Virus record (IMG/VR): IMGVR_UViG_3300020202_000066
Coordinates: 25,960 to 89,959 of that record
DNA: 64,000 nucleotides
Source: a virus
Direction: 5' to 3' (one strand)
Both the position numbers and the translations under genes were made by a program. The notes below the pieces were generated by a model. It was not told where the DNA came from, did no database searches, and was given only the letters and a program-made list of their open reading frames with translations. This document shows, piece after piece, positions 1 through 64,000 of this stretch. How positions within the stretch are numbered: position 1 is the first letter of the stretch; each line of letters opens with the position of its first letter.

Positions 1-918
1 TGGACCGGGGACGTGCGGCTGGTGAAAGAGCGCTTGGCAGATCCGCTGCGCTGGCGGGAGTCGCGGCGCATCTTCGTGAACAGCATGGCGGATCTGTTCC
101 ACGAGAGGCTCAGCAACCAAGACATTGCCGAGGTCTTTGCGGTGATGGCGCTCGCCAAGCATCACACGTTCCAAGTCCTGACGAAGCGCCCGCAGCGGAT
201 GCTCGACTGGTTCACAAAATGGATATCGTTCGGGGAGACAGACCAGGCGGCGTTCATGCGCCAGCGCAAAACGAAGGGCGGCGTTTGGGATGCCGCACAT
301 TGGAAGGCCATTCCCTGGCCCCTCCCGAACGTCTGGCTTGGCGTCAGCGTCGAGGACCAGCGCGCCGCCGACGAGCGGATCCCGCTGCTGCTGCAGACGC
401 CCGCGGCGGTGCGGTTCCTCAGCATCGAGCCACTGCTTGGGCCGGTTGTTCTGCCGGTCGCTTCGAAGCACCAGTGGCCCGACCAGATCGTCGGGCTCGC
501 CAACGGTGAGGAGCCGGACGACTGGAAGTACTGGGCACAGCGGGACGGCGGCATTCGGTGGGTGATCGTTGGCGGGGAGTCAGGCCCGGGTGCTCGCCCG
601 ATGCACCCCGGCTGGGCGAGATCGCTGCGGGATCAGTGCGCAGCGGGTCAAGTTCCGTTCTTCTTCAAACAGTGGGGAGAGTGGCGGCCGCAGCTGGCGT
701 CTGTCGCCGGAGCTCCCACGCCTCTCTGCACGGCCACCAACTGGGGAACGCTGAAGGACGACGGGCGTTTCATGCCGGGGGTTTCGCCGTGGAATGGCCG
801 ACAGCTGGAGGACTCCAGCGACGAGGCCGAGTGCGTGATGGTCCGCGTCGGCAAGAGCGCGGCCGGCGCACTGCTCGACGGGGTGCGGCATGTGGCGTTC
901 CCGGAGGTGCCAAGATGA
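1..918 (+). CDS. Phage Gp37/Gp68 (DUF5131) family protein, 5' truncated by window
   Basis: Motifs RIFVNSMADLFH, HTFQVLTKRP, NVWLGVSVEDQ, RFLSIEPLLG, WVIVGGESG, VPFFFKQWG. Confidence 0.9.
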   Translation, partial: WTGDVRLVKERLADPLRWRESRRIFVNSMADLFHERLSNQDIAEVFAVMALAKHHTFQVLTKRPQRMLDWFTKWISFGETDQAAFMRQRKTKGGVWDAAHWKAIPWPLPNVWLGVSVEDQRAADERIPLLLQTPAAVRFLSIEPLLGPVVLPVASKHQWPDQIVGLANGEEPDDWKYWAQRDGGIRWVIVGGESGPGARPMHPGWARSLRDQCAAGQVPFFFKQWGEWRPQLASVAGAPTPLCTATNWGTLKDDGRFMPGVSPWNGRQLEDSSDEAECVMVRVGKSAAGALLDGVRHVAFPEVPR

Positions 919-1229
919 TGCGTCTCGACGAACTCTTCGAAGGTGTCCAGCTGGACTTCGGCAGCTGTGGCCAGCGGCGGTTCTTCACCCCTGACGGAGG
1001 GCCCATTTGCCCCATCGCTCACGCGGCGGTGGCAAAGGGATTCAAGCTGCCGAGCGAGAGCTGTCACCGGCGAACGGATCCGGACTTCGGACAGGACCTG
1101 ATCGTTGCTCACTTCGATCTGAAGAACACGGAGGTCAACCGCTTCACGAGGGAATGGGATGGCGACAGCGAGACTCCTCCCACGATTCGATTCGAGCGGG
1201 CTCTCAAGGCGGCGCCCTCGGGGCTGTGA
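915..1229 (+). CDS. Hypothetical phage protein
   Basis: ATGA overlap with upstream stop, GGAGG RBS. Confidence 0.6.
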   Translation: MMRLDELFEGVQLDFGSCGQRRFFTPDGGPICPIAHAAVAKGFKLPSESCHRRTDPDFGQDLIVAHFDLKNTEVNRFTREWDGDSETPPTIRFERALKAAPSGL

Positions 1230-1453
1230 TGAGCGGGCTCCCTGTTTACCGCCACTACAAGGGAGGCATGTACGAGGTGGTCGCGCTCGCGAAGGACTCA
1301 GAGACGCAGGAGATGATGGTCGTGTACCGCTCGCTGAAGGATCAGGGCGTGTGGGTGCGGCCCGCGTCGATGTTCCACGGGATGGTCGAGGTGCCGGAAC
1401 GCCGGATGGTTCCGCGGTTCGAGCGGATCTGGGGCTTCAAAGGAGAGGGATGA
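1229..1453 (+). CDS. DUF1653 domain protein
   Basis: YRHYKGGMYEV..A.DSET.EMMVVYRSL...VWVRPASMF. Confidence 0.85.
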   Translation: MSGLPVYRHYKGGMYEVVALAKDSETQEMMVVYRSLKDQGVWVRPASMFHGMVEVPERRMVPRFERIWGFKGEG

Positions 1454-1743
1454 CGGACCCGCTCTACGAGATCGAGATCCCATCCGGAGATTCCGACCTC
1501 GATCGCGTCGGAGTGCTGGTCGTTTGCTACAGCGAGCGGGCCGACCTGTGGAACCCCGGGCGGCGGTGCTGCATCCGTGCGTGCCAAACGGTCACAACGG
1601 ACGGATACAAATTCTTCATTCGGGCCACTGGGAAGGGCCAACGCTTCTACATGTGCGACCGGCATCGAAAGAACAGGTACATCAGGAATGCGACGATCTC
1701 ACGGTGGGCGGCGTCGCAAGGTATCGAGGTGGAGTTGAAGTGA
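1450..1743 (+). CDS. Hypothetical Cys-rich protein
   Basis: ATGA-coupled ORF with RBS. Confidence 0.55.
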   Translation: MTDPLYEIEIPSGDSDLDRVGVLVVCYSERADLWNPGRRCCIRACQTVTTDGYKFFIRATGKGQRFYMCDRHRKNRYIRNATISRWAASQGIEVELK

Positions 1744-2060
1744 GCGACGCGACGATCGGCTACATCGACAGCGGCCCGGTGCGCCCGATCCGCTATGAGC
1801 TGTTGTATTTCTGGTCGCCAACCTGTCATCCGTGCCGGGAGGTCTCGCTCCACGTCAGCTACCTGGAGCGACAGCTGGCCGGGCGTGTTGACGTCGAGCG
1901 CATCGAGGTGACGACGCAGCCCGACGTGGCGAACCGGTACCAGGTGATGTCCGTGCCCACCGTGCTTCTCCTCCGCGACGGCCGCGTGGTGCGGTCGGCG
2001 GTCGGGGCGCGGACCCTGCAGCAGCTGCGGGAGCTCGTGGAGGAGGGGATGGGGGAGTGA
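1740..2060 (+). CDS. Thioredoxin-family protein
   Basis: FWSPTCHPC active site, VMSVPT cis-Pro motif. Confidence 0.85.
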   Translation: MSDATIGYIDSGPVRPIRYELLYFWSPTCHPCREVSLHVSYLERQLAGRVDVERIEVTTQPDVANRYQVMSVPTVLLLRDGRVVRSAVGARTLQQLRELVEEGMGE

Positions 2061-5000
2061 GGCTCGCCACCGAGGAGGAGATTGCCTACGCGCGCATCTG
2101 CAGTGACCAGATGCTCAAAGACATTCAGGATACGGCCCGTCTGGGAATCAAGCTGGTCGACGTCCTGCGCCAAGCGCTGAGAGATGATCGACTGAAACAC
2201 CTGCCGCACGAGGGCAGGCTGTGGTCTGGATGTGCAGCGTGCCGGGCGATTGCATTGCTGCGTGAGGTGGTCGGATGAGCGACGAGAAAATCCAGCTGTT
2301 CGACCTGGCCTATCTGGATGAATGTAAGCGCGATGCGACACAGCTCGAGGGCTTCGATGCGATCGCGGTCTCGATGCCCCTCTCGTACGCGATGCGGTTC
2401 GAGGCCAACGCCCGGCTGGCCCGGGAACTCGTGTCGCTGGCGAAGGACGCAATCGTCGTGCTCGAGGAGCATATGGTGAGCGACAGCACGCTCGCTGCAC
2501 ATGCCGCTCTGCTGCTGACGGACATCCAGCGGCTGCTTGCGAAGGTGGAAGAACCATGAGCGACCGCAAGCCCTATCTCTGCGCCGAGGCCGAGCCCTGG
2601 CATCCGCCGATAGCCACCCCTGTCTGGCACCCTGACGCCGTACAGGTGCGCGAGTGCGATCACGAGTGCTGCGTCATCTGGCAGTGCCCGTGGTGTCACC
2701 TGGAATTCAGAGAGGAGCTGCCGCAATGAGCGACGAGAGAATCAGCATGCCGACGGCCGACGATCTGAAGCTGGGCGACTTTGCTTTTTCGCGAGTCGCG
2801 TTCAGTGAGAGGTGGGACTGGAAAGCGAGCGTCAGCCTCGCTCGCATGATCTCCGCCGCCCGCCTGTCGGTTGAGCTCGTGCGGCTACTGCGGCTCGCTC
2901 GCGACAACGACTACCACTCAATCGTGGCCATCCAGGCGCGCGCAGCTATTGACGCGCTCCTCGCGCGGGTGGAGGGCTGAGATGGGCGATGGAGCGTGTT
3001 GTCACTACTGCCGCAAGTACGTATGCGAGTGCGAGCGTGCGCCGGAGCCTAAGGCACTGCGCTGGAATGCGCCGGACAGCAAGCGCATCGCGTACCTGGA
3101 CAAGCTCGCCAAGGATTACGCTGCCCAGCTCGACGCCAACACCGCCCGCATCGCCGCGCTCGAGCAGCAGGTGGCGTGCAGTGCGAAAGAGCGAGAGAGG
3201 CTTCAGGTGCTGCTGCGGGAGGGCGTGGCGCTGATGTCCGCCGTCGACTACTGGGGGCCCTCCGTTCCAGACGCCGTCCATGACTGGGAGGTCCGCGCCC
3301 GGCGCGAGCTGGGGGGCGAAGGCGCATGAGCGACGTGCCGGTATGCGCAGAGGGCGGGCACCGCTTTGCTGGCGAGTCCTGGGATGCCCCGTGTGAGTCC
3401 TGCGGTGTCGATCGACACGACGCTTTCGTGAGCGGGTTGCGTCACCGCATCGCCGAGCTTGAGAAGCAAATGACTGAGATGGCCGAAGCCAGGGAGCGCG
3501 CGTCGCTTGCGCTCGAGATGGATCGGATTCTGATCCAGAGGAGATTCACGCTGAAGGAGCGGTACGTGGGTCGCCTACAGGCTGACCTCGCCGCAGCCAA
3601 CGAGGAGCGGAGCAGGCTGCGGGGGTTGCTGCGGAGGGGTCAGAAGCTGACGCAGTGGTCATCCTCCGGGGACATCTTGAGCTGGTCCAACGCCATCGAC
3701 CGCGAGCTGGGGGAGGAGGGGCGATGAGCAGGGACACGCACTTCCTGCTTGGCATCGTGCTGTGCTGCGTCGGCCTGCTCTGCCTGCTCGAGGCGGCCTA
3801 CCCGGACGAGCAGCAGCACCGGGTCGATGCGCTCTACCGGGAGCGGGACGCCCTGCGGGCCTTGCTCCAGGAGGGGGTCCAGGCGGTCCGTACCGGATGC
3901 GATTGCCCGCAGGAGCGCTGCTCGCCGGAGCTGCGAAGGTGGGCCGACGACGCTGTCCGCGAGCTGTGGAGGTAGGGCGATGAGCGAGACGCACCAGATC
4001 AAACAGATCGCCGATCCGCATCCGGGAGGTCAGCAGTGTGGCGCGCGGCCGCTCTATGCAGCCTGTGGCCGATGCGGTCGGACGTGGGCTCTACCGGACC
4101 GTGAGATCCACAACGCCGCGGGTCGGCAGTCGCTCCGGCAGCAGTGGGAGTGGCTGCAGCTGCAGCCGTGTCCGGGCACGTCGGGTCCGCAGGAGAGCGA
4201 CCATCGACGATTGGGTGCGGAGAGCGACAGGGAGGAACGATGAGCGGGGAGAAGATCAGGATGCCGACGGCGGAACAGCTGGAGCACTGGCGCATCATGC
4301 GGCTGACGAGTGGCGGGCCGCTTAAGGGCGCCGAAGTCGTGATGTCCACTGACGAGCATGTTTTGCTCTCGGACCTCGCGCTCCTGGCGGTGGAGCTGGT
4401 GAGGTTGCTGCGCGCGGCGGATCCAGCCACCGCTTACTGGCCATACCCGGGGTCAGATGAGCTTCGCGCGCTCCTCGCGCGGGTGGAGGGGCCATGAGCG
4501 ACAAGTCGGTGATCCAAAAGGTCGTGGAGAGCGCGGCTCAGGTGCATGCCGAGCGAGTCGCGAAGGACCGGCGCATTGCCAAGCTCGAGAAGCAGGTGGA
4601 AGAGCTTCGCAGCGAGCTGACCGTCAGCCGCGCGAAGATTGCGTTCTATCGGCGACGCCTCCAGCTGATCGCTGGGGAGCGGGACCGGCTGAAGCGCGGA
4701 GAGGCGGACCTGCTGGCGGACATCGACCGGATGCAGGCGCACGGGATCCAGCAGCAGGCGATGGTCGTCAGGCTGAGCGAGGAGCGGGGCAGGCTGCGTG
4801 GCCTTCTGCGGGTCGCGGACAGATTCATCAGGCACCGCGGGCCCTGTGACTGGAGCACGTCCAGCGAGTGTCACTGCATGTTCGTTCAGTTGCAGCACAA
4901 CATCCGGTGTGAGTTCGATCCCGAGCCCCACATGGATGCTGACGAGTTGCGCGAGCTGGGAGGGGAGGGGCGATGAGCGACGGCGCGTGCTGTCACGAGT

Positions 5001-5913
5001 GCCGCAGGTACCAGTGCATCTGCGGCGCGCCGGAACAGATCGACACCCGGCGACCGGCCTCTGATCGGGCGGCCGCGGATGGCGTCGGCTCTGGCGGCTC
5101 CCGGCGTCAGCGTCTGCTTGCTCTACTGAGGCGGGCGATCGAGCTGGTTGACCACGAGCCTCACTGTGGCTCGCGCCTCGGTGCGACTTGCCGGTGCCGC
5201 TACGGAGCATGGGCTTTGGACGTCGATCGCGAGTTCGGAGGAAATCCCGGCGAGCGCGCTCTTCACGCAACGACGTGCTGGACTGGAATGCAGTCGGGCG
5301 CGGCGTGCGACTGCGGTGGCTCGGTGATCACTCGGGGAGTGGATAGCCCGGCGGCCGCCAGCATTGTCGGCGAGTTCGGTGAGGTCTTGCGGTCGCACAC
5401 CATCGTTATCTGTCAGAAGTGCTACGACCTTGAGGGCCATATGTGCCACACGCCTGAGTGCGTCTTCTGCCGGCGCTCAATGAGCGAGGTCGCCGCCATC
5501 CTCGACACGCTGCTGATCCGTCCCCTGATCGACGGGGAAAGGCTGAAGCTATGAGCCACGCGCCGAAGCCTCTGCGACTCAAGATGGTCGGACGTTGGGC
5601 TGAACAGTGGGTGTCGGTCGCCAAGGCGCTGCCGCCGCCAGGGTTGCTAGTTCTGGTGATGATCCGTGGTGATGACTTCCCGGCTCTCGGGCACCTCAAG
5701 TACGGAGCGGGCGATCCGCTGTCGCCCTACTTCGTGTGTCCGCAGATTGGCGCTATGGCGCCGCGCGGTTTGAAGCACCCCGAGTGGGACGACATCACGC
5801 ACTGGTACGCGATGGAGAATATGCCTCCTTGGATCTCAGGGACGGGCTGGCGTCCGCCGGGCCACGCATCCTCCGAGTGGGGATTGGGCGGGCGCGGGTG
5901 GGTGAAGAGATGA
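2057..5913 (+). other. Array of ~12 small, mostly translationally coupled ORFs (2057-2278, 2275-2559, 2556-2729, 2726-2980, 2982-3329, 3326-3727, 3724-3975, 3980-4243, 4240-4497, 4494-4976, 4973-5554, 5551-5913) sharing modules
   Basis: ATGA/GTGA overlaps; shared MS.E.I.MPTA, DGACCH.CR, EER.RLRGLLR, RELG.EG and LLARVEG segments. Confidence 0.7.
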
Positions 5914-6308
5914 TCCCGGTGAATCCCTTGACGCCCGAGGAGCCTGACGTGGCTGTCTCGTGCGCCGACATCCTGTCGGCCATTCGCCGGTGGCGATACC
6001 GGCCGGCCGGCGAGGCTGAGCTGCAGGAGGCTATCGGCCAGGCGCTCGCGGCGGCCTGCATCGCGTTCGAGCGCGAGGTCCCACTCTCCGCGGCAGACCG
6101 CATCGACTTCCTGGTGGGCAGCATCGGGCTCGAGCTCAAGGTGGACGGCGGCCCCGCGGCCGTCATGCGTCAGCTGCAGCGCTATGCCCTCAGCGAGCGA
6201 ATCTCCGAGTTGGTGCTGGTGACCACGCGGAGCCAGATGGCGCGCGTACCTTCATCCCTGGCGGGCAAGGGTATTCACGTGGTGGTGCTTCGAGTGGGGT
6301 TGCAATGA
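5910..6308 (+). CDS. PD-(D/E)XK-like nuclease
   Basis: E..LQ...FEREV...RIDFLV..IGLELK..Q..RY; coupled to the helicase gene. Confidence 0.65.
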   Translation: MIPVNPLTPEEPDVAVSCADILSAIRRWRYRPAGEAELQEAIGQALAAACIAFEREVPLSAADRIDFLVGSIGLELKVDGGPAAVMRQLQRYALSERISELVLVTTRSQMARVPSSLAGKGIHVVVLRVGLQ

Positions 6309-8023
6309 GACCGGTCGGAAGCGTGGTGCTGGACCCGGAGAAGCGCGCGTGGCGGATCGAGTGCGAGCCACACGTGATGCTCCGGTTGAAGCGCGTGTTC
6401 GCGAAGGTCAACCGCGGGAGTTACAGCACGGTGGATCTCGCGGACACGACCGAGAACGCGCGGGAGCTGCTGTGGTTCCTCGATCGGTACCCGATGACGA
6501 TCCTACCGAAGGGCTACCTGAAGGATAGAGCGGAGCAGCACATCGCCAAGCAGGCCCAGATCGCGGAGGTCTTGGCGCCGACGTACGTGCCGCGTTCGTT
6601 CGAGCTGGCGATCCCTCCTCGCGAATATCAGCGGCTCGCGGCGGACGTCGTGCTCAAGACCGGCGTGCTTCTCTTGGCGGACGATGTTGGGCTGGGAAAG
6701 ACTGTGTCGTCCATCACGATGATCTCCGATCCCCGGGCTCGGCCAGCGCTCGTAGTCACGCTGACCCATCTCCCTCGACAGTGGAAGGCGGAACTCGCCC
6801 GGTTCGCGCCCAACCTGCTGGTTCACATTCTGCGCAGTGGGAAGCCGTACGAACTCGAGCGGAAGCGCGCGTGTCGAGGCCGGACACCAGACGTGATCAT
6901 CACGAACTACCACAAGCTGGCCGGCTGGGCCGAGACGCTCGCCGGGCGAGTGAAGTCTGTCACGTTCGACGAGGCACAGGAGCTCCGCCACTCGGACACC
7001 GCCCGCTACGGCGCAGCGAAGCACCTTGCCGCGAAAGCGGCGTACGTCCTCGGCCTCACGGCCACGCCCATCTACAACTACGGCGGCGAGATCTACAACA
7101 TCCTCTCGTGCCTGCGGGAAGACTGCCTCGGGACGCCGGAGGAGTTCGGCCGCGAGTGGACCGGCGGCGCCATCTACGACAGCACCGCCAAGGTGATCGT
7201 GAAGGACCCTCGGAGTCTCGGTGCCTACCTCCGCACGTCCGGCCTGATGCTCCGTCGAACCCGTGCTGAGGTCGGCCGCGAGATTCCTCCGATCCAGACG
7301 GTGGTCCACGAGATCGATGCGGATCCCGACGCTCTCGACAAGGTCGCCGGTAACGCCGCCGAGCTCGCGCGGATCATCCTGGACCAGGGTGGCCAGAAGG
7401 GCTTCGTCAAGATGCAGGCCTCGGAGCAGCTCAGCTACCTGCTCCGACAGGCAACGGGCATCGCCAAGGCACCCTACGTCGCGGACTTCGTTCGCCTGCT
7501 CGTCGAGAGCGGCGAGCAGGTCGTGCTCTACGGCTGGCACCGAGAGGTCTACGCACTGTGGAGGGAGCGGCTCGCCGACCTGAAACCGGCGATGTACACC
7601 GGCTCGGAAACCACGTCCCAGAAGGAGGCAGCGAAGGCTGCGTTCCTCTCCGGGGAGGCGCGAGTGTTGCTGATCTCGCTCCGCGCTGGAGCCGGCCTTG
7701 ACGGGCTGCAGCGCAAGTGCCGCATCGTCGTCTTCGGGGAGCTGGATTGGAGCCCCGGGGTGCTTGAGCAGTGCATCGGGCGGGTCGCGCGTGACGGTCA
7801 GGAGGGGCAGGTTCTTGCGTACTACTTGGTCGCAGATTCGGGCTCCGATCCCGTCGTGTCCGACGTTCTCGGGCTGAAGAGCTCACAGTCTCATGCGATC
7901 CGCGATCCGGATGCCAAGCTGATTGAAGCCCAGACGGTCGATCCGGATCGTGTGAAGCGCCTGGCTCAGGCGTATCTCGAGCAGATCTCGAAGGCATCCG
8001 GCATGGAGGTGGATAGGTCGTGA
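6305..8023 (+). CDS. SNF2-family helicase/ATPase
   Basis: LLADDVGLGKT, DEAQ, LTATP, GLDGLQ, QCIGRVARDGQ. Confidence 0.92.
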   Translation: MRPVGSVVLDPEKRAWRIECEPHVMLRLKRVFAKVNRGSYSTVDLADTTENARELLWFLDRYPMTILPKGYLKDRAEQHIAKQAQIAEVLAPTYVPRSFELAIPPREYQRLAADVVLKTGVLLLADDVGLGKTVSSITMISDPRARPALVVTLTHLPRQWKAELARFAPNLLVHILRSGKPYELERKRACRGRTPDVIITNYHKLAGWAETLAGRVKSVTFDEAQELRHSDTARYGAAKHLAAKAAYVLGLTATPIYNYGGEIYNILSCLREDCLGTPEEFGREWTGGAIYDSTAKVIVKDPRSLGAYLRTSGLMLRRTRAEVGREIPPIQTVVHEIDADPDALDKVAGNAAELARIILDQGGQKGFVKMQASEQLSYLLRQATGIAKAPYVADFVRLLVESGEQVVLYGWHREVYALWRERLADLKPAMYTGSETTSQKEAAKAAFLSGEARVLLISLRAGAGLDGLQRKCRIVVFGELDWSPGVLEQCIGRVARDGQEGQVLAYYLVADSGSDPVVSDVLGLKSSQSHAIRDPDAKLIEAQTVDPDRVKRLAQAYLEQISKASGMEVDRS

Positions 8024-8319
8024 CGTCTCAGGTAGCGGTGACCCAAGACGAAGGCTGCGCTCTTCCAGGTCATCTGACCCTGGAGCAGGCCATCGCGTAC
8101 ATCGGGTGCTCGAAGACCTGGTTCTTTGCCAACGCCCGTAAGCATCTTCCGATCGTCCGACTCCACCGGGTGTTCTACCTCCGCTCCGATCTGGACGCGT
8201 TCATCGCGGCCCAGCGCAAGGAGCCGACGGTGGTCCCGATCAAGACCGGCCGCTCCCGGCGGGCCAGACGTCACGCAGACGCGAGTTGGCAGGACCTCGC
8301 GAAGAAGCACCGGCTGTAG
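8020..8319 (+). CDS. Excisionase-like HTH protein
   Basis: LT.EQA..YIGCS HTH and Y.RSDLDAFI motif, directly upstream of the integrase. Confidence 0.7.
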   Translation: MTSQVAVTQDEGCALPGHLTLEQAIAYIGCSKTWFFANARKHLPIVRLHRVFYLRSDLDAFIAAQRKEPTVVPIKTGRSRRARRHADASWQDLAKKHRL

Positions 8320-8364
8320 CAGGGAGCCGCTCACCGGCGAGGTGACGGAGATCGGAGTGGACAC

Positions 8365-9618
8365 GTGGGCGAGAAGTGGAAGAAGCAGCCGTACCGCATC
8401 ACAGCGCGGGGCGAGTCCTGGGAAGTGAGCCTCTACGTAGACGGACACCGGGAGCGGAAGTCCTTCAGATGGGAGACTCCCAACGACCCGGTTGCGCGTA
8501 AGAAGGCCGAGGAGTGGGCGATTTCCTTCAAGGCCGACGCCTTCCGCGGACTCATCGGCGCCAAGAAGAAGCATCCACCGCTGCCGTTCCGGGGGCTGGC
8601 GGCGCTCTTCCTCGACGACCTGGAGTCCTCCACGAAGAACGCGAAGGGGGCGGAGAGTAGGTCTCGTCGGACCTACGTCTACTACCGCGACCGGCTCGCC
8701 CTGTACATCAGCCCGGAGCTCGGGGACATCGAGGCTCGCGAGGTGCGACGGGCTGACATCCGCCGCTACTTGAAGAAGATGAGTGACGCTGGCCTCGGGC
8801 AGGACGAGCTGAACAAGCACGTCCAGATCATCAAGCGGGTGTTCAACTGGGGGATCGAGCAGGAGAAGGTCGACGCCAACCCGGCGGCCCTACTCAAGAA
8901 GGAGAAGGCTCCCCGCAAGGTGCCGATCCGGTTCTACACGCTGGCGGAGCAGGCGGTGATCCTCGAGAAGTTGAAGGGGCCCGCGTACGGGCTGATGCTG
9001 GTGGCCTTCAAGGCCGGACTCCGGCGGCGCGAGCTGATGGGGATGCAGCTCTCCTGGATCCACTGGGACGCGAACCTCATCGAAGTGCCCTTCACGCAGC
9101 AGTTTCGGGACAAGAGCAAGGAGGGCCGGTTCGTCCCGCTGGACCCAGCCATCCGCGACTGGCTGGAGACACTCGGGCGGAAGGCCGGCCCGGTGTTCTT
9201 GACCCGGCGCTCCTACAAGTCATCGAAGGGCTTGGTCCGTCCGCTCCGCGATCCGCGGAAGCTGCTCGCTGAGATCGAGCGAGCCGTCGGCTTCCACGTG
9301 AAGCTTCACGACTGCCGGCATAGCTTCGCGTCGGTGCTCTTGGGCCAAGGGGTTGACATGCGCGATGTGCAGATAGTCCTCGGCCACGCGAGCATCACGA
9401 CCACAGAGATCTACAGCCACCACGAGCCCGAGTATCTGGAACCGGTTCGGAAGGCGATGGAGGCCGCTCGGCAGAAGGTGGCCAACCGCCACAAAACCGC
9501 CACAAGCGGGGAGGGGCCGCCGGAAGCGGCAACGGGATCAGCGGTCCAGAAGCCAGACCAGGAGCGAGAAGGAGAGGAGCGCCCTCGACTGGGATCGAAC
9601 CAGCGACCCACGGATTAG
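8365..9618 (+). CDS. int: Tyrosine integrase
   Basis: GLRRRE, K, LHDCRHS, LGHASITTTEIY catalytic residues. Confidence 0.92.
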   Translation: MGEKWKKQPYRITARGESWEVSLYVDGHRERKSFRWETPNDPVARKKAEEWAISFKADAFRGLIGAKKKHPPLPFRGLAALFLDDLESSTKNAKGAESRSRRTYVYYRDRLALYISPELGDIEAREVRRADIRRYLKKMSDAGLGQDELNKHVQIIKRVFNWGIEQEKVDANPAALLKKEKAPRKVPIRFYTLAEQAVILEKLKGPAYGLMLVAFKAGLRRRELMGMQLSWIHWDANLIEVPFTQQFRDKSKEGRFVPLDPAIRDWLETLGRKAGPVFLTRRSYKSSKGLVRPLRDPRKLLAEIERAVGFHVKLHDCRHSFASVLLGQGVDMRDVQIVLGHASITTTEIYSHHEPEYLEPVRKAMEAARQKVANRHKTATSGEGPPEAATGSAVQKPDQEREGEERPRLGSNQRPTD

Positions 9619-9748
9619 AAGTCCGTGAATAAGCTATGTCATTCTGGCTCGATGCTGATCTGGAGCGGCCTCGCCGGTGTCAATCTGTCGCAATCGGTCC
9701 CGATCTCTCCGCTTGAAGGCTGGGCAACCGCCACAAAACCGCCACGAG
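9481..9748. mobile_element. attP: core = 3' half of tRNA-Arg(UCU) on minus strand (~9579-9627), flanked by arm-type repeats
   Basis: Minus strand reads cacggacTTCTAAtccgtgggtcgctggttcgatcccagtcgagggcgc with no D-arm; caaccgccacaaaaccgccac occurs at ~9483 and ~9725. Confidence 0.85.
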
Positions 9749-9778
9749 CGCCTCCGCTGACTGGTGGTCTTTTTACAT

Positions 9779-10543
9779 TCACAAGTCAGGGCGGCGAGGG
9801 CCGGGCCGTCTGCCTGCGCCGCGCACCGGCCGGCGCGGACCGGTCTGCTGGCGGCCGCGGCCGCTGGTATTGGCCCGCGGCGGCAGCCCGAGAGACCGCA
9901 TCCGGCCGCGCACCGATCGTTCCGATCGACGCAGGCGCGCCCCTATTTCCCTCAGAGTGAGGGACTTGTCCCGGAGCATGGCATCTTCCTCCCGCGTCCA
10001 CGTCCTCCGCCCAGTCCCGACGTGAGGGTCACGCGCTCGCCGTGCGCGCGCGTACTGCGTGCTCGAGTGCGGATGACGCCGGCGCCACGCAGCGTTGCTC
10101 CACCGGCTCTGACACGGACGACACGATTTGAGTCCCCGGGCTGGCCGGCGGCGGCCGCACACCGGACAGAGGCCGGCGGCTGTCCTCTCGGCCCTCCGCC
10201 GATCGAGGGCCTCTCGCGCGCGCTGGCGCGACTCGTCCGGGGGGAGCGCCTGGCGGAGTCGGATTATCCCAAGCAGGTGGGCACGCATGGCGCATGCTTG
10301 TTCGCTCCGGCCGATCGTCTCGGCCACCTGCGCAAGCGTCAAGCGCGTGTCCGCCAGCGTGCGGTCCTCCGCCGCGGACCACGGACGCGGCGGCGGTCGT
10401 AGGAGCGGCAGGCCGAGCTTGTAGCGTCGCTGGATGCAGGCGACGCGGCTGCGCCCGATCCGAGCAGCCAGCGCGTTGATGTCGCGCGCGCGCCTGAGCG
10501 CGGCGTCCTCCGTTGCGGTCCATGGTCTACTCGATGATGTCAT
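9779..10543 (-). CDS. Repeat HTH/Myb-like DNA-binding protein with Zn-finger
   Basis: Three W[TS]..ED..L...A..IGRS repeats; CPVC..C..C. Confidence 0.6.
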   Translation of the reverse strand: MTSSSRPWTATEDAALRRARDINALAARIGRSRVACIQRRYKLGLPLLRPPPRPWSAAEDRTLADTRLTLAQVAETIGRSEQACAMRAHLLGIIRLRQALPPDESRQRAREALDRRRAERTAAGLCPVCGRRRPARGLKSCRPCQSRWSNAAWRRRHPHSSTQYARARRARDPHVGTGRRTWTREEDAMLRDKSLTLREIGARLRRSERSVRGRMRSLGLPPRANTSGRGRQQTGPRRPVRGAGRRPGPRRPDL

Positions 10544-10793
10544 TCCCTCACTCCGACCTTCGCCGGGCTGCGTGCCCCGCCGCCCCCCCCATCATCTTCG
10601 CGGGGTGCGCGCCCGCGGCCACCCCCGAGCCAAGGAGGACCGCATGCCCGGCGACACCCGCGCCCTCCGCGGGGTCGCCCGCCTCACCGGGAAGGACCCC
10701 GCCGCGCTGCTGCCCGCGCTCGTGCGGAACGGGCTGCTGAGGCAGGCGAGGGGCCGGTTTGGACGTATCGGGAGCGAGCCGGGCGCGCCGGGC

Positions 10794-11296
10794 TCAACGA
10801 GCCGGGCGTCCGCTGTCAATCTCGCCCCTGACCTCGATGCCGGGGGATTCGATCACGGTGAACACGCCAGAACACCGCTTGGCGTACTCGACCGCCTCTT
10901 CTCGGCTCGGGAACGCCAAGCTGTGGCCAGGGTCGTAGGGAAGTCCGCCGACGTGCACCGCGATTCGCCATGTACCGTTCTGCTGCACGCCGCTATCGTC
11001 ATGGATCAGCGGCATCTCGAAGATGAAGAGCCGCACCTGATCCTGCCCTCGCTTCATCGCTCCTCCTTGTTCGTCGCGCACCCACACTCGACCGCGGGCA
11101 CCAGCGAGCAGCACGGCGGCAGCCGTCGGGCGTTCTGCTGGTCGCGGCACCACAGCACGTCGTCTGCCACCTCGGCGCGGGTGCCTACGAGCTGGTGCTC
11201 CGCCGGGTGCCGACCGGTGCAGCGCAGGCACCACCGCTCGAGGGTCGACTCGTCCTCGATCCGGGGAATCTTGCCGCCGACGCCGGTCCAGGTCAT
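10794..11296 (-). CDS. Two small hypothetical ORFs (11054-11296; ~10794-11057)
   Basis: RBS and ATGA coupling. Confidence 0.45.
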
Positions 11297-11412
11297 GTTG
11301 CTCCTCTCGCCCGGGTCTCCGCCCGCGCTTCGCCTACTTCTTCTCCCACGCCCCTCGGAGAGGGGCCCGCGCCTGGCTGGCGCGGGCTGTGGACTGGGCT
11401 AGTCAGGCCCTG

Positions 11413-11493
11413 CTACACTCGGACTGTCACCCTCCAGGTGATCGCGATCTGGCCGACCTTCACCGTCAGCTGGATCGTGTAGGTGCGCCGCAT
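11413..11493 (-). CDS. 26-aa peptide MRRTYTIQLTVKVGQIAITWRVTVRV
   Basis: GGAGGGAG RBS, first ORF after the promoter at ~11620-11648. Confidence 0.5.
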   Translation of the reverse strand: MRRTYTIQLTVKVGQIAITWRVTVRV

Positions 11494-11587
11494 AGGCTCC
11501 CTCCTTTCAGGGGCCCCAGTGGCTGCTGGGGCTTCTGTGACCCGGGTGTCGGGTCAACGGGATGGGGCCTTTTCCTTTTCTCCTGCC

Positions 11588-11648
11588 CGGGGCCGCGTCG
11601 CGCGTCCCTCACACTCTTAACTGTAACGCGAGAGTTACTGATGCGCAA
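11588..11648 (-). promoter_or_regulatory. Sigma70-type promoter copy 1 (TTGCGC-17-TACAGT) with GTAAC-N6-GTTAC palindrome
   Basis: Exact 17-bp spacing; duplicated at 12391-12450. Confidence 0.7.
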
Positions 11649-11651
11649 GCG

Positions 11652-11987
11652 TCATCGCGAACTTTTTTCGCGCGGCCTTCGGGCGACCGGCTGCGCCCTG
11701 ATCTCCGCCGACCGCTGACGCTCGCCTGGCGTCAGATCCTCCTCGTCGACTGGGACCTCCACCCGGCCGGGCTCCTCCAGGTCGAGCGCGAGGGTGAGCG
11801 TCCCGCCGAGGGCTCGCACGTACCGGTCCAGCGCTGCGACGCCCGCGCGCCAGTCCCGCTCCAGGCGTAACACCGCCTGCGGCGTCACGCCCAGCCGCTC
11901 GGCGACCTCCACCCGGTTGAGTCCCGCCAGATGCCGGGCGGCGTCCAACCCGTCGACACGCTGCGCGCCGCTTCGTCTCGTCGCCAT
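11652..11987 (-). CDS. XRE-family HTH regulator
   Basis: LDAARHLAGLNRVEVAERLGVTPQAVLRLE..L.RYVRALGG. Confidence 0.85.
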   Translation of the reverse strand: MATRRSGAQRVDGLDAARHLAGLNRVEVAERLGVTPQAVLRLERDWRAGVAALDRYVRALGGTLTLALDLEEPGRVEVPVDEEDLTPGERQRSAEIRAQPVARRPREKSSR

Positions 11988-12021
11988 TGTCTCCTCCTCT
12001 GGGCAGCGCCCGGGCCTCCCG

Positions 12022-12371
12022 CTACTTTGCCGGCGCCAGCTCAATCGCGGCCTTCCCGGCCGGCCCGTCTGTAGCCAGTGCCTCTAGCAGCTCGTCGAGT
12101 TCTGCGTCCCGCGGCGCGGGCGACGGCGCTACCAGCCCAGCGATCGCCGCCATCACCGCGTCAATTCCATCCCCGTCCAACTCGTCCATGTTGCCCTCCC
12201 TCCCTGCACGCCACCACGACCCAAGCGCACCGGGCCCCCTCTCGGGGGCCCCTCCGGCTACTTCGCCCGCTCCCTCTCCATCACCTCGATCAGGTGGTCC
12301 AGCGCTGCGTCCCTCTCCGGGCTGGCTTCGGTCGCCATCAGGGCCTCGAGCACTTCCTGCATCTCGTTCAT
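12022..12371 (-). CDS. Two small acidic paralogous peptides (12258-12371, 12022-12189)
   Basis: RBSs present; PERDAALDHLIEV vs PRDAELDELLEAL. Confidence 0.5.
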
Positions 12372-12390
12372 CTTGTCCTCCCTCACCGCC

Positions 12391-12450
12391 GGGGCCGCGT
12401 CGCGCGTCCCTCACACTCTCAACTGTAACGTGTGAGTTGTAGTTACGCAA
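12391..12450 (-). promoter_or_regulatory. Sigma70-type promoter copy 2 (TTGCGT-17-TACAGT)
   Basis: About 40-bp near-identical repeat of 11588-11630. Confidence 0.7.
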
Positions 12451-13168
12451 GAGATTTCGCGAATATTTTTCGGAAGCCCGCCGGCCCCGCCTGGAACGCT
12501 GTCTCGCTGCCGCTGCTGCTCCCGCTTCGCGACCGACGTGAGCCCCCCGACGCAGCGTCGGAACAGCGCGTCACCGCACACCGACGGACATGCTTCTCAC
12601 CTGGAGCGCCGCATCCGCTTCGTCCGCTGGACGGCCTCTCCTACAGGTAGCCGTGCCGCTGGACCAGCGGCCGCCGGGACTCGCGGGGCCACTGCCGGCC
12701 GTACCACTTCCGCTTACCACGTACCCATGCCTCGCTCCCGCCCTCGTTCTGGGCCGTCCTCGCGTTGTGCGCGGCTACGGTGAGTCCAAGGGTCGCGCAT
12801 CAAGACTTGGCGCGATCTTCGGCTGACACGTGGAGGTCGCGCGTGGGGAACCTGACGGATAGCGGCATGGTGCGGGCGGCGACGTGGATGTGTATCGCGT
12901 GCGCCTTGGTCACAGCGTGCCTGGTGGGGTGGCTGGAGTATCGCGTCCGAGGGGGACGGCTCGACGCACCAGCGCGCGACGTGGAGTCCGTCCCGCACGA
13001 TGGACAGGGCGGCGCCGTGCCAGTCCTCCACCGGCCGGAGGACTGCCCGGCGAGCTTTCGTCTGCTCTCCCCGTCGATCGCCGCGCCGAGCGACTCGGAC
13101 GCCTTGGTCTGCTACGGCCTGACGGTCGGCGCGGCGACCTTCAGCGGCAGCACGGGGATGACGGGGCT

Positions 13169-13663
13169 GTGAGGGTCGAGGAGCTCCTCAAGAGGGCCCG
13201 TTCCCAGATCGGACGGAAGACCATCTACCGCCTCGGGTCCGGCGGCATGTGCCCCGGGGCCGACCGGCCGACCGGCGATGACGGCGCCTGCGACTGCTCC
13301 GGCTTCGTGTGCTGGGCGCTGAGGCTCTGCCGAAACACGAACCATCCGTTCTACATGAAGCAGACGGGCGGGTGGATCAACACCAACGCGATGGCGGCTG
13401 ACATCAAGGCAACCGCCGGGTTCTTCGAGAAGTTGTCGAAGGCGAAGCCGGGCTGCATTGTGGTGTACCCGGGCGGTATCCCTGGTCACAAGATCGGGCA
13501 TGTCGGCATCGTCGCGTCTGTCTCCGGCGGCCGGCCAGGCACCGTGATCCACTGCAGCTCCGGCAACTTCCGGACTCACGGTGACGCGATACGGGAGACC
13601 GGGCCCGAGGTCTTCGACACCCCGCACTCTCTGTTCGGCTGGTACTCCGGTCTCGAGGGGTGA
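13169..13663 (+). CDS. NlpC/P60/CHAP-like peptidoglycan hydrolase
   Basis: DCSGFVCWAL, PGCIVV, GHVGIV, IHCS. Confidence 0.8.
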   Translation: MRVEELLKRARSQIGRKTIYRLGSGGMCPGADRPTGDDGACDCSGFVCWALRLCRNTNHPFYMKQTGGWINTNAMAADIKATAGFFEKLSKAKPGCIVVYPGGIPGHKIGHVGIVASVSGGRPGTVIHCSSGNFRTHGDAIRETGPEVFDTPHSLFGWYSGLEG

Positions 13664-13729
13664 CCGTGCCCCGACTCGCTGCCGCGGCCGTGCAGGTGAA
13701 CGCGGACTGCGGCAGCGCGGCGCGCTGAG

Positions 13730-13918
13730 ATGTTGATGCCCCGAGGACTTCCGCCCCGCCCGATCACAGTCCGATCCCTCGTCCGGCTCAAGGGCGGTGG
13801 CCCGCTGATGGTGGTCCACGTGCTGATCCACAAGCGGGCGCACTGCCTCTGGCTCGCGGACGGTCGTACGCACGCTCGGTGGTTCCCGCTCGTCGCGCTC
13901 GAGCTCGAACGTGACTGA
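13730..13918 (+). CDS. YodC/DUF2158-like small protein
   Basis: VRLKGGGPLMVV..C.W..F...LE. Confidence 0.6.
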   Translation: MLMPRGLPPRPITVRSLVRLKGGGPLMVVHVLIHKRAHCLWLADGRTHARWFPLVALELERD

Positions 13919-14816
13919 CGCTAGCGTCAGAGCGGCTATGCTCTCCCGCATGAAGTTCCCCGCCATCCACTCTCAGGTGCATCACACCGCTGCCGGGACG
14001 CCGTACCTCCGCGAGCCCGGTATTGTGCTGATCGCGCAGCCGCAGGTCGACCTCTCAGGGCTCCGCGGATTCCTGGAGGGCTTCGATCCGGAGCTCGAGT
14101 TCCCCGCCTACCTGGACGACCCCGTGCAGCTGCCGCCGGCGGAGCAGCTCGTGAAGGTCGCTGGCCAGCTGTGCTATGCGTCCTTCGGGCCGAAGCGCAC
14201 TCTGAACGAGCGGGCGCAGGCTTACCTGGACCACATCAAAGAGTCAGGTCACGGTTCCGTGTGCGAGCACGCGAACTTCACCTTCCTTCTGTACGGAGTT
14301 GATCGGGCTCTGACGCACGAGCTGGTCCGGCATCGAGCTGGCGTCGCGATCTCGCAGCTGAGCCAGCGATTCGTGGATGGGAAGGTTCTGCGTTTCGTGG
14401 AGCGGCCGGAGTACCAGGGCCATCCGCATCTGCACGAGCGCTTCGAGCTCTGGATCGATCTGGCCGCCGAGGAGTACCGGATCCGCACCGAGATCCTGCT
14501 CGAGCTCCAAGGCGACGGAGTCGAGCTTCTGTCGGACGAGGACCGCACGGGGCGACGGAAGAAGGTTCAGCAGGCGTCGCGATCCTGTCTGCCGAACGAG
14601 ACGGAAGCCCCCATCATCATCACGCCGAACGCGCGAGCGCTTCGCCACATCATCGAGATGAGAGGGGCGGGCGCGGCCGACATCCCGATCCGGCTCGCGG
14701 CAATGGGGATGCTGGAGGTCATGCAGCAGTTGGCCCCGATGCTGTTCTCCGACTACGACGTTGTGCAGCACACGGACGGCACGCAGGTCGCATCGACCAA
14801 GTGGCGCAAGGTCTAG
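13911..14816 (+). CDS. thyX: Flavin-dependent thymidylate synthase
   Basis: GHGSVCEH, THELVRHR..SQLSQRF, LPN, N.RALRH.I..R. Confidence 0.92.
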   Translation: MTDASVRAAMLSRMKFPAIHSQVHHTAAGTPYLREPGIVLIAQPQVDLSGLRGFLEGFDPELEFPAYLDDPVQLPPAEQLVKVAGQLCYASFGPKRTLNERAQAYLDHIKESGHGSVCEHANFTFLLYGVDRALTHELVRHRAGVAISQLSQRFVDGKVLRFVERPEYQGHPHLHERFELWIDLAAEEYRIRTEILLELQGDGVELLSDEDRTGRRKKVQQASRSCLPNETEAPIIITPNARALRHIIEMRGAGAADIPIRLAAMGMLEVMQQLAPMLFSDYDVVQHTDGTQVASTKWRKV

Positions 14817-15144
14817 GGCCCCGATCGAGGCCATCACCAGTGCGGGTGCTTTCTCTTGGCTCGTCGGCGTCGGCGAGCGCGCGCTTCGGGCGACTGAGAC
14901 GCCGGCGGCGCGCCAGAAGGGAAGGGGGGCAGCCTGCGAGGCTCGGGCTCTCGGGGTGCGCCGACGAGCGAAGGAGGCAGGACGCCAAGTGCGATCGCGG
15001 CCAGGATCAGCTGCGTAGATGGCGGAAGCGGCGGCGAAGGCCTGATCAAGGTCGTCTGGCCGGGGATGCTTTCGGCGACGAGCTGGCAGTCGCACGGAGA
15101 CACCACGTGGCCGCAGACGAGCACCATGTTCTCCGCTTCGTCGT

Positions 15145-15680
15145 TCATTCTGCACTCCCGCTCTCGATGTCCAGCCGGCGCGCGATCGCCTCAGCCTTCT
15201 CCTCCTCGCGCTCGTAGCGGTAGTCGATCCAGCGGAGGCGGATGGACGCAAGCGCCGACGGGATCATCGAGACGAACAGCAGCGCAAACACGAGCGGCTG
15301 CGACACGCCGAGGAAGACCAGTCCGAGCGCCGCTCCTGCCAGCCAGCGTTCCGCCTTCTCCCTCAGTGACCGCCGCTGCTCACGGTGGCGGTCACGGCGC
15401 CGCACTTGGGCGACGGCCAACTTCACCAGGGCCGAGCCGCTTCGGTCGACATTCAGATCTTGGCTCGGGGGCGCGGGGATCACGCCGTGCTCGAAGCTCA
15501 CCGGCCCCACCACCCGTCATCGGAGGGGATCTCCGGCAGGGCGGTAGCGATGAACAGTCCCGCTGCCGCGGCGCCCGCTACAGCGCAGGCGAGCTCCCTG
15601 GCAGGGCCGGCCTCAAGAAGCGCGTAGCTGCAGGTGGCCGCGCACAGGATGCACCCGAGGAGAAAGCTGATCGGGTTCAT
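15145..15680 (-). CDS. Two small membrane proteins (15498-15680; 15145-15513)
   Basis: Hydrophobic segments. Confidence 0.45.
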
Positions 15681-15726
15681 GGGTCCTCCCTTCTCGGGAG
15701 AACCCTAGCCGCGATCGAGAGGAGTT

Positions 15727-16191
15727 CTAGGGCTCGGGCGCGATCTCACTCCGGGCAGGTTCGCGCTCCGCCCCGGTCTCGGTCGAGCCGTCGGGGAACA
15801 CCACGATGCAGGGAACGCCGCTTTTCCGGGCGAAATCGATCGTGTACCACGTACCGCCGCGAGCCTGGTGCGTGGACTCGCGCGGGCAGCCGATGATGAG
15901 GTCGACACTCCGCACGATCGCCCGATTCCGAGCGAAGTGAGTGGCTGGAGGGGCGACCTCATCGTTGAAGGAGAAGCAACCCTGCCATGGGTCGCCGTCG
16001 GGACCGGGCATGGAGTGGATCCGCGGGCGCGGCTGCATCTTGTCCGCGATGGCGGCTACCTCGACGTCGACGCCGCTGCACTGCCCGTGGACGAACAGTG
16101 CCGGGCGGTGCTCCTGAAGGAGGTCGAGCACGCGCTCGCGCTGCGCAGGCGTCATCCCGTAGCGGGTTCCGGTGATTCCGATTCGGGTCAT
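15727..16191 (-). CDS. SLOG-superfamily nucleotide-binding protein
   Basis: IGITGTR, HG.C.GVD, ARNRAIV, GGTWYTI. Confidence 0.75.
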   Translation of the reverse strand: MTRIGITGTRYGMTPAQRERVLDLLQEHRPALFVHGQCSGVDVEVAAIADKMQPRPRIHSMPGPDGDPWQGCFSFNDEVAPPATHFARNRAIVRSVDLIIGCPRESTHQARGGTWYTIDFARKSGVPCIVVFPDGSTETGAEREPARSEIAPEP

Positions 16192-16489
16192 CGCTGCTAC
16201 CTCGCGATCTTGGTTTCGAGAGATCACGATAGCATGTCGTTCAGGTGGCGGTCGCTGGCCTTGGACGGCCGACGCGCTTGCACGTCACCTTGAACTTCCG
16301 GAACTCCTGGATGCTCAGCAGCTCTGGCGCGGCCGCGGAGAGGTACACGATCAGCACGTCTCCGGCGCCGACACCCACCGAGACCAGCCCACGAGTGCCG
16401 GACTTGTCCAGGCTGGCGTAGAGTTCACGTGCGGCGGTGGCGGCCGTCATAGCTCGAAGCGTACCAGCTCTGGCGGCAAGCGAACGCGA

Positions 16490-16571
16490 TGGGGCCGTGC
16501 CGAATCGAACGGCCAAGCGCGGCGGCATCTGCTCTACAGGCAGACGGTGGATCCCACTCCCCAGCAGCCCC
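16490..16571 (-). tRNA. tRNA-Tyr(GTA)
   Basis: tctgc-ctGTAga-gcaga; long variable arm. Confidence 0.8.
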
Positions 16572-16582
16572 GGGAACCGAAG

Positions 16583-16657
16583 TACCGCCAGCGGGATTCG
16601 AACCCGCACTGTCACGACTCTCGATCGTGTGCCTCTGCCAGGTTGGGCTACGGCGGC
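16583..16657 (-). tRNA. tRNA-Leu(GAG), short variable loop, C33
   Basis: cacga-tcGAGag-tcgtg. Confidence 0.75.
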
Positions 16658-16664
16658 AAGAAAG

Positions 16665-16748
16665 TACCCGGGGTGGGAGTCGAACCCACAAATGGACTCG
16701 CGTCCGCTGGGTCTGAGCCAGCTGGCTATCCCGTTCGCCTACCCGGGC
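16665..16748 (-). tRNA. tRNA-Leu(CAG)
   Basis: gctgg-ctCAGac-ccagc. Confidence 0.85.
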
Positions 16749-16764
16749 AAGATGAACCGCACCA

Positions 16765-16837
16765 TGCCGACCCGCGGGATCGCACCGCGTTCTCCCGCTC
16801 TTCAGGCGGGCGTGAGGACTACCTTCACCAGATCGGC
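16765..16837 (-). tRNA. tRNA-Phe(GAA)
   Basis: cccgc-ctGAAga-gcggg; TGC T-loop. Confidence 0.8.
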
Positions 16838-16848
16838 GAGAGATCGCG

Positions 16849-16922
16849 TGCCCGCCCCGGGATTCGAACCCGGAACCTTCCGCTTTTGAGACGGATGCCT
16901 CTACCGGTTGGACCAGGCGGGC
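16849..16922 (-). tRNA. tRNA-Leu(CAA), short variable loop
   Basis: tccgt-ctCAAaa-gcgga. Confidence 0.85.
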
Positions 16923-16927
16923 GAGAG

Positions 16928-16998
16928 CAGGCCCTGACGGATTCGAACCGCCACCCGACGGGTTGGAGCCGTCGATGCTGCCGTTACACCAAGGACCT
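16928..16998 (-). tRNA. tRNA-Trp(CCA)
   Basis: gacgg-ctCCAac-ccgtc. Confidence 0.9.
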
Positions 16999-17014
16999 GA
17001 GTGGGGAGTGCAGC

Positions 17015-17090
17015 TGGCTCCGGGAGCAGGGATCGAACCTGCGGCGGACCGGTTAACAGCCGGCTGCTCTGCCAACTGAGCTATCCCGGA
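17015..17090 (-). tRNA. tRNA-Asn(GTT)
   Basis: Canonical cloverleaf with encoded CCA. Confidence 0.92.
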
Positions 17091-17096
17091 GCGAGC

Positions 17097-17168
17097 TGGT
17101 TGCGGGCCCGGGTGTCGATCCCGGCATTCCAGGCTTATGAGGCCCGGCTGATCGCCGAATCGCCCGCA
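17097..17168 (-). tRNA. tRNA-Met(CAT), initiator-like, reduced D-arm
   Basis: ccgggc-ctCATaa-gcctgg; ends cccgcaacca. Confidence 0.75.
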
Positions 17169-17187
17169 ACGAGTTAGGGCTGGGCCG

Positions 17188-17364
17188 TCAGGCCCCGGGA
17201 TTGAGAAGGCGCAGAAGGCACCAGGCCCATGCGGGCCCGGTAAAGAGGGGGAGCCGCCACAAGTGCGGCCGTGCAGCGGGATAACGCCGAGGGACGGACG
17301 TGGTGGTCGGGAGCGCAGCACCGACCGCGGGCGCTGCCGGGCGGATCGAATGCTGTCCAGTCAT
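17188..17364 (-). promoter_or_regulatory. Putative leader ORF (58 aa) for the Met/Asn/Trp/Leu/Phe/Tyr tRNA sub-cluster
   Basis: GAGGAG RBS; 3' half contains TAT, TTG, TGGx3, CTC/CTT, TTT, CTG, AAT. Confidence 0.65.
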
Positions 17365-17435
17365 CGGTGGCTCCTCGGGGCACGTCAGGCCCTCGGGGTC
17401 GACGTAGGATCCGACGGCGGCGGTGGGTGCAATAA

Positions 17436-17506
17436 AGGCCCCAGAGAGAATCGAACTCTCGCCACCGGGTTACAAAGCCGGCGCTCGACCTTCGAGCTAT
17501 GAGGCC
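17436..17506 (-). tRNA. tRNA-Thr(TGT), imperfect stems
   Basis: ttTGTaa loop; T-arm gagag-ttcgatt-ctctc. Confidence 0.7.
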
Positions 17507-17510
17507 GAAG

Positions 17511-17582
17511 AGCCCTGACGGCGGATCGAACGCCGGTCTGCTGCTTACGAAACAGCCATCCTACCAACTGGACGATCAGGGC
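17511..17582 (-). tRNA. tRNA-Thr(CGT)
   Basis: gctgt-ttCGTaa-gcagc. Confidence 0.88.
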
Positions 17583-17585
17583 TGA

Positions 17586-17657
17586 AGCTCTCGCCGGGGG
17601 TCGAACCCGGGTTTCGGTCTTACCAAGACCGCGTGCTACCAGCTGCACCACGGGAGC
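17586..17657 (-). tRNA. tRNA-Thr(GGT)
   Basis: cggtc-ttGGTaa-gaccg. Confidence 0.88.
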
Positions 17658-17661
17658 GGAG

Positions 17662-17733
17662 TGCGGGTCGAGCGAGTCGAACGCTCTCATCCAGTTTGGA
17701 AGACTGGCATGCAACCACCAACATCTGGCCCGC
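17662..17733 (-). tRNA. tRNA-Gly(TCC)
   Basis: ccagt-ctTCCaa-actgg. Confidence 0.85.
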
Positions 17734-17743
17734 ATGAAACTGA

Positions 17744-17816
17744 AGTGCCCGGCGGGGCTCGAACCCGCGACCTCCTCGTTGGCAACGAGGCGTTCCGCCA
17801 ACCGAACTCCGAGCAC
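17744..17816 (-). tRNA. tRNA-Gly(GCC)
   Basis: cctcg-ttGCCaa-cgagg. Confidence 0.85.
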
Positions 17817-17820
17817 AGGA

Positions 17821-17893
17821 TGTGGCGAGAGGGAGTCGAACCCTCGTGACCGGATTCACAGCCCGGCGCCTGTACCGCTCGGCCATCGCCACC
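17821..17893 (-). tRNA. tRNA-His(GTG)
   Basis: ccggg-ctGTGaa-tccgg; G-1 encoded. Confidence 0.88.
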
Positions 17894-17911
17894 ACGATCA
17901 GCACTCGAACC

Positions 17912-17988
17912 TGGCGAACATGATGGGACTCGCACCCACTTTCTCCGGCGTGACGGGCCGGCGTCTCGACTGCTTCGACCTCATGTCC
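17912..17988 (-). tRNA. tRNA-Asp(GTC), C33
   Basis: ccggc-ccGTCac-gccgg; encoded CCA. Confidence 0.8.
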
Positions 17989-17992
17989 GTAG

Positions 17993-18066
17993 TTCGCCCG
18001 GAGGGACTCGAACCCCCGAAATGGCTGGGTGTAGGCCAGCTGCCTTTGCCGCTTGGCGACGGGCGA
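17993..18066 (-). tRNA. tRNA-Val(TAC), C33
   Basis: gctgg-ccTACac-ccagc. Confidence 0.82.
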
Positions 18067-18071
18067 ATGGA

Positions 18072-18142
18072 TGGAGCTCCAGGGAATCGAACCCTGATCT
18101 GCCGGGTGCAAGCCGACCGTCCTCCCGTTGAACGAGAGCCCC
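18072..18142 (-). tRNA. tRNA-Ala(TGC)
   Basis: GGGGC 5' end, G3:U70, ctTGCac loop. Confidence 0.88.
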
Positions 18143-18143
18143 A

Positions 18144-18183
18144 GAAAGAGAAACCCCCGGGCCAGGTGAGTGGTCCGGGGGCC
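18144..18183 (-). terminator. Intrinsic terminator (attenuator) immediately 5' of tRNA-Ala
   Basis: cccccggacc-loop-ggcccggggg then tttctctttct. Confidence 0.85.
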
Positions 18184-18206
18184 TTGAGCGCGCTCTTCAG
18201 TTCGCG

Positions 18207-18284
18207 CTACAGGGCGGACCACCCGCCGGCATCGACGCCGGCCGCGTGTGCGGTCGTCCCTGTGTGCACAGTGAAGAGCAGCAT
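18207..18284 (-). promoter_or_regulatory. Leader peptide MLLFTVHTGTTAHAAGVDAGGWSAL
   Basis: gatAGGAGacgaccATG; rich in T/V/H/G/A/D codons; gggtggtccg can pair with terminator arm cggaccactc. Confidence 0.8.
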
Positions 18285-18323
18285 GGTCGTCTCCTATCAC
18301 GGTCGTGGCTATCGCGGTGCAAG

Positions 18324-18395
18324 TCCTCGCGGAGAGATTCGAACTCCCAGCCGTCTGGTTCGAAGCCAGCCGCTCTTCCGCTGAGCTACGCGAGG
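18324..18395 (-). tRNA. tRNA-Arg(TCG)
   Basis: ctgg-ctTCGaa-ccag. Confidence 0.85.
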
Positions 18396-18399
18396 ATGA

Positions 18400-18472
18400 T
18401 GTACCCGGCAAGGCTCGAACTTGCGGCCGCCCTGGTAGGAACAGGGTGCTCCTCCGACTGAGCTACGGATGC
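18400..18472 (-). tRNA. tRNA-Arg(CCT)
   Basis: ccctg-ttCCTac-caggg. Confidence 0.85.
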
Positions 18473-18491
18473 AGGAGCCACACACGGGAAC

Positions 18492-18569
18492 TGGTCTGCG
18501 CGGAGGGACTCGAACCCCCGGTCTCCTGCTCCCAAGGCAGGCGCTTTCGCCAGGCTAAGCTACGCGCAG
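18492..18569 (-). tRNA. tRNA-Pro(TGG)
   Basis: cctgc-ctTGGga-gcagg; encoded CCA. Confidence 0.9.
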
Positions 18570-18572
18570 AGA

Positions 18573-18643
18573 TGCACCCACGTGGAATCGAACCACGGGC
18601 TCGGTCTTCGGAGGACCGCATCCTTCCTCTGGACGATGGGTGC
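18573..18643 (-). tRNA. tRNA-Arg(CCG)
   Basis: cggtc-ctCCGaa-gaccg. Confidence 0.88.
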
Positions 18644-18647
18644 TGCT

Positions 18648-18718
18648 TGGTGCCTCTGTCGGGAGTCGAACCCGATGGGCAGCCTTCGCAGGGCTGCCTC
18701 CAATCCCCTGGCAGAAGC
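18648..18718 (-). tRNA. tRNA-Arg(GCG), reduced D-arm
   Basis: cagcc-ctGCGaa-ggctg; encoded CCA. Confidence 0.72.
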
Positions 18719-18725
18719 ACGGAAG

Positions 18726-18797
18726 TAGGCCGTCGTGGTGCTGCCCCACGCTCCTCCGACTTATAAGGTCGGCGCTCTGCTGATGAGCTAACGGCCC
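18726..18797 (-). tRNA. tRNA-Ile(TAT)
   Basis: ccgac-ctTATaa-gtcgg; atypical T-loop ggcagca. Confidence 0.8.
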
Positions 18798-18818
18798 AGA
18801 TGGCCGGGAAGCGTGGAG

Positions 18819-18905
18819 CTATATACGCCGTCGGGGAGACGGCACCGGGGGTGGGCAGAATGGTCGCCTCGGGGCGAAGCTGGTGAGTGCGATGTGGGCG
18901 ACCAT
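18819..18905 (-). promoter_or_regulatory. Putative leader peptide MVAHIALTSFAPRRPFCPPPVPSPRRRI
   Basis: Contains AGG, CGA, CCA/CCG and ends CGA CGG CGT ATA TAG, matching the six downstream tRNAs. Confidence 0.7.
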
Positions 18906-18946
18906 GGTCCAGCGTAGCGCGCACGCGCGGTGGCTGGTGCAGATGA

Positions 18947-19033
18947 CGGAGAGCCAGAGACTCGAACTCTGACGCGGTGAACCGCCCGCCGGGTAGCAAC
19001 CGGGGCCCGATACCAGTTACGGGATAGCTCTCC
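18947..19033 (-). tRNA. tRNA-Ser(GCT)
   Basis: GGAGAG 5' end, ttGCTac loop, long variable arm. Confidence 0.88.
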
Positions 19034-19041
19034 AGGAACAG

Positions 19042-19122
19042 AGGAGGGCGGAGGTGTCGATCCCCGAGCCCGAAGGCCCCACCGTTTTCAAGACGGCTTG
19101 CCGCGCCGGCGGCGCGCCCTCC
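19042..19122 (-). tRNA. tRNA-Ser(TGA)
   Basis: gccgt-ctTGAaa-acggt, long variable arm. Confidence 0.8.
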
Positions 19123-19136
19123 AGGAACAACACCAG

Positions 19137-19206
19137 AACGCTGGCCGGGAATCGAACCCGGGCCGGTACCTTTGCAGGGCACCTCCGCGCCACGCGAATC
19201 CAGCGC
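19137..19206 (-). tRNA. tRNA-Cys(GCA)
   Basis: gtgcc-ctGCAaa-ggtac; U73. Confidence 0.8.
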
Positions 19207-19246
19207 AAAGAGAAAGCCCCCGGCGGTCCTGTGACTGCCGGGGGCT
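19207..19246 (-). terminator. Intrinsic terminator (attenuator) immediately 5' of tRNA-Cys
   Basis: agcccccggcagtc-loop-gaccgccgggggct then ttctcttt. Confidence 0.85.
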
Positions 19247-19264
19247 CTCGATCCTGCGTCGTCG

Positions 19265-19333
19265 TCAGGGCGTCGAGACTCCCGGCCAGCCGGCGCCGCG
19301 GGAACTCGACGAACAGGTGACGATGCGGATCAT
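19265..19333 (-). promoter_or_regulatory. Leader peptide MIRIVTCSSSSRGAGWPGVSTP
   Basis: gatAGGAGcagaccATG; TGT TCG TCG AGT TCC control codons; antiterminator complementarity. Confidence 0.8.
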
Positions 19334-19409
19334 GGTCTGCTCCTATCCGCGTCGGGACGCGGTGGGTGCACGCTCGGGCGATCGAAGGAGGTTCACGGGG
19401 GGGAAGAGG

Positions 19410-19712
19410 CTAGACGCCGACGGAGACGACCTTTCCCAGGATCGCGGTCCGCTTGACCCAACCGTTGATGCGGCCGATGTTGTTCCCGATGAGAGCTCGG
19501 TCTCCCTGCAGCTGCTTGACCAGATGCAAGAGGAATCCTCCACGCCAGCGGACGAACACCGCGTCTCCGACCGCTACGGCCATGGGATCGACCGGCGCGA
19601 TGGTCACGAGCTCGCCGCTCTCGATCCGGCCGCGCATCGACCCCCCGAGCGGACGAACCTTCGCGACTCGACCAGCAGAGATCTCCCGCAGCGCATCCGA
19701 TGCCCAGCCCAT
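19410..19712 (-). CDS. Peptidase S24/S26-like domain protein inside the tRNA array
   Basis: G.SM...I..GE.V..P..GD.V...LH.V motif. Confidence 0.65.
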   Translation of the reverse strand: MGWASDALREISAGRVAKVRPLGGSMRGRIESGELVTIAPVDPMAVAVGDAVFVRWRGGFLLHLVKQLQGDRALIGNNIGRINGWVKRTAILGKVVSVGV

Positions 19713-19801
19713 CGCCTGACTCCTCCGGCGACCTTCGTGCGGCCGCCACCGATGCCGGGCGAGTAGGTCGCGCGCTGCGATTCGGGTGCGCGGATCTCGA
19801 G

Positions 19802-19887
19802 AGGACCGGAAGGGGATCGAACCCTTCGTGCGCCTCGCGGCGCGACGGCTTAAAAGGCCGCTGCCGACACCAGTCGGCCACCGGTCC
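19802..19887 (-). tRNA. tRNA-Lys(TTT) with long variable arm
   Basis: gcggc-ctTTTaa-gccgt; variable hairpin gcgcc-gcga-ggcgc. Confidence 0.75.
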
Positions 19888-19889
19888 GA

Positions 19890-19960
19890 TACCCCCGCCA
19901 GGAATTGCACCTGGGTCTCCACGTCATCAGCGTGGCATCCTGCTGTTGAACGACGGGGAT
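19890..19960 (-). tRNA. tRNA-Ile(GAT), G37
   Basis: ccacg-ctGATga-cgtgg. Confidence 0.8.
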
Positions 19961-19965
19961 GCGGA

Positions 19966-20037
19966 TGAACCCGCCGGGATTCGCACCCGGATGCCCGGAT
20001 TAAGAGTCCGGTCCGTTGCTGTTACGGTCACGGGTCC
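19966..20037 (-). tRNA. tRNA-Lys(CTT)
   Basis: ccgga-ctCTTaa-tccgg. Confidence 0.85.
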
Positions 20038-20049
20038 AGAGGAGGGGAG

Positions 20050-20122
20050 CAGCTCCTGATCGTGTCGAGCGATCACCTTCCGGGTCAAAGCCGGACGTGC
20101 AGAGCCGCTACACCAAGCAGCC
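20050..20122 (-). tRNA. tRNA-Gln(TTG)
   Basis: tccgg-ctTTGac-ccgga. Confidence 0.75.
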
Positions 20123-20131
20123 GGGGGAGAG

Positions 20132-20202
20132 CAGCCGCCCAGGGAATCGAACCCCGACCCTCTCGGTCAGAACGAGGTGTGCTGCCACTACACCCGGCGG
20201 CT
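20132..20202 (-). tRNA. tRNA-Gln(CTG)
   Basis: ctcg-ttCTGac-cgag. Confidence 0.82.
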
Positions 20203-20397
20203 TCGGAATTGATCCAGCTGGTTGACGGTGGGGCGGTGAAGCGAGAGCAGCGCCTCACTCTTACCCGCCGAGCGCCCTCGGCAGACCCCTCCGCCGACCA
20301 GCTACGCCTGGCGTTGCTGGATGGGTTTGGCCCGTCCGGGCCCGGGAATGCCGGCACCCGCGACGGGCCGACGCTTGAGCAGGAAGGAGCGGAGGAG

Positions 20398-20470
20398 TAG
20401 CCCGCCAGGGACTCGAACCCTGCTTTCCTGGCTGAGAACCAGGTGTCCTGGCCGGATAGACGAGCGGGCC
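20398..20470 (-). tRNA. tRNA-Glu(CTC)
   Basis: cctgg-ttCTCag-ccagg. Confidence 0.9.
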
Positions 20471-20476
20471 ATGAGA

Positions 20477-20548
20477 TAGCCCGCCGGAGACTCGAACTCC
20501 GCTTCCCCGTTTGAAGGACGGGGGACTTCACCCATAGTCGAGCGGGCC
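20477..20548 (-). tRNA. tRNA-Glu(TTC), C33
   Basis: cccgt-ccTTCaa-acggg. Confidence 0.85.
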
Positions 20549-20674
20549 GCGAGGAACGCGAGAAGGGCCCCGAGGGGCCGGCGTTCGAGCGGACCGGTGA
20601 GCGAGGGTGAGGAGTGCATGCGCCGGCATAGCGCTGCCCGGCCGGCGCGGGTGCATGTCGAGGACGACTGCGAG

Positions 20675-20941
20675 CTACTGGCCCGTCGACGTCGGATGCG
20701 GAGGCGGGTTGGTTTCGAGGTGCTCGAGCAGCGCGCGTACTGCGCAATCCTTCGACTCGATCAGCTTCCTGAGCGCCACGGTGCGCTCCGCGCTGCCGGG
20801 GAGCATCTGGACGAGCTGGTGAGCTAGCACGCAGTACGGCTCGCTGGCCTTCTGCAAGAAGAACGGCAGGTGCGCGAAGCGGAAGAACTTCAGCAGGGGC
20901 TCGGGGGGCGGTGCCGCGGGGACTTCGGTCGTGTCGGTCAT
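20675..20941 (-). CDS. Small helical phage protein (possible Acb2/Tad1-like hairpin)
   Basis: FF.F.HLP..LQ..S...LP..AERTVALRKL.E.KDCAVRA; GAGGAG RBS. Confidence 0.6.
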   Translation of the reverse strand: MTDTTEVPAAPPPEPLLKFFRFAHLPFFLQKASEPYCVLAHQLVQMLPGSAERTVALRKLIESKDCAVRALLEHLETNPPPHPTSTGQ

Positions 20942-21452
20942 AGGCAGACTCTCCTCGTGGTCGGAGCCAGAATGACTTGGGCGTCGGTGTGAGCCGCTGG
21001 AAGCTCCCCGGCGTCAGGGCCCCGCGTGCGATGGAACCGGGTCTTGTCCCCACGGGCCTGTGCTTCGGCCAACCTCGACCGTCAGCAGCTCGGGCGAACC
21101 GTAGGCGCGCCGGGGCGCGGGCGCAAGCACTGTCAGCCGGGGATAGCGAGGGCCACCAGGCTGACGACCGCGACCGACTCCAGGATCGCGACGAAGTCGA
21201 ACAGCAGGATGGCTCGCTCCGTCGGCTCGAACGACCTTCCGTCGAGCCAACGGGCGATCAGGTACGTCACGGATACCTCCCTTCAGCGCGGCAGCACGAC
21301 CTCCGTCGGCGTGTGTCCGTTCACCAGGTAGTAGATCAGCCCGTGCCAGCCGTAGCAGTGAACGATCCACGCGAGGATCGGGATCCCGATGAGGATGAAG
21401 AGGATGAGCACGGCGGCTTCATCGGATGATTCGCCGCGTCGGTTGAGGCGGG

Positions 21453-21728
21453 TCACTTCGCATCGTCTCCCACACCGGTGAACTTCACCGAGCAGCGGAG
21501 GTGCTTGCCGGGCGTGCTGGCCCACCAGTCGTAGAGCCACGCGACGAGGGCGAACGGGGTCACGAGGAGGGCGCACACGCCGGCGACCAGCAGAGGTCCG
21601 CCGATCAGAAGGATGACCAAGAGCCACGGGAAGGCCAGCGGCGTGCAGCCGAGCGCAGCAACCCACCCCGGCCAGATCTGAAAGCCCCATCCGATCAGGG
21701 ACACGATCGCGAGCGCATATGGCATCAC
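21453..21728 (-). CDS. Small membrane protein
   Basis: Two to three hydrophobic segments. Confidence 0.5.
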   Translation of the reverse strand: MMPYALAIVSLIGWGFQIWPGWVAALGCTPLAFPWLLVILLIGGPLLVAGVCALLVTPFALVAWLYDWWASTPGKHLRCSVKFTGVGDDAK

Positions 21729-21936
21729 GTGCCTCCTCAGCAGCTACTCGTCCCCGGCCTGCGGCCAGTTGGGCAACAAGGCACTGGCCAGTGCAGTGGT
21801 TTCACCGTAGCCGAGGTACGGCCCAGCGGGGGACGGTCAGTCTCGGCGGAGGGGACCGCGACCAACTCCTTAAGGAATTGCAAATTCAGCTGGGATCATG
21901 GTTCCATGTCCGCACGGGGGGGCATTGGAGGTTCGC

Positions 21937-22893
21937 ATGACGGATCCGGGAACAACGAAAAGATCCATCTACTTCTTTCGGGTGAGGGTAGCTCCGGACA
22001 CGAACGGACGAGCACAGGAGTTCAATCCGGACGAGGCTGTGCGACGCATCGCAGAACTCTCATTCGCGCGGAACATCACCGGTGCCAGCAGCGCCTACCA
22101 CACTTACCAAGACGGTTCTGCGGTCGCTGTATGGCCCCTGCCGCAGACCCCGGCCCCGCGGGTTGGTTTGAAACTCGGGGGGCTGCGGAGGCAGAACCTA
22201 CCTCACCTTGAGGACGGTGGAAATCTTGACGCGCTGAATCTGCAGGTCGGAAAGAACTTGGCGGAGTTGACTCACATGGTCTTCTTCAAGGAAAAGAAGC
22301 AACTAATCGTGGCTTCGGAGGCCAACTTTTTTGGTCCAAGGCCAACCAGATTTCCGTATTATCTTCAGGCGAAGTTTTCGGATATGCCCCAGATCTTCCT
22401 GGAGCTGCTCGTCAATGAACACATGGCCAAGAAGTTGAACACGCTCGAGGATATCCGCCTGCTTCGCCTCAAGCTGCGACGGAGCAACGCCGATGTTCTG
22501 AAAGAGGCCAGCCCGAGCCTGGCTAAAGCCCTCCAAGCGGCATGCGAAGATGCAGACGCGCCCGTGTTCGAACTCACTCTGCGCGCCGATGAGCGCTCGC
22601 GCCAGGCGCTGAACCCTTCCTTGATCGACATGGTTAAGAACATCATCGGCTTGGGTCTTGTCGATAGAGGTAGGGAGGAGATTGTTGTCCGAGGCTATAG
22701 CAACGAAACTTCCCGAGTGGAGGAGTTCGACCTCCTAAAGGACCGCGCTGTGGTGAAGACTGTGGTCATGAAGGAGTCCGAGAAGTCTCGGAATGTTGAC
22801 TCTGAGGACATGATCTCTAAGATGATCGAGTCCTACGAGGGAGAGAAGTCATGGCTGCTGAAGGCCCCGTCGCTCGCATCACTTCGGCAGTAG
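21937..22893 (+). CDS. Uncharacterised soluble protein of a two-gene moron
   Basis: Opposite strand to neighbours, visibly lower GC, GGAGG RBS. Confidence 0.7.
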   Translation: MTDPGTTKRSIYFFRVRVAPDTNGRAQEFNPDEAVRRIAELSFARNITGASSAYHTYQDGSAVAVWPLPQTPAPRVGLKLGGLRRQNLPHLEDGGNLDALNLQVGKNLAELTHMVFFKEKKQLIVASEANFFGPRPTRFPYYLQAKFSDMPQIFLELLVNEHMAKKLNTLEDIRLLRLKLRRSNADVLKEASPSLAKALQAACEDADAPVFELTLRADERSRQALNPSLIDMVKNIIGLGLVDRGREEIVVRGYSNETSRVEEFDLLKDRAVVKTVVMKESEKSRNVDSEDMISKMIESYEGEKSWLLKAPSLASLRQ

Positions 22894-23402
22894 ATCTCTT
22901 CCTCCAACGCTGGTTCCTGGCGATTGATTTTTGCGTCTCTTCGGGCGCTTTCCTGATCCTGCTCGGAATCAATGCCTGCAGACCGTTCGTCTCAGTCCCG
23001 GCCGGGATGAGGTCGATGCTCTACAGCACCACCGTTTCGCTCTGTGGCTCGCTTCTTGGGTTTCTCATATCAGCTGTCTCTATCATCATTGCCTTGGCCT
23101 CGCTGCCACAGTTCCAGATTCTGAAGGACAGCGGTGCGCTGCCACAGCTGTACCAAGTCTACTTCCAGGCCATATTTTGGCTTGGCGCAGCCACCGCTTG
23201 GGCCTTTGCGGCGATGCTCATCGACACGGATGCGAGCCCGCATCCCTGGGTTGGATGGGTGCAATTCTGGCTGTTGCTCGTGGCTGCGATCCGGACGTAT
23301 CGATCGGTCCGGTATCTTCGAAAGATGACTGTGGCGGCCGCCGCAGCACCGGCCGATGCTGACCGCGCTAGAGCACCGGAGCCGGAGTCGGCCTTCGGCT
23401 AG
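22851..23402 (+). CDS. 4-TM membrane protein of the moron
   Basis: Four hydrophobic helices; overlaps the upstream gene. Confidence 0.7.
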   Translation: MAAEGPVARITSAVDLFLQRWFLAIDFCVSSGAFLILLGINACRPFVSVPAGMRSMLYSTTVSLCGSLLGFLISAVSIIIALASLPQFQILKDSGALPQLYQVYFQAIFWLGAATAWAFAAMLIDTDASPHPWVGWVQFWLLLVAAIRTYRSVRYLRKMTVAAAAAPADADRARAPEPESAFG

Positions 23403-23845
23403 CCGATCGGTGCCCGCTTCGTAGGGCAGGAAGAGTGGTCAGCAACTCTGGTTGACCCGATGGAACATCGCCGGATCGGCCGGCAAGCGCGCTAGGAGGA
23501 GTGGACGTCGCGACGGTGGCGGGTCTCACTTCCTCCGGATCGGGATCGTGCGCCATCCGCTCTCAGGCTTCGAGTCGACCCACACGACCTCGCCCTCGAC
23601 GCCGCAGCGGAGGCACTCCCAGCCATCGAGCACCAACGGCCCGGCGGTCGTCGAGTGCCGTGCGGCCTCCTTCAAGCGCTCCGCATCGCGGTGGATCCAC
23701 AGGTGATCCCAGAGCCAGCACCACACGGCCGTCACCTCGCTGTTCTCACTTCGGCCCGGTGCTGAGAACACCGGGCTCGCCGTTCTCAGCGCGGCAAGTA
23801 CGGGTGGAGCGTGGGGAGGCGAGGCGTTCGGCCGGCTGCGGGATG

Positions 23846-24169
23846 TCAGTCCACGAACTCCGCCGGCCGGTCATCGACCTCGACGGGCTCCCGCTCCGCC
23901 ATCGCCGCGGTCCGATCGATCTTGAACCGGTCGCCGTTGCCCCATGGCGTGGCGGTCACGAGCCAGTTCCGGTGCTCGCAGCCGGCGCAGTCCAGGTACC
24001 GTCGGCCGTCGACCTCCCCGGCGGTGAAGTGGCGATCGAGCGTGGGCTCCCCGCCGCGCTTCTTCGGCACGTGGTCGACGAAGAGAGGACCGCCGCACCC
24101 GCCGCACTCGGGCGAGCCGACCAAGGTGAGCGTGGAGTCGGGGGTCAGGGTTCGCGGGAGCGCGGGCAT
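23846..24169 (-). CDS. Zn-ribbon hypothetical protein
   Basis: CxxC...CxxC; GGAGG RBS. Confidence 0.5.
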   Translation of the reverse strand: MPALPRTLTPDSTLTLVGSPECGGCGGPLFVDHVPKKRGGEPTLDRHFTAGEVDGRRYLDCAGCEHRNWLVTATPWGNGDRFKIDRTAAMAEREPVEVDDRPAEFVD

Positions 24170-24260
24170 GGGGATCCTCCTTGGGGTTGCGGTGTAGGTG
24201 GTGCGGTACACCCGTGAGTGTAATTTGGGTGTGCGCCGCTGTCCACCATGATCGGAGGGA

Positions 24261-25208
24261 TCACCCGGACCGGAGCCCCGGCAGCCGGCACCGGGGGCAG
24301 ACCTCGTACAAGCGGGCGTCTTTGCACACTGCGCAGGGCAGCTTGAGCGTGTCGCACTCCTGCCGGTACCGCAGCGCACAGGGATCGCAGAGCTCGAATT
24401 CGTCGGGCACCGAGGTCCTGAGGTCCATCGATGCGCAGGCGGCACAGAGGTGACTCGTGCATGCCTCCACCGCGAGCGCTTCCTCCGCACGGTTCGGCCG
24501 CGGCCGGGGGACCTCCCACCCCTTGCCGCACTTCTCGCAGCCGACCTGCCTGCGCTGGAAGCCGATGGAGGGTCCGTCGACGAGCTTGTGGCGGATCACG
24601 GCCGCCGCGGCGGTGGGTGGATCGTTCGGCTGCGCGGACTCCTCGACAGGGGGCAACGGATCGGTGGAGCTCCGAGGAATTTTGGGGGAGTCCTCCGCCG
24701 CGGGCGGACAGCGAGGGGGGCGACCGGCCTGGTCGAGGGGCTCGTACACGACCACCCGGACGTCGGGGAGCCCGGCGAAGGCGCGCTCGATCAGGGGGCG
24801 GACGTCGGACCAGGCGAGCCCGCCCAAGCCGCAGCCCAGTGCGGGGATGGCGATCGATGGGATGCTCCGCTCCTTCACCTCACGGACCAGCGCGGCCAGC
24901 CCGGTCTCGATGTAAGCCAGAGTGCTCTTGCCGGTCCAGCGCCGCTTCGTCGGGAAGTTGATGATGAGGGAGCGGGGCCCGAGTCGACCCAGGTCGAACA
25001 CGAACAGGCGGCCCGGGTAAACGTCGCCGCGGTCGCACGCTGCGACGTAAGCCTTGAAGTTCTCTGGATACGCGGCTTTGAACTTGGCGGCGAGGCCCGC
25101 TCCCATCACGCCGAGGCAGTTCACGGGGTTGACCAAGGCCACGACGTCGGCCCAGAGAATGTCGCCTGTGTTGAACTCGATGTGGGACGGGCTGGGCTGG
25201 ATGTTCAA
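24261..25208 (-). CDS. Macrodomain (DarG-like ADP-ribosyl hydrolase) with C-terminal Cys-rich region
   Basis: GDI..LVNPVNC.GVMGAGLA, IINFPTK..W, SIAIPALGCGLGGL.W. Confidence 0.88.
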   Translation of the reverse strand: MNIQPSPSHIEFNTGDILWADVVALVNPVNCLGVMGAGLAAKFKAAYPENFKAYVAACDRGDVYPGRLFVFDLGRLGPRSLIINFPTKRRWTGKSTLAYIETGLAALVREVKERSIPSIAIPALGCGLGGLAWSDVRPLIERAFAGLPDVRVVVYEPLDQAGRPPRCPPAAEDSPKIPRSSTDPLPPVEESAQPNDPPTAAAAVIRHKLVDGPSIGFQRRQVGCEKCGKGWEVPRPRPNRAEEALAVEACTSHLCAACASMDLRTSVPDEFELCDPCALRYRQECDTLKLPCAVCKDARLYEVCPRCRLPGLRSG

Positions 25209-25277
25209 GCGGCACGACCTTTCGGGACGGGACTGGAGCCAGGGAGACCACCCGGCACCGTAGCCGCTCCGTGAAGT

Positions 25278-25844
25278 TCAGTCGACCTCGATCGCGGCGC
25301 GCAGCGTCACCCGCGCCCGACGCAGGGCCGACCGGTGCGCCCCCGAGTGAACTCCCGTCGCCGCGGTGATCTCCCGTTCCTGGTGGCGCTGGATCGGCCC
25401 GAGAATGACGGCGGTCCGCTGCTTCTTCGGCAGCATGTTGATCTTCGCCACCAACCGGGAGAGCACGTCCCGTACCTCGACGGCGATCTCCGGTCCCCGC
25501 TCCGGCCGGTCCGGCGGCTGCACACCCACAGCATCCAGGCTCTCGCACGTGGTCTGCGCAAGGCGCCGGGCCTGCCGCCGGTACCGCATCGACCGGATCA
25601 TCGCGGTGTTCAGCGCCACGCGGTAGAGCCAGGATGAGAAGAGGCTCCGGTGCTGGAACGAGGGGAGAGAGCGGTGGACCTGCAGCCACACGTCCTGCAC
25701 GGCGTCCTCGAGCTCGAACTCAACCACGTACCGTGTGCAGGCTCGCCGGACGAGCGCGACGTGACGGCGGTACAGGGACGCGAAGGCGTCGTGGTCTCCG
25801 GCTGCGGCGAGAGCGACGGCATCGTGGTCCGGGTCGGGCGTCAC
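25278..25844 (-). CDS. ECF-type RNA polymerase sigma factor
   Basis: GD.DAF..LY.RH, EDAVQDVWL, FSSWLYRVALN, region-4 HTH. Confidence 0.88.
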   Translation of the reverse strand: MTPDPDHDAVALAAAGDHDAFASLYRRHVALVRRACTRYVVEFELEDAVQDVWLQVHRSLPSFQHRSLFSSWLYRVALNTAMIRSMRYRRQARRLAQTTCESLDAVGVQPPDRPERGPEIAVEVRDVLSRLVAKINMLPKKQRTAVILGPIQRHQEREITAATGVHSGAHRSALRRARVTLRAAIEVD

Positions 25845-26158
25845 TGCTGGACCACTTCCTGAGAATTCCGGAAAATTTTGGGGAGGAGAGAGGGGGACCG
25901 ATTTTGGAAAAATGGGATGTTACGAGGGGGGGCTACCGGGACCCCCTCCGAGGCGGTAATAATTCCCCACCCTGCCGCGGTGGCCCGCGCCGCCGAGGCA
26001 CGCCCGCCGGACCGAGCTGTCGGCTGCTGCCGACACCGAGCCGCGCTCGGCGCGGTCGACTCGGCTGGCCTGTCGAGGTCGAAACCTGTTGCGCACACCC
26101 CGAGAATCGGGTATGAGAATGGTACTTCTGGTTTGAAGTCGACGAGAGGAGTGCGGCG

Positions 26159-27112
26159 ATGGAGACCCGACCTGTCCCTTCCGAGCTCGTGGTCACCCAC
26201 GAGATCCCCGCCGACCGGAACCCGGCGCTGGTCTATCTGGGCAGCCTTGGGGCCGGCAGTCTCCACTCCCAGACCGGCGCGCTCGAGCAGATGGCCCGCC
26301 TCCTCAGCGGCGGACTCGTCGGCCTGCGGGAACTCAACTGGTCCGCCGTCCGATACCCGCACGTCGCGCGCCTCAGGACATTGCTGGTCGACCAAGGCAA
26401 GGCGCCCGCGACGGTGAACCGATTCCTGGCAGCCATCAAGGGAACTGCCCGGGAATCCTGGCGACTCGGGTACATCGATGCCGAAGAGCTGCGGCGTGTC
26501 GAAGACGTGAAGTCCGTGCGAGGCTCGACCCTCCCCGCAGGCCGGGCACTTTCCATCGCCGAGGTTCAGGCGCTCGGCAATGCGTGCGACCGGACCACCC
26601 CCGGCGGGGCGCGCGATGCTGCGATGATCGCAGTCCTGTTCGGCGGGGGCCTGCGCCGGCAGGAGCTGGTCTCGCTTGACCTCAGCGACTACACGCCCGT
26701 GACCGGCGAGCTCCGCATCCGCGCTGGCAAGGGGCACAAGGAGCGGCTCGTGTACGCGACCAACGGCAGCGCGACCCTCCTGGCCGCCTGGCTTGCGCAT
26801 CGCGGCGGCGAGCCGGGGCCGCTGTTCGTCCCCGTGAACAAGGGCGGTCGGGTGACGATCGCTCGCTTGAACCCACAAGCGGTGTACATGATGCTGCGAG
26901 CTCGTGGCGCCGAGGCGGGCCTCGCCCCCTTCAGCCCGCACGACCTGCGCCGGACCTTCATCGGCGAGCTGCTGGACCGTGGGGCCGACCTCGCTGCAGT
27001 GCAGCAGCTCGCCGGTCACGCGAACATCACCACGACCGCCCGGTACGACCGCCGCGGAGAGCGCGCCAAGCGCAAGGCCGCCGAGCTCCTGCACATCCCG
27101 TTCGGCCAGTAG
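26159..27112 (+). CDS. Second tyrosine recombinase (Xer-like resolvase)
   Basis: RD.A..GLRRQE, GKG.KER, PHDLRRT, AGHANITTTARY. Confidence 0.92.
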   Translation: METRPVPSELVVTHEIPADRNPALVYLGSLGAGSLHSQTGALEQMARLLSGGLVGLRELNWSAVRYPHVARLRTLLVDQGKAPATVNRFLAAIKGTARESWRLGYIDAEELRRVEDVKSVRGSTLPAGRALSIAEVQALGNACDRTTPGGARDAAMIAVLFGGGLRRQELVSLDLSDYTPVTGELRIRAGKGHKERLVYATNGSATLLAAWLAHRGGEPGPLFVPVNKGGRVTIARLNPQAVYMMLRARGAEAGLAPFSPHDLRRTFIGELLDRGADLAAVQQLAGHANITTTARYDRRGERAKRKAAELLHIPFGQ

Positions 27113-27114
27113 CA

Positions 27115-27723
27115 TCACGCCGCCTTCGTGCCGGCAGCCGCGGCGGCCGCCTTGGCAGCTTCCTTCGCCCGGGCCGCGGCCTTGCGCGCCTGGCGCTTCT
27201 CCTCGCGGGTGAGCTTCCTCGCGCGATGCTTCGGCTTCTTCGGCCGACCGTGCGGAACAGAAGCAACGCCCCGCAGCACGCCGAGGCGCTTGGCGTTGTC
27301 CCCGAGTTCGCGGTCGATCTGCTCGTCCGTGAGCTTGTCGGGGTCCGCGTCCTGGTCCACGACCTGGATCTTGCCGGTGTCGATGCGCAGCTTGATGCGC
27401 GACTGCCGCGCCTCGCGCGCCTGCTTGATCAGCGCCGCCTGCTGGGTCGCGGTGATGGGCCGGGGCTTGCCGTCTGCGTCCTTCGCGTCGAGCTCCGCGA
27501 GGGCTCGCTCCTCCAGCGACACGAAGAACGCCTCACAGCCCGCGAGGAACTCGGCGGGCTTCTGGTTCCAGCTGTCGCGGTGCCGCGCGCGCAGGCGCTT
27601 CTTCCAGACGCGAACACTGTCGGCGTCGGCCTGGAAGTGGTCCTCGATCTGGGAGTTGCGCCAGCCGGCGAGGACCATGCGCTCGAGGTCGCGCATCTCG
27701 ACGTCGGTCAGTCTGCGGGCCAC
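27115..27723 (-). CDS. HTH protein, possible terminase small subunit
   Basis: N-terminal HTH, helical core, D.LTDEQ motif, basic tail; GGAGG RBS. Confidence 0.5.
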   Translation of the reverse strand: MARRLTDVEMRDLERMVLAGWRNSQIEDHFQADADSVRVWKKRLRARHRDSWNQKPAEFLAGCEAFFVSLEERALAELDAKDADGKPRPITATQQAALIKQAREARQSRIKLRIDTGKIQVVDQDADPDKLTDEQIDRELGDNAKRLGVLRGVASVPHGRPKKPKHRARKLTREEKRQARKAAARAKEAAKAAAAAAGTKAA

Positions 27724-28670
27724 GGAGACCTCCCGGTCGACCGGCGGCGCGGCACCTGGGGGTTGCAGGTGTTCCAGCCTCGGGTCGATCCGAGGGGCAC
27801 TGTACACGCTTCGACGTCGAGTCAAGCGGACCCGCGAGAAACCACCGGGCGAGGTATGACTCGGTGAGTCAAGACGACCCGCGCGCAGGCGCGCGCGCAC
27901 GTGGGGAGGGGGGAATTCCAAGATGTTGCCCGCAACTTCACATGAAGCGGCCGGTCGTTTCCTCCCCTCTCTTCTCCACGCGCGCGCGAGTACTACTAGC
28001 GAGCTGAGTCCCCACTCGGCCGAAGAGAATCCGAGGGCCCGGTCGGGCTCGTGGCGTGCCCTCCCTCTTGGGCTTCCCGCTTCCTGCGCCGCTCTCCGCC
28101 CCTCCCGGCCGGCTTTCTCCCGCTCCTGCCCTCGCCCGCCCCTCCCGCTCCGCTCGGCTTCGCCCTCGCTCCTGGCCGTCGTTTCAGCTCCGCCCGACGG
28201 ACCCGGTACGGGGGATCGGACCCCCTCCGGGTCCCTTGCCCTTCCGCTTCCCATCTAGGTTTCCGCGGGTTTCATAGCGCCACTTTGTGCACGCTGAAAC
28301 CAAGTGCTCTCACGGTGCTCCTGTTCTGCCCGGCCGGCCGGTCTCCGGATGCACCTCTGCCTGGTCTGTCTTGCGCGGGTGGTTGTCGTTCCCTCTCCGA
28401 CCGGAAACGCGCAGTTGAGGGACGGGGATGGGGGCGAGAAAAGTGCGCGCATGGGTTGCGAGGGGGGTCAGAGCTGCTAGGGTCCGGGATGTGGGCGGTC
28501 TGGCCGGGACCGCCGCTGGTGGGGGGAGCGGACCGCGGTTGCTTGGCCGCGGAGGGCAGGGGATGCGCGCAGTGGGGCTTTCGCGGGGTGGGGTTCCTCG
28601 CGGAGTCGTTCGCTGTGTGCCGCTGGTCCCGATGCCCTTGAGCCCGGCTGTCGTCCTGACGGGAGGCCCT

Positions 28671-30257
28671 GTGACTGAGCCTGTGGTGATCGCGCAGCAG
28701 AGTGATCGATCCGCGGAGGAGTACAACGACCCCGACACGAAGCGCTACGTCGTCGGAGTCGTGCGCGAGGTCCTGTGTCAGGCCGGGTCCATCCTCGGTG
28801 AGGTGGCGCTCGCGGCTGACCGGCTCGATGTCGTGGTGGACGGCATCGCCTGTGGGAACAGCCTCCTCGACGACCTGAAGAAGCTCGGGGACGGGGCGGC
28901 GGACATGACGGCCGCGGGGGCTGCTGCGAGGGACCACGCGGCGACCATCGTCGCCCAGATCGTGGCGTTCTTCCACATGACGAAGCGGGACTTCGCTCCC
29001 GTGACCCCCGCGCCGCTGAGGAGCCTCTGATGTCGGAGGTCGTCGACCTCGCCCGGGTGCGCTCTGTGACGCGGCTCCGCTACGAGCTCGCGATCGCCGC
29101 GGGGCGTGTGCTCGGAGCTGTGCTCGCGCTCCGGTGGGACCGCCTCGACCTGTACGAGGCATGCGAGGCGGGCATCGTCCGGGTGAAGGTCACCAGCGGC
29201 GACGCGATGGTCACGCTGCAGACCTTTCGGCCGACGCGGATGCACATCCTCGCGGAGAGCACCGACATCGGAGGACCTACCGGGAACGAGGTGGACAGCG
29301 TGCCAGCCGACAGCCTCGAGGTGGGCATCGGTCTGGTGATGCTTACCCAGCTGGCCGTGCTCCGGAAGTCCGCGATGGAGCCACGGAGGAGTGCGCTGGG
29401 GGATGAGCTCAGGCGGATCATCCGGCGCGGGAAGGTGGCTGTCGGTGGGTAAGAGTCCCTACTGGCTCAGGAGCGGGTCACTGCGTCACGGGTCGGCTCG
29501 CCTTGATGCTGAGGGGTTGCCGCCTGAACCGATCGGTGCCGGCGCCGACGAGTGGCCGAAGTGTCGCAAGTGCTCCCGGCGGATGCCGGAGGGACGCTTC
29601 GGTTTCTGCTCCAACCGCTGCTCGATGCTCTACCACCAGTGTGGCTTCAACGCCTCCCACAAGCGGCCGATGGTGCGGGCCTTCTTCGAGAAGGTGGCGA
29701 GCCTGATCGAGTCGGATATGCCGCCGGCGGTCCGAGCTGCTCTCGAAGAGTTCCTCGCGGAGCACAAGGGCGCTGCATGGTCGGGGTTCGAGAGCTGGTT
29801 CACTGAAGAGCTGTGCCGCCGCATCACCGGCCGTAGGAGGGTCTGAGCTGTGGAGATCGTCAATGCCCGGCGCGGGCAGAACCCGTTCGCCGGCTACGCT
29901 GGCCAGTGGATCCTCCTCTACCAGGATCCGGGGTTCCGGCTCCCGTTCTGCTTCTGGGACGAGACGCGGCAGCGCATCCCCACCTTCAAGTCGAAGGACG
30001 ACGGCATTCGTGCGATGCAGTACCACGCCGTCTCTCGCGGCTTCTGGGCTATCTACGGCCGGTACGAACCCAAGTTGGTTCAGTACGAGAGCATGAAGGA
30101 GTTCGCGGACTACTACCACCAGATGCACTACACGCTGGAGATCCCCGTGGTCTGGTTCGGCTCCGTCGCCGAGATGGACGAGGTCGCCGAGTGCCGCCGG
30201 CTGATCACGCCCGGTGTGGTCCCGACGATGACAGGACTCATGGCGGTGGGCGAGTGA
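28671..30257 (+). CDS. Operon of hypothetical ORFs (~28671-29030, 29030-29452, ~29445-29846, 29850-30257)
   Basis: Abutting ORFs with RBSs. Confidence 0.5.
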
Positions 30258-30386
30258 CCCGCCACGAGGGTGATCCGGAGCTTGTGCGTGACGCCCGAGC
30301 CCTAGCCCTGTCCTTCGTCGCACTCATCCTGACCATCCTGACCGTGGCGCTGTGGTGCGCAGCGTTGCCTATCCCGGCGGTCTGAC

Positions 30387-31013
30387 GTGGGACGCCCGCG
30401 CACCCGCAAGCCCAAGACCTGCACGGCCTGCGGCCAGGTGTTCGAGGACAGGACGAAGGCCGGCGACCGCCGGCGGTGCCGCCTGCCCGGGTGCGGCTGG
30501 AAGTGCACCTGCTACTACTGCAAGGCGCCCTTCGTGAGCCACGGTCCTCGTCCGCCGACGATCTGTCGCGCGGAGGAGTGCCAGCTGAAGTACAAGCGCA
30601 ACCGGCAGCGCGCCTACTACCGGCGGCCGGAGAACGTCGAGAAGGTCAAGGGCTGGTGGGCGAACGCCCGCGCCAAGGCGCTGGCGGCCGCGAAGGCGAA
30701 GCAGGCAGAGCTCGCGAAGAAGGGGATCAAGAAGTGCCTGACTGCGATCCGTGACCCGAGCTACCCCTACGTCGACAAGCGCAAGAAGCGGCGCCGGGAC
30801 CGGGTCTGCGAGAACTACAAGATGGGCTGGTGCTACGCCGTGAAGCCCGAAGCCCGGTGCCCGCTCCGCCAGGCGGACCGGCCGGGATGTTCGATGTTCA
30901 AGCCGACGTCTGAGTGGCTCGCGAAACAGAAGCCCGCGCCGGACGTACCGCCGAAGAAGGCTAGAACGCCAGACGAGCCTGGTACTGGATCAGCTCCGGC
31001 ATCGGATACGTGA
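30387..31013 (+). CDS. Basic multi-Zn-finger protein
   Basis: Multiple CxxC motifs, K/R-rich. Confidence 0.6.
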   Translation: MGRPRTRKPKTCTACGQVFEDRTKAGDRRRCRLPGCGWKCTCYYCKAPFVSHGPRPPTICRAEECQLKYKRNRQRAYYRRPENVEKVKGWWANARAKALAAAKAKQAELAKKGIKKCLTAIRDPSYPYVDKRKKRRRDRVCENYKMGWCYAVKPEARCPLRQADRPGCSMFKPTSEWLAKQKPAPDVPPKKARTPDEPGTGSAPASDT

Positions 31014-31344
31014 TCCCGCTGCCGTAGTCCAAGACGATCTCTGCCTCGTACAGGCCGGGGTCGACCAGATCGGTGGCGGCCCAGTCGTAGTGGGCGAGCC
31101 CGCCGACCGCGTTGTCCACGTCCATCTCGGTGTCGTCGGCGTTGATCACCGTTGTGTCGCCGGCGCGGCGGAGCTTGAAATGCGGCGTGATGCTGGTGAG
31201 GTTCAGCGCTGTCCCGTCCGGGTTCGTGAACGCGAACTCCTGTCGCGGGCGCCTGGCTCCGGTGACGATCGGGATGACCACACTGCGGAAGTCTGCGCCC
31301 ACGGTCAGGACCTTCGTGGTGAGCCGGATCTCGATCGCGCTCAT
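30961..31344 (-). CDS. BppU-like virion protein
   Basis: G.ALNLT..G...Y.W...D..PG.YEAEI...G..TYP. Confidence 0.65.
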   Translation of the reverse strand: MSAIEIRLTTKVLTVGADFRSVVIPIVTGARRPRQEFAFTNPDGTALNLTSITPHFKLRRAGDTTVINADDTEMDVDNAVGGLAHYDWAATDLVDPGLYEAEIVLDYGSGITYPMPELIQYQARLAF

Positions 31345-32153
31345 TGAGGCCTCCGGTCCAGCCGGTCAAGGATCCGCTGGACGTCCCGTCCCATCCGCTC
31401 GACCTTCGCCTTGATCTCGGGCACACCTTGGACGACGGCAACGCGCTCGATGATCTGATCGCGGCACGTCGAGCCGAGCCACATTAGCGATGCGCCCAGC
31501 ACGGTCACGAGGCTCCAGAGCAGGAAGTCCCGACCTGCCCACCATGCCTTCGCGAGCGCCGGAAGGGTCATCCCTGCGATCTGCTGCTTCGCCGTGCTCA
31601 CTGACTTGGCCAGCTGGAGAACCTCTTGATCTCGGACTGCTGCGCCGTTGTTGACCTGCCTCACGGTGCTGGAGATCAGCTCACTCAGGCTCTCGATGCC
31701 GCCGGAGACGTCGGCGAATCCCTTGCGAGTTTCCTCGACAAACGCGTCGAGCCCCTTCTGGATGCTGTCGATCCGGTAGGCGGTGTCCGCGTCCATCATC
31801 GCCTTGCGCACGATGCCGACGAAGCTGTAGCTGTCCCCAACCAGCTGAGGCTTGTAGAACACCGGCAGATGACGCGGCGCGCGGAAGTGTTGGTCCGCAG
31901 TGAGGAAGATCACACGGATGGACGGGTGGTGCTCGATGATCCAGGCCGCGAGCGCCTCCCCATTCATCCCTGGGAGGGTTACGTCGGCGACCACGACGCT
32001 GATGGAGTTGCGCTTCAGCCGCTCAATGGCCGCCGCGGCCGTCGGGACACCCTCAGGATGCAGACCGGCCTCAGTGAGGATGTGTTGCATCAGGTCGAGC
32101 ACGTCCTGATCGTCGTCGACTACCAACACTGTGCGCGGGCCGGTGCTGGACAT
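31341..32153 (-). CDS. Response-regulator receiver domain fused to coiled-coil and TM
   Basis: VLVVDDD, ADVTLPGMNG, IFLT, KP; C-terminal hydrophobic helix. Confidence 0.8.
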   Translation of the reverse strand: MSSTGPRTVLVVDDDQDVLDLMQHILTEAGLHPEGVPTAAAAIERLKRNSISVVVADVTLPGMNGEALAAWIIEHHPSIRVIFLTADQHFRAPRHLPVFYKPQLVGDSYSFVGIVRKAMMDADTAYRIDSIQKGLDAFVEETRKGFADVSGGIESLSELISSTVRQVNNGAAVRDQEVLQLAKSVSTAKQQIAGMTLPALAKAWWAGRDFLLWSLVTVLGASLMWLGSTCRDQIIERVAVVQGVPEIKAKVERMGRDVQRILDRLDRRPQ

Positions 32154-32178
32154 GGTCTAGGCCCTCCGGGGATGCGCG

Positions 32179-32610
32179 CTACTGGTTCATACCGCGGCCC
32201 GTGAACACAGCCGCCGCGGCGTCGTTGTTCGTGATCCGGTACTTGCCCCACCCGGATGGAAGGAGCTGGAGGTCTGACCCGCCCTGTGCGGTGTTGATGG
32301 TGATGGTGTTGACGGCAGTGGTGCCAGCGGCGCTGGTCGCGGCCCACTTCGTGAAAGGGCCCGCCTGCGAGTTTGACTGCAGCACCTCGATCGTTACGTT
32401 GACGCTCCCCACGGTCGTGACGACCCAGTCCACGCCGTGGATCGTCGAGTCGCCGATGTAGAACGGCTGCGTGGTCGTGGCTGACGTGCCGGCCGCGACA
32501 TACTGGCTAGTGAAGAGCCGGTCGATAGACGGGGCGTAGACCTTCGAGTGAGCGCTGCTGACGGCCGGCAGCGCGCAGAGCAGGAGTGCAATCAGCAGCC
32601 ACCGCGTCAT
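32179..32610 (-). CDS. Beta-rich protein with signal peptide
   Basis: MTRWLLIALLLCALPAVSSA. Confidence 0.6.
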   Translation of the reverse strand: MTRWLLIALLLCALPAVSSAHSKVYAPSIDRLFTSQYVAAGTSATTTQPFYIGDSTIHGVDWVVTTVGSVNVTIEVLQSNSQAGPFTKWAATSAAGTTAVNTITINTAQGGSDLQLLPSGWGKYRITNNDAAAAVFTGRGMNQ

Positions 32611-32675
32611 CGCACCCTCCCTTTCGATGGTGTAGCACTGGGCGAACTTCTTGGACTTCATCGCTCAACCTCTCT

Positions 32676-33887
32676 TCAGTGCAACGGCCGGATGACGATC
32701 CGCTCGCGTACCAGAGTGTTGCCTGCCGCGGCATCGCCCCACTGCACCGCTACGCCGAGGTTCTTGGCGGTGGTGGTGTCCGCGGCGGTGCTTCCGCGCT
32801 TGGATCGGCCCGCGTCGCCTGTCCCATTGGTGATCGAGCCTGAGAGGCTGCCCGCTACCGTGCCGCTCGCACCTACCGCTCGAAACTCAACGAGCCCCTT
32901 CACCGACCACGCCGCATCGGTCAAACTTGCGTCCACATCGAAGGCGGGGGTTCGCGCAACGACGGTGCTCCCGTACATCAGCGCAAATGTGATGCTCGTT
33001 GGCGATGCGCTCGTAGAGAGCTTTCCGGATGCGAGGATCTCCCACGCTTGGCCCAACACTGCCGACGATGCTGCCAGCGAGAGCGTCGGGGTCAGCATCG
33101 TCTCCGTGGTAGTGTTGGCGATCGGGCTCGTGTCGTCGGTGCTGACGTACTTGTCGGCCCGGAGGGCAAGGATCCCGCTCCATGCGGAGTAGCTCCCAGT
33201 GCCGGTGAGTGCGCTGATCGTCGGCGCATCGGCGTCGACCTCGATCGTGATGATCAAGTCTGTCGGCGATCCTGGTGTCGTGCGTCGCACCAACAAGATT
33301 GCGTCGTGAGAGGCGTTCGACTTAAGAACGAGGGCGAAGTCACCTGCGCCATTGTAGTCGTTGAAGCCAGCGTCAGAGATCGGCGGGATGGTGCGGTACT
33401 CGTCTGCCGTGAGATCCATCCGCACTGAGAAGACGTAGGACTTCGCAGCCGCCAGTGCGCTTCCGCCGGCGGGGGGCGCGATAGACACTCGAAGCGTCTG
33501 TCCACCGAAATTGTGGACGAAGTTGGCTACGAACGCATAGTCGTCGGTGTTGCCTCCGAGCGTTCTGCTGTACTTCACGATGCGCTTCGTGCCCACGATG
33601 GTGACCACACCGTCGGAATTTGTGATGTCAGCATAGGCGCCAGCCGGCCCGGTTGATCCGGTTGATCCGGTTGCACCCGTCGCGCCCGTGGCTCCGGCAG
33701 AGCCAGCGGGGCCTGCTGAACCTGCCGCGCCGGTGCTTCCGGTTGCGCCTGTGGATCCCGTCGCGCCCGTGGCTCCCGTAGCACCGGTAGCTCCGGTCGC
33801 GCCGATACCACCGCCGGCCCCAGCTCCCGCCCAGCCGAATGCGGAGGAGTGAAGGACGAGGAGCAGAACTGCCGTGCGGATTCTCAT
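32676..33887 (-). CDS. Collagen-like fibre protein
   Basis: (GAT/GST)n triplets; signal-peptide-like N-terminus. Confidence 0.75.
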
Positions 33888-33914
33888 AGCGCCTCCATCC
33901 CCCCGGGGTTCCAA

Positions 33915-34313
33915 CTACTGGTCCACTCGGTTTTCGGTGATGTCAATCTGAACCGTCGTGTCCGCGCCGTTGCCCGCATCGTCCGTGACTCGCACTCGGA
34001 TCAATGGGAGCCACGTGTCCGGGATGTTGACTGCGTGCGGACTAGAGTCCGAGATCGTGATGAGAGCTCCTTGGACTTCCAGCTCCGGGGTCAGTGCTGT
34101 GTACTTTGTATCCGTGTCGGCGGTCGCACCCTCGACGAAGACCTTCAGGGCGGGGCTCGATCCGGCAGCCTTGATCCAGAGGGACATCTTCCCGATGCCC
34201 CGCTTGTGCCGGAAAGGAGTGCTTTTGATGTTCTGGCTGGCGCCCGGCACAGCAGTGCCGGCGGGCAGCAGCGTCTTGACGTTGTACTCAAGGTCGAGCA
34301 GGTCAACGGCCAT
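33915..34313 (-). CDS. Hypothetical beta-sandwich virion protein
   Basis: GGAG RBS, located in the late operon. Confidence 0.5.
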   Translation of the reverse strand: MAVDLLDLEYNVKTLLPAGTAVPGASQNIKSTPFRHKRGIGKMSLWIKAAGSSPALKVFVEGATADTDTKYTALTPELEVQGALITISDSSPHAVNIPDTWLPLIRVRVTDDAGNGADTTVQIDITENRVDQ

Positions 34314-34326
34314 GGCTCCTCCGTGA

Positions 34327-35133
34327 CTAGCGGTTCTGGCCCGCGTCCCGCACCGTGCCGGCGTATGGAATCGTGACCGCGAGCATCGTGGTGTCCCGCA
34401 CGACGGTCTCCGCGTAGCCTCCGACGATGCCGTGACCCCAGCGGGCGAAGCTGCAGTCCTTGAACAACGCGGAGGTCTCGCCAGCGCCGCCTGCATTGAC
34501 CCACGCGCCGTACGTCCCGGATCTGGTGACAGCCAGCGAGAACGAGCAGTCGGAGACCACGGTGCCGCCGGCACGATCCAGATGCAGGCCGACAACCTCG
34601 CCGCCCGCCGGTACCGTCATGCCCACCACGGAGCAGTGCTCGACCCGCATTCCGGGGCCAATCGCCTTGAACCCCATCGGGCGCGTCGAGCTGGCGAGTG
34701 TGGATCCGCCGGCGTCACTCACGGTGCAGTCACGGATGCGCCCGGCGCGACCATCGATCCAGAGACCGAGGTACGTTGGGGTGACCGAGAGGTTCGCCAT
34801 CTCGTGACCTGATCCGCCGAGATACCCGCAGCAGTAGAAGCCGCGAATCGAGCCATTGCGGACGCGCACGTTGGTGCGGCCGGAACACCACACGCCGAAA
34901 GCGATCGTGCCGGTACCGGCGTTGCCGACGAGCGCGTGGCCGCCGAGATCCAGCGTCACGTCGTTGGCGGCAATGACAACCGCATGTCCGGTGGCGTGCG
35001 GATAGGAGAGTGTGGAGGCAAGGCGGTACTCGCCCGGAGCCGAGATGCTGACGGGGAGGCTCGCGATCTGGATGGGCGCGGCGATGGCGCCTGCCGAGAG
35101 CAGCGCGATCAGCGCCAGGTGGAGCAGCCGCAT
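34327..35133 (-). CDS. Right-handed parallel beta-helix protein
   Basis: LP..I..PG.Y.L...I.ANDVTLDLGG...NV.VRNG.I.GF; signal peptide. Confidence 0.75.
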   Translation of the reverse strand: MRLLHLALIALLSAGAIAAPIQIASLPVSISAPGEYRLASTLSYPHATGHAVVIAANDVTLDLGGHALVGNAGTGTIAFGVWCSGRTNVRVRNGSIRGFYCCGYLGGSGHEMANLSVTPTYLGLWIDGRAGRIRDCTVSDAGGSTLASSTRPMGFKAIGPGMRVEHCSVVGMTVPAGGEVVGLHLDRAGGTVVSDCSFSLAVTRSGTYGAWVNAGGAGETSALFKDCSFARWGHGIVGGYAETVVRDTTMLAVTIPYAGTVRDAGQNR

Positions 35134-35277
35134 AGCGCCGCCTCCTCAGTAGTCGATCACCACCGTGGTGAGGATGACTTCCTGAGTGACCTCGGTGACG
35201 ATGGACTCAACTGTAGCCGCGGACACGACGACTTCCTGAGTCACCGTCGTCTCGATGATCGCTGACATTCAGATTCA

Positions 35278-35763
35278 CTACGCAGCTGGTGAGGGTGGCT
35301 TGGGTACCCCGATGCCGGGGCTCTGCGGTTGGGCGGCTTTGAGCCGAGCGTGGATCGCCAGCGCTAGGCTATCCAGCATCTCCTGGCTGAAGGCCGGTAC
35401 CGCTGGAGTCGACTGCGTTGCAGGCAGCGAGGCCTTCTCCATCTCCCGTCGATGCGTCCATTCTGCGAGAGCCTTGACGTCGAAGCTGGGAGGGCGAGCC
35501 TTGCCGAGGGCTCGCCAGAGGTCGTCGGCGTACTTGAGTCCCTTCTCCAGCCAGTCGTGGTCATCCTCCGGATTCTGGCGTCGGTACTTCGCGACCATGG
35601 CGTAGGCGCCAGCAAGGATGGTCTGGACGTCCTCCTGGAGCTCCTTGTTCTGCAGGTACTTGCCGAGACCCCAGTAGCCGAGGATCGCCAGGACGACGAA
35701 CGCGACGGCGTCCACATGCGCATGTAGAAACGCAAGTACCTGATCGAGAGACACTTGGATCAC
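35278..35763 (-). CDS. Holin-like single-TM protein
   Basis: N-terminal TM then charged helical domain. Confidence 0.45.
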   Translation of the reverse strand: MIQVSLDQVLAFLHAHVDAVAFVVLAILGYWGLGKYLQNKELQEDVQTILAGAYAMVAKYRRQNPEDDHDWLEKGLKYADDLWRALGKARPPSFDVKALAEWTHRREMEKASLPATQSTPAVPAFSQEMLDSLALAIHARLKAAQPQSPGIGVPKPPSPAA

Positions 35764-35855
35764 CTCCGGTCGAGGACAAGCGTTCGGGGGGCGAACTCTA
35801 TCTCATCGCGCCGCTGAGGACGAGGCGCTGTCGATGTAGTCATCGTAGCCGAGAC

Positions 35856-38489
35856 TCAGTTCAGTAGATGAACCTCGAACTGCTCGATGATGAGGGTTGA
35901 GAAGATGTTGGTGAGTACTCCGACGCTCCCACCGATCGTTGTGGAGCCAGAAGTATTGCCATTCGGGACGGAGCTACGTCCGGAGAAGTTGGGCGATGAA
36001 GTAGACCCGCCGAATTCTCCTCTTATCCATCCTGTCAGGTCTGCAGTTCCGGCACCCGATGAGCGGACCCATACGTCGAACTGGAGGTACCACGGTTTAT
36101 CGGTTTGATTGACCGGAACTGATACCGAGGAAGAAGACACGGTCATCGTACTGAACGTCGCATTGAAGGACGCCGTGGGCGCCGAGCCGGTCGATGTGTA
36201 CCTCCCGTACCATGTCGCTCTAAAGTGACGGCCGGTGAGATTAAAGGCTGCGCTTGGTGCGGCGAAAGTATTCGGGCTCGCGAATACATTCGTTCCGAGC
36301 GAATTGCCAAGGTTGCCGCTGTCCGAGTTGTTCTGGTACAGCAACGTGGGCACCACACCAGCGAACGACGTCCCTGTGCCCGGAATGACGGCACACCATG
36401 CCTGCTTGGCAGTGTCGTACCAGAGGTCACCATTCGCGGCGGTGGCGAAGGGACCAGTCCCGCCTGTCGAGTGGAGGCAGGTGTCCGCCGCGAGGTTCAC
36501 GGCTCGAGCGCATTCGAGGTTAATGTCCCCGCCAGATGCGATCAGGTTGATAGTCTTGATCGCCCCCGAGGAGCTCGCGCCTCCAGTGAGGAGGTCGATT
36601 CGTCCACCGGTTGCTCCGGTCCCGCCAGTTCCGGCGATCAGCTTGACCCGTCCCGAAACGCCCGTGCCTACTGCATTTCCGCCAGAGATCGTATTGTCGC
36701 CGCCATTGGCGTTGTTGCCTTGGCCGGAACCGCCAGAGACTGAAGCCGGTCCACCGTTGCCTGCGCTTGACCCGCCGTTGCCTGCGGCCGCAGAGAATGC
36801 CCCCCCGGCGCCAGTGACGCCGGGGGCGCCGCCGACCGCGTTGAGGGCGCCTCCCGTCGATCCGCTGTTGCTGGTGGCGCCGCCCTTGATGTTCGAGGAG
36901 TAGCCAGTCCCGCCGGTGTTCGTGGGGGGCTCGAGCGTGAAGTTGGCGGCAGACATCGTGGGCGAAGTGGCGAGCAGTGGGGCGGGAAGGGTGCCTGCAA
37001 GCGCGGCGCTCAGTGATCCCGAGTAGGATCCCGTGGCTCCGGTGGCGCCTGTCGAGCCTGTGGCGCCCGTGGCCCCGAGGTCGCCGGTGCGTGAGAATAC
37101 GAGGGCGATCGGGTCTCCGTTCGTGAACGGCGAACTCGCCGAGGCGCTCACATACACGAGCGTGATCTTGCGGTAACCGGTCCCGCTGGCAATGGATCCG
37201 GAGATTGTGAACAGGGCCCACTTCGATGGGTCGGTTCGATGCACAGCTCGGAGGTGGCCACGCACGGCGGATGTCGAGTCGGCAAGGGTGTCGACGATCC
37301 CGCTGATGGTCGTGCTGAAGGCGTCCGCGTTGTTGGCGTAGCTCTTGGTAACCGACGACATCGTGCCGTGGTCGAATCGTGCCTTGCCGGCCCCCGGATC
37401 GGCGTCGGTTGTGCCGTTGTCGAACGCGAACGCGAGCGTGACAGCGCCGCCAACGGCGCCAGTACTTCCGGTCGCCCCGGTCGCGCCCGTACTTCCGGTC
37501 GCGCCCCCAGCACCTGCGGAGCCTGCGGCTCCTGTGGATCCTGTGGATCCTGTTGCGCCAGTGGCGCCTGTTGATCCGGTCGCTCCAGTCGAGCCAAGGT
37601 CACCGGTGCGGCTGAAGGCGAGTGCAGTCAGGTCGCCGGGACCAAAGCTGGTGTCGCCACCTACCCAAGCGAGGGGGACCTTGACGTAGGTCGTCGCGTC
37701 GGTCACCGAGCCTGTGATGCGGTACTCTGCCCAGGAATCATAGTCCTCAAGATCGATCAGCCGGAGGGTCCCTTTCACAGCGCTCGAGCTGTCGTCGAGT
37801 GCGAGGAGGACGGACTCTAGATTTGTTCCGACGAAAGCGTTCTTGTTGATGTAGAGGAAAGTCGCGCTGTCCACGGCCGCATTGTTGAAACGAAATAGTC
37901 CCGCGCCGGGATTGCTATCCGCGGTGGAGCCGCTGTCGAACACGTACCGTCCGAGCTCTCCTCCGAAGGCGCCGGTCGCGCCCGCTGGGCCGACGAAGCC
38001 TGGACCGATAGGGCCGGTGGCTCCAGTGGATCCAGTTGCGCCCCTCGCACCCGTGCTCCCCGTCGCTCCGGTAGCCCCCGTGCTTCCGGTCGCGCCGGCT
38101 GGACCTGCCGAGCCAGTCGAACCGGTCGCGCCGGTTGGGCCCGTGGATCCCGCTGGCCCCGCAGCCCCGTCTGCGCCCGCGGATCCGGCAGGTCCAGTGC
38201 TGCCGGTGGCTCCCGTTGCTCCTGTGCTTCCAGTCGCACCTGTGGCTCCAGTGGCGCCTGTGGCACCCGTGGCGCCGGTTGCTCCGGCCGCACCCGCAGC
38301 CGCAGAGGCAGGTTCCCACTTCTGAGTGCTGCTGTTGTAGAGCAGGATCTGCCCGTTGGTAGGCGGGGTTTCCGATATGAGTCGCCCCATGATCCTGTCG
38401 CCGCGGGGAACGCCGCCGGCGAGCACTCCCGAGGCGAGGACGAGGAGCGCGAGAGTGCTCACGCTGAGGAGCGGGCGGTGCTGAGCCAT
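35856..38489 (-). CDS. Collagen-like tail fibre with duplicated internal domain
   Basis: Three GXY tracts; two [YF].FD..T.D..PGAG..RF....FSRTGDLG domains; Gly-rich region. Confidence 0.8.
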   Translation of the reverse strand: MAQHRPLLSVSTLALLVLASGVLAGGVPRGDRIMGRLISETPPTNGQILLYNSSTQKWEPASAAAGAAGATGATGATGATGATGATGSTGATGATGSTGPAGSAGADGAAGPAGSTGPTGATGSTGSAGPAGATGSTGATGATGSTGARGATGSTGATGPIGPGFVGPAGATGAFGGELGRYVFDSGSTADSNPGAGLFRFNNAAVDSATFLYINKNAFVGTNLESVLLALDDSSSAVKGTLRLIDLEDYDSWAEYRITGSVTDATTYVKVPLAWVGGDTSFGPGDLTALAFSRTGDLGSTGATGSTGATGATGSTGSTGAAGSAGAGGATGSTGATGATGSTGAVGGAVTLAFAFDNGTTDADPGAGKARFDHGTMSSVTKSYANNADAFSTTISGIVDTLADSTSAVRGHLRAVHRTDPSKWALFTISGSIASGTGYRKITLVYVSASASSPFTNGDPIALVFSRTGDLGATGATGSTGATGATGSYSGSLSAALAGTLPAPLLATSPTMSAANFTLEPPTNTGGTGYSSNIKGGATSNSGSTGGALNAVGGAPGVTGAGGAFSAAAGNGGSSAGNGGPASVSGGSGQGNNANGGDNTISGGNAVGTGVSGRVKLIAGTGGTGATGGRIDLLTGGASSSGAIKTINLIASGGDINLECARAVNLAADTCLHSTGGTGPFATAANGDLWYDTAKQAWCAVIPGTGTSFAGVVPTLLYQNNSDSGNLGNSLGTNVFASPNTFAAPSAAFNLTGRHFRATWYGRYTSTGSAPTASFNATFSTMTVSSSSVSVPVNQTDKPWYLQFDVWVRSSGAGTADLTGWIRGEFGGSTSSPNFSGRSSVPNGNTSGSTTIGGSVGVLTNIFSTLIIEQFEVHLLN

Positions 38490-38503
38490 GGCTCTCCTAG
38501 CTG

Positions 38504-39693
38504 CTAGCTATCAGCGAGCGTGATAGCGATCTCGCCGGAGTACACCTGCTCTCCAGGAGCTGCGCTGAATAGCAGGCGGAGTGTCACGTAGCCGCCCGCT
38601 GCGTAGGTCCCGGCAGTCACGGTGCAGACCGTTTCGGTCCAGCCCGAGCTCGTCAGAGCGCCGACACCCGACAGCGACACGCTGGCGTTGCTGGTGTCGA
38701 AGAGCTGGACTCCCAAGAACGTATCCGCATCGGTGCCGACCCTTCTGTTCCAGATGCGGATAGTCGCCACGCGTCCTCCGGATGGAGTTGACGGCGGCAT
38801 CCGGAATCGGATGTTTGTTTGCGCGGTCTGCGTGGCGTCATCGCGGTTGTCCAACTTCAGCGCGTTGTGGAAGTTTGCGCCGTCGAACTCCTCCTCGAAG
38901 GTGGAGATGACAGCGGAGGAGGTAAACGCAGAGACTTCGCCGGGATAGGTTGGGATCAGGACTATCGCGAGGTTTGCCACCCCGCCGAGCATCGGAACCG
39001 CTCCGGCGCCGTTGTTGATTTCCCAGCGCCCAGCCGATTCATTCCAGCGGACGTAGCGTGCTCCACCGAGGCGGTTGGCGTTGATCGTCCGATTGGAGTT
39101 GGTGGTACCGTCACCCAGGTTGATCGTCTCGGCATGTGGGTTCGCAGTGGACGTCGCGAGATGCTCACCCAGAAAGGCCGTGCGGAGGGCTTGGTAGTCC
39201 GGCTCGTCCCATAGGTCACCGACGAAACGGGAGGGGATGAGTACCATCGGAACTCCTATGTCGGTCGGTACGAGACGCCGAGCCGAAGTCTCGCAAAGCG
39301 CTCCGTGGAGAGCGAGGCTGGGAGCGTCACTCGCACATCAATGTCGACGAACTCCCTGGGAGCGAGGTCGTCGAGAGGGAAGTAGTTCCCGGACGGAGAG
39401 CCATTGCCGTACGGGCCGCCGATTCCCTGGAACGATCCGACACCAGCGAGGCGGACCTCAACCCAGTGCTCGGTCATCGCCTCTGAGCCCTCTTCGTTGG
39501 TACCCCCGTAGACCGGTCCTGTGATCAGCTTAGCCGCGATCCGAACTGCGGTCAGAGTAGAGCTCCCGACGCTCGTGATCCGGATGGTGCGGACATCAGA
39601 CGTCTGACCGGGAGCCAGATTTGCGAACACAAGCTCGCGAATCTGCTCCCCGTCTATCGTGAAGACCAGAATGTGCTCGATGCTGTAGGGCAC
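38504..39693 (-). CDS. Two tail-region proteins (38504-39247; 39256-39693)
   Basis: Position in the late operon. Confidence 0.55.
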
Positions 39694-42425
39694 TACGGGA
39701 ACTCCAAGGGAATGAACCCCCGGTAGAGCTGCTCGACGTCTTGGTAGAGCGGGCCGACTCCGGCGACTTCACTTGACGCGGTCAGCCCACGGAGTTCAAC
39801 GATGCCGGTGATGTTGAGGACAGGACGGGTGACGTCAGTGAGGTCGAGCATGTACCCGGACTCCGCAAGCAGGAGCGTGCCAGCTCGATTCAGGAAGGAC
39901 TTCCGGCGAGCGCCGATGAAGTAGGCCAGTTCGCTTTCATAGCTGGTGTTATCCGGCAGGATGGTGTCCTCGCTCGGCAGACTCTCGACTAGCTCCTCGC
40001 CCGTCGCCAGCGGCCCCCCTGCGGCGTCCAGAGCTGTGATCGTTGATCGACCCGGCACCCGTAGCTCGCACGGGCTGATGAAAGTGATCACCGGCTCCGA
40101 TCGATTGGTTCGGTCCACATAGTACATACCCGCGAAAAACCTGACGCCGAGCGGAGGGATCGTGAACCAGCCGTGCGCAGTGAAGAGCATCTTATCGCCG
40201 TTCGGGGTCACCGTAGGACAGGTGAGATAGCTTCCTGGGTTGGTCCGCGAGCCGACGATCAGCTGCTCGAGTTCCGCTCCCGTGATTGCGCTATAGACGC
40301 AGAACGTGTCGCCGTGCGCGATAGGATTTCGCGGGGCATCCCATGCGTACTCCGCGAAGTGGTCACCGACGTAGGCATTCGTGTCGCCGAGATAGTCTTG
40401 GTCGTAGACCTGTCGACCCTGGGGAGGCGCTGTCTCAGCCGCCAGCGTCTCGAGCCTCACCGTGTCCTCCTCTCCGGTCCAGACAAAGGCCCAGGCTGCG
40501 ACCGGAGCTGTCGGCCCAGGATCCATCGCCACCCAGTTGCCAGCTGGCACGTATCGCTGCCACGGATAGCCGGGCGTTCTTGGATTTCCGTTGACTGGAA
40601 AGTCCATCCCGCCGGGAGACACGAATGGTATCTGGGTGAAGATGTCAGGATTGACCGGGTAGCCCTGACCAGCCGGGCGGTTGATGGGATTCCACCAACG
40701 CGCGAGCGGTGAAGACGGTCCCGTTCGCCCGGAGCCCTGGACGTAGTTGAACACTCGCCGCTGGGATCGGGACTCCAGCTCCGCGAAGGTCTTCTGTCCG
40801 CGATTCTCATTGGTCAGCGAGGAGTCATCGAAAGAGGTGGTCGTCACGTCGGCGCTATGGACGAGCGTCGCGGAGCCCGACTCGACGTGGACGGAGTAGA
40901 GCCGCTGCGTGCGCAGCACCTCTCCGCCGAAGTCCATATTCTCTTTCTCTGGGGCCGCCTCGGGCGAGCTCGTCCCCGGGCTCCAGCCCGGCGCAGGATC
41001 CGGGTTGATGCCGAACTTGTATCTGCGATGAACGCACGGGATCAGCACGTAGGACGTCGATGGGCTGGTCGCGATCGGCGGGGAGGGGACACCGGTAAGT
41101 ACCTCCTCGTCGATCTCCGTGAAGCGCACCAGGTGTGAGAACGGCGAGTAGACGTCGAATGAGTATCCCCACTGGCTAAAGTCGTCCGGACCTATGGCAT
41201 GATTGCCGAAACCACCATCTGCGTCTCGTTCAGGAAGTGAGACGCAGCCGCTTGAGTCTCCGATGGCCAGTCCATAGGACGGGTCGCCCGGAAACCCCAG
41301 ATCGAAGTCCTCGTTCGGGTTCGGATCCGGCGCAGTGAAGCTAATGTAGTAGGGGTCAACGATGTGTCGCGCGCACGTTTTGAACTCTAGCTTGAACGTC
41401 GTCAGCAACCGACTGGCTGACGTTGGGCGCCAAAGCTGAGTCTTGGCTCCTGAGACCGGATCGACCAGAATCGCACCTGTGTTCTGAGTGCCGCCGATGA
41501 CTCCCATGACTACTAGCTTTCCGGTTGCCAAGCAGTACTGAAGACCGTTCCAGGTCCAACCGGGGATGGACCGATACTCAGCGAAGGTGGTGATGTACTC
41601 GATGAAGAACGGATCCATCGGGATACCCGCATCGCCAAGCTGAGAACTCACGGCGCTGAGGGGGAACTGCCTGACTGTGTCGGATCCGAGCGCCCCTTCA
41701 GAGGGTTGCACGTAGGGCGTTCTGAAGTCTTCCGGCCGCTGATGGACGTGGTTCCCATGTCGAGCGCCTATGACCGTGATGCTGACCCAGTCGTCAATAA
41801 GATCTTGATAGTCCCAACCGCAGGAGTGGCTCGATACGTTATAGAAGGCTGCGTTCGGACGGTAGTTGGTGACGCGACCTCGGTCGTAGCTATCGATGAT
41901 GTTCGGGCTGTACTCCATCGTGTAGGCAAGAGCACTTCCGCTTGCCGACAGCAGCCCTCCGACGTTTGTGTGGCTAGCGTACAGGTACGTTTCGTCGGTG
42001 AATCCGACCTGCACGAGCTGCAGGTTCTGCTTCGGTTCCGGAAAATCCGGGATTGCGGGATCGTGGCGGCCGAGGATGCCGAAGATCTTGGCCTCAAATC
42101 CGCACGGCCGCGGTCCCCGAGTGAAGCCGATCACCTCGGATGCTGAGACCTCGCAGTTGCGCGCAAATACCAGCACGTGGTCTCCGACGCGGAAGGCCTG
42201 CGAGTTACAGGTGCCGTATCGCACCGGAAGCTTCTTCGGCCCGCTCGAGAATGGCCATCGCACCATCAGGTGATCCACGTCGCCCGGAATTAGCGCAGTG
42301 ACGACACCCTCGGTGAACTGATGGATCTTGCGGCCGCGCTGGGCAGCGCCATAGTTCTTGAGGTATGTGAGAGCCCCGCGACCGGGAGTCCCGGCGTAGT
42401 CGCCTGGCTTGCGGCTTGAGCCCAT
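39693..42425 (-). CDS. Large tail-tip protein
   Basis: 910-aa ORF after the hub gene. Confidence 0.6.
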   Translation of the reverse strand: MGSSRKPGDYAGTPGRGALTYLKNYGAAQRGRKIHQFTEGVVTALIPGDVDHLMVRWPFSSGPKKLPVRYGTCNSQAFRVGDHVLVFARNCEVSASEVIGFTRGPRPCGFEAKIFGILGRHDPAIPDFPEPKQNLQLVQVGFTDETYLYASHTNVGGLLSASGSALAYTMEYSPNIIDSYDRGRVTNYRPNAAFYNVSSHSCGWDYQDLIDDWVSITVIGARHGNHVHQRPEDFRTPYVQPSEGALGSDTVRQFPLSAVSSQLGDAGIPMDPFFIEYITTFAEYRSIPGWTWNGLQYCLATGKLVVMGVIGGTQNTGAILVDPVSGAKTQLWRPTSASRLLTTFKLEFKTCARHIVDPYYISFTAPDPNPNEDFDLGFPGDPSYGLAIGDSSGCVSLPERDADGGFGNHAIGPDDFSQWGYSFDVYSPFSHLVRFTEIDEEVLTGVPSPPIATSPSTSYVLIPCVHRRYKFGINPDPAPGWSPGTSSPEAAPEKENMDFGGEVLRTQRLYSVHVESGSATLVHSADVTTTSFDDSSLTNENRGQKTFAELESRSQRRVFNYVQGSGRTGPSSPLARWWNPINRPAGQGYPVNPDIFTQIPFVSPGGMDFPVNGNPRTPGYPWQRYVPAGNWVAMDPGPTAPVAAWAFVWTGEEDTVRLETLAAETAPPQGRQVYDQDYLGDTNAYVGDHFAEYAWDAPRNPIAHGDTFCVYSAITGAELEQLIVGSRTNPGSYLTCPTVTPNGDKMLFTAHGWFTIPPLGVRFFAGMYYVDRTNRSEPVITFISPCELRVPGRSTITALDAAGGPLATGEELVESLPSEDTILPDNTSYESELAYFIGARRKSFLNRAGTLLLAESGYMLDLTDVTRPVLNITGIVELRGLTASSEVAGVGPLYQDVEQLYRGFIPLEFP

Positions 42426-42663
42426 TACACCCTCCGACAGGAGAAGCCGTTGGCGATCTGCAGAAACGCGGTCTCGCTGATACCGACGTAGTAGCAGCTC
42501 ACGGGTTCCGTGAGGTAGACGCTCTCCCCTACCGATGCCTCATCCGTCGTCGAGAGAAGCACGAGGCCTCGCCCCCGTGGCGTCAGACACAGCCAGAGGT
42601 AGGGCCCATGTTTGGCCAGGAGCTTGCCTCGCGGAGGTCCGCCAGAGAGCTGCTCAATGGTGC

Positions 42664-43893
42664 TCATTCGTCGAGGTCACCACCAAATGCGAACGAACCG
42701 CCGGGATTCGATCGCTTCCAGTCGAGGTGCCTCCATCGGACGATGAGCGTCTGGCCGTCCATGTTGGACCCGATCCCATTCACCTCGTCGTCCGAAAGAT
42801 CCACAGTGTCACCGGCGACCATCACCGGATTGATGGTCTTTGCTGTCACCGAGAGCTGCGCCATCGCCCGGAATGTGCGGTCGATCATCTCTTGGGCGGC
42901 TGCATCAGCCTCGGCCGCGGTGCCGATCTGATTGACCGACGACAGCGCCGCCTGGCGGTAGCCGAAGATGGCCTGCTTATCGGCATCGCCGTACTCCCGA
43001 TCCCCGGTGGTGGTGACGCCGATGGTGTTCACCTGGGTCACAAGAGCTCCTGATGTCTGGCCGGGCTGCAGCTCGGAGACATTCTTCGCTGTGTCGTACG
43101 TCCAAGATTGAGCGCCGACGGCGCCTCCGGCTCGTGCGACGAAGAATCCATACTCGTCCACGTAGTGGTCGAGCGCGGCGGTGTACCGGAACAGCTCAGC
43201 GATGGAAGCTTCGACGGTCGTCGAGAACAGGGTGACCGCGATGTAGCTGTCAGCGATCGGGAGATATGATTGTCGGATGCCAGCTCGAACGAGCAACGTC
43301 GTCAGCAGGTTGTAGAGGGTTCCAGAGAACGCGATGGAGCCATCCTGTGTCCGCAGGAATTCGGCGAGATTGGCGCCGGTCACGTTCATCGAGCTATTGC
43401 CGCGACGGAACGTCGGCCGGCTTGCCGTGATCGTGCCGGTGAAGACCCGGAAGGTGTGTGTGGCACCCCGGATCTTGAACCGGACGAAGAACTTGAGGAC
43501 CTTCGCCAGATCGCCGGCACGAAGAACGTCCGGGTTCACTGCGCCGAAAGGGCTCCAGGTAGGAGCGTCGGCGAGCACCATCGAGAAGCTGTCCTGGGCG
43601 CCTTGGCTGTTCCAGTCGAAGGACGCCTGAACAAGGGCTTCGCTCAGGTCGTAGGTGGTATCGGTGTTCTGATTCGTGACCGTCGCCAAGACGGTGAACT
43701 CGTCCATCGCGTACGAGTCCGGATCCTCCATCGCCATCTTCACTTCCGGCTGCACGATGCTGATCTCGACCGGCACCCATTCAAAACACCATCCGATGTA
43801 GCTACCGCCGATCACGCCGGAGGTCGAGAATGCCCCCTCAAGAATCCCCATCTGTGTCACCGCCTTCGCGGGACACGATGAATCGCCGGCCAC
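42664..43893 (-). CDS. Baseplate hub/tail-tip protein
   Basis: Y.DE.G.FV, D...IFGYR, NP.M.AGD.V motifs. Confidence 0.65.
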   Translation of the reverse strand: MAGDSSCPAKAVTQMGILEGAFSTSGVIGGSYIGWCFEWVPVEISIVQPEVKMAMEDPDSYAMDEFTVLATVTNQNTDTTYDLSEALVQASFDWNSQGAQDSFSMVLADAPTWSPFGAVNPDVLRAGDLAKVLKFFVRFKIRGATHTFRVFTGTITASRPTFRRGNSSMNVTGANLAEFLRTQDGSIAFSGTLYNLLTTLLVRAGIRQSYLPIADSYIAVTLFSTTVEASIAELFRYTAALDHYVDEYGFFVARAGGAVGAQSWTYDTAKNVSELQPGQTSGALVTQVNTIGVTTTGDREYGDADKQAIFGYRQAALSSVNQIGTAAEADAAAQEMIDRTFRAMAQLSVTAKTINPVMVAGDTVDLSDDEVNGIGSNMDGQTLIVRWRHLDWKRSNPGGSFAFGGDLDE

Positions 43894-44577
43894 CCATCAG
43901 CGGGACGAACACGACGAGCCGACCGGACTCGTCCCTCGCCCGCTGGATGGTAGCGCCCGGTGCCCACGGTTGGTTGAGAGCAAGGAGTTCTGGCGGGAGG
44001 GATGGGCTCGCAGCAGCCCCCGGCGGCGGGATGCCTGGTAGCCGCACCTGTGGGCGTTCACCGGGCTGTGGGACTTTCGGATACTCGACCGGGCCCGGCG
44101 GATCTGGGTCGTTGTACGGGCTTGCGCGCCAGCACATCTTGTCCCAGTGGGGAGAGAACTTCTTCACGCAGCGGTGCTTGTCGGGGCAGTTCGTTTCGAG
44201 GGTGCAGTACATGGTGGTCATTTGAGCTTCTTCACCACCATCAACTCCCAGGTCAGAGAGTAGTTGCCGCCCCCGATCGGGGTGAGCTCCCACATCTTGA
44301 TCCGTACCCGGTACGCGCTCACCCCATCCGAGAACTCCCATAGCGTCTTCGCTGAGTCACGGACGGCCTTGACGGCCGCGAGCTGGTCGCGCCGGATCGC
44401 GGCTGAGCCCTTCGGTACCACATCGGTCGGGTCGACCGGGGCCGCCTGATGGAAGGACGGCCCGGCGGCTCCGGGCTGGGTGGACGTGTACCGGACCGGG
44501 TTGTCAGTGTAGTTCGCCGGCGCGGCAAACCAGGCGTCAGGCCCAGCTCCGTCGCTCGCGGCGATGTGGAAGTCCAT
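43838..44577 (-). CDS. Distal-tail-like protein (44218-44577) and Pro/Cys-rich protein (43838-44221)
   Basis: Directly follow the tape measure gene. Confidence 0.5.
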
Positions 44578-44586
44578 GTCCTATAC

Positions 44587-47500
44587 CTAGCCGCAGCAGA
44601 GCTCCCCACCCTCGCGGCTCGCCTGCAGCATCAGGCGTTCGGTGACCTCTCGGACGAGGGAGGTCATCGCCGGGTCGGTGCCGTCCACCTTGATCCGGAA
44701 GGACTGCGCCACGCCTGCGGCGGTCAGCGCGCGCTTCTGACGGAGGTTCTCCAGGTTCTCCTGGTTGAGCTGCTTCTGTTGCTCGACGAGCTCCGCCTGG
44801 AGCTGGAACTGCCCGAGGATCCGGTTCGTGATGTCGTTGCCCATCATCGAGAAAGGGCGCGTGGGATCCATCAGGTCCTTCAGGACCGGGGCGGTGCCCG
44901 TGATCGAGCCGCTCACTGCGGTGAGACTTCCCTCGATGGCCTTCATCGAACCCGTGATCTGCTCCTCTGTGATCTTCGCCATGTCAGTCACGAACTTCGA
45001 CTTCAGTTCGTAGGACTTGGCCCACGACTCGAAGGCGAACTTCGTGCGGTCGAATGCATCCTTCTGCTGGTCTCCGGAGCTTTTGACCGCAGTCCCGACA
45101 GTCTTGTGGGCAGTGACGGCCGCGGTGGCGGCAGGGGTCATGTCATACAAGGTGTCCCGGAGCCGCTTGCTTGCACCGCTCGCTTTCTCTACGGCAGATA
45201 CCTGTTTCTCGATGGCATCAGCAGCCGACTGCGCGGCCGTCTGCTGCTTCAACAAGCCGGCGAGCTCCTCTTTCCGTGCGTCGGTAACCATCGAGGTGGC
45301 CTCGGTGAGGTTGCCGATTTTGACCTTCAGTTCATTCAGGCCATTCAGCCCGGCCTTCTGCTGGGCATAGAGCCGCACAAGGGCGGCAGCTGCGCCGGTG
45401 TCGATAGCCTCGCCGGACATTTTGAATGCGTTGGAAACCGACGCAAGTACGGGCGACATCTTCGCGAGCGATTCCGCTGAATCTCCAAGTCCTGCCTTGA
45501 GAAGCCTCTGCTTATCAGTAGCGTACGCAGCCGAGTCAGCGAGGTCCGTCTGGGCTATCTTCACCGCCTCCGCGTAGGGCACGCCCGCCCGCATCAGGAG
45601 GCCAAGCTCCTTCCACGCGCTGCCATTCTTGCCGAGCGTTCGGGTGCTCTCGATGAGCTGCTCGTCAGAGAGGCGGATAGCGCCAGCGAGCTCGCGCACC
45701 GTCTGCCGGAGCCGGACGTAGCTCTGGCTGGTGGCGCTGATGGTCGTCAGGGATGCCGATAGCTCCGCCTTGCCGGCTGCGATGTCGACGCTCTCCGCAG
45801 TCATCCCGGAGAAGAAGTCCTTGACGTCGCGGCCAAGGTCGACGAGCGCTCCTTTGAAGGCCACGCCGAATGTCGTTCCAATGAGCTTCCCCTGTGCGGT
45901 GGCCTGCTGTCCTGCATCAAGCAGGCCCTGAGAGAGCCCCTCTGGGATTGCACGCGAGAGTCCGGGGATCTTCTCCAGCTGACGGACGACGTGCGAGGCG
46001 AACGTCAGCGCCATCTCGGCCAGCTTGCCGAGGGCCGCGCCGACCGCGGCAAGTCCGGCGGTGATACCGTCGAGGATTCGATTCGCGATGGCTCCGAGGT
46101 TCGACATAATCCCGGTGCCTCCACCAACGGCGCCGATCATGTTCTTGACCTTCTCCGTCAGCAGCTCGAAGCCGTAGACCACGTTATCCAAGATGATCTT
46201 CCAGCCCTCCAGGGCTTTCGGAATCAGCTTGACGAGAAGGTAAAGCTCGGCGAGGGGCACGGCCACAGCAGCCAGAGTGCTGAAGCCAGCGGCTGCTGCA
46301 GAGGCGAGTGAGCCCGTACTCGTGAGCGCGCTGCCGAAGTTGACGATCATCGGCGTGATGTCGATGAACAGGCTCTTGATCACGGTGAGTCCGGCAGTGA
46401 GAGATCCCGCCTGGAAGCCCTTTGCTGCTCCCAGCGCGGACATCGCGAGCCCTGTTGCCGTCAGGACGCCGACGACCTCTTTGGAGTTCTTGATGGCGTC
46501 GCGGAGGTGGACGCCGAAGCTCAGCATCGCGCGAGCGCCGGCATCGATACTGGGCAGGAACACAGACCCTATCTCGACGCCGACCTGAAGGAACGCTTCC
46601 TTCATTCGCTTGAGGATGTTGGTCAGGGTCTCGCTGACCATCTTGAACTTCTCCGCGAGGGCTGTGCCGCGCTCGGTAGCGTCGCTGCTTGTCTTCAGCA
46701 CGGCCTCAAAGTCCTTGTAGTGGCCAGCGAGTTGGACAACCTGCCGGCCAGATTCCTCACCGAAGATCGCCTGCGCCGTGGTCAATCGGTCGACACCGGA
46801 TGTCATCTTTCCGAGCGACTGCAGCACGGAAAGCAGGGCTTGGTTCGCATCCGTCTCGAGAGCCGTCTTGAAGGCTTTACCGGTGATCCCAACTAACTGG
46901 CCAGCTTTGTCTATGTTCCTGCCCATGTTCGCCAGCATTTCATTGATGGACGGCCCAACGCTCTCGGCGGCGACGCCAAGGTTTGCGAATTCGGCGACCA
47001 TGGCGGCCACAGTTCCGGGCTTGATCCCGAGCGTGGCCGCGGATCCGACGCGGCTGACCGCCTCGGCAATCTGGCTGGCCGATGCGGCGCTCACGTCTTG
47101 GAGCGCGGTAAAGCCGGAGGCCAGCTGCATCAGTGCCTGTTGCGAATCGCCAAGTGAGTCACGGAAAACGCTCCGAAGCGTCGTGAACGTCTGAGCTGCT
47201 TCAGCGCTCGACTCTCCTGTGATGGCCGCGAACTGAGCAGCTGTCTCGGTAAACTGCGTCAGGTCGGCGCCGCGCAGGCCGAGCTTCGCGGCACTGGAGG
47301 CCACAGTCGCCAGAGCTGCAGCCGATTCTCCCGACGCGACGGCCGTATCCTCGAGCCGGGCGCGCAGCTGTCCGAGCGCATCGCCCGTGGTGTGCGTGAT
47401 GGAGCCGAGCTTTGCCATCGCGCCCTCGAAGGCGATCGCGGCCTCAACTGGCGCATTGATGAGCGAGTCTGCGAACGTGAGGACCTTGGTCGTCAGGCTC

Positions 47501-47688
47501 TGGAAGATTCCGGAGACAGCTCCTGCGGCCTTGCCCGCCGGCGCCATCGCCTCATCCCATTTGCTGGCCAGCGACTGGACCTGACCGCCGAACTTTTCGA
47601 AGGAGCTCTGCATCGACTGCAGAGTGGCGGTGAGTTGGTCTTGTGCGGAAACCGCTACGACCAGTTCTTCAACAGTCGTGGTTCCCAC
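44587..47688 (-). CDS. Tail tape measure protein
   Basis: 1033 aa, Ala-rich, FE.AMA.L and IFGEE.G TP901-type motifs. Confidence 0.92.
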   Translation of the reverse strand: MGTTTVEELVVAVSAQDQLTATLQSMQSSFEKFGGQVQSLASKWDEAMAPAGKAAGAVSGIFQSLTTKVLTFADSLINAPVEAAIAFEGAMAKLGSITHTTGDALGQLRARLEDTAVASGESAAALATVASSAAKLGLRGADLTQFTETAAQFAAITGESSAEAAQTFTTLRSVFRDSLGDSQQALMQLASGFTALQDVSAASASQIAEAVSRVGSAATLGIKPGTVAAMVAEFANLGVAAESVGPSINEMLANMGRNIDKAGQLVGITGKAFKTALETDANQALLSVLQSLGKMTSGVDRLTTAQAIFGEESGRQVVQLAGHYKDFEAVLKTSSDATERGTALAEKFKMVSETLTNILKRMKEAFLQVGVEIGSVFLPSIDAGARAMLSFGVHLRDAIKNSKEVVGVLTATGLAMSALGAAKGFQAGSLTAGLTVIKSLFIDITPMIVNFGSALTSTGSLASAAAAGFSTLAAVAVPLAELYLLVKLIPKALEGWKIILDNVVYGFELLTEKVKNMIGAVGGGTGIMSNLGAIANRILDGITAGLAAVGAALGKLAEMALTFASHVVRQLEKIPGLSRAIPEGLSQGLLDAGQQATAQGKLIGTTFGVAFKGALVDLGRDVKDFFSGMTAESVDIAAGKAELSASLTTISATSQSYVRLRQTVRELAGAIRLSDEQLIESTRTLGKNGSAWKELGLLMRAGVPYAEAVKIAQTDLADSAAYATDKQRLLKAGLGDSAESLAKMSPVLASVSNAFKMSGEAIDTGAAAALVRLYAQQKAGLNGLNELKVKIGNLTEATSMVTDARKEELAGLLKQQTAAQSAADAIEKQVSAVEKASGASKRLRDTLYDMTPAATAAVTAHKTVGTAVKSSGDQQKDAFDRTKFAFESWAKSYELKSKFVTDMAKITEEQITGSMKAIEGSLTAVSGSITGTAPVLKDLMDPTRPFSMMGNDITNRILGQFQLQAELVEQQKQLNQENLENLRQKRALTAAGVAQSFRIKVDGTDPAMTSLVREVTERLMLQASREGGELCCG

Positions 47689-47694
47689 AGCGAT

Positions 47695-48378
47695 TCACCT
47701 ACTCATCTGCGCCCGTGGGCGAGTCGTCGCGAGTCCTGCCGGCCAGCGGCGCCGGCTCGCCCCAATAGAACGCCGCCATGTCGATGAACTCCGCGAGCGG
47801 AAGATCGGCGACCGCAGTACCAGGCGGCGAGAACACCCAGCACTGCTTCTTGTCCGCGATGGCGTGCGCCAGCAGCAGGTGGCCGGATCGACTTAGACGC
47901 TGCCTGGCGCGCTCGAGAAAGGGGTACGGTCGCCCGCCTTGGGCTTCTCGATGCCGCTCAGGCGATTGACTGCTGCGAAGGCAGCGTCGAACTGGCCAAC
48001 GGTCCAGCCTTCGAACAGGTCCAGATCGGACATCGAAACCTGTGGCTCAACGAGGGCTCGGATCAGCATGAACTTCAGCTTCGCGCCTACGTCGAGGTGG
48101 GTTTGCCCAGTCCGAGGGTCGACCACACGCGTGGCCGCCCTTTCGGCCTCATCGATATCCCCGTAGGTCAGCCCGCGAACGAGCAGGCGGCCGATGCCGG
48201 GGACGTCGATGAATTCCGTCGGCAGACGGCTGCGGCTCCCGCGGGCACGGAGCTCGTGCAGGGAGACGCAGCCGGACACGGGCGCCGCGCCCGACGCCGC
48301 GAGCGGCGCACCCGCCGGGGCATCGTGAGTGAGCTGGTTGATCTGCCCGACCACCGTCGGGTCGAAGTCGCTTCCCAC
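47695..48378 (-). CDS. Tail assembly chaperone G (47893-48378) and G-T via -1 frameshift
   Basis: C CCT TTC slippery heptamer at 47917-47923; -1 frame open to 47695. Confidence 0.75.
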
Positions 48379-48389
48379 GGAGGAGCCTC

Positions 48390-49376
48390 CTAGTTACCGG
48401 TCGCCCGGCGAGTCAGCGGGCCGGAGCCCATGAGGGTGATCGACTCGGTCACGGCGCCGGTGACCGGGTTGGACGGCTTCCAGCCGGTAACGTGGGCGAG
48501 ACCCTCCCACTCGTACTGGTCATCCTTGTGGTGACGCAGGCGGATGAGCACAAGCCCCTGCTGGTTGAACCGGTCGAACCAGTACGGCGAGGTGACGTAG
48601 CCTTCCACGCTGGCGCTCCACGACTTCGTCAGGGCGACCGAAGTCTCCCACTCGTCGTTGGCGCCGCTGAGATTCGCGGAGCCCTTCTTGGTATCCACGT
48701 CCCACTTGGTGATGTCCGCGATCAGCTGCATCGACGCAGTGCGGTACGTCACGTACATGCCGCGGACCACGCTTCCCGTGTGGATGGTCGGCAGCGCGAG
48801 TGAGCACACGATCTTGCCATTGAAGTAGTCCGGGGTGGTGCCGGGGATGTCCGCGCGCTCCTTGCCCGCATTGTCGATCTCGACGGCGACGACCGCGGCG
48901 GCCGAAGTGCCGGCCAAGGTCACGTCGGCCAGCAGGATCGATCCCACCGGAATGAACGGCGGCCCGCCGGCCGCGCCGCGAGCTCCGCCGGGTGCTCCCT
49001 CAGTGCCGGCCAGCTTGGTGACCACGCCGAGGGAACTCATCACGATGGAGTTGATGACGACGTTCGGTGTGGCGGCCGGACGCGTGAGGCTTCCGACCGT
49101 GCCCGCGGCGACCGTCAGCGAAAGGCCGGCCATGTAGGCGGAGCCCGCCGAATACGCGATGGTGTTGTTCGCGCCGTTCGGGTCGACACTGACTTCCAAC
49201 CCGGCGAGAACCCCGTTGATGCGCACGACCGGCGGCGGCACATCCGAGATCGGACGGTTCGCGAGCGTGAACGTCCGGTGGTCACCGGAGTCGGTTGCAG
49301 CCTCGATGGGGAACAGCGCGCCGCTGTCGACCGCCTGGCAGTACAGCTGGCCGTAGAGTCCGGACTTCCGTCCCAT
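48390..49376 (-). CDS. Major tail tube protein
   Basis: C-terminal W..S.EG..G.A.VT...ESITL.GSGPL; position before the chaperone. Confidence 0.75.
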   Translation of the reverse strand: MGRKSGLYGQLYCQAVDSGALFPIEAATDSGDHRTFTLANRPISDVPPPVVRINGVLAGLEVSVDPNGANNTIAYSAGSAYMAGLSLTVAAGTVGSLTRPAATPNVVINSIVMSSLGVVTKLAGTEGAPGGARGAAGGPPFIPVGSILLADVTLAGTSAAAVVAVEIDNAGKERADIPGTTPDYFNGKIVCSLALPTIHTGSVVRGMYVTYRTASMQLIADITKWDVDTKKGSANLSGANDEWETSVALTKSWSASVEGYVTSPYWFDRFNQQGLVLIRLRHHKDDQYEWEGLAHVTGWKPSNPVTGAVTESITLMGSGPLTRRATGN

Positions 49377-49561
49377 GTGCTACTCCTCCTCTCCGGCCTT
49401 GCCGGCGCTGTGGTCGGTCTGAGGGGCCTCGGACTGGACCACGCCCTGCATGACCCATTCCGAGGGGTTCTCGAACGTCCCGCCGCGGGTGGCGACGAGT
49501 TTCCAGCCTTTCTGCTGCATCTGCCTGGCTTCCTGCAGCGAGTTGACGGTCTTGATCTCCA

Positions 49562-50065
49562 TCACTTGGTCACCATCTTGGTCAGCAGATCGATGATCTT
49601 CTGGCGATCTTCAGGCTGGATCATCAGGAACGGCCGCCCCGGGACGAAAACACCGCCGCGATGCTTGTTCCGGAAGCCGAACTGCATCGGCGCGGCGTAT
49701 GGACAAGAGACGCCAAATGTGAGACGCAGTGGCTCGACCCGGTTGATGCCGGTCGCGGAGTGCGCCTTGCCGTCATACTTCGACGTCTTGCCCTTCTGCG
49801 CGCGTGCGGAGCGGGTTCCTGACGCGCCGACGGCCGCGGCAAGCACGCCAGTGTCTCGCAGCGTCCTCCCGGACTGCTCCTGTGCCCGCTGGCTGATGGC
49901 CCATCCCGTGGGGCGGCCGCCTTGGGCGAAGTTCAGCCCGACGGACCGGATGAGCACCAAGCTGGCGAGCTTCAGCGCCGGCGTGAAGTCCTTGTTGAGT
50001 GCCTTCGCTTGGAAGCGCGCGAGGATGCGCGTGAGACCGACGAGCTTGACGCCAAGTCCTGCCAT
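49562..50065 (-). CDS. Virion morphogenesis (Mu gpG-like) protein
   Basis: F...G.P..W, L.DTG.L, YA..QFG, P.RPFL. Confidence 0.8.
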   Translation of the reverse strand: MAGLGVKLVGLTRILARFQAKALNKDFTPALKLASLVLIRSVGLNFAQGGRPTGWAISQRAQEQSGRTLRDTGVLAAAVGASGTRSARAQKGKTSKYDGKAHSATGINRVEPLRLTFGVSCPYAAPMQFGFRNKHRGGVFVPGRPFLMIQPEDRQKIIDLLTKMVTK

Positions 50066-50951
50066 CACGCCACCTCCTTCACGTTCTCGAGCCGGTTGCA
50101 CGCGAGCACTTCTTCCTCGAAGATCACGGGCAGACTCACCCGTGGCGCATCGGGATCACGCACGAACGTAGCAGCTCCGAACTCCAGGGCCTTGAGGAGA
50201 TCGTTCTTTTTGAACGCGTTCTCGATGGCTGACTTCACGTTCGCCAGCGCGTCGAGTTCCCCCAGCCGCCCGCCGCCTCCAAGGATCCTCTGTTCCGTTC
50301 GCTGCTCCCTCAGGTAGATGTCGATCGACAGGCTCCACTTGCAGGTCAGGGTCGAGCCGTCAGTGGTGCCTCCGGGGGTGAGTGGCTTGCGCGTATTCAC
50401 TGACTGCGTACGAGTGGATTCGACGTCCTGCTCTGCCAGGGGAACGATTCGAATCTCATCCTGAACGGGGTTGGTCGGCCCGCGATCACCGAGCAGGATT
50501 GCGTTGGGGCCGAACTGCCCCAGTCCGTGGCCGGACTTGAGGGTCGCGAGGAGCCATTTGACGCAAGATGCGTAGCTCACGGTGCGCCCGTCTCCAGTAC
50601 CGGCAGGGTGAACTTGCCTGCCGGCAAGGTCTGGCCGGCGCGGGCGCCGCTTGAGAATGCAACACGGAGCTCGAGGTACAGGACGCCTTCAACATCTAGT
50701 TGGCCAGCCGTGAGCCTCACCGCAGACTTGCCGTCTGATGCGTCGCCAACGGGTGCGCACACGGCCGAGAACAGCAGCGCGGTCGCCGAGTCCGGACTGA
50801 GCTTGGCGTAGAGCGTCACGGTTCCGCCGGTGAGGTCCAGAGGTTTGCCCTGCTCATCAGGGGAGACATCCACGCCACGCTTAACCACGCGCGAGGTGAA
50901 CGTGAGTTGAGGTGTGCTCCGCCGATACACCGGCTCGAGACGGGTGCTCAT
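50065..50951 (-). CDS. Tail completion protein (50065-50580) and BppU-like protein (50577-50951)
   Basis: Position; PLDLTG motif. Confidence 0.55.
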
Positions 50952-51430
50952 GAGCCACCTCGTCGAGCGCTGATGTCGTCCAGCTGCGCAGGGTCAATCC
51001 CGTGGTTCTCGGTGTCATCGAGACCCATGATGGGCGTGTATGTCTGGGTGTTGCTGTTCACCCGCTCCGCCATCGTCGCGCCTGGGATTCGCGACCTGCG
51101 ATCGCGCACGGCCTTGAGTGAGGTGAGCGCATCCTCGTAGTCCGCGTTGATTGCCTGGAGATCGACCGCCTGCTGGACGGAGAACTGGGGAGAGCGGATG
51201 ACGAAGTGCGTCGCCAGCCGCTCTGCCCACATCACGACTAGGTCGGGGTATGGAGCCGCGAACAGGTGGCTTCCCACGGCCCCTCCCTGCTGTGCGTAGG
51301 CTATGGCGCACATCGAGTCGATGATGGCGTCCGCATCTCGCTGGGCCCGGGCGAGCACACTCGGCGGCAGCTGATCCTCAGGAGGATCACCGAGCCGCGA
51401 GCGGATCGCGCCTGGATCGGAGTAGGCCAC
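50948..51430 (-). CDS. Head-tail adaptor (Mu gp36/DUF1320-like)
   Basis: MAYS..A..DA.IDS...YEDA...L. Confidence 0.7.
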   Translation of the reverse strand: MAYSDPGAIRSRLGDPPEDQLPPSVLARAQRDADAIIDSMCAIAYAQQGGAVGSHLFAAPYPDLVVMWAERLATHFVIRSPQFSVQQAVDLQAINADYEDALTSLKAVRDRRSRIPGATMAERVNSNTQTYTPIMGLDDTENHGIDPAQLDDISARRGGS

Positions 51431-51822
51431 GAGCTACTCCTTCTTCCTCCGCGGGGAGGAGGTGGGTGGCAGATCCACCGGGATGGCAGAGCGAGGCGGG
51501 TGGGTGCTCGCGAGCTCCCGCTCGTTGAGCTCGAGCGCTCCGGAGGAGCCATCGACGCGGTACATTGAGCTCGCGGCGGAGGGGGGCTCCGGCGGCTCCA
51601 CGTGGGGCTCGGCCATCTCCGAGGTGTACACGAGTCCCTTCTCGAGGATCTCCTTGTACAGTTCTTCCTTGGCGGAACCGAGGTCGACGGTCTCGTTGAC
51701 CCTGCGAACCTCACCATCGAAGATGAACGCACGGCGCACCTGATGGACTCGCGACATGGGGATCTCCGATCGATCGCCGCCGGGACTCGGTCCCGGCGGC
51801 ATCAGGGTTCTGCTGTTGGTGA

Positions 51823-52722
51823 CTAGCAGCCGGTGATCAGGAATCCGGCCGCGGCGGCGACGAGCTTCTCGGCCTGGATGTGACCGGCCTCGATGTACTC
51901 GCCATTGCGCTTCTCCTCGCGCCAGCTCTTGACCATGAACGGCTGGGCCTCGATCTGGTAGCCCAGCGACATGACCTGCAGGTCCGGAGAGGGCTCCACC
52001 TTCGCGATGAGGACGCTGTTGTTCCAGACGTCTGCGATCACGATGGACTGGCTCGGGTTGGCGGTGTTCTCGATGGACCCGCCCACCACGAGGGTGAGGT
52101 CCCACAGCATCGGCGGGAGCTTCGCGAAGCCGACTTCATCGGCGAGAGTCAGGCCCGTCGACAACTTCTTGAGGCGGCGGCGCAGGGACCGCGCCACCTT
52201 GCTCGACATCACCATGCGGTTGGCAATCCCTCCGCCGGCCTGGCGGATCGCCTCGCAAGCAGCATCGACATCCGATTCCGGGTCGGCGCTGCTGTTCGAC
52301 CACGCGGCGGCGGCGGCAGCGGTGTTGGTCACGTGGGAAGTGGACTGCGCGATGGCCTGGACCCTCTTCTCCTTGGCCAGGAGGAGGTGGCCGGTGAGCT
52401 TGGTCGTGGCCCGCATCCGCGGCTGGATGGGGGCGTCCGCGTTGTCCCGGATCCGGTCCGGCAGAAGGAACTTCAGAGCGTACTCCTCGGCGGAGTAGCT
52501 CGCGTTCGTCGGATTCCACTGGATCTCAGCCGCTTCGGCGCCAGCCTGGCGGCGCGCCTCAATCGGCGTGAGTTCCTCGCGGCCGAACACGTAGTACTTG
52601 TCCGACTCCTTCTTGACCTTGACGATCGGGAACACCGCATCGGCGATGAACCCGGGCTGCACGTACTCGACCGCCAGATTGCTGAGTGGCTGGTCGATAT
52701 GGATGTCCTGCGGGGAAGGCAT
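51823..52722 (-). CDS. Major capsid protein
   Basis: ID.PLSN.AV.Y...FIAD.VFP.V.V; E..V...AGFLI. Confidence 0.85.
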   Translation of the reverse strand: MPSPQDIHIDQPLSNLAVEYVQPGFIADAVFPIVKVKKESDKYYVFGREELTPIEARRQAGAEAAEIQWNPTNASYSAEEYALKFLLPDRIRDNADAPIQPRMRATTKLTGHLLLAKEKRVQAIAQSTSHVTNTAAAAAAWSNSSADPESDVDAACEAIRQAGGGIANRMVMSSKVARSLRRRLKKLSTGLTLADEVGFAKLPPMLWDLTLVVGGSIENTANPSQSIVIADVWNNSVLIAKVEPSPDLQVMSLGYQIEAQPFMVKSWREEKRNGEYIEAGHIQAEKLVAAAAGFLITGC

Positions 52723-52749
52723 TCTCCGTCACCTCCAGTGGTGCGGGCG

Positions 52750-53220
52750 TTAGAACGGCGAGCTGTTGATACGCACGAGGGCGTAGTCGTTCTGCGCCGC
52801 AGCCGCGGCGATGGCCTGGGCACGCGAGTCGCGGATGTAGTTCATCACCGCGGTCGCGTAGGTGGTGACGGCGTTCACCTCGGCCGCGGTCGGAGTGGCC
52901 GCCGGGGTCGGGGTGGACGGGACCGACACCAGTCGGCCCTTGCCGCGGTCGGCGGAGGTAGCGTGCTCGACGCCGATGTTGGCGCCGGCAGTCCACGCGA
53001 CGTTCGCGACAAGCAGCGAGGTCCCGGCGATCCGGACCACGACCGCCTTGCCGGCTGTGCCCTTGAACTGGGTGATGCCCCAGGTCTTGTAGGCCTCAGC
53101 GGCAGAGGTCGGAACCTTCACTGAGCCCTCCGCGGCGCCCTGGGAGGCGAACAGGTACTGGCCGATGTCCGCGTCCGCGATGAAGCTGACGTCGAGAATG
53201 GGAACCGGGCTGAGGAACAT
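52750..53220 (-). CDS. Capsid decoration/cement protein
   Basis: Small Ala-rich gene between protease and MCP. Confidence 0.65.
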   Translation of the reverse strand: MFLSPVPILDVSFIADADIGQYLFASQGAAEGSVKVPTSAAEAYKTWGITQFKGTAGKAVVVRIAGTSLLVANVAWTAGANIGVEHATSADRGKGRLVSVPSTPTPAATPTAAEVNAVTTYATAVMNYIRDSRAQAIAAAAAQNDYALVRINSSPF

Positions 53221-53232
53221 GTGGTTCGCCTC

Positions 53233-55404
53233 CTAGCTGGCCGACTGCCGGCCAGCCTTGGTCATTGCGTCCGCGTAGCTCATCCCGGGGTTCGCCTTCT
53301 GCAGATCCCGGACCTTCTGGTGGAGATCGGATCCGGCGATCGGGTAGGACCGGTTCTTCGGATCGGTGAAGGTCGCCGTTGCGCCCGCCGCCTGCGCCGG
53401 GGCAGCCGGCGTCGTGCCCGGCAGCACGCCCTCGCTCGTCGCAGCCGGGGACCGACCCAGCTCGTCGAGGATGACCTGCGGCTTCAGCGAGTCGACGAAG
53501 AGTTTGATCCTCGTCGGAAGGTCTTTCCCTCCGGCTGCAGTGAAGGCCTTCAGGCCCTCATCGCCCATCGCGTCCGTCGCGCGGTACGCGTCCATCAGGA
53601 TGCCGGTGAGCTCCGACTCCTGGGCCGGGAGGATGCGTCCCTCGCGCTTCGCCCTGTCGGTGAAGTTCGCGATCTCGTTCTGCCGCATCTGCTCCTGCAG
53701 CTTGCGGTTCTGCTCCATCAGAGCAGCGATCTTGCGATCGGCCTCCGAAGCGGAGGCGGGGGCGGCCGGCGGCGTGCGGGTCGGCTCGTTCTGGCTCATG
53801 GATCCACCTCCTGCGGTGGTGATCGTATAGGTCTTGACGGTCTGGCCTGCTGCCGGGGGGCGCCCGAACGAGTAAAGCAGGGCCACGTCCTGGAGGGTGT
53901 CAACGGCCGGCGTATCTCCGCCGAGCAGTGCGACTCCCCGCAGGACCTTCCCGTAGCTGCGGCGCTTTCCCGTCTCCGGCTCGGTGTCCTGGTAGTTTGT
54001 GAAGATCTCCGCCGAGACGCGCTTGTAGCCGCCCTTCTGGACCAAGTCATAGATCAGCTTCGGAACCTGGTCGAAGTCGGCGAGAAGGACTCCGTCCTGG
54101 GTGTAGACGCGAGTGGCCCAGCCGACCGCCGGGAGGCCCTCCTTGAGGACCAGGTCGTTCGAGTGGCCCAGTTTCAGCATAGGCTTCACCCGATCCCGGA
54201 GGAGCTCGGCGTTCTGGGCGAGTTCGTCGATGTCCGCCGCGGTGTACTCGTCGCCGTTCCAGCGTCCCGGCATGAACACCTGCACGCCCTTCAGCTGGTA
54301 GGTCGGCATCTGAGAGATGTCGATCGGCTTGGCGGCCGCTTCGAAGGCACGGAAGTGCATCATCCCGGCGGCGGACCCGTAGGTCGCCTGGATGTAGTCG
54401 CCGATGGCGACAGCGGGGACGTGGTCGAGCAGCGGGATCAGCTCGCCGAGCGCGTGCGGCAGATCGACTACGAAGTAGTGCACGTGGGGTTGCTCGACGG
54501 ACTCGGTCGTCCGCACTCGGATTGACGTAGCTGCCAGATTCTCCGGAGTGATCTCGTGATCGATGCGATGAACGTGCGCGGTTGCACCAGAGAACTTCGA
54601 CGGCATCACGTAGCCATGCAGTCGCGTGCGGTCGGAGGAGAAGTACAGGTTGTAGCGGTGCCCGTGTTTCTTGATGCCGGCGCCGGCGATCACGTCGGTC
54701 AGTCCGGTGAAGATCTTCCCGAGCTTCTTCGCATCGGCGGCGGTGAACTCCTTCGTGCGGGCGAACCAGAGAGGGCAACCGTGCGCTTTCGCCGCGGCGC
54801 AGCTGCGCGACTCGTCCAGTGCGAGTCCAGTGTCGCCGTCGCAGAACGCCCGCACAGAGGCGGGCGTGACTGGGCAAGTCCGCCCACTCGGGCACTGGTT
54901 GATCGGCCCAGGGAGCGCGGGCCAGATCTGTTCGGTGGACCGCTGGAAGGGGTAGAGAGTCTCGCCCTCCTCAGCAACGCTGAACACCTGAGCGCCGCCC
55001 GGCTTCCGGGTGTACCAGCCTATCGGGACATCGTAGCGGCCCGCGAGATAGATCAGATCGCGCAGCATTGCCAGCCCGGGATCCTGGTCGGCATGCAGCT
55101 TCTGCATCATGCCTTCCATCTTCTGGCGGTGTTCGACTTCTATCTCACCCATCTTCAGGAGCGTCTCCAGCACGGCGAGGATCTTGGACTTCGCCTCTTC
55201 GGGAGTGAGTTCGCCATCCGCCCCAGTCGCGCCCTCATCCGCGAACGCGACGAAGGGCAGGGGAGCGATCGTTGGCCCGGAAATCCGAGTGGCCACCGAC
55301 GAGGACGCGGCGGGGCCGTGGGCAGCGGAACCTCCGCCGCCCCCATCAGTCGGCGCGGAAGCCGAGGGGGTCGCTTCGGATGCTTCAGCTTCTGATGCGG
55401 TCAC
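53233..55404 (-). CDS. Mu-like prohead protease/scaffold with long N-terminal extension
   Basis: LKLGH, PAVGW, YKRVSAE, GVALLG..PAV..L. Confidence 0.82.
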   Translation of the reverse strand: MTASEAEASEATPSASAPTDGGGGGSAAHGPAASSSVATRISGPTIAPLPFVAFADEGATGADGELTPEEAKSKILAVLETLLKMGEIEVEHRQKMEGMMQKLHADQDPGLAMLRDLIYLAGRYDVPIGWYTRKPGGAQVFSVAEEGETLYPFQRSTEQIWPALPGPINQCPSGRTCPVTPASVRAFCDGDTGLALDESRSCAAAKAHGCPLWFARTKEFTAADAKKLGKIFTGLTDVIAGAGIKKHGHRYNLYFSSDRTRLHGYVMPSKFSGATAHVHRIDHEITPENLAATSIRVRTTESVEQPHVHYFVVDLPHALGELIPLLDHVPAVAIGDYIQATYGSAAGMMHFRAFEAAAKPIDISQMPTYQLKGVQVFMPGRWNGDEYTAADIDELAQNAELLRDRVKPMLKLGHSNDLVLKEGLPAVGWATRVYTQDGVLLADFDQVPKLIYDLVQKGGYKRVSAEIFTNYQDTEPETGKRRSYGKVLRGVALLGGDTPAVDTLQDVALLYSFGRPPAAGQTVKTYTITTAGGGSMSQNEPTRTPPAAPASASEADRKIAALMEQNRKLQEQMRQNEIANFTDRAKREGRILPAQESELTGILMDAYRATDAMGDEGLKAFTAAGGKDLPTRIKLFVDSLKPQVILDELGRSPAATSEGVLPGTTPAAPAQAAGATATFTDPKNRSYPIAGSDLHQKVRDLQKANPGMSYADAMTKAGRQSAS

Positions 55405-57908
55405 TGGTTCCCTCCTGCTGAGGTGCCACGTCGTCGTGGAGTCGCGGGTGACGTACGTACACGCTCGGATGTCGTGTATCGCGCGCTCTTGCGCGAAATC
55501 TCTGCGAAGCCTGCGCCGCGGGTGACCCCGGCCTTGGGCTCACGGGGATCCAAGTCCGAGTAGTCCACCTCATCGCCAGACAGCACCGGGATCACGGTAG
55601 ATCGGCACTGGTGGTGCGCCGGGGGGAACTCACCGTCAAGTTGCTCCGGGCGGAAGATCTGCATGTCCATCGCCTCGCAGTAAGGCGTCGTGCGGTCGTC
55701 CATCACGCTCGACCACTGGTATCCGATCACGAACTCGCGCACATCGGCGTCTTGGTACAGCTCCTTGCGAGCCTCGTTGTACGCCTCCATCAGATTCGTG
55801 CGCACGATCGTGTCGAGACGAACTGGCGCCAGGAACGAGCCCTTCTCGAGGTCTCCCGTGGCGATGTACTTGGAGAACACCGAGGCTACGTCCTGCCTGC
55901 CGCGCCGCGGGTCTCCGCTCTTTACGGCTTTCAGGAGTGCGGCCTGAACCTCTTTGAGGATCGACTCGCTTTCGACCTTCGCGACCGTGAACGCGCGCCG
56001 GTCGTAGAGGTCGTAGAGCTCGTCCCCGATCTGCACCGGGATGGTGTTGTCGCCAACAACGAGCCCCTTTCCCTTGAAGAAGCGGCGCGCCACCGCTGGG
56101 TCGACTGGCTCATCCAGGAGTTCGTAGTCAGCCTCGTCCTCATCAGCGAACTGGCGGGTGAACGTGGTCTTGTCCGGCACCCGCTGGGCCAAATCCTGGA
56201 GAGCCACGAAGCGCCCGTTCAGCGCCTGCGTGAACATGGCGTTGCGCAGCACCTTTCGAAGCGGCGCGAGGCTGACCTTGATCGAGTCGAGCTTCGCGAG
56301 TGGACTGCTCTTTCTCAGCAAGCTCTGGACCTTGTCCATCACTCGGTGCTTGATGGCCGAGAACACGGGGTTCGTGCGTACGAAGATCTGACGGGCCATA
56401 GCCTCGTGACTGTCGAGGATTGCGCTGAAGGGCGTCGCCCGCTCGTGAACGGTGAAGTCACGTCTGAAGCGACGCGCCTCCTTGGCTGGAGGCTCTACCT
56501 TCCGGAACGCGCGGGTGAGGTTCCGGGTGCTCGGCTCCGGAGTCGCTTCCGGCTCAACCGGTTCAATCCGTTCACGCGGTTCGGGAATGTTGAGGAAGTT
56601 CCGGATCCACGTCTCGTTCGGCGAAACCACCTTGTTCTCGATCAGCAGTCTGATGATTTCTCCGCGAGCACTGAGTCCCTCCTCAGTCACGGCCTGGAAC
56701 TGCGCCGTCGGATACTGCCTTGTGCCCGGGAAGTTGTAGTCTATGAGCTGCCGAATGGCCTGCTCGAGAAGCAGCTCCTCGATGGTCTTGTGGATCTGCT
56801 TGATGACCCAGATGAAGGTTTCGAACTGCGCCTTTCCCAACGCATACGAGCCCGGCGCTCCGGATCCGGAGAAGCCAAGCAGATCAGGTAGAAGGAATGA
56901 TCGAGAGATCGACACGTTGTGCATGGCGATCATCGATTCGAAGAGGTTCGACGTCGATGGATTGCCCTGCAGGAGGTCGATCGCAAAATCGGTCGGAATG
57001 GTGATCCCTGTTTGACGCTGAAGATTCTCGATGAGCTGCTGGAACTTACGGATCTCCGCAGGATCTGCGTTCCCCGGCACCTTGCCGACGGGTGTCGGGG
57101 CGGCGAACTTCTCCAGGTAGATGTTCCAGAACTTGATACCCCAGTCCTTCGAGAACCATGAGCGGTAGGCGGCCCGGCAGTCCGAGCGCCCATAGGGATT
57201 CCGGGCGAAGCTGTTGTGGGAGTGAATGATGAACTTGTCTGCGGGGAGCCGGAGCTCCGCGCCCACGTTCACTTGAACAACGCCGTTAGGGAGAATCCCG
57301 CCGAACTGGTCCTGCGCGAATCGGAAGGTCAGGGGGGACTTCGTGCGCCAACTCTTCCATCCGATGAGCCCGTTGAACTTCGGATTGGGTGCGTCGTCAA
57401 TGATCCTGAAGTTCTTCTCGGTGACGGAGAACCCGTATTGGAATGAGGAAAGGATCTCGTAGAGAGAGTCGTGGATGCCGCCGGCCATGTTCTGCGCATT
57501 CCAGCGGATGAACTCGCACTTCATCAGGTCGTCCGGCTCCTGCGTGGCCGGGACGAACTCAAGCCGAGATGAGAGGACCGCGTTGCGCTTGAGGTTGAGG
57601 ACGGCCGACACCTGGTCGTCGTTCCCCATTTGCTGATAGATCTCGAGTCCCTTGCGCCCTACGAGATCGTCCGGGTTCGGGAGGTAGGCGCCGGTCCCTG
57701 AAAGGGTGTTGAGTCCGAGGACTCCACGGGCGAGTTCGCCGCTCGAGGTCAGGCTCCGGAGGTCAACCGGGACGTCCGTGGAGCCGCGCGAGATCACCGG
57801 CCGCTGCGGAGCTTCGGCCGGAGGGGGATGGGCGAATGACTTTTTCCGGGCCACGACCGGACCATACGCGCGCGCGTGGGGTGACCCGTGCCGGGTTGCC
57901 GGGTTCAA
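55401..57908 (-). CDS. Portal (DUF935) fused to Mu gpF-like minor head domain
   Basis: YGFSV.E, NPYG.S, EKF..P; RL.TI.RTN, D.RTT..C, PP.H..CRS. Confidence 0.88.
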   Translation of the reverse strand: MNPATRHGSPHARAYGPVVARKKSFAHPPPAEAPQRPVISRGSTDVPVDLRSLTSSGELARGVLGLNTLSGTGAYLPNPDDLVGRKGLEIYQQMGNDDQVSAVLNLKRNAVLSSRLEFVPATQEPDDLMKCEFIRWNAQNMAGGIHDSLYEILSSFQYGFSVTEKNFRIIDDAPNPKFNGLIGWKSWRTKSPLTFRFAQDQFGGILPNGVVQVNVGAELRLPADKFIIHSHNSFARNPYGRSDCRAAYRSWFSKDWGIKFWNIYLEKFAAPTPVGKVPGNADPAEIRKFQQLIENLQRQTGITIPTDFAIDLLQGNPSTSNLFESMIAMHNVSISRSFLLPDLLGFSGSGAPGSYALGKAQFETFIWVIKQIHKTIEELLLEQAIRQLIDYNFPGTRQYPTAQFQAVTEEGLSARGEIIRLLIENKVVSPNETWIRNFLNIPEPRERIEPVEPEATPEPSTRNLTRAFRKVEPPAKEARRFRRDFTVHERATPFSAILDSHEAMARQIFVRTNPVFSAIKHRVMDKVQSLLRKSSPLAKLDSIKVSLAPLRKVLRNAMFTQALNGRFVALQDLAQRVPDKTTFTRQFADEDEADYELLDEPVDPAVARRFFKGKGLVVGDNTIPVQIGDELYDLYDRRAFTVAKVESESILKEVQAALLKAVKSGDPRRGRQDVASVFSKYIATGDLEKGSFLAPVRLDTIVRTNLMEAYNEARKELYQDADVREFVIGYQWSSVMDDRTTPYCEAMDMQIFRPEQLDGEFPPAHHQCRSTVIPVLSGDEVDYSDLDPREPKAGVTRGAGFAEISRKSARYTTSERVRTSPATPRRRGTSAGGNQ

Positions 57909-57927
57909 GCGTCAAACATCGACCGGC

Positions 57928-59493
57928 TTAGAAGGGGTGTGGATCTCGACCTGGGTTGAAGATCGTGTCGTCGTACGTGCTCTCGGTCGGCGTGGTGCTG
58001 CCATAGACGCGGGATTCACCGAAACCGCCGATCGCCTCCGGTGCGGCCCGGCGGTGCCGTAGGCCCCGTGTCGCCAGCCACGTCGCCATGAGCGTGTCGG
58101 AGTACTCCGCGAAGGGGTAGTCCGCGAGTTCGCGGCACAGCTGACACAGCTCGCACTTGCAGTCGGTCACGTGGCGTCGACCATCCTGCGGGATGACCCA
58201 CATGCCATTCTCGAACTCGACGGCCATCCCGGGAACGCCCATCTCAAGATCCGCCTTCTCAGCTCCAGTCGTCATGCCGACGATCGGCATGCGTTCCTTG
58301 GTCTTCTGGGTCCACTCGATCAGGGCCTGCTGGTAGGTATTGTTCTCGACGATCATCATCACCGGCTGGTGTTTCTGGAAGACCTCCACGAGGATATCCG
58401 CGGTCCGGGTTGAGCTGTAGTGTCCGCGTCGGATGTCGACCACATAACGCGACTGTGTCGCTGGGTCGATCGCGATCGTCACGAAGACGGTGTACTTGGC
58501 GCCTTTCTTCTGAGAGATCGCGAGGTCCACGCCCGTATAGCGGGGCCACTCCCGGGGGATCATCGCTCGGTGGACGTTGGCGCCCTTCGCCTTGGCCTCT
58601 TGGATGCTGTCGTCGGTGAAGACTCGGTCCTCATCGGACATCGCGAGGCCACGATAGGCCCGGTCGAAGTGCCGGGGGCTGAGCTCGCGCCGTACGGCGT
58701 GCAGTCGTTCCGTTGGCCACTTGTCTGGCCAGATCGATTCCAGGTTTGGACCAACGACGGTCTTCAGGAACTTCCATTCCTCGTTGGCCATCAGCTCGGC
58801 CGTGAGATCGGAGTTCGTCCACGGCGTGGAGATCCAGCGCGCGCGCCCGTCAGGCTCGAGCAGGTTCATCCAGACGTCGTGCCAGGCGCTCTTCACGACT
58901 TTCCTGAAGCCCGGCACGCGGATTGAGTTATTGAAGTCCACCACGTCATCGCCGATGAGGACGTCTGCCCGACCGCCGACGCCCGACGCCAGGATGCCGC
59001 GGGCCTCGAGGCTCGGGTCCGGGCTGATGATTCGACGGTTGACTGTGATCGCATACGCAGACCACTCGGCGTCACTCTCGCTGGCCACAAGCTCCGGGAA
59101 CACACGGTGCAGCCGCTTGTTCGTGTCGATGTGGGTTCGACACGCCTTCACGCGCTTCTTGCTGGTCTCTTTGTCCGCCGACACGATCTTGATTCGCAGG
59201 TCCGGGTTCCGCCCGAGATCGAAGAGCGTCCGGATGATGGAGACCTGCTCGGTCTTCCCGTGGTTTCGCGGAGCGATCACGCCGGCTCGCCGGTGTTCGT
59301 CGAAGTGCTTGTGCCAGGCAACATGGAACCACTGCTGCTGGATCGGTTCTTGGCTCTTCGGATCGACGAAGCAGTACTGCGCGAACGCGTTGACGTTGCG
59401 CCGGGCGAGCTTGATCGCCTTCTTCTCCGCGATCGCGAGCTCGAGGCGGCGCTCGGCGAGGAGCTTCCGCTTGTCCTTCAGCGGCAGGCTCAC
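57928..59493 (-). CDS. terL: Terminase large subunit
   Basis: APRNHGKT Walker A, G.RAD..I.DD, GVDLA and D..MA nuclease motifs. Confidence 0.92.
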   Translation of the reverse strand: MSLPLKDKRKLLAERRLELAIAEKKAIKLARRNVNAFAQYCFVDPKSQEPIQQQWFHVAWHKHFDEHRRAGVIAPRNHGKTEQVSIIRTLFDLGRNPDLRIKIVSADKETSKKRVKACRTHIDTNKRLHRVFPELVASESDAEWSAYAITVNRRIISPDPSLEARGILASGVGGRADVLIGDDVVDFNNSIRVPGFRKVVKSAWHDVWMNLLEPDGRARWISTPWTNSDLTAELMANEEWKFLKTVVGPNLESIWPDKWPTERLHAVRRELSPRHFDRAYRGLAMSDEDRVFTDDSIQEAKAKGANVHRAMIPREWPRYTGVDLAISQKKGAKYTVFVTIAIDPATQSRYVVDIRRGHYSSTRTADILVEVFQKHQPVMMIVENNTYQQALIEWTQKTKERMPIVGMTTGAEKADLEMGVPGMAVEFENGMWVIPQDGRRHVTDCKCELCQLCRELADYPFAEYSDTLMATWLATRGLRHRRAAPEAIGGFGESRVYGSTTPTESTYDDTIFNPGRDPHPF

Positions 59494-59494
59494 G

Positions 59495-60079
59495 TCAGGC
59501 GGGGAAGGTTACGACGCCCTGAGCGACGAGCGTCTTGAGAATTAGCGCCGCTCCGACTTGTTTGGAAATCGCTGTCGGAGACCAGACGTTGTCCTTGATG
59601 AACTTGCCCCGCCGGTACTGATCGCTGAAGGACCAGAGGTATGCGGTGGCCACGCCTCGCTTCCGGCTGCCGAAGCCGTTGAATGCCTCAAGCTTGTAGA
59701 GGCAGCCAGGCAGTGACCAGTCCTTCCAGCGGTGGAGCCCGTCGTATTGCACAGCATCGACGGCGCTGAACTCCCAATCGAAGGGAGGCGTTCCACGTGG
59801 CGGCCGGCCCGCTGGTTTGCGGTGGGTTCGGCGCGCCAGTGAGTCGCCGTTGTGGAGATGCTTCGTCCAACTCGAGTTGCACTCCAAGTTGTGGATGATC
59901 CCGATCAGCCACCACGGCACGCCGGTCTGATCTGCCACTCGCTCGTACCGGGCCCTCCCTGCCTTGACCGCATCCGCGGCCTCGCTGACCGCCGGGATCC
60001 TGCTCTTGGTGATGACCGCAGATGTGAAGCGCCTGTTGTACTCCGCCCTGAGCTGGTCATTGAGCTTCGGTGCGCTCAA
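59495..60079 (-). CDS. Lysozyme-like endolysin
   Basis: RY..V...GVPWW.IG.IH..E, HNGD, LE.FNGFG, YLWS. Confidence 0.8.
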   Translation of the reverse strand: MSAPKLNDQLRAEYNRRFTSAVITKSRIPAVSEAADAVKAGRARYERVADQTGVPWWLIGIIHNLECNSSWTKHLHNGDSLARRTHRKPAGRPPRGTPPFDWEFSAVDAVQYDGLHRWKDWSLPGCLYKLEAFNGFGSRKRGVATAYLWSFSDQYRRGKFIKDNVWSPTAISKQVGAALILKTLVAQGVVTFPA

Positions 60080-60481
60080 GCGTACACCTCCACGGAGTAG
60101 TCGCGGTCGGGACGCAGCCCGTGCTGGTATAGCCTGTTCTCGATCAGGGCTCGGAAGGCGTCGGACCCTACTGCGAAGGTCACGGCTCGCTCCAGCGTGT
60201 CCGCCCAGTAGAACGGGCGGCACGTCTTCCAGAAGTCCTCAGCCGAGGACCAGATATCCGAGACCGCAGAGCGAAGCGTCGCTGCGTGCGACTCCTTCAC
60301 GGTGAAGCGCCAGAAGCTAGATCCAGGCACTGCTACCTCCGAAAGAGAGGCCCGCCGGCCGGGGGTTGGGGGATGGGAGGTGGCCGGCGGGCCGATGAAA
60401 TCCGACGAGAGGCGAGGAGGTTGACCACTGGTTCGCAGTCGAACCCTAGGCGCGACGGGGAGGCGAGTCAAACGATGCCGG

Positions 60482-61027
60482 GTGGAGGTGGGCAGGCCAG
60501 TTTCGCAGAAAGATCAGGTCACACACGTGCTACGCTCGCACAAGAGAAAGCCCGCCGGGTGGCTCCGGCGGGCTGAGGCACGATGCGATTCCTGGAGGTC
60601 TCGCGTGCGAAGCATAGTAGCTGTAGACGACTCCGGTCAAGTGACCGAGCCGCCCGAGTACGTGAAGGACAACACGGAGCGGTGGGCAATGCGCCGTGAG
60701 TACATCCACCGCATGATCCGGAACCTCAGCGGTAGCGAGCTGAAGGTCTTCATGGCCCTGAGTAGCTTTGCTCACCAGCCCAAACCGGGCGAGGACGAGG
60801 AGAGCTGTTTCGCCGGCCAAGCGAAGATCGCCCATCGGGCTGGGGTTTCGGCCCGGCAGGTTCGGCGGGCCCTCAAGACTCTGGAGGATGCCGGATGGAT
60901 TCATCGCCGCCGAAGGGGTATGGGCCGATCGAACTACTACTGGTTCTCTATCCCCAGCGCTCGCTCGTTCTTCGAGCGCTTCATCTTCTGGGACGAGGCC
61001 AAGGTCGCGTCAAAATGCGGCGGCTGA
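60482..61027 (+). CDS. Winged-HTH replication-initiator-like protein (start uncertain)
   Basis: CF.GQ..IA...GVS.RQVRRAL..LE..GWI.R.RR...SNYY. Confidence 0.7.
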   Translation: MEVGRPVSQKDQVTHVLRSHKRKPAGWLRRAEARCDSWRSRVRSIVAVDDSGQVTEPPEYVKDNTERWAMRREYIHRMIRNLSGSELKVFMALSSFAHQPKPGEDEESCFAGQAKIAHRAGVSARQVRRALKTLEDAGWIHRRRRGMGRSNYYWFSIPSARSFFERFIFWDEAKVASKCGG

Positions 61028-61091
61028 GAGGACACCCATGTCCGCTCAGGAGAGGACACCCATGTCCGCTCAGGAGAGGACAGGGGTGTCC
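61026..61091 (+). repeat. 24-bp tandem repeats (~2.7 copies), iteron-like
   Basis: gagaggacacccatgtccgctcag; each has GGACA-N4-TGTCC. Confidence 0.8.
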
Positions 61092-61227
61092 TACAGAACT
61101 CAGATCTACCAGGGAACTCCTATCCAGATGAAAGGTCTAGCGTCGCACACGCTAGACGATTGAGCGTTAGAAGATTCCGCATCCGGAGGACCGAGAGCAG
61201 CTACCAGGTCGGCTATGCTCACCTCGT

Positions 61228-61298
61228 GCCTCCGTGGGCCAGTGGCTGGCCAGTCGGCTTCAAACCGATGCAGGCCGGTTCGATCCCGGCCGGGGGCG
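61228..61298 (+). tRNA. tRNA with UCA anticodon (opal suppressor-like)
   Basis: gcctccg/cgggggc acceptor, ggcca/tggcc D-stem, gtcgg-ctTCAaa-ccgat, gccgg-ttcgatc-ccggc; TATGCT -10-like box just upstream. Confidence 0.85.
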
Positions 61299-61312
61299 CA
61301 TAGGAGGTCCCC

Positions 61313-61663
61313 ATGGTCTTCACGTGAATCTCCGATCCCGCCTATGTGTACGTCCTAGTGCGCTCTGACCTCACGGTTCCGCAGCAGGCAGTGCAGTCTG
61401 CCCATGCCGTGCTTGAGGCATCCCGCCAAGGCCTGATCCCCGCAGGCATCGATCACCCGAATCTCGTCCTCTGCCACGTGTCCGGGTTCACCCAGCTTCT
61501 CGATGAGGCGGAAAATCTCCGCGCGCTGGGAGTTCAGCTGGCCGTCTTCAACGACTCGGATCACAAGTTCCCATCCACCGCTCTCGCAACGGAGCCGATC
61601 CGCGGCGACCGCCGCCGACTCTTCAAACGGTTTAGGCTTCTCAAGGAGGCCATCCATGCCTAG
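61313..61663 (+). CDS. Peptidyl-tRNA hydrolase 2-like protein with in-frame TGA at codon 5
   Basis: AGGAGG RBS then ATG GTC TTC ACG TGA; YV.VRSDL..Q.AVQS.HA...TALATEP...F..F.LL. Confidence 0.75.
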
Positions 61664-62126
61664 CGCCCAGCCCATCGAACAGCAGCCCGTCACCCATCGC
61701 AGCCGCTGGGGATTCCATCCCTGCAGCCATGCCACCTTCCTGAAGTTGAAGGCGCTCAAGAAGGCGTACTGGGAGGCAGTGCGCGGACTGGCGCGGTGGA
61801 TCCGCTGGAACAGGAAGCTGCCAGCGAACCAGGTGCGAACCGAGATCATCCGAGACACCCAGGGGCGTCCGTGCGGCCGGCGTGTGCTCGGCCCGATCCC
61901 GGAGCCGATCTACTGCCCGGTGTTCGGTCGCGTGACGAAGCTCAACCCGTCCCGGACGGTGCCGGGCCAGCTGGCGGACTACAAGATCGACGAGGCCGTA
62001 GCGATTGCTCGCCGGCCGACCGAGGAGCCGTTCGAGAAGCCACTGCCGATCTCCGAGGCGTTCATCGATGAGCTGTACGATCGGCTCGTGGAGTGGGAGA
62101 GACTGCCGAAGATCAGCGCCGAGTAG
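61656..62126 (+). CDS. Hypothetical phage protein
   Basis: AGGAGG RBS; SRWGFHPC motif. Confidence 0.6.
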   Translation: MPSAQPIEQQPVTHRSRWGFHPCSHATFLKLKALKKAYWEAVRGLARWIRWNRKLPANQVRTEIIRDTQGRPCGRRVLGPIPEPIYCPVFGRVTKLNPSRTVPGQLADYKIDEAVAIARRPTEEPFEKPLPISEAFIDELYDRLVEWERLPKISAE

Positions 62127-62165
62127 AAAGGAAGAGAACGCGCGGTGGCGGCGGCCGGACCGATG

Positions 62166-62759
62166 CTACTTGGTTGTAGCACGGCCGGCCGGGTGAGGAG
62201 CTGAAGCGGCCTCTGTATGGCCCCCCTCTACATTGAGCTGATCGGCGAGATCTCCCAGAGTCCGATCGCCTCGCCAGGTGCAGGCAAAATCGCCGAACAG
62301 CTCTGCAGCTTTCCGACGGTAGGCTTCGTGCGCTTCGATCTCAGTTGAATACGTTCCCAGGCAGAGTGTTTTTCGACGAATCGCAATCTGGGCCATGAAG
62401 CCTCTGCCGTTCTTGCGCACTCCCTTGAGGAACTTCCCGTGTCCCTTCATGTTCCATGCCTGCTGCTGGTGCGTGGCAATTCGTAGATTGGCTATGCGGT
62501 TGTCGTCGCGGATTCCATTGATGTGGTCCACTTCATCGGAGGGCCACTCTCCGTAGTGCAGGATCCACGCGAGTCGGTGGGCGCGGTAGAGCCGACCATT
62601 GACTTTGATTGCGAGATATCCTTTGGTGTCGAGGGATCCCGCAGCGGTGCCCGCGTACCGTGTGTTCCAGGTCCGGCAAACTCCGGCGCGGTATAGCCAG
62701 TAGATGACACCGGTCGATGCGTCGTAGCGTAGAAGCGCTCGCAAGGCCTCGGCGTCCAT
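62166..62759 (-). CDS. HNH homing endonuclease with AP2-like domain
   Basis: YRAHRLAW, VDHING.RDDNRI.NLR, LG.Y.T..EA..AY. Confidence 0.9.
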   Translation of the reverse strand: MDAEALRALLRYDASTGVIYWLYRAGVCRTWNTRYAGTAAGSLDTKGYLAIKVNGRLYRAHRLAWILHYGEWPSDEVDHINGIRDDNRIANLRIATHQQQAWNMKGHGKFLKGVRKNGRGFMAQIAIRRKTLCLGTYSTEIEAHEAYRRKAAELFGDFACTWRGDRTLGDLADQLNVEGGHTEAASAPHPAGRATTK

Positions 62760-63292
62760 CAGCGGAGAGGCTCCGAGTGTGCGAGATGGGTCTTGATGTT
62801 CTCGGCGTATACTGCCGCGATCGCGGTGTCGCGAAGAATGATGAGATTCTCGGCGTTGCGAACTTCCGCCGACTGCGTGAAGTTGTAACTTCCTGTGGAC
62901 ACGATCCCGCCGTCGATGACGATGACCTTGTTGTGCGCGATGGCGTGCTTTGAATCGATCCATACAGGAACGTTTCCGGCTCGGACAGTCCGCGACCTGG
63001 ACTTGGGACCACGCTGCGACCGATCGACGACAACACGCACATCCACCCCCCTGGTCCGTGCCGCTACGAGGGCTGAGGCGATCGGCGCTGACGTGAAGCT
63101 GTAGGCCTGGAGCAGGATACTTCTCCGCGCTCGAGTGATCAGACGCACGATCGCTTCTTGGCAGCCGCCACGTGGCGAGAAGTGAACCTCTACTGCGGGC
63201 GACTCCGGAGGGACGTACCCGCTGGGCGGAAGGGCGCTGGCCGTGCCGGCGAGCATTACCAGGAGCAGTAAGGATCGGCAGCGCATGACCAC
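62759..63292 (-). CDS. Phospholipase-D family (Nuc-like) endonuclease with signal peptide
   Basis: FSPRGG, AYSFTS, HNKVIVID, TGSYNFT, NAEN. Confidence 0.9.
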   Translation of the reverse strand: MVMRCRSLLLLVMLAGTASALPPSGYVPPESPAVEVHFSPRGGCQEAIVRLITRARRSILLQAYSFTSAPIASALVAARTRGVDVRVVVDRSQRGPKSRSRTVRAGNVPVWIDSKHAIAHNKVIVIDGGIVSTGSYNFTQSAEVRNAENLIILRDTAIAAVYAENIKTHLAHSEPLR

Positions 63293-63323
63293 CTCTCTTC
63301 GTGGAAGTCGTTGGGCCCGAACC

Positions 63324-63755
63324 TTACTCGCGACTATTGACCGCCCTCATCTTGAGCGCTTCCGGTCGACGGAGGCCCTTCCAGGACTTGCCCCGCTTCA
63401 ACCTCGAAACCACGTCAAAAGCCACATCGAGAAGGCCTGCGACATCCACGATTCGCTTCCCCGCCGCAAGCAAGGCCAGCGCCTGGCGGGCTTGGCTCTC
63501 GGTGAGCTTGGGGATGCCTCGCCGTCCGCTGCGAGTCCATACGCCCTTCTTGAGATGGTTCGCGGAAATCTCGCGCTGGAGGCACCCGCAGGACCGGGTT
63601 TCCCCGCGACGCATGTCGCGGCCGCGCACCATCACCTCGGTTCCGCAGTCGCAGACGGCTCGCCATTTCGTGGGGCGGCTACCCGGGACACGGGCGATCG
63701 CACATAGCCGGCCGAACTTCCAACCGGCGAGGTCGATGAGCCTACTGCCGGGCAT
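63324..63755 (-). CDS. Homing-endonuclease-associated DNA-binding protein
   Basis: DL.G.KFGRL, CDCG, T.SCGC, C-terminal HTH. Confidence 0.65.
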   Translation of the reverse strand: MPGSRLIDLAGWKFGRLCAIARVPGSRPTKWRAVCDCGTEVMVRGRDMRRGETRSCGCLQREISANHLKKGVWTRSGRRGIPKLTESQARQALALLAAGKRIVDVAGLLDVAFDVVSRLKRGKSWKGLRRPEALKMRAVNSRE

Positions 63756-64000
63756 TGCCGCTCAGCGCGGGCCGGCCATCGCGACGAGTCTGTGGATCGA
63801 GCCGATGGGCAGCTGATCGACCGACTGCTTTCCGGACTGCCTGCCTCCCGGGACAACGCACTGGCGACACTCCACCTCGCAGCCAGGGAACGCACCCTTC
63901 CGCCACACCATCGAGTGGCCACAGGTCAGCGACGCGACCTTGAACGCGCCCGGCGGCAGCTCCTGAACGTGCACCTTAACTCCCGTCATCATTCCTCCGT

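What the first reader, a model, noticed from the sequence alone, without database searches (positions are those of the whole stretch)
16490..20548. Phage tRNA array partitioned by codon-matched leader peptides: a candidate on-demand tRNA replacement system
Seen: the 33 tRNAs fall into six sub-clusters. Five are preceded by a short ORF containing codons read by the tRNAs just downstream: Gln/Lys/Ile (..AAG..ATT..AAA CCC ATC CAG CAA); Cys/Ser (TGT TCG TCG AGT TCC); Ile(UAU)/Arg x4/Pro (AGG, CGA, CGG, CGT, ATA, CCA); Ala/Val/Asp/His/Gly/Thr; and Met/Asn/Trp/Leu/Phe/Tyr. Two have a terminator and antiterminator. Established: trp/his/thr-type attenuators sense charged tRNA through ribosome stalling, and host anticodon nucleases such as PrrC and VapC destroy tRNAs during infection. 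Inference: the phage senses loss of specific host tRNAs and transcribes the matching replacements, possibly as a cascade. I know of no described leader-peptide attenuation of phage tRNA clusters.
Basis: partly seen in the sequence, partly recalled or inferred. Interest (0 to 1): 0.96.

Follow-up and report, generated by a model that had tools for sequence, protein, structure and literature searches.

The report
Codon-matched leader switches gating phage tRNAs
A soil phage splits its 33 tRNA genes into blocks, each preceded by a tiny test gene written in the codons those tRNAs read; at least two of these sit in front of a switchable transcription stop, so the phage probably makes a tRNA block only when its codons are being read slowly.

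Summary
The minus strand at 20548-16490 carries 33 tRNA genes (32 firm, 1 weak) in six blocks. Each run matches its own downstream block best: 1 of 720 label permutations reaches the observed sum, and the combined dinucleotide-shuffle p is 8e-8. Thirty of 31 downstream tRNAs have a strict-wobble cognate codon in their leader, against 0 of 20,000 random ORF sets. With the peptides held fixed, only 30 of 20,000 synonymous resamplings reach that coverage.

Modules B (Cys/Ser) and D (Ala/Val/Asp/His/Gly/Thr) are paralogous trp-type attenuators. Each has a ribosome-binding site, a leader ORF, a 1:2 helix, an antiterminator and a GC hairpin with UUUCUCUUU abutting the first tRNA. Modules A, C and E have matched codon runs but no classical terminator, and A has no canonical start.

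An unrelated 618-kb phage shows the same design before its His, Trp/Cys, Gln, Glu/Asn and Thr tRNAs. Host-like arrays and three isolated phages do not (2 of 67 control gaps).

I found no relatives, no RNA data and no published account. This scan has already noted the same design on other genomes. The anticodon-nuclease trigger remains untested.

The parts
20397..20548 (-). tRNA block 1: Glu(UUC), Glu(CUC). No matched leader. A small GC hairpin (20579-20566) with a U-rich tract lies just upstream.
   Evidence: (p 0.23 for Glu codons upstream)
20203..20396 (-). Spacer A. The frame ends ...AAA CCC ATC CAG CAA CGC CAG GCG TAG. The control run KPIQQRQ is at 20328-20308 and the stop at 20304-20302. 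There is no ATG, GTG or TTG in the gap. A structured RNA follows the stop (z -2.2), with no U-tract.
   Evidence: (10 of 5000 dinucleotide shuffles)
19801..20202 (-). tRNA block 2: Gln(CUG), Gln(UUG), Lys(CUU), Ile(GAU), Lys(UUU; 87 nt with a long variable arm).
19410..19712 (-). A 100-aa gene with a weak S24-peptidase-like match, lying inside the array. It has 60-74% identical homologues in Gemmataceae and other bacteria.
19265..19343 (-). Leader B: AGGAG ribosome-binding site plus a 22-codon ORF (19333-19265). Control codons TGT TCG TCG AGT TCC lie at 19315-19301.
19207..19249 (-). Terminator B: a 13-bp GC hairpin (19249-19212, -33.2 kcal/mol) whose U-rich tract ends one base before tRNA-Cys. 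The antiterminator strand is roughly 19291-19270, including the Gly-Trp-Pro-Gly codons.
18945..19206 (-). tRNA block 3: Cys(GCA), Ser(UGA), Ser(GCU).
18819..18905 (-). Leader C: a 28-codon ORF with a weak ribosome-binding site. TACGCT lies 5 nt before the ATG. The control run is at 18872-18822 and ends CGA CGG CGT ATA TAG. The only hairpin is 6 bp (18843-18827) and is built from those codons; there is no U-tract.
18323..18797 (-). tRNA block 4: Ile(UAU), Arg(GCG, weak), Arg(CCG), Pro(UGG), Arg(CCU), Arg(UCG).
18207..18294 (-). Leader D: AGGAG ribosome-binding site plus a 25-codon ORF (18284-18207). The control run TVHTGTTAHAAGVDAGG is at 18272-18222. The four Thr codons ACT, ACA, ACG and ACC each appear once.
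18144..18183 (-). Terminator D: a GC hairpin (-22.4 kcal/mol) with UUUCUCUUUC abutting tRNA-Ala. The antiterminator pairs the Gly-Gly-Trp-Ser codons (about 18224-18212) with the terminator 5' arm and loop.
17436..18143 (-). tRNA block 5: Ala(UGC), Val(UAC), Asp(GUC), His(GUG), Gly(GCC), Gly(UCC), Thr(GGU), Thr(CGU), Thr(UGU).
17188..17378 (-). Leader E: GAGGAG ribosome-binding site plus a 58-codon ORF (17364-17188). The control run LWRLPLFTGPAWAWCLLRLLN is at 17262-17200. A 10-bp hairpin (17242-17219, -19.4 kcal/mol) lies inside the ORF. No antiterminator was found.
16490..17168 (-). tRNA block 6: Met(CAU), Asn(GUU), Trp(CCA), Leu(CAA), Phe(GAA), Leu(CAG), Leu(GAG), Tyr(GUA).

Best explanation
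The spacers of this phage tRNA array encode short leader ORFs that gauge how fast ribosomes decode the codons read by the tRNAs immediately downstream.

Modules B and D work like trp- or ilv-type multivalent attenuators. If the ribosome pauses on the control codons, the RNA behind it pairs with the 5' arm of the terminator (the antiterminator) and RNA polymerase reads on into the tRNA genes. If the ribosome runs through, or if the leader is not translated at all, the GC hairpin and U-tract form and transcription stops one base before the first tRNA. Because the product is the very molecule being sensed, each block is under negative feedback at isoacceptor resolution.

Modules A, C and E carry equally well matched codon runs at the very 3' end of their ORFs. 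They probably couple ribosome pausing to readthrough by another route: Rho-type termination, direct occlusion of a weak hairpin, or processing.

Shown in silico: the matching, the structures and the ribosome-position logic. Inferred: translation of the leaders, termination at the U-tracts, and the physiological trigger.
For: 1. Unbiased scan. A three-frame local-score scan picks KPIQQRQ, CSSSS, PRRPFCPPPVPSPRRRI, TVHTGTTAHAAGVDAGG and LWRLPLFTGPAWAWCLLRLLN. Each gap scores highest against its own downstream block. The summed diagonal is reached by 1 of 720 label permutations, at both amino-acid and codon level.
2. Shuffles. Dinucleotide shuffles reaching the observed score, out of 5000: A 10, B 44, C 124, D 19, E 8. 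Fisher combined p is 8e-8. The opposite strand scores lower in 5 of 5 gaps.
3. Coverage. Of 31 downstream tRNAs, 30 have a strict-wobble cognate codon in their leader. The exception is Met(CAU), whose codon appears only as the start. None of 20,000 random ORF sets reaches 30.
4. Isoacceptor tuning. With the peptides fixed and codons redrawn from the phage's own usage, 30 of 20,000 resamplings reach 30. The leaders use ATA, AGG, TTG, ACA and AGT, each 3-8% of its synonymous family. A/T-ending codons are 20 of 67 in the control runs against 18% in genes. This points to tRNA sensing rather than amino-acid sensing.
5. Structure. B and D fold far better than shuffles (z -4.98 and -4.85; 0 of 200 shuffles fold as well) into a long helix plus a terminator. 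Hairpin energies are -33.2 and -22.4 kcal/mol.
6. Ribosome-masking folds.
   - B: with the A-site at codons 2-12, 10-15 of 17 nt of the terminator 5' arm are paired upstream. At codons 15-21, 0-2 of 17 are.
   - D: with no ribosome, 0 of 12. At codons 2-16, 8 of 12. At codons 17-26, 0 of 12.
7. Paralogy. B and D are paralogues with 72% column identity. They keep the ribosome-binding site, ATG context, Gly-Trp codons and terminator, while the control codons and the sequences forming helix 1:2 differ.
8. Ribosome-binding sites. The leaders' TAGGAG/GAGGAG sites match the phage's own genes, 24 of 38 of which have such a site.
9. Independent replicate. In the 618-kb phage record G001, 6 of 25 pre-tRNA gaps have p<0.02, against 2 of 67 control gaps (Fisher p 0.0046).
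   - On inspection there are leader ORFs MERNDNNKNFWCNWCPQGEEIG* before Trp+Cys, MALWLQQQQI* before Gln x2, and ...VEREREGEPCLRGENN* before Glu x3+Asn x2.
   - There is also an HHH leader before His and MKRSTTNIATTATS... before Thr x3.
   - Several have TTGAC.-N17-TA...-type promoters and hairpin plus U-tract terminators. The Trp/Cys module has an antiterminator.
Against: - No relative of this phage was found, so there is no conservation or covariation evidence for these particular leaders.
- No RNA run holds the sequence, so translation and termination are unobserved.
- A has no canonical start codon.
- A, C and E lack a classical terminator (folding z-scores only -2.2, -1.25 and -0.61).
- E's hairpin lies inside the ORF and no antiterminator was found, so its logic is unclear.
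- C's shuffle support is modest (124 of 5000).
- The consensus scan found 0 sigma-70-type promoters in 15500-21500 and did not flag the B and D hairpins, because their loops exceed its limit.
- Whether the presumed planctomycete host couples transcription and translation as enterobacteria do is unknown.
- Two of the six low-p gaps in G001 look spurious: Arg(CCU) is the end of a real gene, and Leu(AAG) overlaps an undetected tRNA.
Confidence: 0.75

Rival explanations
1. Chance. Long open frames are common in 65% GC DNA, and the apparent matches are picked after the fact.
For: High-GC spacers are rich in Ala, Gly, Arg and Pro codons. Background set frequencies for blocks C and D are 0.32 and 0.38. 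A has no canonical start codon.
Against: The scan took all three frames without choosing. Only 1 of 720 permutations reaches the observed sum. Combined dinucleotide-shuffle p is 8e-8. Coverage is 30 of 31, against 0 of 20,000 random ORF sets. Synonymous resampling reaches it 30 times in 20,000. Control gaps show 2 of 67 with p<0.02. A second, unrelated phage repeats the design.
Confidence: 0.03
2. The leaders are translated codon gauges, but the output is not intrinsic-terminator attenuation. Ribosome pausing would instead control Rho-dependent termination (tna-like), RNase P/E processing, or precursor stability. This could hold for the whole array, or at least for A, C and E.
For: A, C and E put their control codons directly before the stop codon, 19-99 nt from the first tRNA, with no U-tract terminator. 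In C the 3' end of the spacer can pair with the tRNA 5' acceptor strand, and in G001 the His codons pair with the tRNA-His 5' end (by eye).
Against: B and D have strong hairpin plus U-tract terminators abutting the tRNA, and ribosome-position-dependent antiterminators. No rut-like site or Rho gene was examined.
Confidence: 0.15
3. The hairpins are ordinary terminators or processing sites between independent transcription units, and the short ORFs are unrelated small proteins or untranslated.
For: A conserved TGCACC motif lies 30-31 nt before the ATG of B, C and D (by eye) and could mark separate promoters. The S24-like gene precedes module B.
Against: The U-tract ends at the first base of the tRNA, leaving no room for a promoter, so the tRNAs downstream can only be made by readthrough. 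This reading does not explain the codon matching or the antiterminators.
Confidence: 0.05

Closest known systems
Leader-peptide transcription attenuators of enterobacterial amino-acid operons (trpL, hisL, pheL, leuL; multivalent thrL and ilvGMEDA leaders). Recalled textbook knowledge; pheL seen only in a search listing (PMC3082878).
   Same: A short ORF with a ribosome-binding site and runs of control codons. Helices 1:2, 2:3 and 3:4 are mutually exclusive. A GC hairpin with a U-tract follows. Termination occurs when the leader is untranslated (D). Several amino acids are sensed at once, as in thr and ilv.
   Different: The regulated genes are the tRNAs themselves, so the sensed molecule is the product. 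Synonymous codons are diversified so that every isoacceptor is sampled. Up to six amino acids and nine tRNAs are sensed per leader. The element is phage-borne. There is no Rfam leader family hit.
pheST (pheM leader) attenuation and T-box riboswitches of aminoacyl-tRNA synthetase genes (recalled)
   Same: Expression of translation-apparatus genes is tied to the state of the cognate tRNA.
   Different: Those systems control synthetases or biosynthesis genes, not tRNA genes. T-boxes bind uncharged tRNA directly without a ribosome, and no T-box hit was found at E<=1.
Anabaena L-array (trn operon) induced under translational stress. PMC8421152 and PMC10272220: passages read.
   Same: A long accessory tRNA array that is normally silent and is switched on when translation is impaired.
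   Different: Control there is by the repressor TrcR, which binds direct repeats over the -10 box of a single promoter. The words leader, attenuat- and terminator occur 0 times in PMC8421152, and 'leader peptide' and 'attenuat-' 0 times in PMC10272220. It is not codon-specific and not block-wise.
Phage tRNAs as counter-defence against tRNA-cleaving systems. eLife 2023 PMC10264068, Nature 2024 PMC11464382 and Nat Commun 2024 PMC11555353: search listing and abstracts only.
   Same: Phage tRNA sets replace host tRNAs lost during infection, which gives a rationale for a tRNA-shortage sensor.
   Different: Those abstracts describe sequence escape and rescue, not regulated, codon-sensed expression. 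I did not read their full texts.
tRNA array units (Tran et al. 2016, PMC4758250: abstract in a search listing; Morgado and Vicente 2018, PMC5966550: abstract read)
   Same: At least 20 tRNA genes at 2 or more per kb. Here there are 33 genes in 4,059 bp, carried on a mobile element.
   Different: Those surveys describe distribution, not regulation by leader ORFs. I did not read their full texts.

Membership tests
Ribosome-mediated leader-peptide transcription attenuator (trp/his/thr/ilv type) | Short ORF with a start codon and ribosome-binding site directly upstream of the regulated genes | tested here: met
   B, D and E have an ATG with an AGGAG or GAGGAG site 6-7 nt upstream. C has an ATG with a weak site. 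A has no ATG, GTG or TTG. So the feature is met for 4 of 5 modules.
Ribosome-mediated leader-peptide transcription attenuator (trp/his/thr/ilv type) | Control codons for the sensed amino acids or tRNAs enriched in the leader | tested here: met
   1 of 720 permutations reaches the observed sum. Combined shuffle p is 8e-8. 30 of 31 tRNAs are covered.
Ribosome-mediated leader-peptide transcription attenuator (trp/his/thr/ilv type) | Intrinsic terminator (GC hairpin plus U-tract) between the leader and the regulated genes | tested here: met
   Met for B (-33.2 kcal/mol) and D (-22.4 kcal/mol), both with UUUCUCUUU. Not found for A, C or E; E has only a hairpin inside its ORF.
Ribosome-mediated leader-peptide transcription attenuator (trp/his/thr/ilv type) | An antiterminator, exclusive with the terminator, that forms only when the ribosome sits on the control codons | tested here: met
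   Constrained folds: B has 10-15 of 17 nt paired upstream at codons 2-12 and 0-2 of 17 at codons 15-21. D has 8 of 12 at codons 2-16 and 0 of 12 at codons 17-26 or with no ribosome. Not found for E. Not tested for A or C.
Ribosome-mediated leader-peptide transcription attenuator (trp/his/thr/ilv type) | Leader translated, and readthrough responds to charged-tRNA supply | not testable with these tools
   No RNA run holds the sequence. No cultured host is known.
Known Rfam leader or T-box families | Match to a curated covariance model (Thr, His, Leu, Trp or Phe leader; T-box) | tested here: not met
   A cmscan at E<=1 over 15500-21500 gave 42 matches. They were tRNA models plus a handful of sub-threshold matches to unrelated families, with no leader or T-box family.
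tRNA array unit (at least 20 tRNA genes at 2 or more per kb) | Number and density of tRNA genes | tested here: met
   33 genes in 4,059 bp, or 8.1 per kb. The definition is taken from the abstract of PMC4758250.
TrcR-type repressor control of an accessory tRNA array (Anabaena) | Direct repeats over the -10 box of a single array promoter, with a TrcR homologue present | not tested
   No search for TrcR or its repeats was run. The consensus promoter scan found 0 sites in the region.

The most novel reading that the evidence does not exclude
Phages of several lineages carry an isoacceptor-resolved tRNA-pool sensor. Each block of an accessory tRNA array is individually gated by a leader ORF that samples one codon for every tRNA in the block. 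The phage, or the prophage inside its lysogen, would then replace exactly those tRNAs that are depleted, for instance by anticodon nucleases, by codon-usage mismatch or by stress, and would stay silent otherwise. That would be a self-tuning counter-defence and a general mechanism of tRNA homeostasis by attenuation.
Probability: 0.3. Interest if true: 0.92.

Novelty: new variant of a known kind. Interest (0 to 1): 0.85.

Why it matters
How phage tRNA arrays are expressed, and why they are split into blocks, has been an open question.

If these leaders work as the sequence implies, transcription attenuation, the classic sensor of charged tRNA, has been turned on the tRNA genes themselves. That gives direct feedback control of individual isoacceptors. 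It also turns the 'tRNA replacement' idea for phage arrays into something testable with simple reporters and defined tRNA pools. It offers a compact, portable part: a roughly 140-nt tRNA-shortage switch. It explains the block structure of arrays.

The case here is a mid-sized (90 kb) temperate phage with a full 20-amino-acid tRNA set, probably of planctomycetes, so the design is not confined to giant phages.

This scan has already reported the same design on other genomes. This window therefore adds a further, well-controlled instance rather than a first sighting. I found nothing in print.

Tried and rejected
Relatives of the phage or of the array (none found):
- blastn of the array against phages: 136 records, best cover 3%. 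Against plasmids: 23 records, 3% or less.
- Portal protein by tblastn: best about 30% identity.
- TerL in viral contigs: no relative. TerL in 401 genomes of the presumed host phylum: best 33-40% identity.
- Array DNA in 267 genomes of the presumed host order: only the S24-like gene and single tRNAs matched.
- Flanking 166-aa protein: 2 loci at 34% identity, without tRNAs.
- S24-like protein in viral contigs: only G001, searched twice.
- S24-like alignment in genome contigs: 80 loci, of which one search listed 9 with any tRNA. One of them, L136, holds a 19-tRNA array.

Pattern scans (all unproductive):
- Ribosome-binding-site/ATG motif in viral contigs: 119 stretches, none in an array.
- Terminator motif in viral contigs: 72 stretches, 8 with any tRNA, none an array.
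- Whole-module pattern in metagenome contigs: 119 stretches, 3 with any tRNA, none relevant.

Sequencing runs: three soil-metagenome DNA runs hold the sequence, and no RNA holder is listed. Laying their contigs showed only the same phage, plus one low-depth synonymous His-codon variant at 18246.

E module: no antiterminator was found, and I could not derive a consistent logic for it.

The promoter/terminator consensus scan gave nothing useful.

I considered and rejected that L136 and the host-like G003 arrays share the design: 0 of 7 and 1 of 38 gaps with p<0.02. The Fisher test used 26 gaps for G001 by mistake. The right count is 25, and the test was redone.

Supplementary files of papers were not opened. 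Those of PMC8421152 (promoter mapping) could bear on the comparison with Anabaena.

Full report
WHAT IS THERE

The window is the last 64 kb of a single 89,959-bp virus record. GC content is about 61-71%. The record encodes an integrase, an SNF2 helicase, a Mu-type portal and a tape-measure-like protein.

ARAGORN places 29 tRNA genes on the minus strand between 20548 and 16490. An Rfam scan adds Lys(CUU), Asp(GUC) and Ile(UAU) above the gathering score, and a weak Arg(GCG) at 21.5 bits. I read their anticodon loops directly. ARAGORN finds no other tRNA in the whole genome except a UCA-anticodon tRNA at 61228-61299.

Five spacers of 147-594 nt split the array into six blocks; every other spacer is 22 nt or less.

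IS THE CODON MATCHING REAL?

For each spacer I scanned all three minus-strand frames, treating stop codons as breaks. The score was a log-odds local score for membership in the amino-acid set, or the strict-wobble codon set, of each of the six blocks.

- Every spacer scored highest against its own downstream block.
- The summed diagonal was reached by 1 of 720 assignments of blocks to spacers, which is the true assignment itself, at both levels.
- Dinucleotide-preserving shuffles reached the observed score in 10, 44, 124, 19 and 8 of 5000 trials for A to E. Fisher combined p is 8e-8. The opposite strand scored lower in all five spacers.
- Of the 31 tRNAs downstream of a leader, 30 have at least one strict-wobble cognate codon in that leader. 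Only Met(CAU) does not, since AUG occurs only as the start. None of 20,000 random ORF sets drawn from the spacers' own codon pool reached 30.
- With the peptides fixed and synonymous codons redrawn from the phage's own usage (8,652 codons from 20 genes), only 30 of 20,000 draws reached 30.

The leaders use ATA (3% of Ile codons), AGG (6%), TTG (6%), ACA (8%), AGT (5%), AAA (10%) and CAA (11%). Leader D uses each of the four Thr codons once, ahead of three Thr tRNAs. Diversifying synonymous codons makes sense for a sensor of tRNA isoacceptors, not for a sensor of amino acids.

STRUCTURE OF B AND D

Modules B and D align at 72% column identity. They share GATAGGAG-NN-GACCATG, a Gly-Trp codon pair and a CCCCCGG...CCGGGGG-UUUCUCUUU terminator, but differ in their control codons. 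The ribosome-binding sites look like those of the phage's own genes, 24 of 38 of which have such a site.

Both RNAs fold far better than shuffles: -79.8 and -77.5 kcal/mol, z -4.98 and -4.85, with 0 of 200 shuffles folding as well. Each folds into a long helix containing the leader ORF, followed by a GC hairpin. The hairpins alone are -33.2 and -22.4 kcal/mol. The U-tract ends at the first base of tRNA-Cys and tRNA-Ala. There is therefore no room for a promoter, and these tRNAs can only be made by readthrough.

I then folded each transcript truncated before the terminator 3' arm, masking a ribosome footprint (-15 to +14) at each codon.

- B: with the A-site on codons 2-12 (control codons are 7-11), 10-15 of 17 terminator 5'-arm bases pair with the upstream Gly-Trp-Pro-Gly region. 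On codons 15-21, 0-2 of 17 do.
- D: with no ribosome, helix 1:2 forms and 0 of 12 arm bases are sequestered. On codons 2-16, 8 of 12 are. On codons 17-26, 0 of 12 are.

This is the textbook three-helix logic, including termination when the leader is untranslated. The post-stop segments that close helix 1:2 differ between B and D in step with the different 5' codons. This is the only covariation-like evidence available.

A, C AND E

These three modules carry matched codon runs ending 1-4 codons before the stop, but have no classical terminator (z -2.2, -1.25 and -0.61).

- A has no ATG, GTG or TTG in the spacer.
- C ends CGA CGG CGT ATA TAG. Its only hairpin (-10.9 kcal/mol) is built from those codons, and TACGCT lies 5 nt before the ATG, so the transcript may be leaderless.
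- E has a 10-bp hairpin (-19.4 kcal/mol) inside the ORF. I found no antiterminator.

Their mechanism is open. Rho-type control, direct occlusion of a hairpin, or control of processing are all possible.

INDEPENDENT REPLICATE AND CONTROLS

No relative of this phage was found in any collection.

The 100-aa S24-like gene inside spacer B led to a 618,736-bp virus record, G001, through a 49% identical homologue. G001 has 55 tRNA hits. I ran a generic pipeline on its tRNA regions: ARAGORN tRNAs, blocks split at gaps of 60 nt or more, up to 300 nt of upstream sequence, and 500 shuffles. Six of 25 gaps had p<0.02.

Inspection gave four clear leaders and one more below the cut:
- AAAGGAG, then MERNDNNKNFWCNWCPQGEEIG*, then a hairpin and UUUUCUCUUUU abutting tRNA-Trp and tRNA-Cys.
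- A TTGACT-N17-TAAACA promoter, then MALWLQQQQI*, a terminator and tRNA-Gln x2.
- TTGACG-N17-TACAAC, then a leader ending VEREREGEPCLRGENN*, a hairpin and Glu x3/Asn x2.
- TTGACA-N17-TACATT, then a leader with HHH running into tRNA-His.
- MKRSTTNIATTATS... before Thr x3.

Two of the six low-p gaps look spurious. The Trp/Cys module has an antiterminator that survives a ribosome on the Trp and Cys codons and is lost near the stop.

Controls with the same pipeline:
- A 19-tRNA array in a Schlesneria-labelled MAG contig: 0 of 7 gaps.
- Two small loci: 0 of 5 gaps.
- A Gemmata-labelled genome, with arrays of 19 and 13 tRNAs and further loci: 1 of 38 gaps.
- Three isolated phages: 1 of 17 gaps.

In total, 2 of 67 control gaps had p<0.02. 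Fisher's test of G001 against the controls gives p = 0.0046.

HOST AND SETTING

The S24-like protein is 60-74% identical to proteins of Gemmataceae and other planctomycetes, myxobacteria and Bacteroidota. The phage tRNAs are 81-87% identical to tRNAs of that order. The DNA occurs in soil metagenomes. A Gemmataceae host is therefore plausible but not shown.

COMPARISON WITH WHAT IS KNOWN

The working parts of B and D meet four sequence-level criteria of leader-peptide attenuators. They do not match any Rfam leader or T-box model. What differs is the target (tRNA genes), the isoacceptor-level codon sampling, and the phage setting.

Seven full-text searches found no account of leader ORFs or attenuation in front of tRNA genes. 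The nearest case in print is the Anabaena trn array, which is induced by translational stress. It is controlled by the TrcR repressor at its promoter. In the passages I read, the words leader, attenuat- and terminator do not occur.

Earlier notes of this scan describe the same design in at least eight other phage genomes. They are unchecked AI notes and I did not use them as evidence. They do mean that this window is a further instance, not the first.

VERDICT

The proposed trigger (anticodon nucleases) and the cascade remain conjecture. Simple negative feedback on each tRNA block explains the same data.

I rate this a new variant of a known kind, with high interest.

Noticed in passing
window 19410-19712 (-); loci L123, L124, L128, L136, L001: A conserved 100-aa protein has invariant GGSMRGRIESG and HLVK motifs and only a weak Pfam S24 match (E 0.008, below the cut-off). 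It sits inside this array, inside a 19-tRNA array (L136), and between two lone tRNA genes of the 618-kb phage, away from its main tRNA blocks. In three Gemmataceae loci it lies directly after tRNA-Ser(GGA) and tRNA-Arg. In most of the other genome-contig loci no tRNA is nearby (one search counted 72 without any).
   Followed up: partly
window 61228-61663 (+): A tRNA with anticodon UCA (ARAGORN calls it SeC; 72 nt) is followed by TAGGAGG-N5-ATG GTC TTC ACG TGA. This is in frame with a PTH2-like (peptidyl-tRNA hydrolase 2) domain (Pfam E 0.0056, below the cut-off). It is a possible UGA-readthrough-dependent gene next to its suppressor tRNA.
   Followed up: partly
window 19801-19887 (-): tRNA-Lys(UUU) is 87 nt long with a long, paired variable arm. 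It scores best against the Rfam tRNA-Sec model (51.3 bits). This is a class-II-like body with a Lys anticodon.
   Followed up: no
window 20549-20600 (-): A small GC hairpin (20579-20566) followed by CUUCUCGCGUUCCUC lies just before the first tRNA (Glu). A single GAA codon sits 6 nt upstream of it in an open frame. This is too little to call a Glu leader.
   Followed up: partly
window 19370, 18941, 18321, 17431 (-), approximate: The motif TGCACC recurs at the head of modules B, C, D and E. It lies 31, 30 and 31 nt before the ATG of B, C and D. It could be a -35-like promoter element or a mark of module paralogy (by eye). The consensus promoter scan found nothing here.
   Followed up: no
L136 2485-3865: The 19-tRNA array in a Schlesneria-labelled MAG contig also holds an EF-Tu C-terminal-like reading frame between tRNA blocks.
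   Followed up: no
L423 and L424 (G003:C9:202500-208000 and G003:C4:635000-640000): A Gemmata-labelled genome carries accessory arrays of 19 and 13 tRNA genes. The gaps before their blocks show no codon-matched leaders: 0 of 9 and 0 of 5 gaps with p<0.02.
   Followed up: partly
window 18246: One low-depth contig of a third soil run reads A instead of G here. This changes codon 13 of leader D from CAC to CAT, still His and still read by tRNA-His(GUG). A single contig at depth 2.7 may be an error.
   Followed up: no

Follow-up and report, generated by a model that had tools for sequence, protein, structure and literature searches.

We analysed a window of 64,000 nucleotides, positions 25,960 to 89,959 of the IMG/VR virus record IMGVR_UViG_3300020202_000066; coordinates count from the first letter of this window, and (+) and (−) mark the strand. 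The record is 89,959 bp long, with 65% G+C and an estimated completeness of 72%, and its gene products include a terminase, a portal, a head protease, integrases and an ECF-type sigma factor. Between 20548 and 16490 (−) it carries an array of 33 tRNA genes in which each of the 20 amino acids is represented. Of these genes, 29 were called by ARAGORN, and those for Asp, Ile(UAU), Lys(CUU) and Arg(GCG) were added by Rfam or by relaxed ARAGORN. Defined by gaps of more than 100 nt, the array falls into six blocks.

One of these blocks, at 17436..18142 (−), consists of nine tRNA genes found by ARAGORN and Rfam together: Ala(UGC), Val(UAC), Asp(GUC), His(GUG), Gly(GCC), Gly(UCC), Thr(GGU), Thr(CGU) and Thr(UGU). 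The tRNA-Asp gene at 17988-17915 (−) was missed by ARAGORN and is found by Rfam alone (44.7 bits, anticodon GUC). The 5′ end of tRNA-Ala lies at 18142 according to Rfam or at 18143 according to ARAGORN. Upstream, the preceding gene is tRNA-Arg(UCG), whose 3′ end is at 18323, and the 179-nt gap between the two tRNAs holds the candidate attenuator studied here, which we call module A. Two other occupants of the gap were considered and rejected: a pseudo-tRNA, since 18144-18322 has no tRNA-like match, and a plus-strand gene, since the plus-strand ORFs that overlap module A traverse tRNA genes.

Several tRNA genes of this soil phage have unusual features. The tRNA-Asp(GUC) has a C rather than U at position 33. 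The tRNA-Lys(UUU) gene at 19887-19801 (−) is 87 nt long, has a long extra arm and scores above the cut-off of the tRNA-Sec model. Far from the array, at 61228-61299 (+), there is a tRNA with anticodon UCA that ARAGORN labels SeC; it adjoins an ORF at 61503-62126 for which there was no Pfam match. The gene for the ECF-type sigma factor, at 25844-25278 (−), matches Sigma70_r2 (2.8e-11) and r4_2 (7e-6) and lies about 5 kb upstream of the tRNA array on the same strand.

The leader ORF ahead of the Ala-to-Thr block

Module A begins with a TTGCACC box at 18316..18322 (−), 1 nt past the 3′ end of tRNA-Arg(UCG), a candidate promoter −35 element or processing signal. It is followed by a Shine-Dalgarno-like site, GATAGGAG, at 18291..18298 (−), 6 nt ahead of an ATG at 18284-18282 (−), in the arrangement AGGAG-N6-ATG. 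This ATG opens a leader ORF, MLLFTVHTGTTAHAAGVDAGGWSAL, at 18207..18284 (−), comprising 25 codons and a TAG at 18209-18207. The whole genome contains four copies of GATAGGAG on its two strands, two of which precede leader A and the leader of a second module, B, described below; Shine-Dalgarno-like motifs stand ahead of 12 of 26 roughly called phage genes.

Codons 5-21 of the leader form a continuous run, TVHTGTTAHAAGVDAGG, at 18222..18272 (−), in which all 17 codons specify Ala, Val, Asp, His, Gly or Thr, exactly the six amino acids that the nine tRNAs downstream carry. The four Thr positions are occupied by ACT, ACA, ACG and ACC, one copy each, ahead of a block with three Thr tRNAs; from phage codon usage, four different codons at four Thr positions would be expected by chance with a probability of ~0.03. 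A sequence-only reading of this DNA had reported the RBS, the 25-aa leader, the restriction of its core to the amino acids of the downstream tRNAs and the full set of Thr codons, and all of these were found in the sequence as it described them.

Every one of the nine tRNAs of the block decodes at least one leader codon, six with a Watson-Crick pair at the third position and three by wobble. Under standard wobble, the Ala(UGC) and Val(UAC) tRNAs of the block do not read GCC, which occurs twice among the 17 control codons, or GTC, which occurs once, so that host tRNAs would be needed for these three codons. Rare A/T-ending codons are not enriched in leader A (4/18, tail 0.55); they are enriched in two other spacer ORFs of the array, leaders C (6/14) and D (5/11). 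The case for codon-level tuning of leader A is weak. A natural variant at 18246, with A for G on the plus strand, changes leader codon 13 from CAC to the synonymous CAT, which tRNA-His(GUG) still decodes; this variant comes from a single low-depth contig (2.7x) in a third soil run and is weakly supported.

The box at the head of module A recurs. TGCACC stands at the start of five array spacers, at 18321, 19370, 18941, 17431 and 20655 (−), in each case just after the preceding tRNA or gene, which places five of the 27 minus-strand copies in the 90-kb genome within ~920 nt of spacer. The distance from TGCACC to GATAGGAG is identical in modules A and B. These boxes may serve the phage's own sigma factor as a −35 element, or may be signals for processing; a search for sigma-70-like promoters found none. 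Were TGCACC part of a promoter whose −10 element is GATAGG, the mRNA might have almost no leader ahead of the ATG, in which case AGGAG would not act as a Shine-Dalgarno sequence.

Spacer ORFs and the tRNA blocks downstream of them

About 1 kb upstream of module A, at 19207..19372 (−), lies module B, which has the same order of parts: a TGCACC box, GATAGGAG-N6-ATG, an ORF and a terminator. Its 22-codon ORF, MIRIVTCSSSSRGAGWPGVSTP, has Cys and Ser control codons, and its terminator abuts tRNA-Cys, which is followed by two Ser tRNAs. The two modules share the box, RBS, spacing, terminator base and U-tract; the bodies of their ORFs are unalignable, and the inner terminator stem and its partner strand in the leader differ together. 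At the level of sequence, the pair represents within-genome covariation of the control codons with the tRNAs that they would regulate.

Three more spacers contain an ORF that resembles the block after it. In spacer C, at 18944-18798 (−), an ORF ...PRRPFCPPPVPSPRRRI, ending CGA CGG CGT ATA TAG, precedes Ile(UAU), four Arg tRNAs and Pro; spacer D, at 17435-17169 (−), has an ORF ...HLWRLPLFTGPAWAWCLLRLLNPGA ahead of Met, Asn, Trp, three Leu, Phe and Tyr. Both are without a terminator. The ORF of spacer E, at 20396-20203 (−), reads ...GRAKPIQQRQA and precedes two Gln, two Lys and an Ile tRNA; it has no canonical start codon and no terminator, and is followed by structured RNA (z −2.5).

Such matches have to be weighed against chance, namely an accidental open frame in a GC-rich spacer beside an ordinary terminator. 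Spurious ORFs are abundant in GC-rich DNA, with 75 ORFs of at least 20 aa overlapping these 5 kb, and A, G, V, T and D are frequent residues; in random frames of this genome the set A, V, D, H, G, T has a frequency of 0.37. Against that background the best segment of the module A spacer still has a binomial p of 4e-8. Over the six frames of the 89,959-bp genome there are two runs of at least 17 residues of this set; that of leader A is the second longest, and the longest is a GAT simple repeat.

We also scored the best segment of each spacer against the amino acid set of each block, in a 6 x 6 matrix. The block immediately downstream gave the top score, by row and by column, for five of the six spacers, with the matched sets QKI, CS, IRP, AVDHGT and MNWLFY, and the real assignment of spacers to blocks ranked best among the 720 permutations. 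The exception in this matrix was the spacer ahead of two Glu tRNAs, which has no matched ORF. This array-wide pattern is the strongest argument against chance. The Shine-Dalgarno sequence of module A also lies at a canonical distance from the ATG, and the structural tests described below gave 0/200 shuffles in two modules. We therefore consider an accidental frame very unlikely.

A side test on other phage arrays gave mixed results. In Mycobacterium phage Bonray (MK112533.1), a 14-codon ORF at 7600-7644 of locus L414, MFARLSLSSSLRLS, lies directly before a Ser and three Leu tRNAs, and 9 of 10 residues belong to the Ser/Leu set (p 1e-6). A weaker, marginal case, MFEIRPPEPRWRYQPSLGR, at 969-1028 of locus L415, precedes Pro, Trp and Tyr tRNAs; its Trp-Tyr codons pair with the stretch immediately ahead of the tRNA to give a 12-bp hairpin. 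Both Bonray ORFs start 7 nt downstream of a TTGC(A/G)C-N17/18-TAC(A/C)GT promoter-like site and may therefore be leaderless. In the spacer-by-set matrix for Bonray, the diagonal gave the row maximum in only 2 of 11 cases, and none of four gaps examined in Variovorax phage V45v66 was convincing.

The predicted terminator and its modelled competition with the leader strand

Downstream of the leader ORF of module A is a predicted terminator hairpin at 18153..18183 (−), with a bulged stem and a folding energy of −21.3 kcal/mol. Its 5′ arm spans 18183-18171, its loop 18170-18165 and its 3′ arm 18164-18153. The U-rich tract that follows, TTTCTCTTTCT, at 18143..18153 (−), is broken by a C and abuts tRNA-Ala directly, as the sequence-only reading had it: the tail runs to 18143 and the tRNA starts at 18142 or 18143. 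With the tract touching the first base of tRNA-Ala there is no room for a promoter, so read-through is the only way in which the nine tRNAs can be expressed.

Searching both strands of the whole genome for hairpins of −15 kcal/mol or stronger that close beside a 9-mer with at least seven T, we found three strong sites. Two of them have a codon-matched ORF on one side and a tRNA on the other, namely ahead of tRNA-Ala in module A and ahead of tRNA-Cys in module B. The third, at ~11525-11580 (+), follows a gene at 10434-11402. A simple consensus terminator scanner returned four sites in 16000-21500, and neither that of module A nor that of module B was among them; its rules, as we read them, suggest that the bulged stem falls outside what they accept.

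The 5′ arm of the terminator has a second possible partner within the leader ORF. The strand CGGCGGGUGGUCCGCCC, at 18212..18228 (−), corresponds to codons 19-24 and is covered by a ribosome standing at the stop codon; we refer to it as region 2. Within it, gggtggtccg (18224-18215) can form 10 pairs, one of them G-U, with cggaccactc (18177-18168), which lies within the terminator hairpin and is region 3. The sequence-only reading had pointed out this complementarity, and the same helix recurs in our folds. Between the two strands, just after the stop codon, a small GC hairpin folds at 18187..18206 (−); it is enclosed by the antiterminator helix and also takes part in a 1:2 pairing with codons 2-4. 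Folded without constraint, the leader has an energy of −84.2 kcal/mol (z −3.6), which 0/200 shuffles reach; in this fold the early codons pair around and after the stop codon (1:2) and the terminator is formed (3:4).

We then modelled the effect of ribosome position by placing a ribosome at each codon in turn and folding just the stretch of RNA that lay 3′ of the ribosome's footprint. As long as the P site was at one of codons 1-17, CGGCGGGUGGUCCGCCC had already paired with 9 of the 13 nt in the terminator 5′ arm before the 3′ arm existed; for P sites at codons 20-26, the number was 0 of 13. The advantage of the terminator changed in parallel: it was 6-7 kcal/mol for a stalled ribosome, ~13.5 for one at codons 1-3 and ~20 for one at the end of the ORF (6.7 stalled versus 20.3 at the end). 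When the stretch from the ATG to the terminator was dinucleotide-shuffled 200 times, no shuffle came down to the stalled value (shuffle mean 17.7, sd 2.6) or matched the difference between stalled and end, and footprints of 12 and 18 nt gave the same outcome (0/100 each). Module B behaved likewise, with a terminator advantage of 13.5 versus 28.4 kcal/mol and 0/200 shuffles. Competition between the two structures in silico thus depends on where the ribosome stands. The duplex between leader and terminator arm, taken bare, is not unusual for GC-rich RNA, being equalled by 104 of 1,000 shuffles for module A and 31 of 1,000 for module B.

The sequence-only reading had proposed that stalling at the control codons would free the antiterminator. 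In the model this holds for codons 1-17, and the last control codons, ~18-21, are too near the region 2 strand to act. It had also called for the alternative structures to be folded; the competing helix appeared and depended on ribosome position, and the terminator nonetheless won at equilibrium. It was lost at only 3 of 26 ribosome positions when the footprint was masked in the full RNA, and at 2 of 26 in the downstream-only model. Antitermination would therefore have to be kinetic, as it is in the trp attenuator.

This dominance of the terminator, at 23/26 and 24/26 modelled positions in the two models, also suits a simpler view, in which a constitutive, leaky terminator or insulator sets the ratio between tRNA blocks and the mini-ORF has no control role. 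The weak result of the bare-duplex test fits that view too, as does the fact that the three other matched ORFs work, if they work at all, without a terminator. What it leaves unexplained is why the ORF is spelled in the amino acids of the downstream block, why the dependence on ribosome position lies far beyond that of shuffled sequences, and why the same design appears with other codons before Cys and Ser. We think it unlikely.

A further alternative keeps translation of the mini-ORF as the signal and moves the control point away from the intrinsic terminator. Ribosome position could alter the folding of the precursor, and hence its processing by RNase P/E or the stability of the first tRNAs, or translation could gate Rho-dependent termination. 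None of the three matched ORFs of spacers C, D and E is followed by an intrinsic terminator, and in module A the hairpin and U-tract touch the RNase P site of tRNA-Ala, both of which speak for such a route. Yet of the mere three strong terminator-like sites that the genome has, two are in modules A and B, and the alternative pairing in these modules is aimed specifically at the terminator arm. We consider this route quite improbable.

The reading that we favour is that module A is a ribosome-mediated (leader-peptide) transcription attenuator in the style of trp, thr and ilv that gates tRNA genes, and we put its probability at roughly 60%. Module A has an RBS and start codon, an ORF upstream of the tRNA genes and on their strand, control codons above chance and a predicted intrinsic terminator, together with an antiterminator strand that, in silico, is free with the ribosome at codons 1-17 and covered at codons 20-26. 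The observation from which this work set out was confirmed in every detail, and the interpretation of it as an attenuator is supported in silico: all the sequence-level predictions that could be tested held, among them the like geometry of module B with its Cys and Ser codons.

Under the attenuator reading, polymerase would reach module A either by running on out of the tRNA blocks upstream or by starting at a TGCACC-box promoter, and the 25-codon ORF would be translated while it is being transcribed. When Thr, Val, His, Gly, Ala and Asp codons are decoded fast, the ribosome would reach the last codons or the stop codon and cover CGGCGGGUGGUCCGCCC; the terminator would then form, and transcription would stop at the U-tract one base before tRNA-Ala. 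When a matching charged tRNA is scarce, the ribosome would stall at the early control codons (~5-17) and leave CGGCGGGUGGUCCGCCC free to pair with the terminator 5′ arm before the 3′ arm has been made, allowing read-through into the nine tRNAs. The phage would thus probably produce the nine tRNAs chiefly at times when they are in short supply for its ribosomes. The trigger would presumably be depletion or cleavage of host tRNAs, or starvation. As the tRNA product would relieve the stall, the circuit would amount to negative feedback on tRNA supply.

Extended to the whole array, this suggests a broader reading that we offer tentatively, as possible at clearly less than even odds: the 33-tRNA array would be a modular system for on-demand tRNA replacement, in which each block has a sensor ORF written in its own amino acids. 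As parts of that reading, the Ala-Thr and Cys-Ser sensors would be intrinsic-terminator attenuators, the other three would use another ribosome-dependent route, and exactly the block whose host counterparts had been depleted, for example by defence anticodon nucleases, would be switched on. Transcription of the blocks may start at the TGCACC boxes under the phage's own ECF sigma factor. The principle of a sensor ORF may be widespread in phage tRNA arrays, with the Ser/Leu mini-ORF of Bonray as a hint.

Known systems, relatives and what the module would mean

Enterobacteria have several leader peptides of this kind, among them trpL, hisL, leuL and pheL, and some are multivalent: thr senses Thr and Ile, and ilv senses Ile, Val and Leu. 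Module A resembles them in its short ORF with control codons, in the opposition of terminator and antiterminator, in the covering of the antiterminator strand by a ribosome at the stop codon and, as in the multivalent leaders, in a single leader that would sense several amino acids. It differs in being phage-borne and in regulating, on our reading, tRNAs rather than biosynthetic enzymes; in sampling six amino acids with one to four codons each, where the enterobacterial leaders have long runs of one or two; and in a terminator that abuts the 5′ end of a tRNA. None of the Rfam Thr, His, Trp, Leu and Phe leader families matched; only tRNAs reached the gathering threshold, and nothing within 18144-18322 matched an Rfam model at E values up to 1.

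Two other systems are close in logic. In E. coli, the pheM leader controls pheST, which encodes phenylalanyl-tRNA synthetase. This, too, is leader-peptide attenuation of a component of the translation apparatus, with feedback on decoding capacity; unlike module A, pheM is cellular, acts on a synthetase gene and responds to one amino acid. T-box riboswitches work without an ORF, by direct binding of uncharged tRNA. Module A would share with them the sensing of tRNA status and the switching of a terminator and antiterminator upstream of translation-related genes; the Rfam T-box model, with its specifier loop and T-box motif, gave no match at module A. Phage tRNA arrays of the T5 type and in mycobacteriophages have been described as replacements for depleted or cleaved host tRNAs, and the array described here is likewise a large phage-borne set, of 33 tRNAs for 20 amino acids. 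Among the texts open to a full-text literature search, we found no published leader-peptide control of tRNA genes, phage arrays included. What module A would represent, if its function is as its sequence suggests, is a known attenuation mechanism applied to tRNA genes in a phage.

We looked for relatives of the module in several ways. Among viral contigs, a scan for the terminator pattern gave 109 stretches, of which one was near tRNAs, and those tRNAs lay upstream of the site. The RBS-ATG-terminator pattern gave 30 stretches, none with a tRNA near the match, and the TGCACC-GATAGGAG-ATG pattern gave 16, none with a short ORF ahead of tRNAs; one of these 16 lies on a contig of 64% GC that ends at the match. 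Single-query searches with TerL and with an 88-aa upstream protein returned no relatives. Used as an alignment, the 88-aa protein led to 80 loci, 77 of them without tRNAs and none with an array.

A 100-aa protein encoded inside the tRNA array was more productive as a query. In viral contigs it gave a single locus, in a 618-kb phage with two tRNAs; in metagenome contigs it gave 80 loci, four of them with tRNA arrays (L156, L159, L169 and L192), and in genome contigs another 80, one of them with an array (L206). In L159, L169 and L206, inspection by eye of the 13 gaps that measure 60-450 nt turned up no codon-matched ORF. The module pattern had no matches in the 201 genomes of a Gemmata genome's family, where TerL is 24-50% identical (~30-40% over matches spanning most of the protein). 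In a phage collection, blastn gave only tRNA-sized matches, and tblastn with the 100-aa protein gave 11 distant records. Since none of these searches found a relative with the module, there is no covariation across genomes to set beside that between modules A and B. No RNA runs were listed as holding the module A sequence; the three DNA runs yielded contigs only, and this DNA may itself come from two of these runs.

The gene for the 100-aa protein itself is at 19712-19410 (−). The protein has more than 350 homologues, the top named ones being from Gemmata, Zavarzinella and other Planctomycetota, and shows a weak, sub-threshold match to Peptidase_S24. Its homologues lie inside tRNA arrays on four metagenome contigs and one MAG contig, and in Gemmata-like genomes they adjoin Ser and Arg tRNAs. 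Gemmataceae-like planctomycetes are a lead as to the host.

Leader-peptide attenuation is a textbook mechanism that has been tied to amino acid biosynthesis and to a few synthetase genes. If our reading is true, the same logic regulates tRNA genes, with direct feedback from decoding speed to tRNA supply, and phages go beyond the mere carriage of tRNAs to deploy them conditionally, block by block. The long-standing question of why phages carry tRNA arrays, whether to suit codon usage or to replace host tRNAs that defence nucleases have destroyed, would then become directly testable: a toxin that cleaves a known set of tRNAs should induce the matching block only. As compact natural devices that sense decoding capacity for several amino acids, the modules would also be potential reporters.

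Follow-up and report, generated by a model that had tools for sequence, protein, structure and literature searches.

A 28-codon open reading frame (ORF) inside the tRNA array of a soil phage carries codons for the tRNA genes that follow it, and we tentatively propose that it is the sensor ORF of a leader module that reports tRNA supply. The window analysed is a stretch of 64,000 nt, corresponding to positions 25,960-89,959 of the 89,959-b phage genome IMGVR_UViG_3300020202_000066. The array consists of 33 tRNA genes, and the ORF, the leader modules and the tRNA genes downstream of the ORF described here lie on the minus strand. The module is the third of five and represents a variant that lacks a terminator. 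Its repetition within the array, the codon match, the absence of a terminator, the base composition and the complementarity to the first tRNA are observed directly. The ORF would in addition be translated, ribosomes would stall on it and two outputs could follow, a reading to which we give slightly less than an even chance.

The candidate leader ORF (18905..18819) comprises 28 codons plus TAG and encodes MVAHIALTSFAPRRPFCPPPVPSPRRRI. It is located in the 147-nt spacer (18798-18944) between tRNA-Ser(GCU) (18945-19034) and tRNA-Ile(UAU) (18726-18797). The first-pass annotation gave the coordinates 18798..18945, which cover the whole spacer between two tRNAs; the ORF itself is confined to 18905..18819. 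Its description of an ORF ending in CGA-CGG-CGT-ATA-stop about 20 nt before tRNA-Ile was accurate, as the stop codon ends at 18819 and tRNA-Ile(UAU) starts at 18797, leaving 21 nt between them, and the TACGCT hexamer that it placed 5 nt before the ATG was located at 18916-18911. Codons 1-14 are ATG GTC GCC CAC ATC GCA CTC ACC AGC TTC GCC CCG AGG CGA, and codons 15-28 with the stop are CCA TTC TGC CCA CCC CCG GTG CCG TCT CCC CGA CGG CGT ATA TAG. Nine of the first ten sense codons end in C, as in the phage genes, and the rare codons come later. Codons 18-20 of MVAHIALTSFAPRRPFCPPPVPSPRRRI form a PPP motif, and the final four sense codons, CGA-CGG-CGT-ATA (18822..18833), are each readable by the tRNA group behind.

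This group contains five solid tRNAs and one sub-threshold gene. ARAGORN called four of the six, tRNA-Arg(CCG), tRNA-Pro(UGG), tRNA-Arg(CCU) and tRNA-Arg(UCG), at 18323..18643. Rfam added tRNA-Ile(UAU) (18726..18797; T-loop GGCAGCA), which scored 44.1 bits against a cut-off of 29 and was not called by ARAGORN, and a tRNA-like gene with the Arg anticodon GCG (18651..18718), which scored 21.5 bits and falls under the cut-off. The acceptor stem and T arm of the latter are canonical, and its D arm is short or odd. The spacer itself matched no Rfam family at E values up to 10 and is therefore not a recognisable pseudo-tRNA or known RNA.

For each of the six downstream tRNAs the ORF contains a codon that it can read (P = 0.011, 20000 dinucleotide shuffles, as for the following three values). 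Watson-Crick codons are present for five of the six (P = 0.037 for at least five), group-readable codons number 11 of 27 against a mean of 6.4 (P = 0.020), and the terminal run of four readable codons has P = 0.005. The first-pass statement that a codon exists for each of the six tRNAs thus stands at the Watson-Crick level for five; the Arg(GCG)-like tRNA, the one below the Rfam cut-off, is served by CGT through wobble. Under a synonymous-codon null that retains the same peptide and phage codon usage, all six were served with P = 0.017. At the amino-acid level, Ile, Arg and Pro account for 14 of 27 residues against 10.1 expected (P = 0.053), an enrichment that is marginal because C-rich sequence yields Pro and Arg codons anyway. 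All statistics, those on the codons included, were defined after looking, and each single codon measure is modest. In a usage reference of 6524 codons from 10 phage genes, ATA makes up 4% of Ile codons, AGG, CGT, CGA and CGG make up 6%, 10%, 16% and 27% of Arg codons respectively, and CCA makes up 13% of Pro codons. The earlier description of the codons as rare thus holds for ATA, AGG, CGT, CGA and CCA and fails for CGG.

The position of the ORF is repeated elsewhere in the array. It is preceded by a module head, TGCAC-N20-TACGCT (18911..18941), that begins 3 nt behind tRNA-Ser(GCU). A search of both strands of the 89,959-b genome found five copies of the pattern TGCAC-N20-TA[CGT]G, all of them at the starts of array spacers, on the tRNA strand. 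Block shuffles contained 1.38 heads on average, and 1.3% of them reached five; the head followed by ATG 4-7 nt further was matched four times, where shuffles averaged 0.2. An ATG stands 5-6 nt behind four of the five heads, here as TACGCT-GGACC-ATG. The leader reading is supported because this ATG occupies the same module position as the ATGs of two sister modules that possess both a Shine-Dalgarno (SD) sequence and a terminator. The start context GACCATG is also common to this ORF and the two SD-bearing leaders, which account for three of the 14 GACCATG occurrences in the genome.

Both of these sister modules behave like attenuators in silico. The first (19207..19370) consists of the head, TAGGAG-N6-ATG, the ORF MIRIVTCSSSSRGAGWPGVSTP (19333..19265) and a terminator (19249-19207), followed by Cys, Ser and Ser tRNAs, and its leader contains a CSSSS run (P = 0.0004). 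The second (18144..18321) has the head, TAGGAG-N6-ATG, the ORF MLLFTVHTGTTAHAAGVDAGGWSAL (18284..18207) and a terminator (18183-18145), and is followed by tRNAs for Ala, Val, Asp, His, Gly (two) and Thr (three). Cognate residues make up 18 of 24 in its leader (P = 0.0034), with a run of 17 that was found in none of 5000 shuffles. The two modules share the SD arrangement TAGGAG-N6-ATG and have paralogous strong terminators. In both, an antiterminator is predicted only with a ribosome set on the cognate codons; in the first, a ribosome placed at codons 7-10 is predicted to leave the 5' arm of the terminator paired upstream. This switch is seen only when the folded transcript ends ahead of the terminator's 3' arm, and equilibrium folds of the full modules always retain the terminator. 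Ribosome stalling in these two modules would lead to read-through of the intrinsic terminator in the classical leader-peptide way.

Of the other two modules, one (17169..17431) has the head TGCAC-N20-TACGTC, GAGGAG-N6-ATG (17364) and a 58-codon ORF in whose second half Tyr, Leu, Trp, Phe and Asn abound. Cognate residues amount to 14 of 57 (P = 0.038), and the tRNAs behind it are Met, Asn, Trp, Leu, Phe, Leu, Leu and Tyr. The other (20549..20655) lacks an SD and reads TGCAC-N20-TATGCC-N5-ATG (20619), followed by a small hairpin and two tRNA-Glu genes. When six leaders were compared with six tRNA groups, the own group gave the lowest count P in every row (0.08, 0.0002, 0.10, 0.053, 0.0034 and 0.038), and no off-diagonal count P was below 0.06. 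The proposal that the leader is written for the tRNAs behind it, already made in the first-pass annotation, is supported mainly by the module repeat and this own-group enrichment, evidence which that annotation lacked.

Of the classical attenuator features, the 18905 ORF has the cognate control codons and lacks a ribosome binding site (RBS), an intrinsic terminator and alternative pairings. No GGAG, GAGG or AGGA occurs within 20 nt upstream of the ATG at 18905. Four terminator-like sites were found between 16000 and 21500, none of them in the spacer 18798-18944, and no mutually exclusive antiterminator/terminator pairing is predicted within the spacer. The spacer had been described beforehand as C-rich and as having no intrinsic terminator or strong RBS; the latter two points were correct, and the C-richness proved stronger than stated. 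A 78-nt window (18830..18907) that is C-rich and G-poor (C 0.50, G 0.21, C/G 2.44) and weakly structured ranks first in C/G among 4824 windows of the array transcript. Across the whole 64-kb window, a C/G of 2.5 is reached by 0.26% of minus-strand windows. The two terminator modules are balanced (C/G 1.12-1.15). The C-richness of the ORF follows partly from its seven Pro codons.

The predicted structure of the spacer includes two hairpins. In the first (18860..18905), AUGGUCGCC (18905-18897) pairs with GGCGACCAU (18868-18860, codons AGG-CGA-CCA), so that the start codon is predicted to be paired; this is a prediction from MFE and centroid folds. The second is a small 6-bp hairpin inside the ORF, GCCGUC-UCCCC-GACGGC (18827..18843), followed by GUAUAUAG with no U-tract. 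The fold of the whole spacer is not unusual (z -1.25; 24 of 200 shuffles fold as well).

A distinct feature of the spacer is the complementarity of its trailer to the first tRNA. The trailer (18803..18819) starts at the last base of the stop codon and complements nt 38-55 of tRNA-Ile(UAU) (18760-18743), that is, the 3' strand of the anticodon stem, the variable loop and the 5' strand of the T stem. The helix has 17 pairs with one bulge. Its duplex energy of -32.9 kcal/mol was reached by none of 2000 shuffles and by 1.2% of 4000 random genome 27-mers. In MFE folds the trailer pairing displaces the cloverleaf (-42.8 versus -30.7), and among the six tRNAs that stand first in their groups only tRNA-Ile(UAU) loses its cloverleaf. 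The trailer is thus predicted to exclude the cloverleaf by pairing with tRNA-Ile(UAU). When a ribosome was placed in the model, the helix was lost and the anticodon and T arms formed in 7 of 7 footprint edges with UAG in the A site, in 5 of 7 with AUA, in 2 of 7 with CGU and in 0 of 7 with CGG. The acceptor stem was predicted with 0 of 7 pairs while the leader was attached, even with the ribosome in place.

We suggest the following scheme. Five modules would split the 33-tRNA array into groups, each module opening with the shared head TGCAC-N20-TAnG and continuing with an ATG ORF that draws on the amino acids or codons of the tRNA group it precedes. In the 18905 module, scarcity of the matching tRNAs would cause ribosomes to wait at CGA-CGG-CGU-AUA and then at UAG, where they would cover the ORF end and the 21-nt trailer; this occupancy, and not a terminator hairpin, would be the signal. 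As one output, a vacant trailer would base-pair with the newly made tRNA-Ile(UAU) at nt 38-55 and block its cloverleaf, and a ribosome at AUA or UAG would favour maturation of the AUA-reading tRNA. Such a ribosome-gated folding switch, in which scarcity of tRNA-Ile(UAU), or of the Arg tRNAs whose codons come just before AUA, lets the ribosome cover the trailer so that tRNA-Ile(UAU) folds and matures, and a plentiful tRNA leaves the trailer free to trap it and lowers output, is an unlikely possibility. It would control tRNA-Ile only and not the Arg and Pro tRNAs. If it operates, a tRNA would feed back directly on how much of it matures, through translation of one cognate codon and with no terminator. 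As the other output, the C-rich, G-poor ORF would act as a Rho loading site that is shielded by ribosomes, as in tnaC and cruR. Its composition is compatible with a candidate Rho loading site, and Rho scored above the TIGR00767 cut-off in all three Gemmataceae genomes searched, the Gemmataceae host being assigned from one gene only.

Relatives in which conservation of the ORF could be followed were sought in several collections, and no close phage relative was found in those searched. A phage collection contributed 136 records with only tRNA-sized pieces, and in no record did these span more than 3% of the 4.2-kb array. The portal protein had no relative in IMG/VR, a 45-nt exact pattern of tRNA-Ile(UAU) gave no matches, and the best non-self relative of the terminase was 41% identical. 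The shared terminator tail motif was present in 109 IMG/VR stretches, of which 12 had any tRNA, but in no case did a tRNA follow the motif within 60 nt. For P0001, a 100-aa gene that lies within the array, there are 352 relatives; their loci were taken from IMG/VR (1), from metagenomes (80 of 146 retained) and from genomes (80 of 101 retained). These loci were of two kinds, host-like Gemmataceae loci beside tRNA-Ser/Arg and distant phage arrays (L158, L160, L169, L191, L192 and L206); by eye, the spacers of L160, L169, L192 and L206 contain no such modules. The head-plus-ATG motif occurred at six places in 272 loci (2.34 Mb), none in a tRNA-bearing locus. Three sequencing runs contain the stretch, all of them DNA and none RNA; two may derive from the source sample, and the third contributes sparse identical fragments with almost no cover of 18760-18943.

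The best surviving alternative, which we consider rather improbable, is that the module is a decayed attenuator copy from which the SD and the terminator's 3' half have disappeared, leaving a mere spacer, the Ile, Arg and Pro tRNAs being co-transcribed with the Cys and Ser tRNAs under the upstream attenuator (19333..19207). TACGCT (18916-18911) lies exactly in the slot that TAGGAG occupies in the sister modules, and the 5' arm of either terminator (GCCCCCGG) can be aligned to the trailer CTTCCCGGCC, after which the sequence of this module stops at the tRNA. The ordinary fold of the spacer also fits decay, as does the presence of Ile, Arg and Pro codons (ATC, CGC twice, CCG and CCC) in the upstream leader 19333..19265. 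However, a dead ORF would not be expected to remain open, a closed ATG ORF of at least 28 codons being present on the minus strand of the spacer in only 195 of 5000 shuffles. Nor would decay be expected to keep a readable codon for all six tRNAs, four of them in a row at the end, with ATA as the last codon adjoining its cognate tRNA. The layout TAYGCY-N5-ATG recurs in the SD-less module at 20655, which is also C-rich (C/G 2.11 at 20614-20537); this suggests a second working type of module and not decay.

A different account of the missing SD builds on the leaderless start raised in the first-pass annotation: TGCAC...TACGCT would be a promoter, and the transcript would start at the A of the ATG, with 70S initiation. 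TACGCT conforms to TANNNT, 5 nt upstream of the ATG, TATGCC-N5-ATG stands in the SD-less module at 20655, and the gene behind the array (ATG 16450) has no SD and carries TACGCT 7 nt upstream. In an SD census of unambiguous long ORFs, 18 of 30 had an SD-like tetramer, a rough guide as spurious ORFs are included. For the Planctomycetes species analysed in PMC5397173, the accessible part of that paper describes low SD use, with non-SD initiation common and signs of leaderless or S1-type initiation. Nevertheless, the same slot in two sister modules is filled by a perfect SD at ideal spacing, and their transcripts must therefore start upstream of it. With 20 nt separating TGCAC from TA, the spacing exceeds that of a usual -35/-10 pair, and host tRNA upstream regions carry a different motif (GAACC-N16/17-GTC[TC]). 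TACGCT in the SD slot may equally be a decayed SD, and we regard leaderless initiation here as unlikely on balance.

It is unlikely, too, that the spacer works as RNA only. According to this explanation, promoter or processing signals (RNase E, III or P) that separate or time the tRNA groups would reside in the head, in the hairpin and the AU-rich patch beside it, and in the trailer pairing, and the ORF would be an untranslated by-product. In three cases the tRNA in front of a head ends 1-4 nt before it, the small hairpin is followed by GUAUAUAG, which alone in the spacer is AU-rich, the helix between trailer and tRNA forms without a ribosome, and there is no SD. Yet the codon match would be left unexplained, as would the ATG at 5-6 nt behind four of five heads and the perfect SDs and attenuator geometry of two of these ATGs; a sigma-70-like promoter scan of 16000-21500 found no sites. 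Finally, an accidental open frame in a GC-rich, C-rich spacer, with its Pro and Arg codons arising from composition, agrees with the marginal amino-acid enrichment, the selection of tests after looking and the three plus-strand ORFs of 28-34 aa that overlap the same spacer, where short ORFs are common, but is very improbable given the ATG placement in a five-fold module, the agreement of each of the six leaders with its own tRNA group, and the terminal run with six-tRNA coverage.

The sensor ORF that we favour would give the tRNA array of this phage a means of responding to need. Phage tRNA arrays have been discussed as counter-measures to host tRNA-cleaving defences (PMC10264068, PMC11464382 and PMC11555353, in the parts available). 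The literature search, with subscription journals outside its coverage, returned no paper on leader-peptide control of tRNA genes, and the available parts of the papers found do not address when phages make array tRNAs. If the proposal is correct, modules that each read the supply of their own tRNA set through a test ORF would form a supply-on-demand circuit, and the 18905 copy would show the same sensor wired to Rho or to folding of the first tRNA instead of to an intrinsic terminator.

The closest comparison is with the two full attenuator modules of the same array. All three have the same head, an ATG 31-32 nt from TGCAC, the GACCATG context, a short ORF for the tRNAs behind and a hairpin starting at the start codon. 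In contrast to the 18905 module, the other two possess an SD, a predicted antiterminator and, directly in front of the first tRNA, a strong terminator made of a hairpin and a U-tract, and they are far less C-rich. Multivalent leader-peptide attenuators are known for amino-acid operons, as in the thr, ilvGMEDA, his and trp leaders. By analogy with these, the codons of a short upstream ORF would name the limiting aminoacyl-tRNAs and stalling would be the input. However, the regulated genes here are tRNAs and not enzymes, there is no intrinsic terminator or 2:3/3:4 alternative, and the control codons stand at the ORF end beside the stop codon.

The hisL attenuator is also included in PMC12360218, the accessible text of which describes upstream ORF-dependent Rho attenuation by tnaC, speFL, cruR, mgtL and corL. 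In tnaC, speFL and cruR, a ribosome at the last or stop codon covers a C-rich Rho site that lies next to the ORF or within it, and for mgtL the translation of Pro codons matters, as stated in the title of a reference therein. The 18905 ORF resembles these systems in having no intrinsic terminator, a C-rich and G-poor sequence, putatively slow codons at its end and a PPP motif. In those ORFs the ribosome stalls in response to a small molecule or metal sensed in the exit tunnel, or to Mg2+, whereas the cause proposed here is the supply of the downstream tRNAs; moreover, the downstream genes here are structured tRNAs, and Rho dependence is a candidate property.

The possible folding switch has its nearest parallels in RNase P processing. 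In an engineered, ligand-driven RNase P riboswitch, the structure of the pre-tRNA 5' leader controls processing (PMC7897497), and pairing of the leader with the 3'-RCCA inhibits RNase P (PMC9433436), as reported in the parts of these papers available. Similarly, pairing with the 5' leader of a pre-tRNA might decide RNase P action here. Unlike in those systems, a ribosome on the upstream ORF would serve as effector, and the tRNA body would be the pairing partner of the leader. The 147 nt of the spacer plus one tRNA thus offer a compact test bed for translation-coupled control of a non-coding RNA.

The virus record is 89,959 b long, with a completeness rating of 72%, and the window (bases 25960-89959; G+C about 65%) encodes a Mu-type portal, a tape-measure-like protein and an SNF2 helicase. 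A tRNA array occupies the minus strand from 20548 to 16490 (ARAGORN and Rfam). ARAGORN identified 29 of its tRNA genes, and Rfam added tRNA-Lys(CUU) (19966-20037), tRNA-Asp(GUC) (17915-17988), tRNA-Ile(UAU) (18726-18797; missed by ARAGORN) and an Arg(GCG)-like gene (18651-18718) scoring 21.5 bits, below the cut-off of 29, all on the minus strand. With this sub-threshold gene counted, the array comprises 33 tRNAs and covers all 20 amino acids. The T-loop of tRNA-Ile(UAU), GGCAGCA, is unusual, and the D arm of the Arg(GCG)-like gene is shortened; Arg(gcg) tRNAs were also found in two distant arrays (L169 and L206). A class II tRNA body with a long variable arm and a Lys UUU anticodon lies at 19801-19887 (minus strand); ARAGORN calls it Lys(ttt), 87 nt, and its best Rfam score is tRNA-Sec-like (51.3 bits). 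Distant from the array, on the opposite strand (61228-61299, plus), ARAGORN reports a tRNA-SeC (tca).

The leader ORF, a 28-codon mini-gene (minus strand, 18905..18819), lies in the spacer between tRNA-Ser(GCU) and tRNA-Ile(UAU) (18798-18944). As the first-pass annotation had stated, it terminates in CGA-CGG-CGT-ATA-TAG, stops about 20 nt (exactly 21) before tRNA-Ile(UAU), and contains a codon for each of the six downstream tRNAs at isoacceptor level. These codons are ATA, CGT (by wobble), CGG, CCA/CCG, AGG and CGA. Behind tRNA-Ile(UAU) follow Arg(GCG)-like, Arg(CCG), Pro(UGG), Arg(CCU) and Arg(UCG). In dinucleotide shuffles of the ORF body, p was 0.011 for serving all six tRNAs, 0.037 for at least five Watson-Crick codons, 0.020 for 11/27 readable codons and 0.005 for the terminal run of four readable codons. 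Synonymous draws with the peptide fixed and phage codon usage served all six tRNAs in 1.7% of cases, and 3.9% of shuffled spacers held a closed ATG ORF of this length. The enrichment of Ile, Arg and Pro is marginal (14/27 vs 10.1 expected; p 0.053). The leader ORF taken alone is thus suggestive, not compelling, and these tests were chosen post hoc, once the sequence had been inspected. It is worth taking seriously mainly because of its membership in a series.

Every long array spacer opens, on the minus strand, with TGCAC followed 20 nt on by TA[C/G/T]G. This module head, TGCAC-N20-TA[C/G/T]G, has five matches genome-wide on both strands, all at array spacer heads (20655, 19370, 18941, 18321 and 17431, minus strand), vs a mean of 1.38 in block shuffles. 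An ATG stands 5-6 nt past the hexamer in four of the five heads (0.2 expected), including that of the leader ORF, which shares its GACCATG start context with ATG 19333 and ATG 18284. When the residues cognate to each of six tRNA groups were counted in each of six leader frames, the lowest p fell on the frame's own group in 6/6 rows (0.08, 0.0002, 0.10, 0.053, 0.0034 and 0.038), and no off-diagonal p was below 0.06. A CSSSS run had a p of 0.0004, and the 17-residue cognate run before the Ala/Val/Asp/His/Gly/Thr tRNAs was matched in 0/5000 shuffles. Given the head repeat, the shared ATG placement and the own-group enrichment in each row, the leader ORF is one member of a module series. The favoured reading is that of a sensor ORF in a terminator-less member of a five-module family; that it is translated and regulatory we propose tentatively, at somewhat under an even chance.

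Another module ORF, of 58 codons (17188-17364, minus strand), precedes the Met/Asn/Trp/Leu/Phe/Tyr tRNAs; it contains an in-frame hairpin, GCCGCA-CUUG-UGGCGGC, followed by UCCCCCUCUUUA, and a further hairpin, GGGCC/GGCCC, has the stop codon of this ORF in its loop. From ATG 20619 of the Glu module, a 105-codon frame (20619..20302, minus strand) spans both tRNA-Glu genes and ends ...KPIQQRQA-stop just ahead of the Gln, Gln, Lys, Ile and Lys tRNAs. Of its last 30 codons, 7 encode Gln, Lys or Ile (p 0.0002), and 5/5 of these tRNAs have a Watson-Crick codon among them (p 0.0015); the spacer proper ahead of these tRNAs has no canonical start.

Two sister modules, with ORFs at 19333..19265 and 18284..18207 (minus strand), bear terminators. 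Both carry a perfect SD in GATAGGAG-N2-GACCATG (2 matches vs 0.08 expected), and their ORFs from ATG 19333 and 18284 are MIRIVTCSSSSRGAGWPGVSTP and MLLFTVHTGTTAHAAGVDAGGWSAL. Their strong terminators are paralogous, with U-tracts abutting the first tRNA, and share a tail motif whose only two sites in the window are in these modules. Folding was predicted on transcripts truncated ahead of the terminator 3' arm with a ribosome placed. With the ribosome on Cys/Ser or Thr/His/Ala codons, the terminator 5' arm is predicted to pair with the leader end as an antiterminator; on naked RNA, or with the ribosome at the stop codon, it is predicted to remain free. As modelled, this is classical attenuator geometry.

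Unlike these modules, the leader-ORF module has no terminator and no SD, and TACGCT occupies the slot of TAGGAG. The annotated absence of a strong RBS and of a U-tract terminator thus held (no SD upstream; no hairpin with U-tract in the spacer), as did the placing of TACGCT 5 nt before the ATG. That the module is a decayed copy is a rather unlikely reading; the Glu module (20655) is of the same sub-type, with TATGCC-N5-ATG, no SD and a small hairpin only. The C-rich sequence reported earlier was borne out, since 18907-18830 (C 0.50, G 0.21, C/G 2.44) ranks first of 4824 windows on the array transcript. The two modules without an SD are rich in C and poor in G (C/G 2.11 in the Glu module) whereas both terminator modules are balanced (1.12-1.15), so C-richness separates the two module types. 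RNA-only or chance readings take the remaining probability. The spacer alone has no unusual structure (z -1.25; 24/200 shuffles fold equally well), and its predicted hairpins (minus strand) pair the ORF start region with codons 13-16 and form 6 bp within codons 21-27, followed by GUAUAUAG. The idea of a leaderless transcript beginning at the leader-ORF ATG fits the TACGCT-N5-ATG layout, but the same slot is the SD in the terminator modules, and 20 nt from TGCAC to TA is over-long for the usual -35/-10 pair.

For the sensor-ORF reading, the missing SD is a weakness and not a refutation. SD-like tetramers precede 18/30 unambiguous long phage ORFs (a rough census, spurious ORFs included), and the gene that immediately follows the array (ATG 16450) is without an SD. 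Planctomycetes (one species analysed) are grouped with phyla in which few genes have an SD, and such phyla show signs of leaderless or S1-type initiation (PMC5397173, in excerpt).

The host is likely Gemmataceae-like, judging from a single gene, because the closest relatives of P0001 (100 aa; 19712..19410, minus strand, inside the array) are Gemmataceae (Planctomycetota) genes directly behind host tRNA-Ser/tRNA-Arg genes; the top relative (74% identity) is on a Frigoriglobus MAG contig. P0001 has no Pfam match. Its homologues (loci L158, L160, L169, L191, L192, L206, L193, L194 and L198) recur within other metagenomic phage tRNA arrays, which hold 4 to 26 tRNAs, and immediately behind tRNA-Ser(GGA) and tRNA-Arg(CCU/UCU) of Gemmataceae genomes. 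P0001 resembles a passenger that recurs at tRNA loci. Host-like tRNA genes (L193, L194, L198, L118 and L123) have GAACC-N16/17-GTC[T/C] about 10 nt ahead of the tRNA, with the site about 40 nt before tRNA-Ser(GGA); this motif, perhaps a type of promoter, is unlike the phage module head. No close relative of the phage was found in the collections searched; terminase relatives reach 41% identity at best, and the portal protein has no relative in IMG/VR. DNA pattern searches for related arrays found nothing, and the module pattern was not seen by eye in L160, L169, L192 and L206, four of the six distant phage arrays with a P0001 homologue (the others being L158 and L191). The sequencing runs containing the stretch are DNA only, with no informative variation at the leader-ORF module.

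Two outputs of the sensor ORF are possible, either a trap for the folding of tRNA-Ile(UAU), gated by the ribosome, or Rho shielding. In the first, the trailer, between stop codon and tRNA, would trap tRNA-Ile(UAU) in a misfold that a ribosome at AUA/UAG would relieve. In thermodynamic predictions throughout, the 17 nt from the last stop-codon base (18819-18803) pair with tRNA nt 38-55, i.e. the anticodon-stem 3' strand, variable loop, T-stem 5' strand and three T-loop bases. The predicted duplex (-32.9 kcal/mol) was reached by 0/2000 mononucleotide shuffles and equalled by 1.2% of 4000 random phage-genome 27-mers; the predicted fold of trailer plus tRNA is -42.8 kcal/mol vs -30.7 for the cloverleaf. 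Among the six group-opening tRNAs, only tRNA-Ile(UAU) loses its cloverleaf in the MFE; tRNA-Met has a similar energy gain from its own hairpin, with an unremarkable duplex (17% of random 27-mers). The misfold is predicted once tRNA nt 1-56 are transcribed, and its relief at 7/7 assumed footprint edges with UAG in the ribosomal A site, 5/7 with AUA, 2/7 with CGU and 0/7 with CGG. The acceptor stem was never predicted with the leader attached, ribosome folds included. Since AUA is read by tRNA-Ile(UAU) itself, the gate would close a feedback loop, controlling tRNA-Ile alone.

In the second, a ribosome waiting at the 3' end of the leader ORF would shield a candidate Rho site, as suggested by composition and analogy. 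By composition, no other stretch of the array resembles a Rho site as closely as the leader ORF does; slow codons are stacked against its stop codon, and a PPP motif lies further upstream. Rho exceeds the family cut-off in 3/3 Gemmataceae genomes checked, for a host judged from one gene. Gemmata sp. IIL30, Gemmata algarum and Zavarzinella formosa each have three Rho homologues, of which two pass the TIGR00767 cut-off and one falls narrowly short. No report of leader-peptide control of tRNA genes was found in the portions of the literature searched. In tnaC, speFL and cruR, a Rho site within or next to the ORF is covered by a ribosome that waits on the last codon or the stop codon, and in the mgtL and corL leaders Rho access is decided by uORF translation (PMC12360218, in excerpt). 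The leader-ORF module would be a new variant of leader-peptide sensing.

Follow-up and report, generated by a model that had tools for sequence, protein, structure and literature searches.

The trp, his, thr, ilv, leu, and pheA leaders of enterobacteria are leader-peptide attenuators of amino acid biosynthetic operons, and attenuators of this kind, such as those of trp and his, sense the pool of charged tRNA, no matter what has depleted it. In Escherichia coli, the attenuator of pheST, with its pheM leader, controls phenylalanyl-tRNA synthetase. Phage tRNA genes are usually seen as constitutive codon-usage helpers or as spares against the cleavage of host tRNAs, and to our knowledge the control of their expression is largely uncharted. 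The accessible part of a preprint on mycobacteria (bioRxiv 10.1101/834739) describes leaderless poly-Cys short open reading frames (ORFs) that act as Cys-responsive attenuators. Dense tRNA array units have been described in bacteria, plasmids, and phages (Front Microbiol 2018, PMC5966550); the accessible text of that study contains 98 occurrences of "tRNA array" and none of "attenuat," and by these term counts it does not treat leader-peptide control. Leader-peptide attenuation is a known mechanism whose use on tRNA genes was not found described in the openly available full-text literature, where the search was made, and a precedent elsewhere, as in subscription journals, is possible.

The locus described here, element B, lies in a tRNA array of an IMG/VR virus record (IMGVR_UViG_3300020202_000066), which is linear, 89,959 bp long, and estimated to be 72% complete. 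The window, that is, the whole stretch of 64,000 nucleotides that was analyzed, corresponds to bases 25960 to 89959 of the record and has a G+C content of 65%. A Pfam scan of 22 ORFs identified genes encoding a Mu-type portal, a tape-measure protein, two integrases, ThyX, and a sigma factor (25278-25844), and genes for a large terminase and a major head protein are also present. ARAGORN found 29 tRNA genes between 16490 and 20548, all of them on the minus strand, and Rfam together with a relaxed ARAGORN run added four more: tRNA-Lys(CUU) at 20037-19966, tRNA-Asp(GUC) at 17988-17915, tRNA-Ile(UAU) at 18797-18726, and tRNA-Arg(GCG) at 18725-18652, the last scoring 21.5 bits, under the Rfam cutoff. 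The anticodons of two of these four were read by hand from the sequence. With the additions, the array has 33 tRNAs, represents all 20 amino acids, and is split into blocks. A 100-amino-acid ORF is embedded in it at 19712-19410, with its best genome matches in the Gemmataceae (74% and 69% identity). An actinobacterial host had been considered and was dropped; these matches make the Gemmataceae a host candidate only.

Element B (19350-19207, minus strand, as are all features of the leaders and tRNA blocks below) consists of a leader and a terminator placed ahead of a block of three tRNA genes, tRNA-Cys(GCA) at 19206-19136, tRNA-Ser(UGA) at 19122-19041, and tRNA-Ser(GCU) at 19034-18945, all found by both ARAGORN and Rfam, so that the block spans 18945 to 19206. 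Its 5' end overlaps a conserved promoter-like module (TGCACC, 19 unspecified bases, and TA; 19344 to 19370) that puts a TA-led hexamer 6 bases before an ATG. The gatAGGAG..gaccATG start context reported in the initial annotation is present, with GGAG at 19343-19340 lying six bases 5' of the ATG at 19333-19331; this GGAG could act as a Shine-Dalgarno sequence, or it could belong to a -10-like hexamer in the event of a leaderless mRNA. The start context is also found in a second cassette, A, and these are the two exact matches of the common motif in the record. The ATG opens an ORF of 22 codons followed by a TGA stop (19333-19265), and codons 7 to 11 (TGT TCG TCG AGT TCC; 19315-19301) read Cys-Ser-Ser-Ser-Ser. 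The same annotation had matched this run to the three tRNAs of the block. The codons are where it placed them, and each of the three tRNAs has a cognate codon in the leader; under strict wobble rules, TCC is not read by the block, which leaves four of the five codons matched.

Four pairing segments are laid out along the element. Segment 1 (19299 to 19311), the 5' arm of the 1:2 hairpin, overlaps the Ser codons. Segment 2 (19271 to 19291) lies at the end of the ORF and can pair with either segment 1 or segment 3 (19233 to 19252), which contributes to two helices, as 3' arm in the antiterminator and as 5' arm in the terminator. The other arm of the terminator, segment 4, occupies 19207 to 19224 together with the U-tract, and this stretch ends on the base preceding tRNA-Cys. 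The terminator design that had been noted from the sequence holds in detail: the arms (19249-19237 and 19224-19212) form a 13-bp GC-rich stem, and the U-tract (19215-19207), with 7 U in 9 bases after the GC core, directly adjoins the tRNA. Since the terminator stands between the promoter-like module and the tRNA genes, the tRNAs would be transcribed only by read-through, and because the U-tract adjoins the tRNA there is no space for a second promoter between the two. A simple promoter and terminator scan of 16300-20900 returned no sigma-70 promoters and four terminator-like sites, with neither the A nor the B terminator among them; the loop of the B terminator exceeds the 8-nt limit of that scan. 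A first automatic terminator detector had been discarded because the minimum free energy fold pairs the U-tract, which caused it to miss the positive controls.

The 144-nt RNA of B is predicted to fold at -79.8 kcal/mol, with a z score of -4.98 and none of 200 dinucleotide shuffles equaling it. The individual helices are predicted to be similar in strength, with free energies of -26.0 kcal/mol for 1:2, -33.4 kcal/mol for 2:3, and -33.4 kcal/mol for 3:4, the terminator. The effect of a translating ribosome was modeled by masking the RNA that it would cover before folding the transcript as far as the loop of the terminator. With no ribosome, segment 1, which holds the Ser codons, is predicted to pair with segment 2. 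With the ribosomal A-site at codons 7 to 12, the predicted fold is the 2:3 antiterminator, and once the A-site has moved to codon 16 or beyond, as far as the stop, segment 2 is masked and only the terminator can form in the model. The pairing proposed in the initial annotation (about 19291-19273 with 19252-19233) is the fold predicted for the nascent RNA once the Cys and Ser codons are masked, at -33.4 kcal/mol. In these predictions B has a textbook 1:2, 2:3, and 3:4 arrangement with the point of switching at the control codons, and both A and B have an antiterminator that is masked by a ribosome at the stop codon and freed by one at the control codons. The attenuator reading of the earlier note is borne out to this extent: start signals, short ORF, the three alternative helices, and U-tract are all present, and the switch modeled in silico falls at the control codons.

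Every sequence-level feature of a leader-peptide attenuator that was examined is thus found in B. Like the enterobacterial leaders, it has a short leader ORF, clustered control codons, exclusive 1:2, 2:3, and 3:4 helices, and a terminator with a U-tract, and in both cases stalling leads, or in B would lead, to read-through; the thr and ilv leaders have mixed control codons, as does cassette A. Unlike those leaders, B precedes tRNAs rather than enzymes, so that the molecule sensed would also be the product; the cassette is repeated and recoded within one array, in a phage; the terminator adjoins the mature 5' end of a tRNA; and there is no match to an Rfam leader family (none of the 42 Rfam matches in 15500-22000 belongs to the Thr, His, Leu, or Trp leaders). 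The resemblance to pheST lies in applying leader-peptide attenuation to part of the translation machinery, with charged tRNA providing the feedback, whereas pheST is chromosomal, controls a synthetase gene, and responds to a single amino acid. T-box riboswitches also use the status of a tRNA to set terminator against antiterminator ahead of translation-related genes; they bind uncharged tRNA directly and without a ribosome, whereas in B the specificity resides in an ORF that has start signals. No T-box match emerged when 15500-22000 was scanned with Rfam at an E value of ≤1, and the other cis-regulatory matches of that scan were weak and at chance level. The mycobacterial poly-Cys ORFs, as far as the accessible part of their description goes, are like B in being short, possibly leaderless, and able to sense supply through Cys codons in order to control downstream genes; the genes in question are protein-coding operons of Cys metabolism, whereas those behind B are tRNA genes. 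The arrays of PMC5966550, in its accessible text, resemble that of this phage in being dense, in having about 30 tRNA genes, and in residing on mobile elements.

B is not the only cassette of its kind. The TGCACC-N19-TA module has five matches in the window, at 20655, 19370, 18941, 18321, and 17431, and each of these lies on the minus strand and heads a tRNA block (matches expected by chance, 1.9 ± 1.3); the whole 89,959-bp record contains the same five matches, all at block heads and none elsewhere. In four of the five modules, an ATG follows the TA-led hexamer by 5 to 6 bases, and in the fifth, that of cassette D, GAGGAG and an ATG are found about 40 nt further downstream. The module may be a promoter that gives leaderless or nearly leaderless mRNAs; this role is a guess because the module does not fit the sigma-70 consensus. 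The initial annotation had recognized two cassettes, and by these criteria there are at least four or five.

Cassette A (18144 to 18321) consists of the module, a 25-codon leader in which codons 5 to 21 all encode Thr, Val, His, Gly, Ala, or Asp, a terminator, and a U-tract, and the block behind it comprises tRNAs for Ala, Val, Asp, His, Gly, Gly, Thr, Thr, and Thr. Its layout is that of B. The RNA (18300-18144) has a structure z score of -4.85, the predicted helices are -55.1 (1:2), -32.2 (2:3), and -22.4 (3:4) kcal/mol, and in the masking scan a ribosome at codons 2 to 17 gives the antiterminator whereas one from codon 19 to the stop gives the terminator. Cassette C (18798 to 18941) has the module and a 28-codon leader rich in Pro and Arg that ends in ATA (Ile), followed by a block of tRNA-Ile(UAU), four tRNA-Arg, and tRNA-Pro. 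Cassette D (17169 to 17431) has the module, GAGGAG, and a 58-codon ORF with Leu, Trp, Phe, Asn, and Tyr codons in its 3' half, followed by tRNAs for Met, Asn, Trp, Leu, Phe, Leu, Leu, and Tyr. Neither C nor D has a canonical terminator, and their structure z scores (-1.17 and -0.37, respectively) are not significant; both ORFs stop about 20 nt ahead of the next tRNA. The head of the array, G (20549 to 20655), has the module, an ATG, a weak hairpin, and one Glu codon, with two tRNA-Glu genes behind it through which its reading frame continues, and it is probably a degenerate copy or a plain promoter copy. The gap between the Glu and Gln tRNAs has neither the module nor a start codon; Lys, Ile, and Gln codons, which suit the following block, do occur in a frame that ends there, and the RNA of the gap is structured (z score, -3.0).

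A and B were aligned globally, as the earlier note had proposed, and its claim of a duplicated cassette was upheld: the alignment score was 43, compared with 0.26 ± 5.1 and a maximum of 19.5 in 1,000 shuffles (z score, 8.4), and the mean column identity was 72%. An alignment of three cassettes was too poor for building a covariance model. The start signals and terminators are those that a small gene would have, and the ORFs could on that ground encode small functional peptides with terminators of their own, the tRNAs being expressed independently. This reading is very improbable, given that the peptides of A and B have only the initiator in common while the RNA architecture is conserved and that no promoter space exists between terminator and tRNA.

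The match between leader codons and tRNAs was scored for all cassettes, with cognate codons called by strict wobble rules. Leader A covers nine of the nine tRNAs in the block that follows it, leader B three of three, and leader C six of six, including all four Arg anticodons, Pro, and, with its final ATA, Ile(UAU); leader D covers seven of seven plus Met, or eight of eight if the start codon is counted for Met. When every leader is compared with every block, complete coverage is found on the diagonal only, which agrees with the earlier proposal that the control codons had been reprogrammed for a new cluster. At the residue level, binomial tests gave P values of 2.2e-4 for A (18 of 24 residues), 0.055 for B (Cys or Ser at 6 of 21 residues), 4.5e-3 for C, 2.3e-2 for D, and 0.58 for G (1 of 22), and Fisher's method gave a combined P value of 7e-6 over these five ORFs, which had been fixed beforehand by the common module. 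In a region-level null model, frame and position were left free in each gap and the result was compared with random segments of the window, giving P values of 0.0027 for A, 0.0053 for C, 0.0073 for D, 0.068 for E, 0.65 for B, and 0.96 for G. The joint Fisher P value was 1.3e-4, and the antisense strand was flat, with no significant signal. On its own, B is not significant when frame and position are free within its 203-nt gap (P values of 0.28 to 0.78). GC-rich frames commonly contain Ser and Cys codons. The codon signal is solid at the level of the family and not for B alone, and the case for B rests on its architecture and its siblings.

These figures bear on the view that a single promoter-terminator cassette was copied along the array and that the codon matches are coincidences in GC-rich sequence. 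The cassettes are indeed paralogous, the region-level P values of single cassettes are modest (0.0027 at best), and matches in a second phage, described below, were at first over-read by eye. The combined P values of 7e-6 and 1.3e-4, the flat antisense control, and the outcome of a mechanical filter, in which each of four ORFs places its own block first or second, make chance plus duplication highly improbable.

The second phage contig, G001, is a 618,736-bp viral contig that was reached through the 100-amino-acid ORF embedded in the array (49% identity). It has 55 tRNA matches, grouped by amino acid. Ahead of tRNA-Trp and tRNA-Cys, an ORF with a Shine-Dalgarno site and an ATG contains the run Trp-Cys-Asn-Trp-Cys and is followed by a terminator and U-tract adjoining the tRNA; a 10-codon ORF with the same start signals and four alternating Gln codons, again with a terminator and U-tract adjoining the tRNA, precedes two tRNA-Gln genes. 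Both elements show the same ribosome-dependent switch in silico, and the terminator of the Trp/Cys element is similar to those of A and B. Three tRNA-Glu and two tRNA-Asn genes are preceded by an ORF with five Glu and three Asn codons and by a hairpin. In two further cases, the ORF continues directly into the tRNA: one has five Asp codons and then Val ahead of two tRNA-Asp and three tRNA-Val genes, and the other is His rich and precedes tRNA-His. The design of ORF, terminator, and tRNA therefore recurs, with other matching control codons, in a second phage contig that also has the array-embedded gene.

The leaders of G001 were first chosen by eye. When all 30 of its blocks were scored by a test of the best eight codons, four had P values of <0.05 (Fisher, 0.065), compared with three of 30 on the antisense strand, which is not significant. 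A mechanical filter was then applied that required a hairpin of ≤ -18 kcal/mol within the 55 nt ahead of the tRNA and six or more U among the final 12 of these nucleotides and that was tuned solely to recover A and B. Two of the eight blocks of the window passed, as did two of 30 in G001 and one of six in the metagenome locus L260, a block without an ORF; none passed in G002 (17 blocks), L254 (10), L292 (9), Variovorax phage V45v66 (4), or Mycobacterium phage Bonray (2). For the four filter-passing blocks with an ATG-initiated ORF, the rank of the ORF's own block in codon enrichment was 1 of 8, 2 of 8, 2 of 30, and 1 of 30, and in the case ranking 2 of 8 the block had been shortened because ARAGORN in its default mode misses tRNA-Asp. 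Cognate leaders were not seen in G002 (24 Rfam tRNA matches), the metagenome loci L254 and L260, contig L292 of a Schlesneria metagenome-assembled genome, three Gemmataceae loci, Variovorax phage V45v66, or Mycobacterium phage Bonray. The leader design is not a general property of tRNA arrays.

Searches for relatives yielded no homologous array. Compared by blastn with cultured phages and plasmids, the array gave matches to single tRNAs only, and element B, searched by BLAST against G000, G001, and G002, matched only itself. In IMG/VR viral contigs, the common start motif was found in 119 stretches, with no tRNA at any locus besides A and B, and the terminator motif was found in 109, with five loci carrying one or two tRNAs each and no array; a scan of metagenome contigs with both motifs had no match. 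A further tRNA-bearing locus, L122, came from the search with the array-embedded 100-amino-acid ORF and likewise has no array. The portal protein had no relatives in IMG/VR viral contigs, the large terminase had ≤23% identity to cultured phages by tblastn, and a flanking 166-amino-acid protein matched two loci, both without tRNAs. Three soil metagenome DNA runs that contain the sequence yielded identical contigs or fragments and no diverged relative, and no RNA run was listed as containing it.

Another reading is that the hairpins with U-tracts simply insulate the tRNA blocks, as terminators that are either ordinary or under the control of a factor. Partial read-through, or a phage factor for processive antitermination of the Q or N type, would then overcome them, and the ORFs and their codons would be incidental. 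Strong predicted terminators are certain, the phage has its own sigma factor and so reprograms transcription, the codon content of B alone is not significant, and C, D, and G do not have the full attenuator anatomy, all of which would suit such insulation. It leaves unexplained why, in A as in B, the 2:3 helix is positioned to be masked by a ribosome that has reached the stop codon, why full coverage is found on the diagonal only, and why the same design reappears with Trp/Cys and with Gln codons in G001. No antiterminator gene was found in the Pfam scan of 22 ORFs, though most of these ORFs were without a family. We consider such insulation unlikely, and B is probably a ribosome-mediated leader-peptide attenuator of transcription of the Cys-Ser-Ser tRNA block.

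From the anatomy, the predicted alternative folds, the paralogy, and the codon match across the cassettes, we infer the following course of transcription and translation. Transcription would start, probably at the TGCACC-N19-TA module about 40 nt upstream, and give a short leader RNA whose 22-codon ORF is translated. When charged Cys- or Ser-tRNA is plentiful, the ribosome would reach the TGA and cover segment 2, the 3:4 terminator would form, and the polymerase would halt in the U-tract, one base short of tRNA-Cys. When these tRNAs are scarce, the ribosome would stall on the Cys-Ser-Ser-Ser-Ser run and cover segment 1, the 2:3 antiterminator would form, and the polymerase would continue into the three tRNA genes. 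The result would be negative feedback by which the phage makes these tRNAs when the cell reads their codons too slowly, with B as one of four or five paralogous cassettes, each recoded for its own block. Candidate signals are tRNA abundance, tRNA charging, and damage to tRNAs by host defenses.

The same attenuator could instead take amino acid starvation as its signal, through uncharged tRNA, and serve to raise tRNA dosage or to time expression to the state of the host; sequence cannot separate a tRNA-abundance signal from a starvation signal. Making more tRNA leaves the cell as short of the amino acid as before and gives no relief from starvation, so that any benefit depends on tRNA supply itself being limiting. 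In addition, single isoacceptors are covered one to one (four for Arg, three for Thr, both for Gly, and ATA for Ile(UAU)), and one codon per isoacceptor suggests sensing of tRNA species rather than of amino acids. Starvation as the signal is distinctly unlikely on this evidence, and sensing of tRNA supply by the attenuator is the reading that we follow here.

There may also be a second form of leader, represented by the Asp and His leaders of G001, in which the ORF continues directly into the tRNA. Here, ribosomes translating the ORF would be in competition with the folding of the tRNA and its maturation by RNase P and not with a terminator. Cassettes C, D, and G, which end within about 20 nt of a tRNA or inside one, may belong to this form as well.

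It is quite possible, though we would stop short of calling it probable, that some phages carry a programmable family of codon-matched attenuators, each block having a promoter-like module and a leader with one codon for every isoacceptor behind it, and that the array works as a homeostat of tRNA supply block by block. If true, this would be the first case found in which the speed of the ribosome on particular codons sets the transcription of the tRNAs that read them, placing the cell's decoding capacity under direct, closed-loop feedback. Because the leader would spell out the tRNAs that it senses, the device would have a signature readable from sequence, and the question of when a phage needs its tRNAs would become directly testable; a compact, recodable sensor of the supply of single isoacceptors would also be available to synthetic biology. 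For the phage, such a device would switch on exactly the tRNAs that are missing in the infected cell, whether they were absent from the host from the outset, are being lost as host RNA is broken down, or have been cleaved by an anticodon nuclease of the host, and in the last case the cassettes would be a counterdefense coupled to a sensor.

A 100-amino-acid protein is encoded inside the tRNA array (positions 19410 to 19712, minus strand). Its similarity to Peptidase_S24 was weak and below threshold (E value of 0.008), and a search of the PDB with this protein gave no match. The loci tied to it (L122, L241, and L244 to L357) include two other viral contigs in which the homologues lie within or adjoining tRNA genes, and tRNAs were present at 18 of the 35 metagenome loci with homologues. 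A search of genome contigs returned 541 matches, the top ones belonging to Gemmataceae (74% and 69% identity); at three Gemmataceae loci, the homologue immediately follows a tRNA-Ser/tRNA-Arg pair. The protein may be the product of a tRNA-array-associated gene, and the Gemmataceae matches hint at the host of the phage. Directly downstream of the array, an open reading frame on the same strand (15727 to 16227) gave weak matches to a PHROG whose annotation is GTP-binding domain (E value of 5e-8) and to the SLOG/YspA family (E value of 0.03).

The array, all on the minus strand, also contains tRNAs of unusual form. A tRNA with the Lys anticodon UUU (19801 to 19887) is 87 nt long with a long variable arm, and its Rfam score as tRNA-Sec, 51.3 bits, exceeds the cutoff of 47 bits; such a body is out of the ordinary for a Lys anticodon. 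Three further tRNAs are overlooked by ARAGORN under default settings: tRNA-Asp(GUC) (17915 to 17988), in which C replaces U 5' of the anticodon; tRNA-Ile(UAU) (18726 to 18797), which has an atypical T-loop; and tRNA-Arg(GCG) (18652 to 18725), a weak match of 21.5 bits.

Outside the array, on the plus strand, a 72-nt tRNA with anticodon UCA (61228 to 61299) has a normal cloverleaf despite being labeled SeC by ARAGORN, and it looks like an opal (UGA) suppressor. Because leaders B and D, two of the short open reading frames proposed as attenuator leaders before tRNA blocks, both stop at TGA, a tRNA of this kind could change the reading of both. In leader A, another of these frames, one low-depth contig (depth of 2.7) from the third soil run carries A instead of G at position 18246. 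Read on the minus strand, this exchanges one His codon for a synonymous one, a difference that a sequencing error may explain.

Between tRNA-Glu(CUC) and tRNA-Gln(CUG), the RNA of the gap (20203 to 20396, minus strand) is structured, with a folding z score of -3.0 and an equally good fold in 1 of 200 shuffles; its Rfam match, to DUF3085 RNA, was weak and below threshold. A frame ending at 20302 contains Lys, Ile, and Gln codons that match the next tRNA block. No start codon for this frame was found within the gap; the frame originates at the ATG (20619) of head G, at the start of the array, and passes through both tRNA-Glu genes.

Leader frames that run into tRNAs were also seen in G001 (L234), a separate viral contig with tRNA blocks. 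Two leaders on its minus strand, one upstream of tRNA-Asp with a run of five Asp codons followed by Val and the other upstream of tRNA-His with a run of His codons, extend directly into the tRNA without a terminator. These leaders may work in a second mode, one of competition between translation and the folding or processing of the tRNA.
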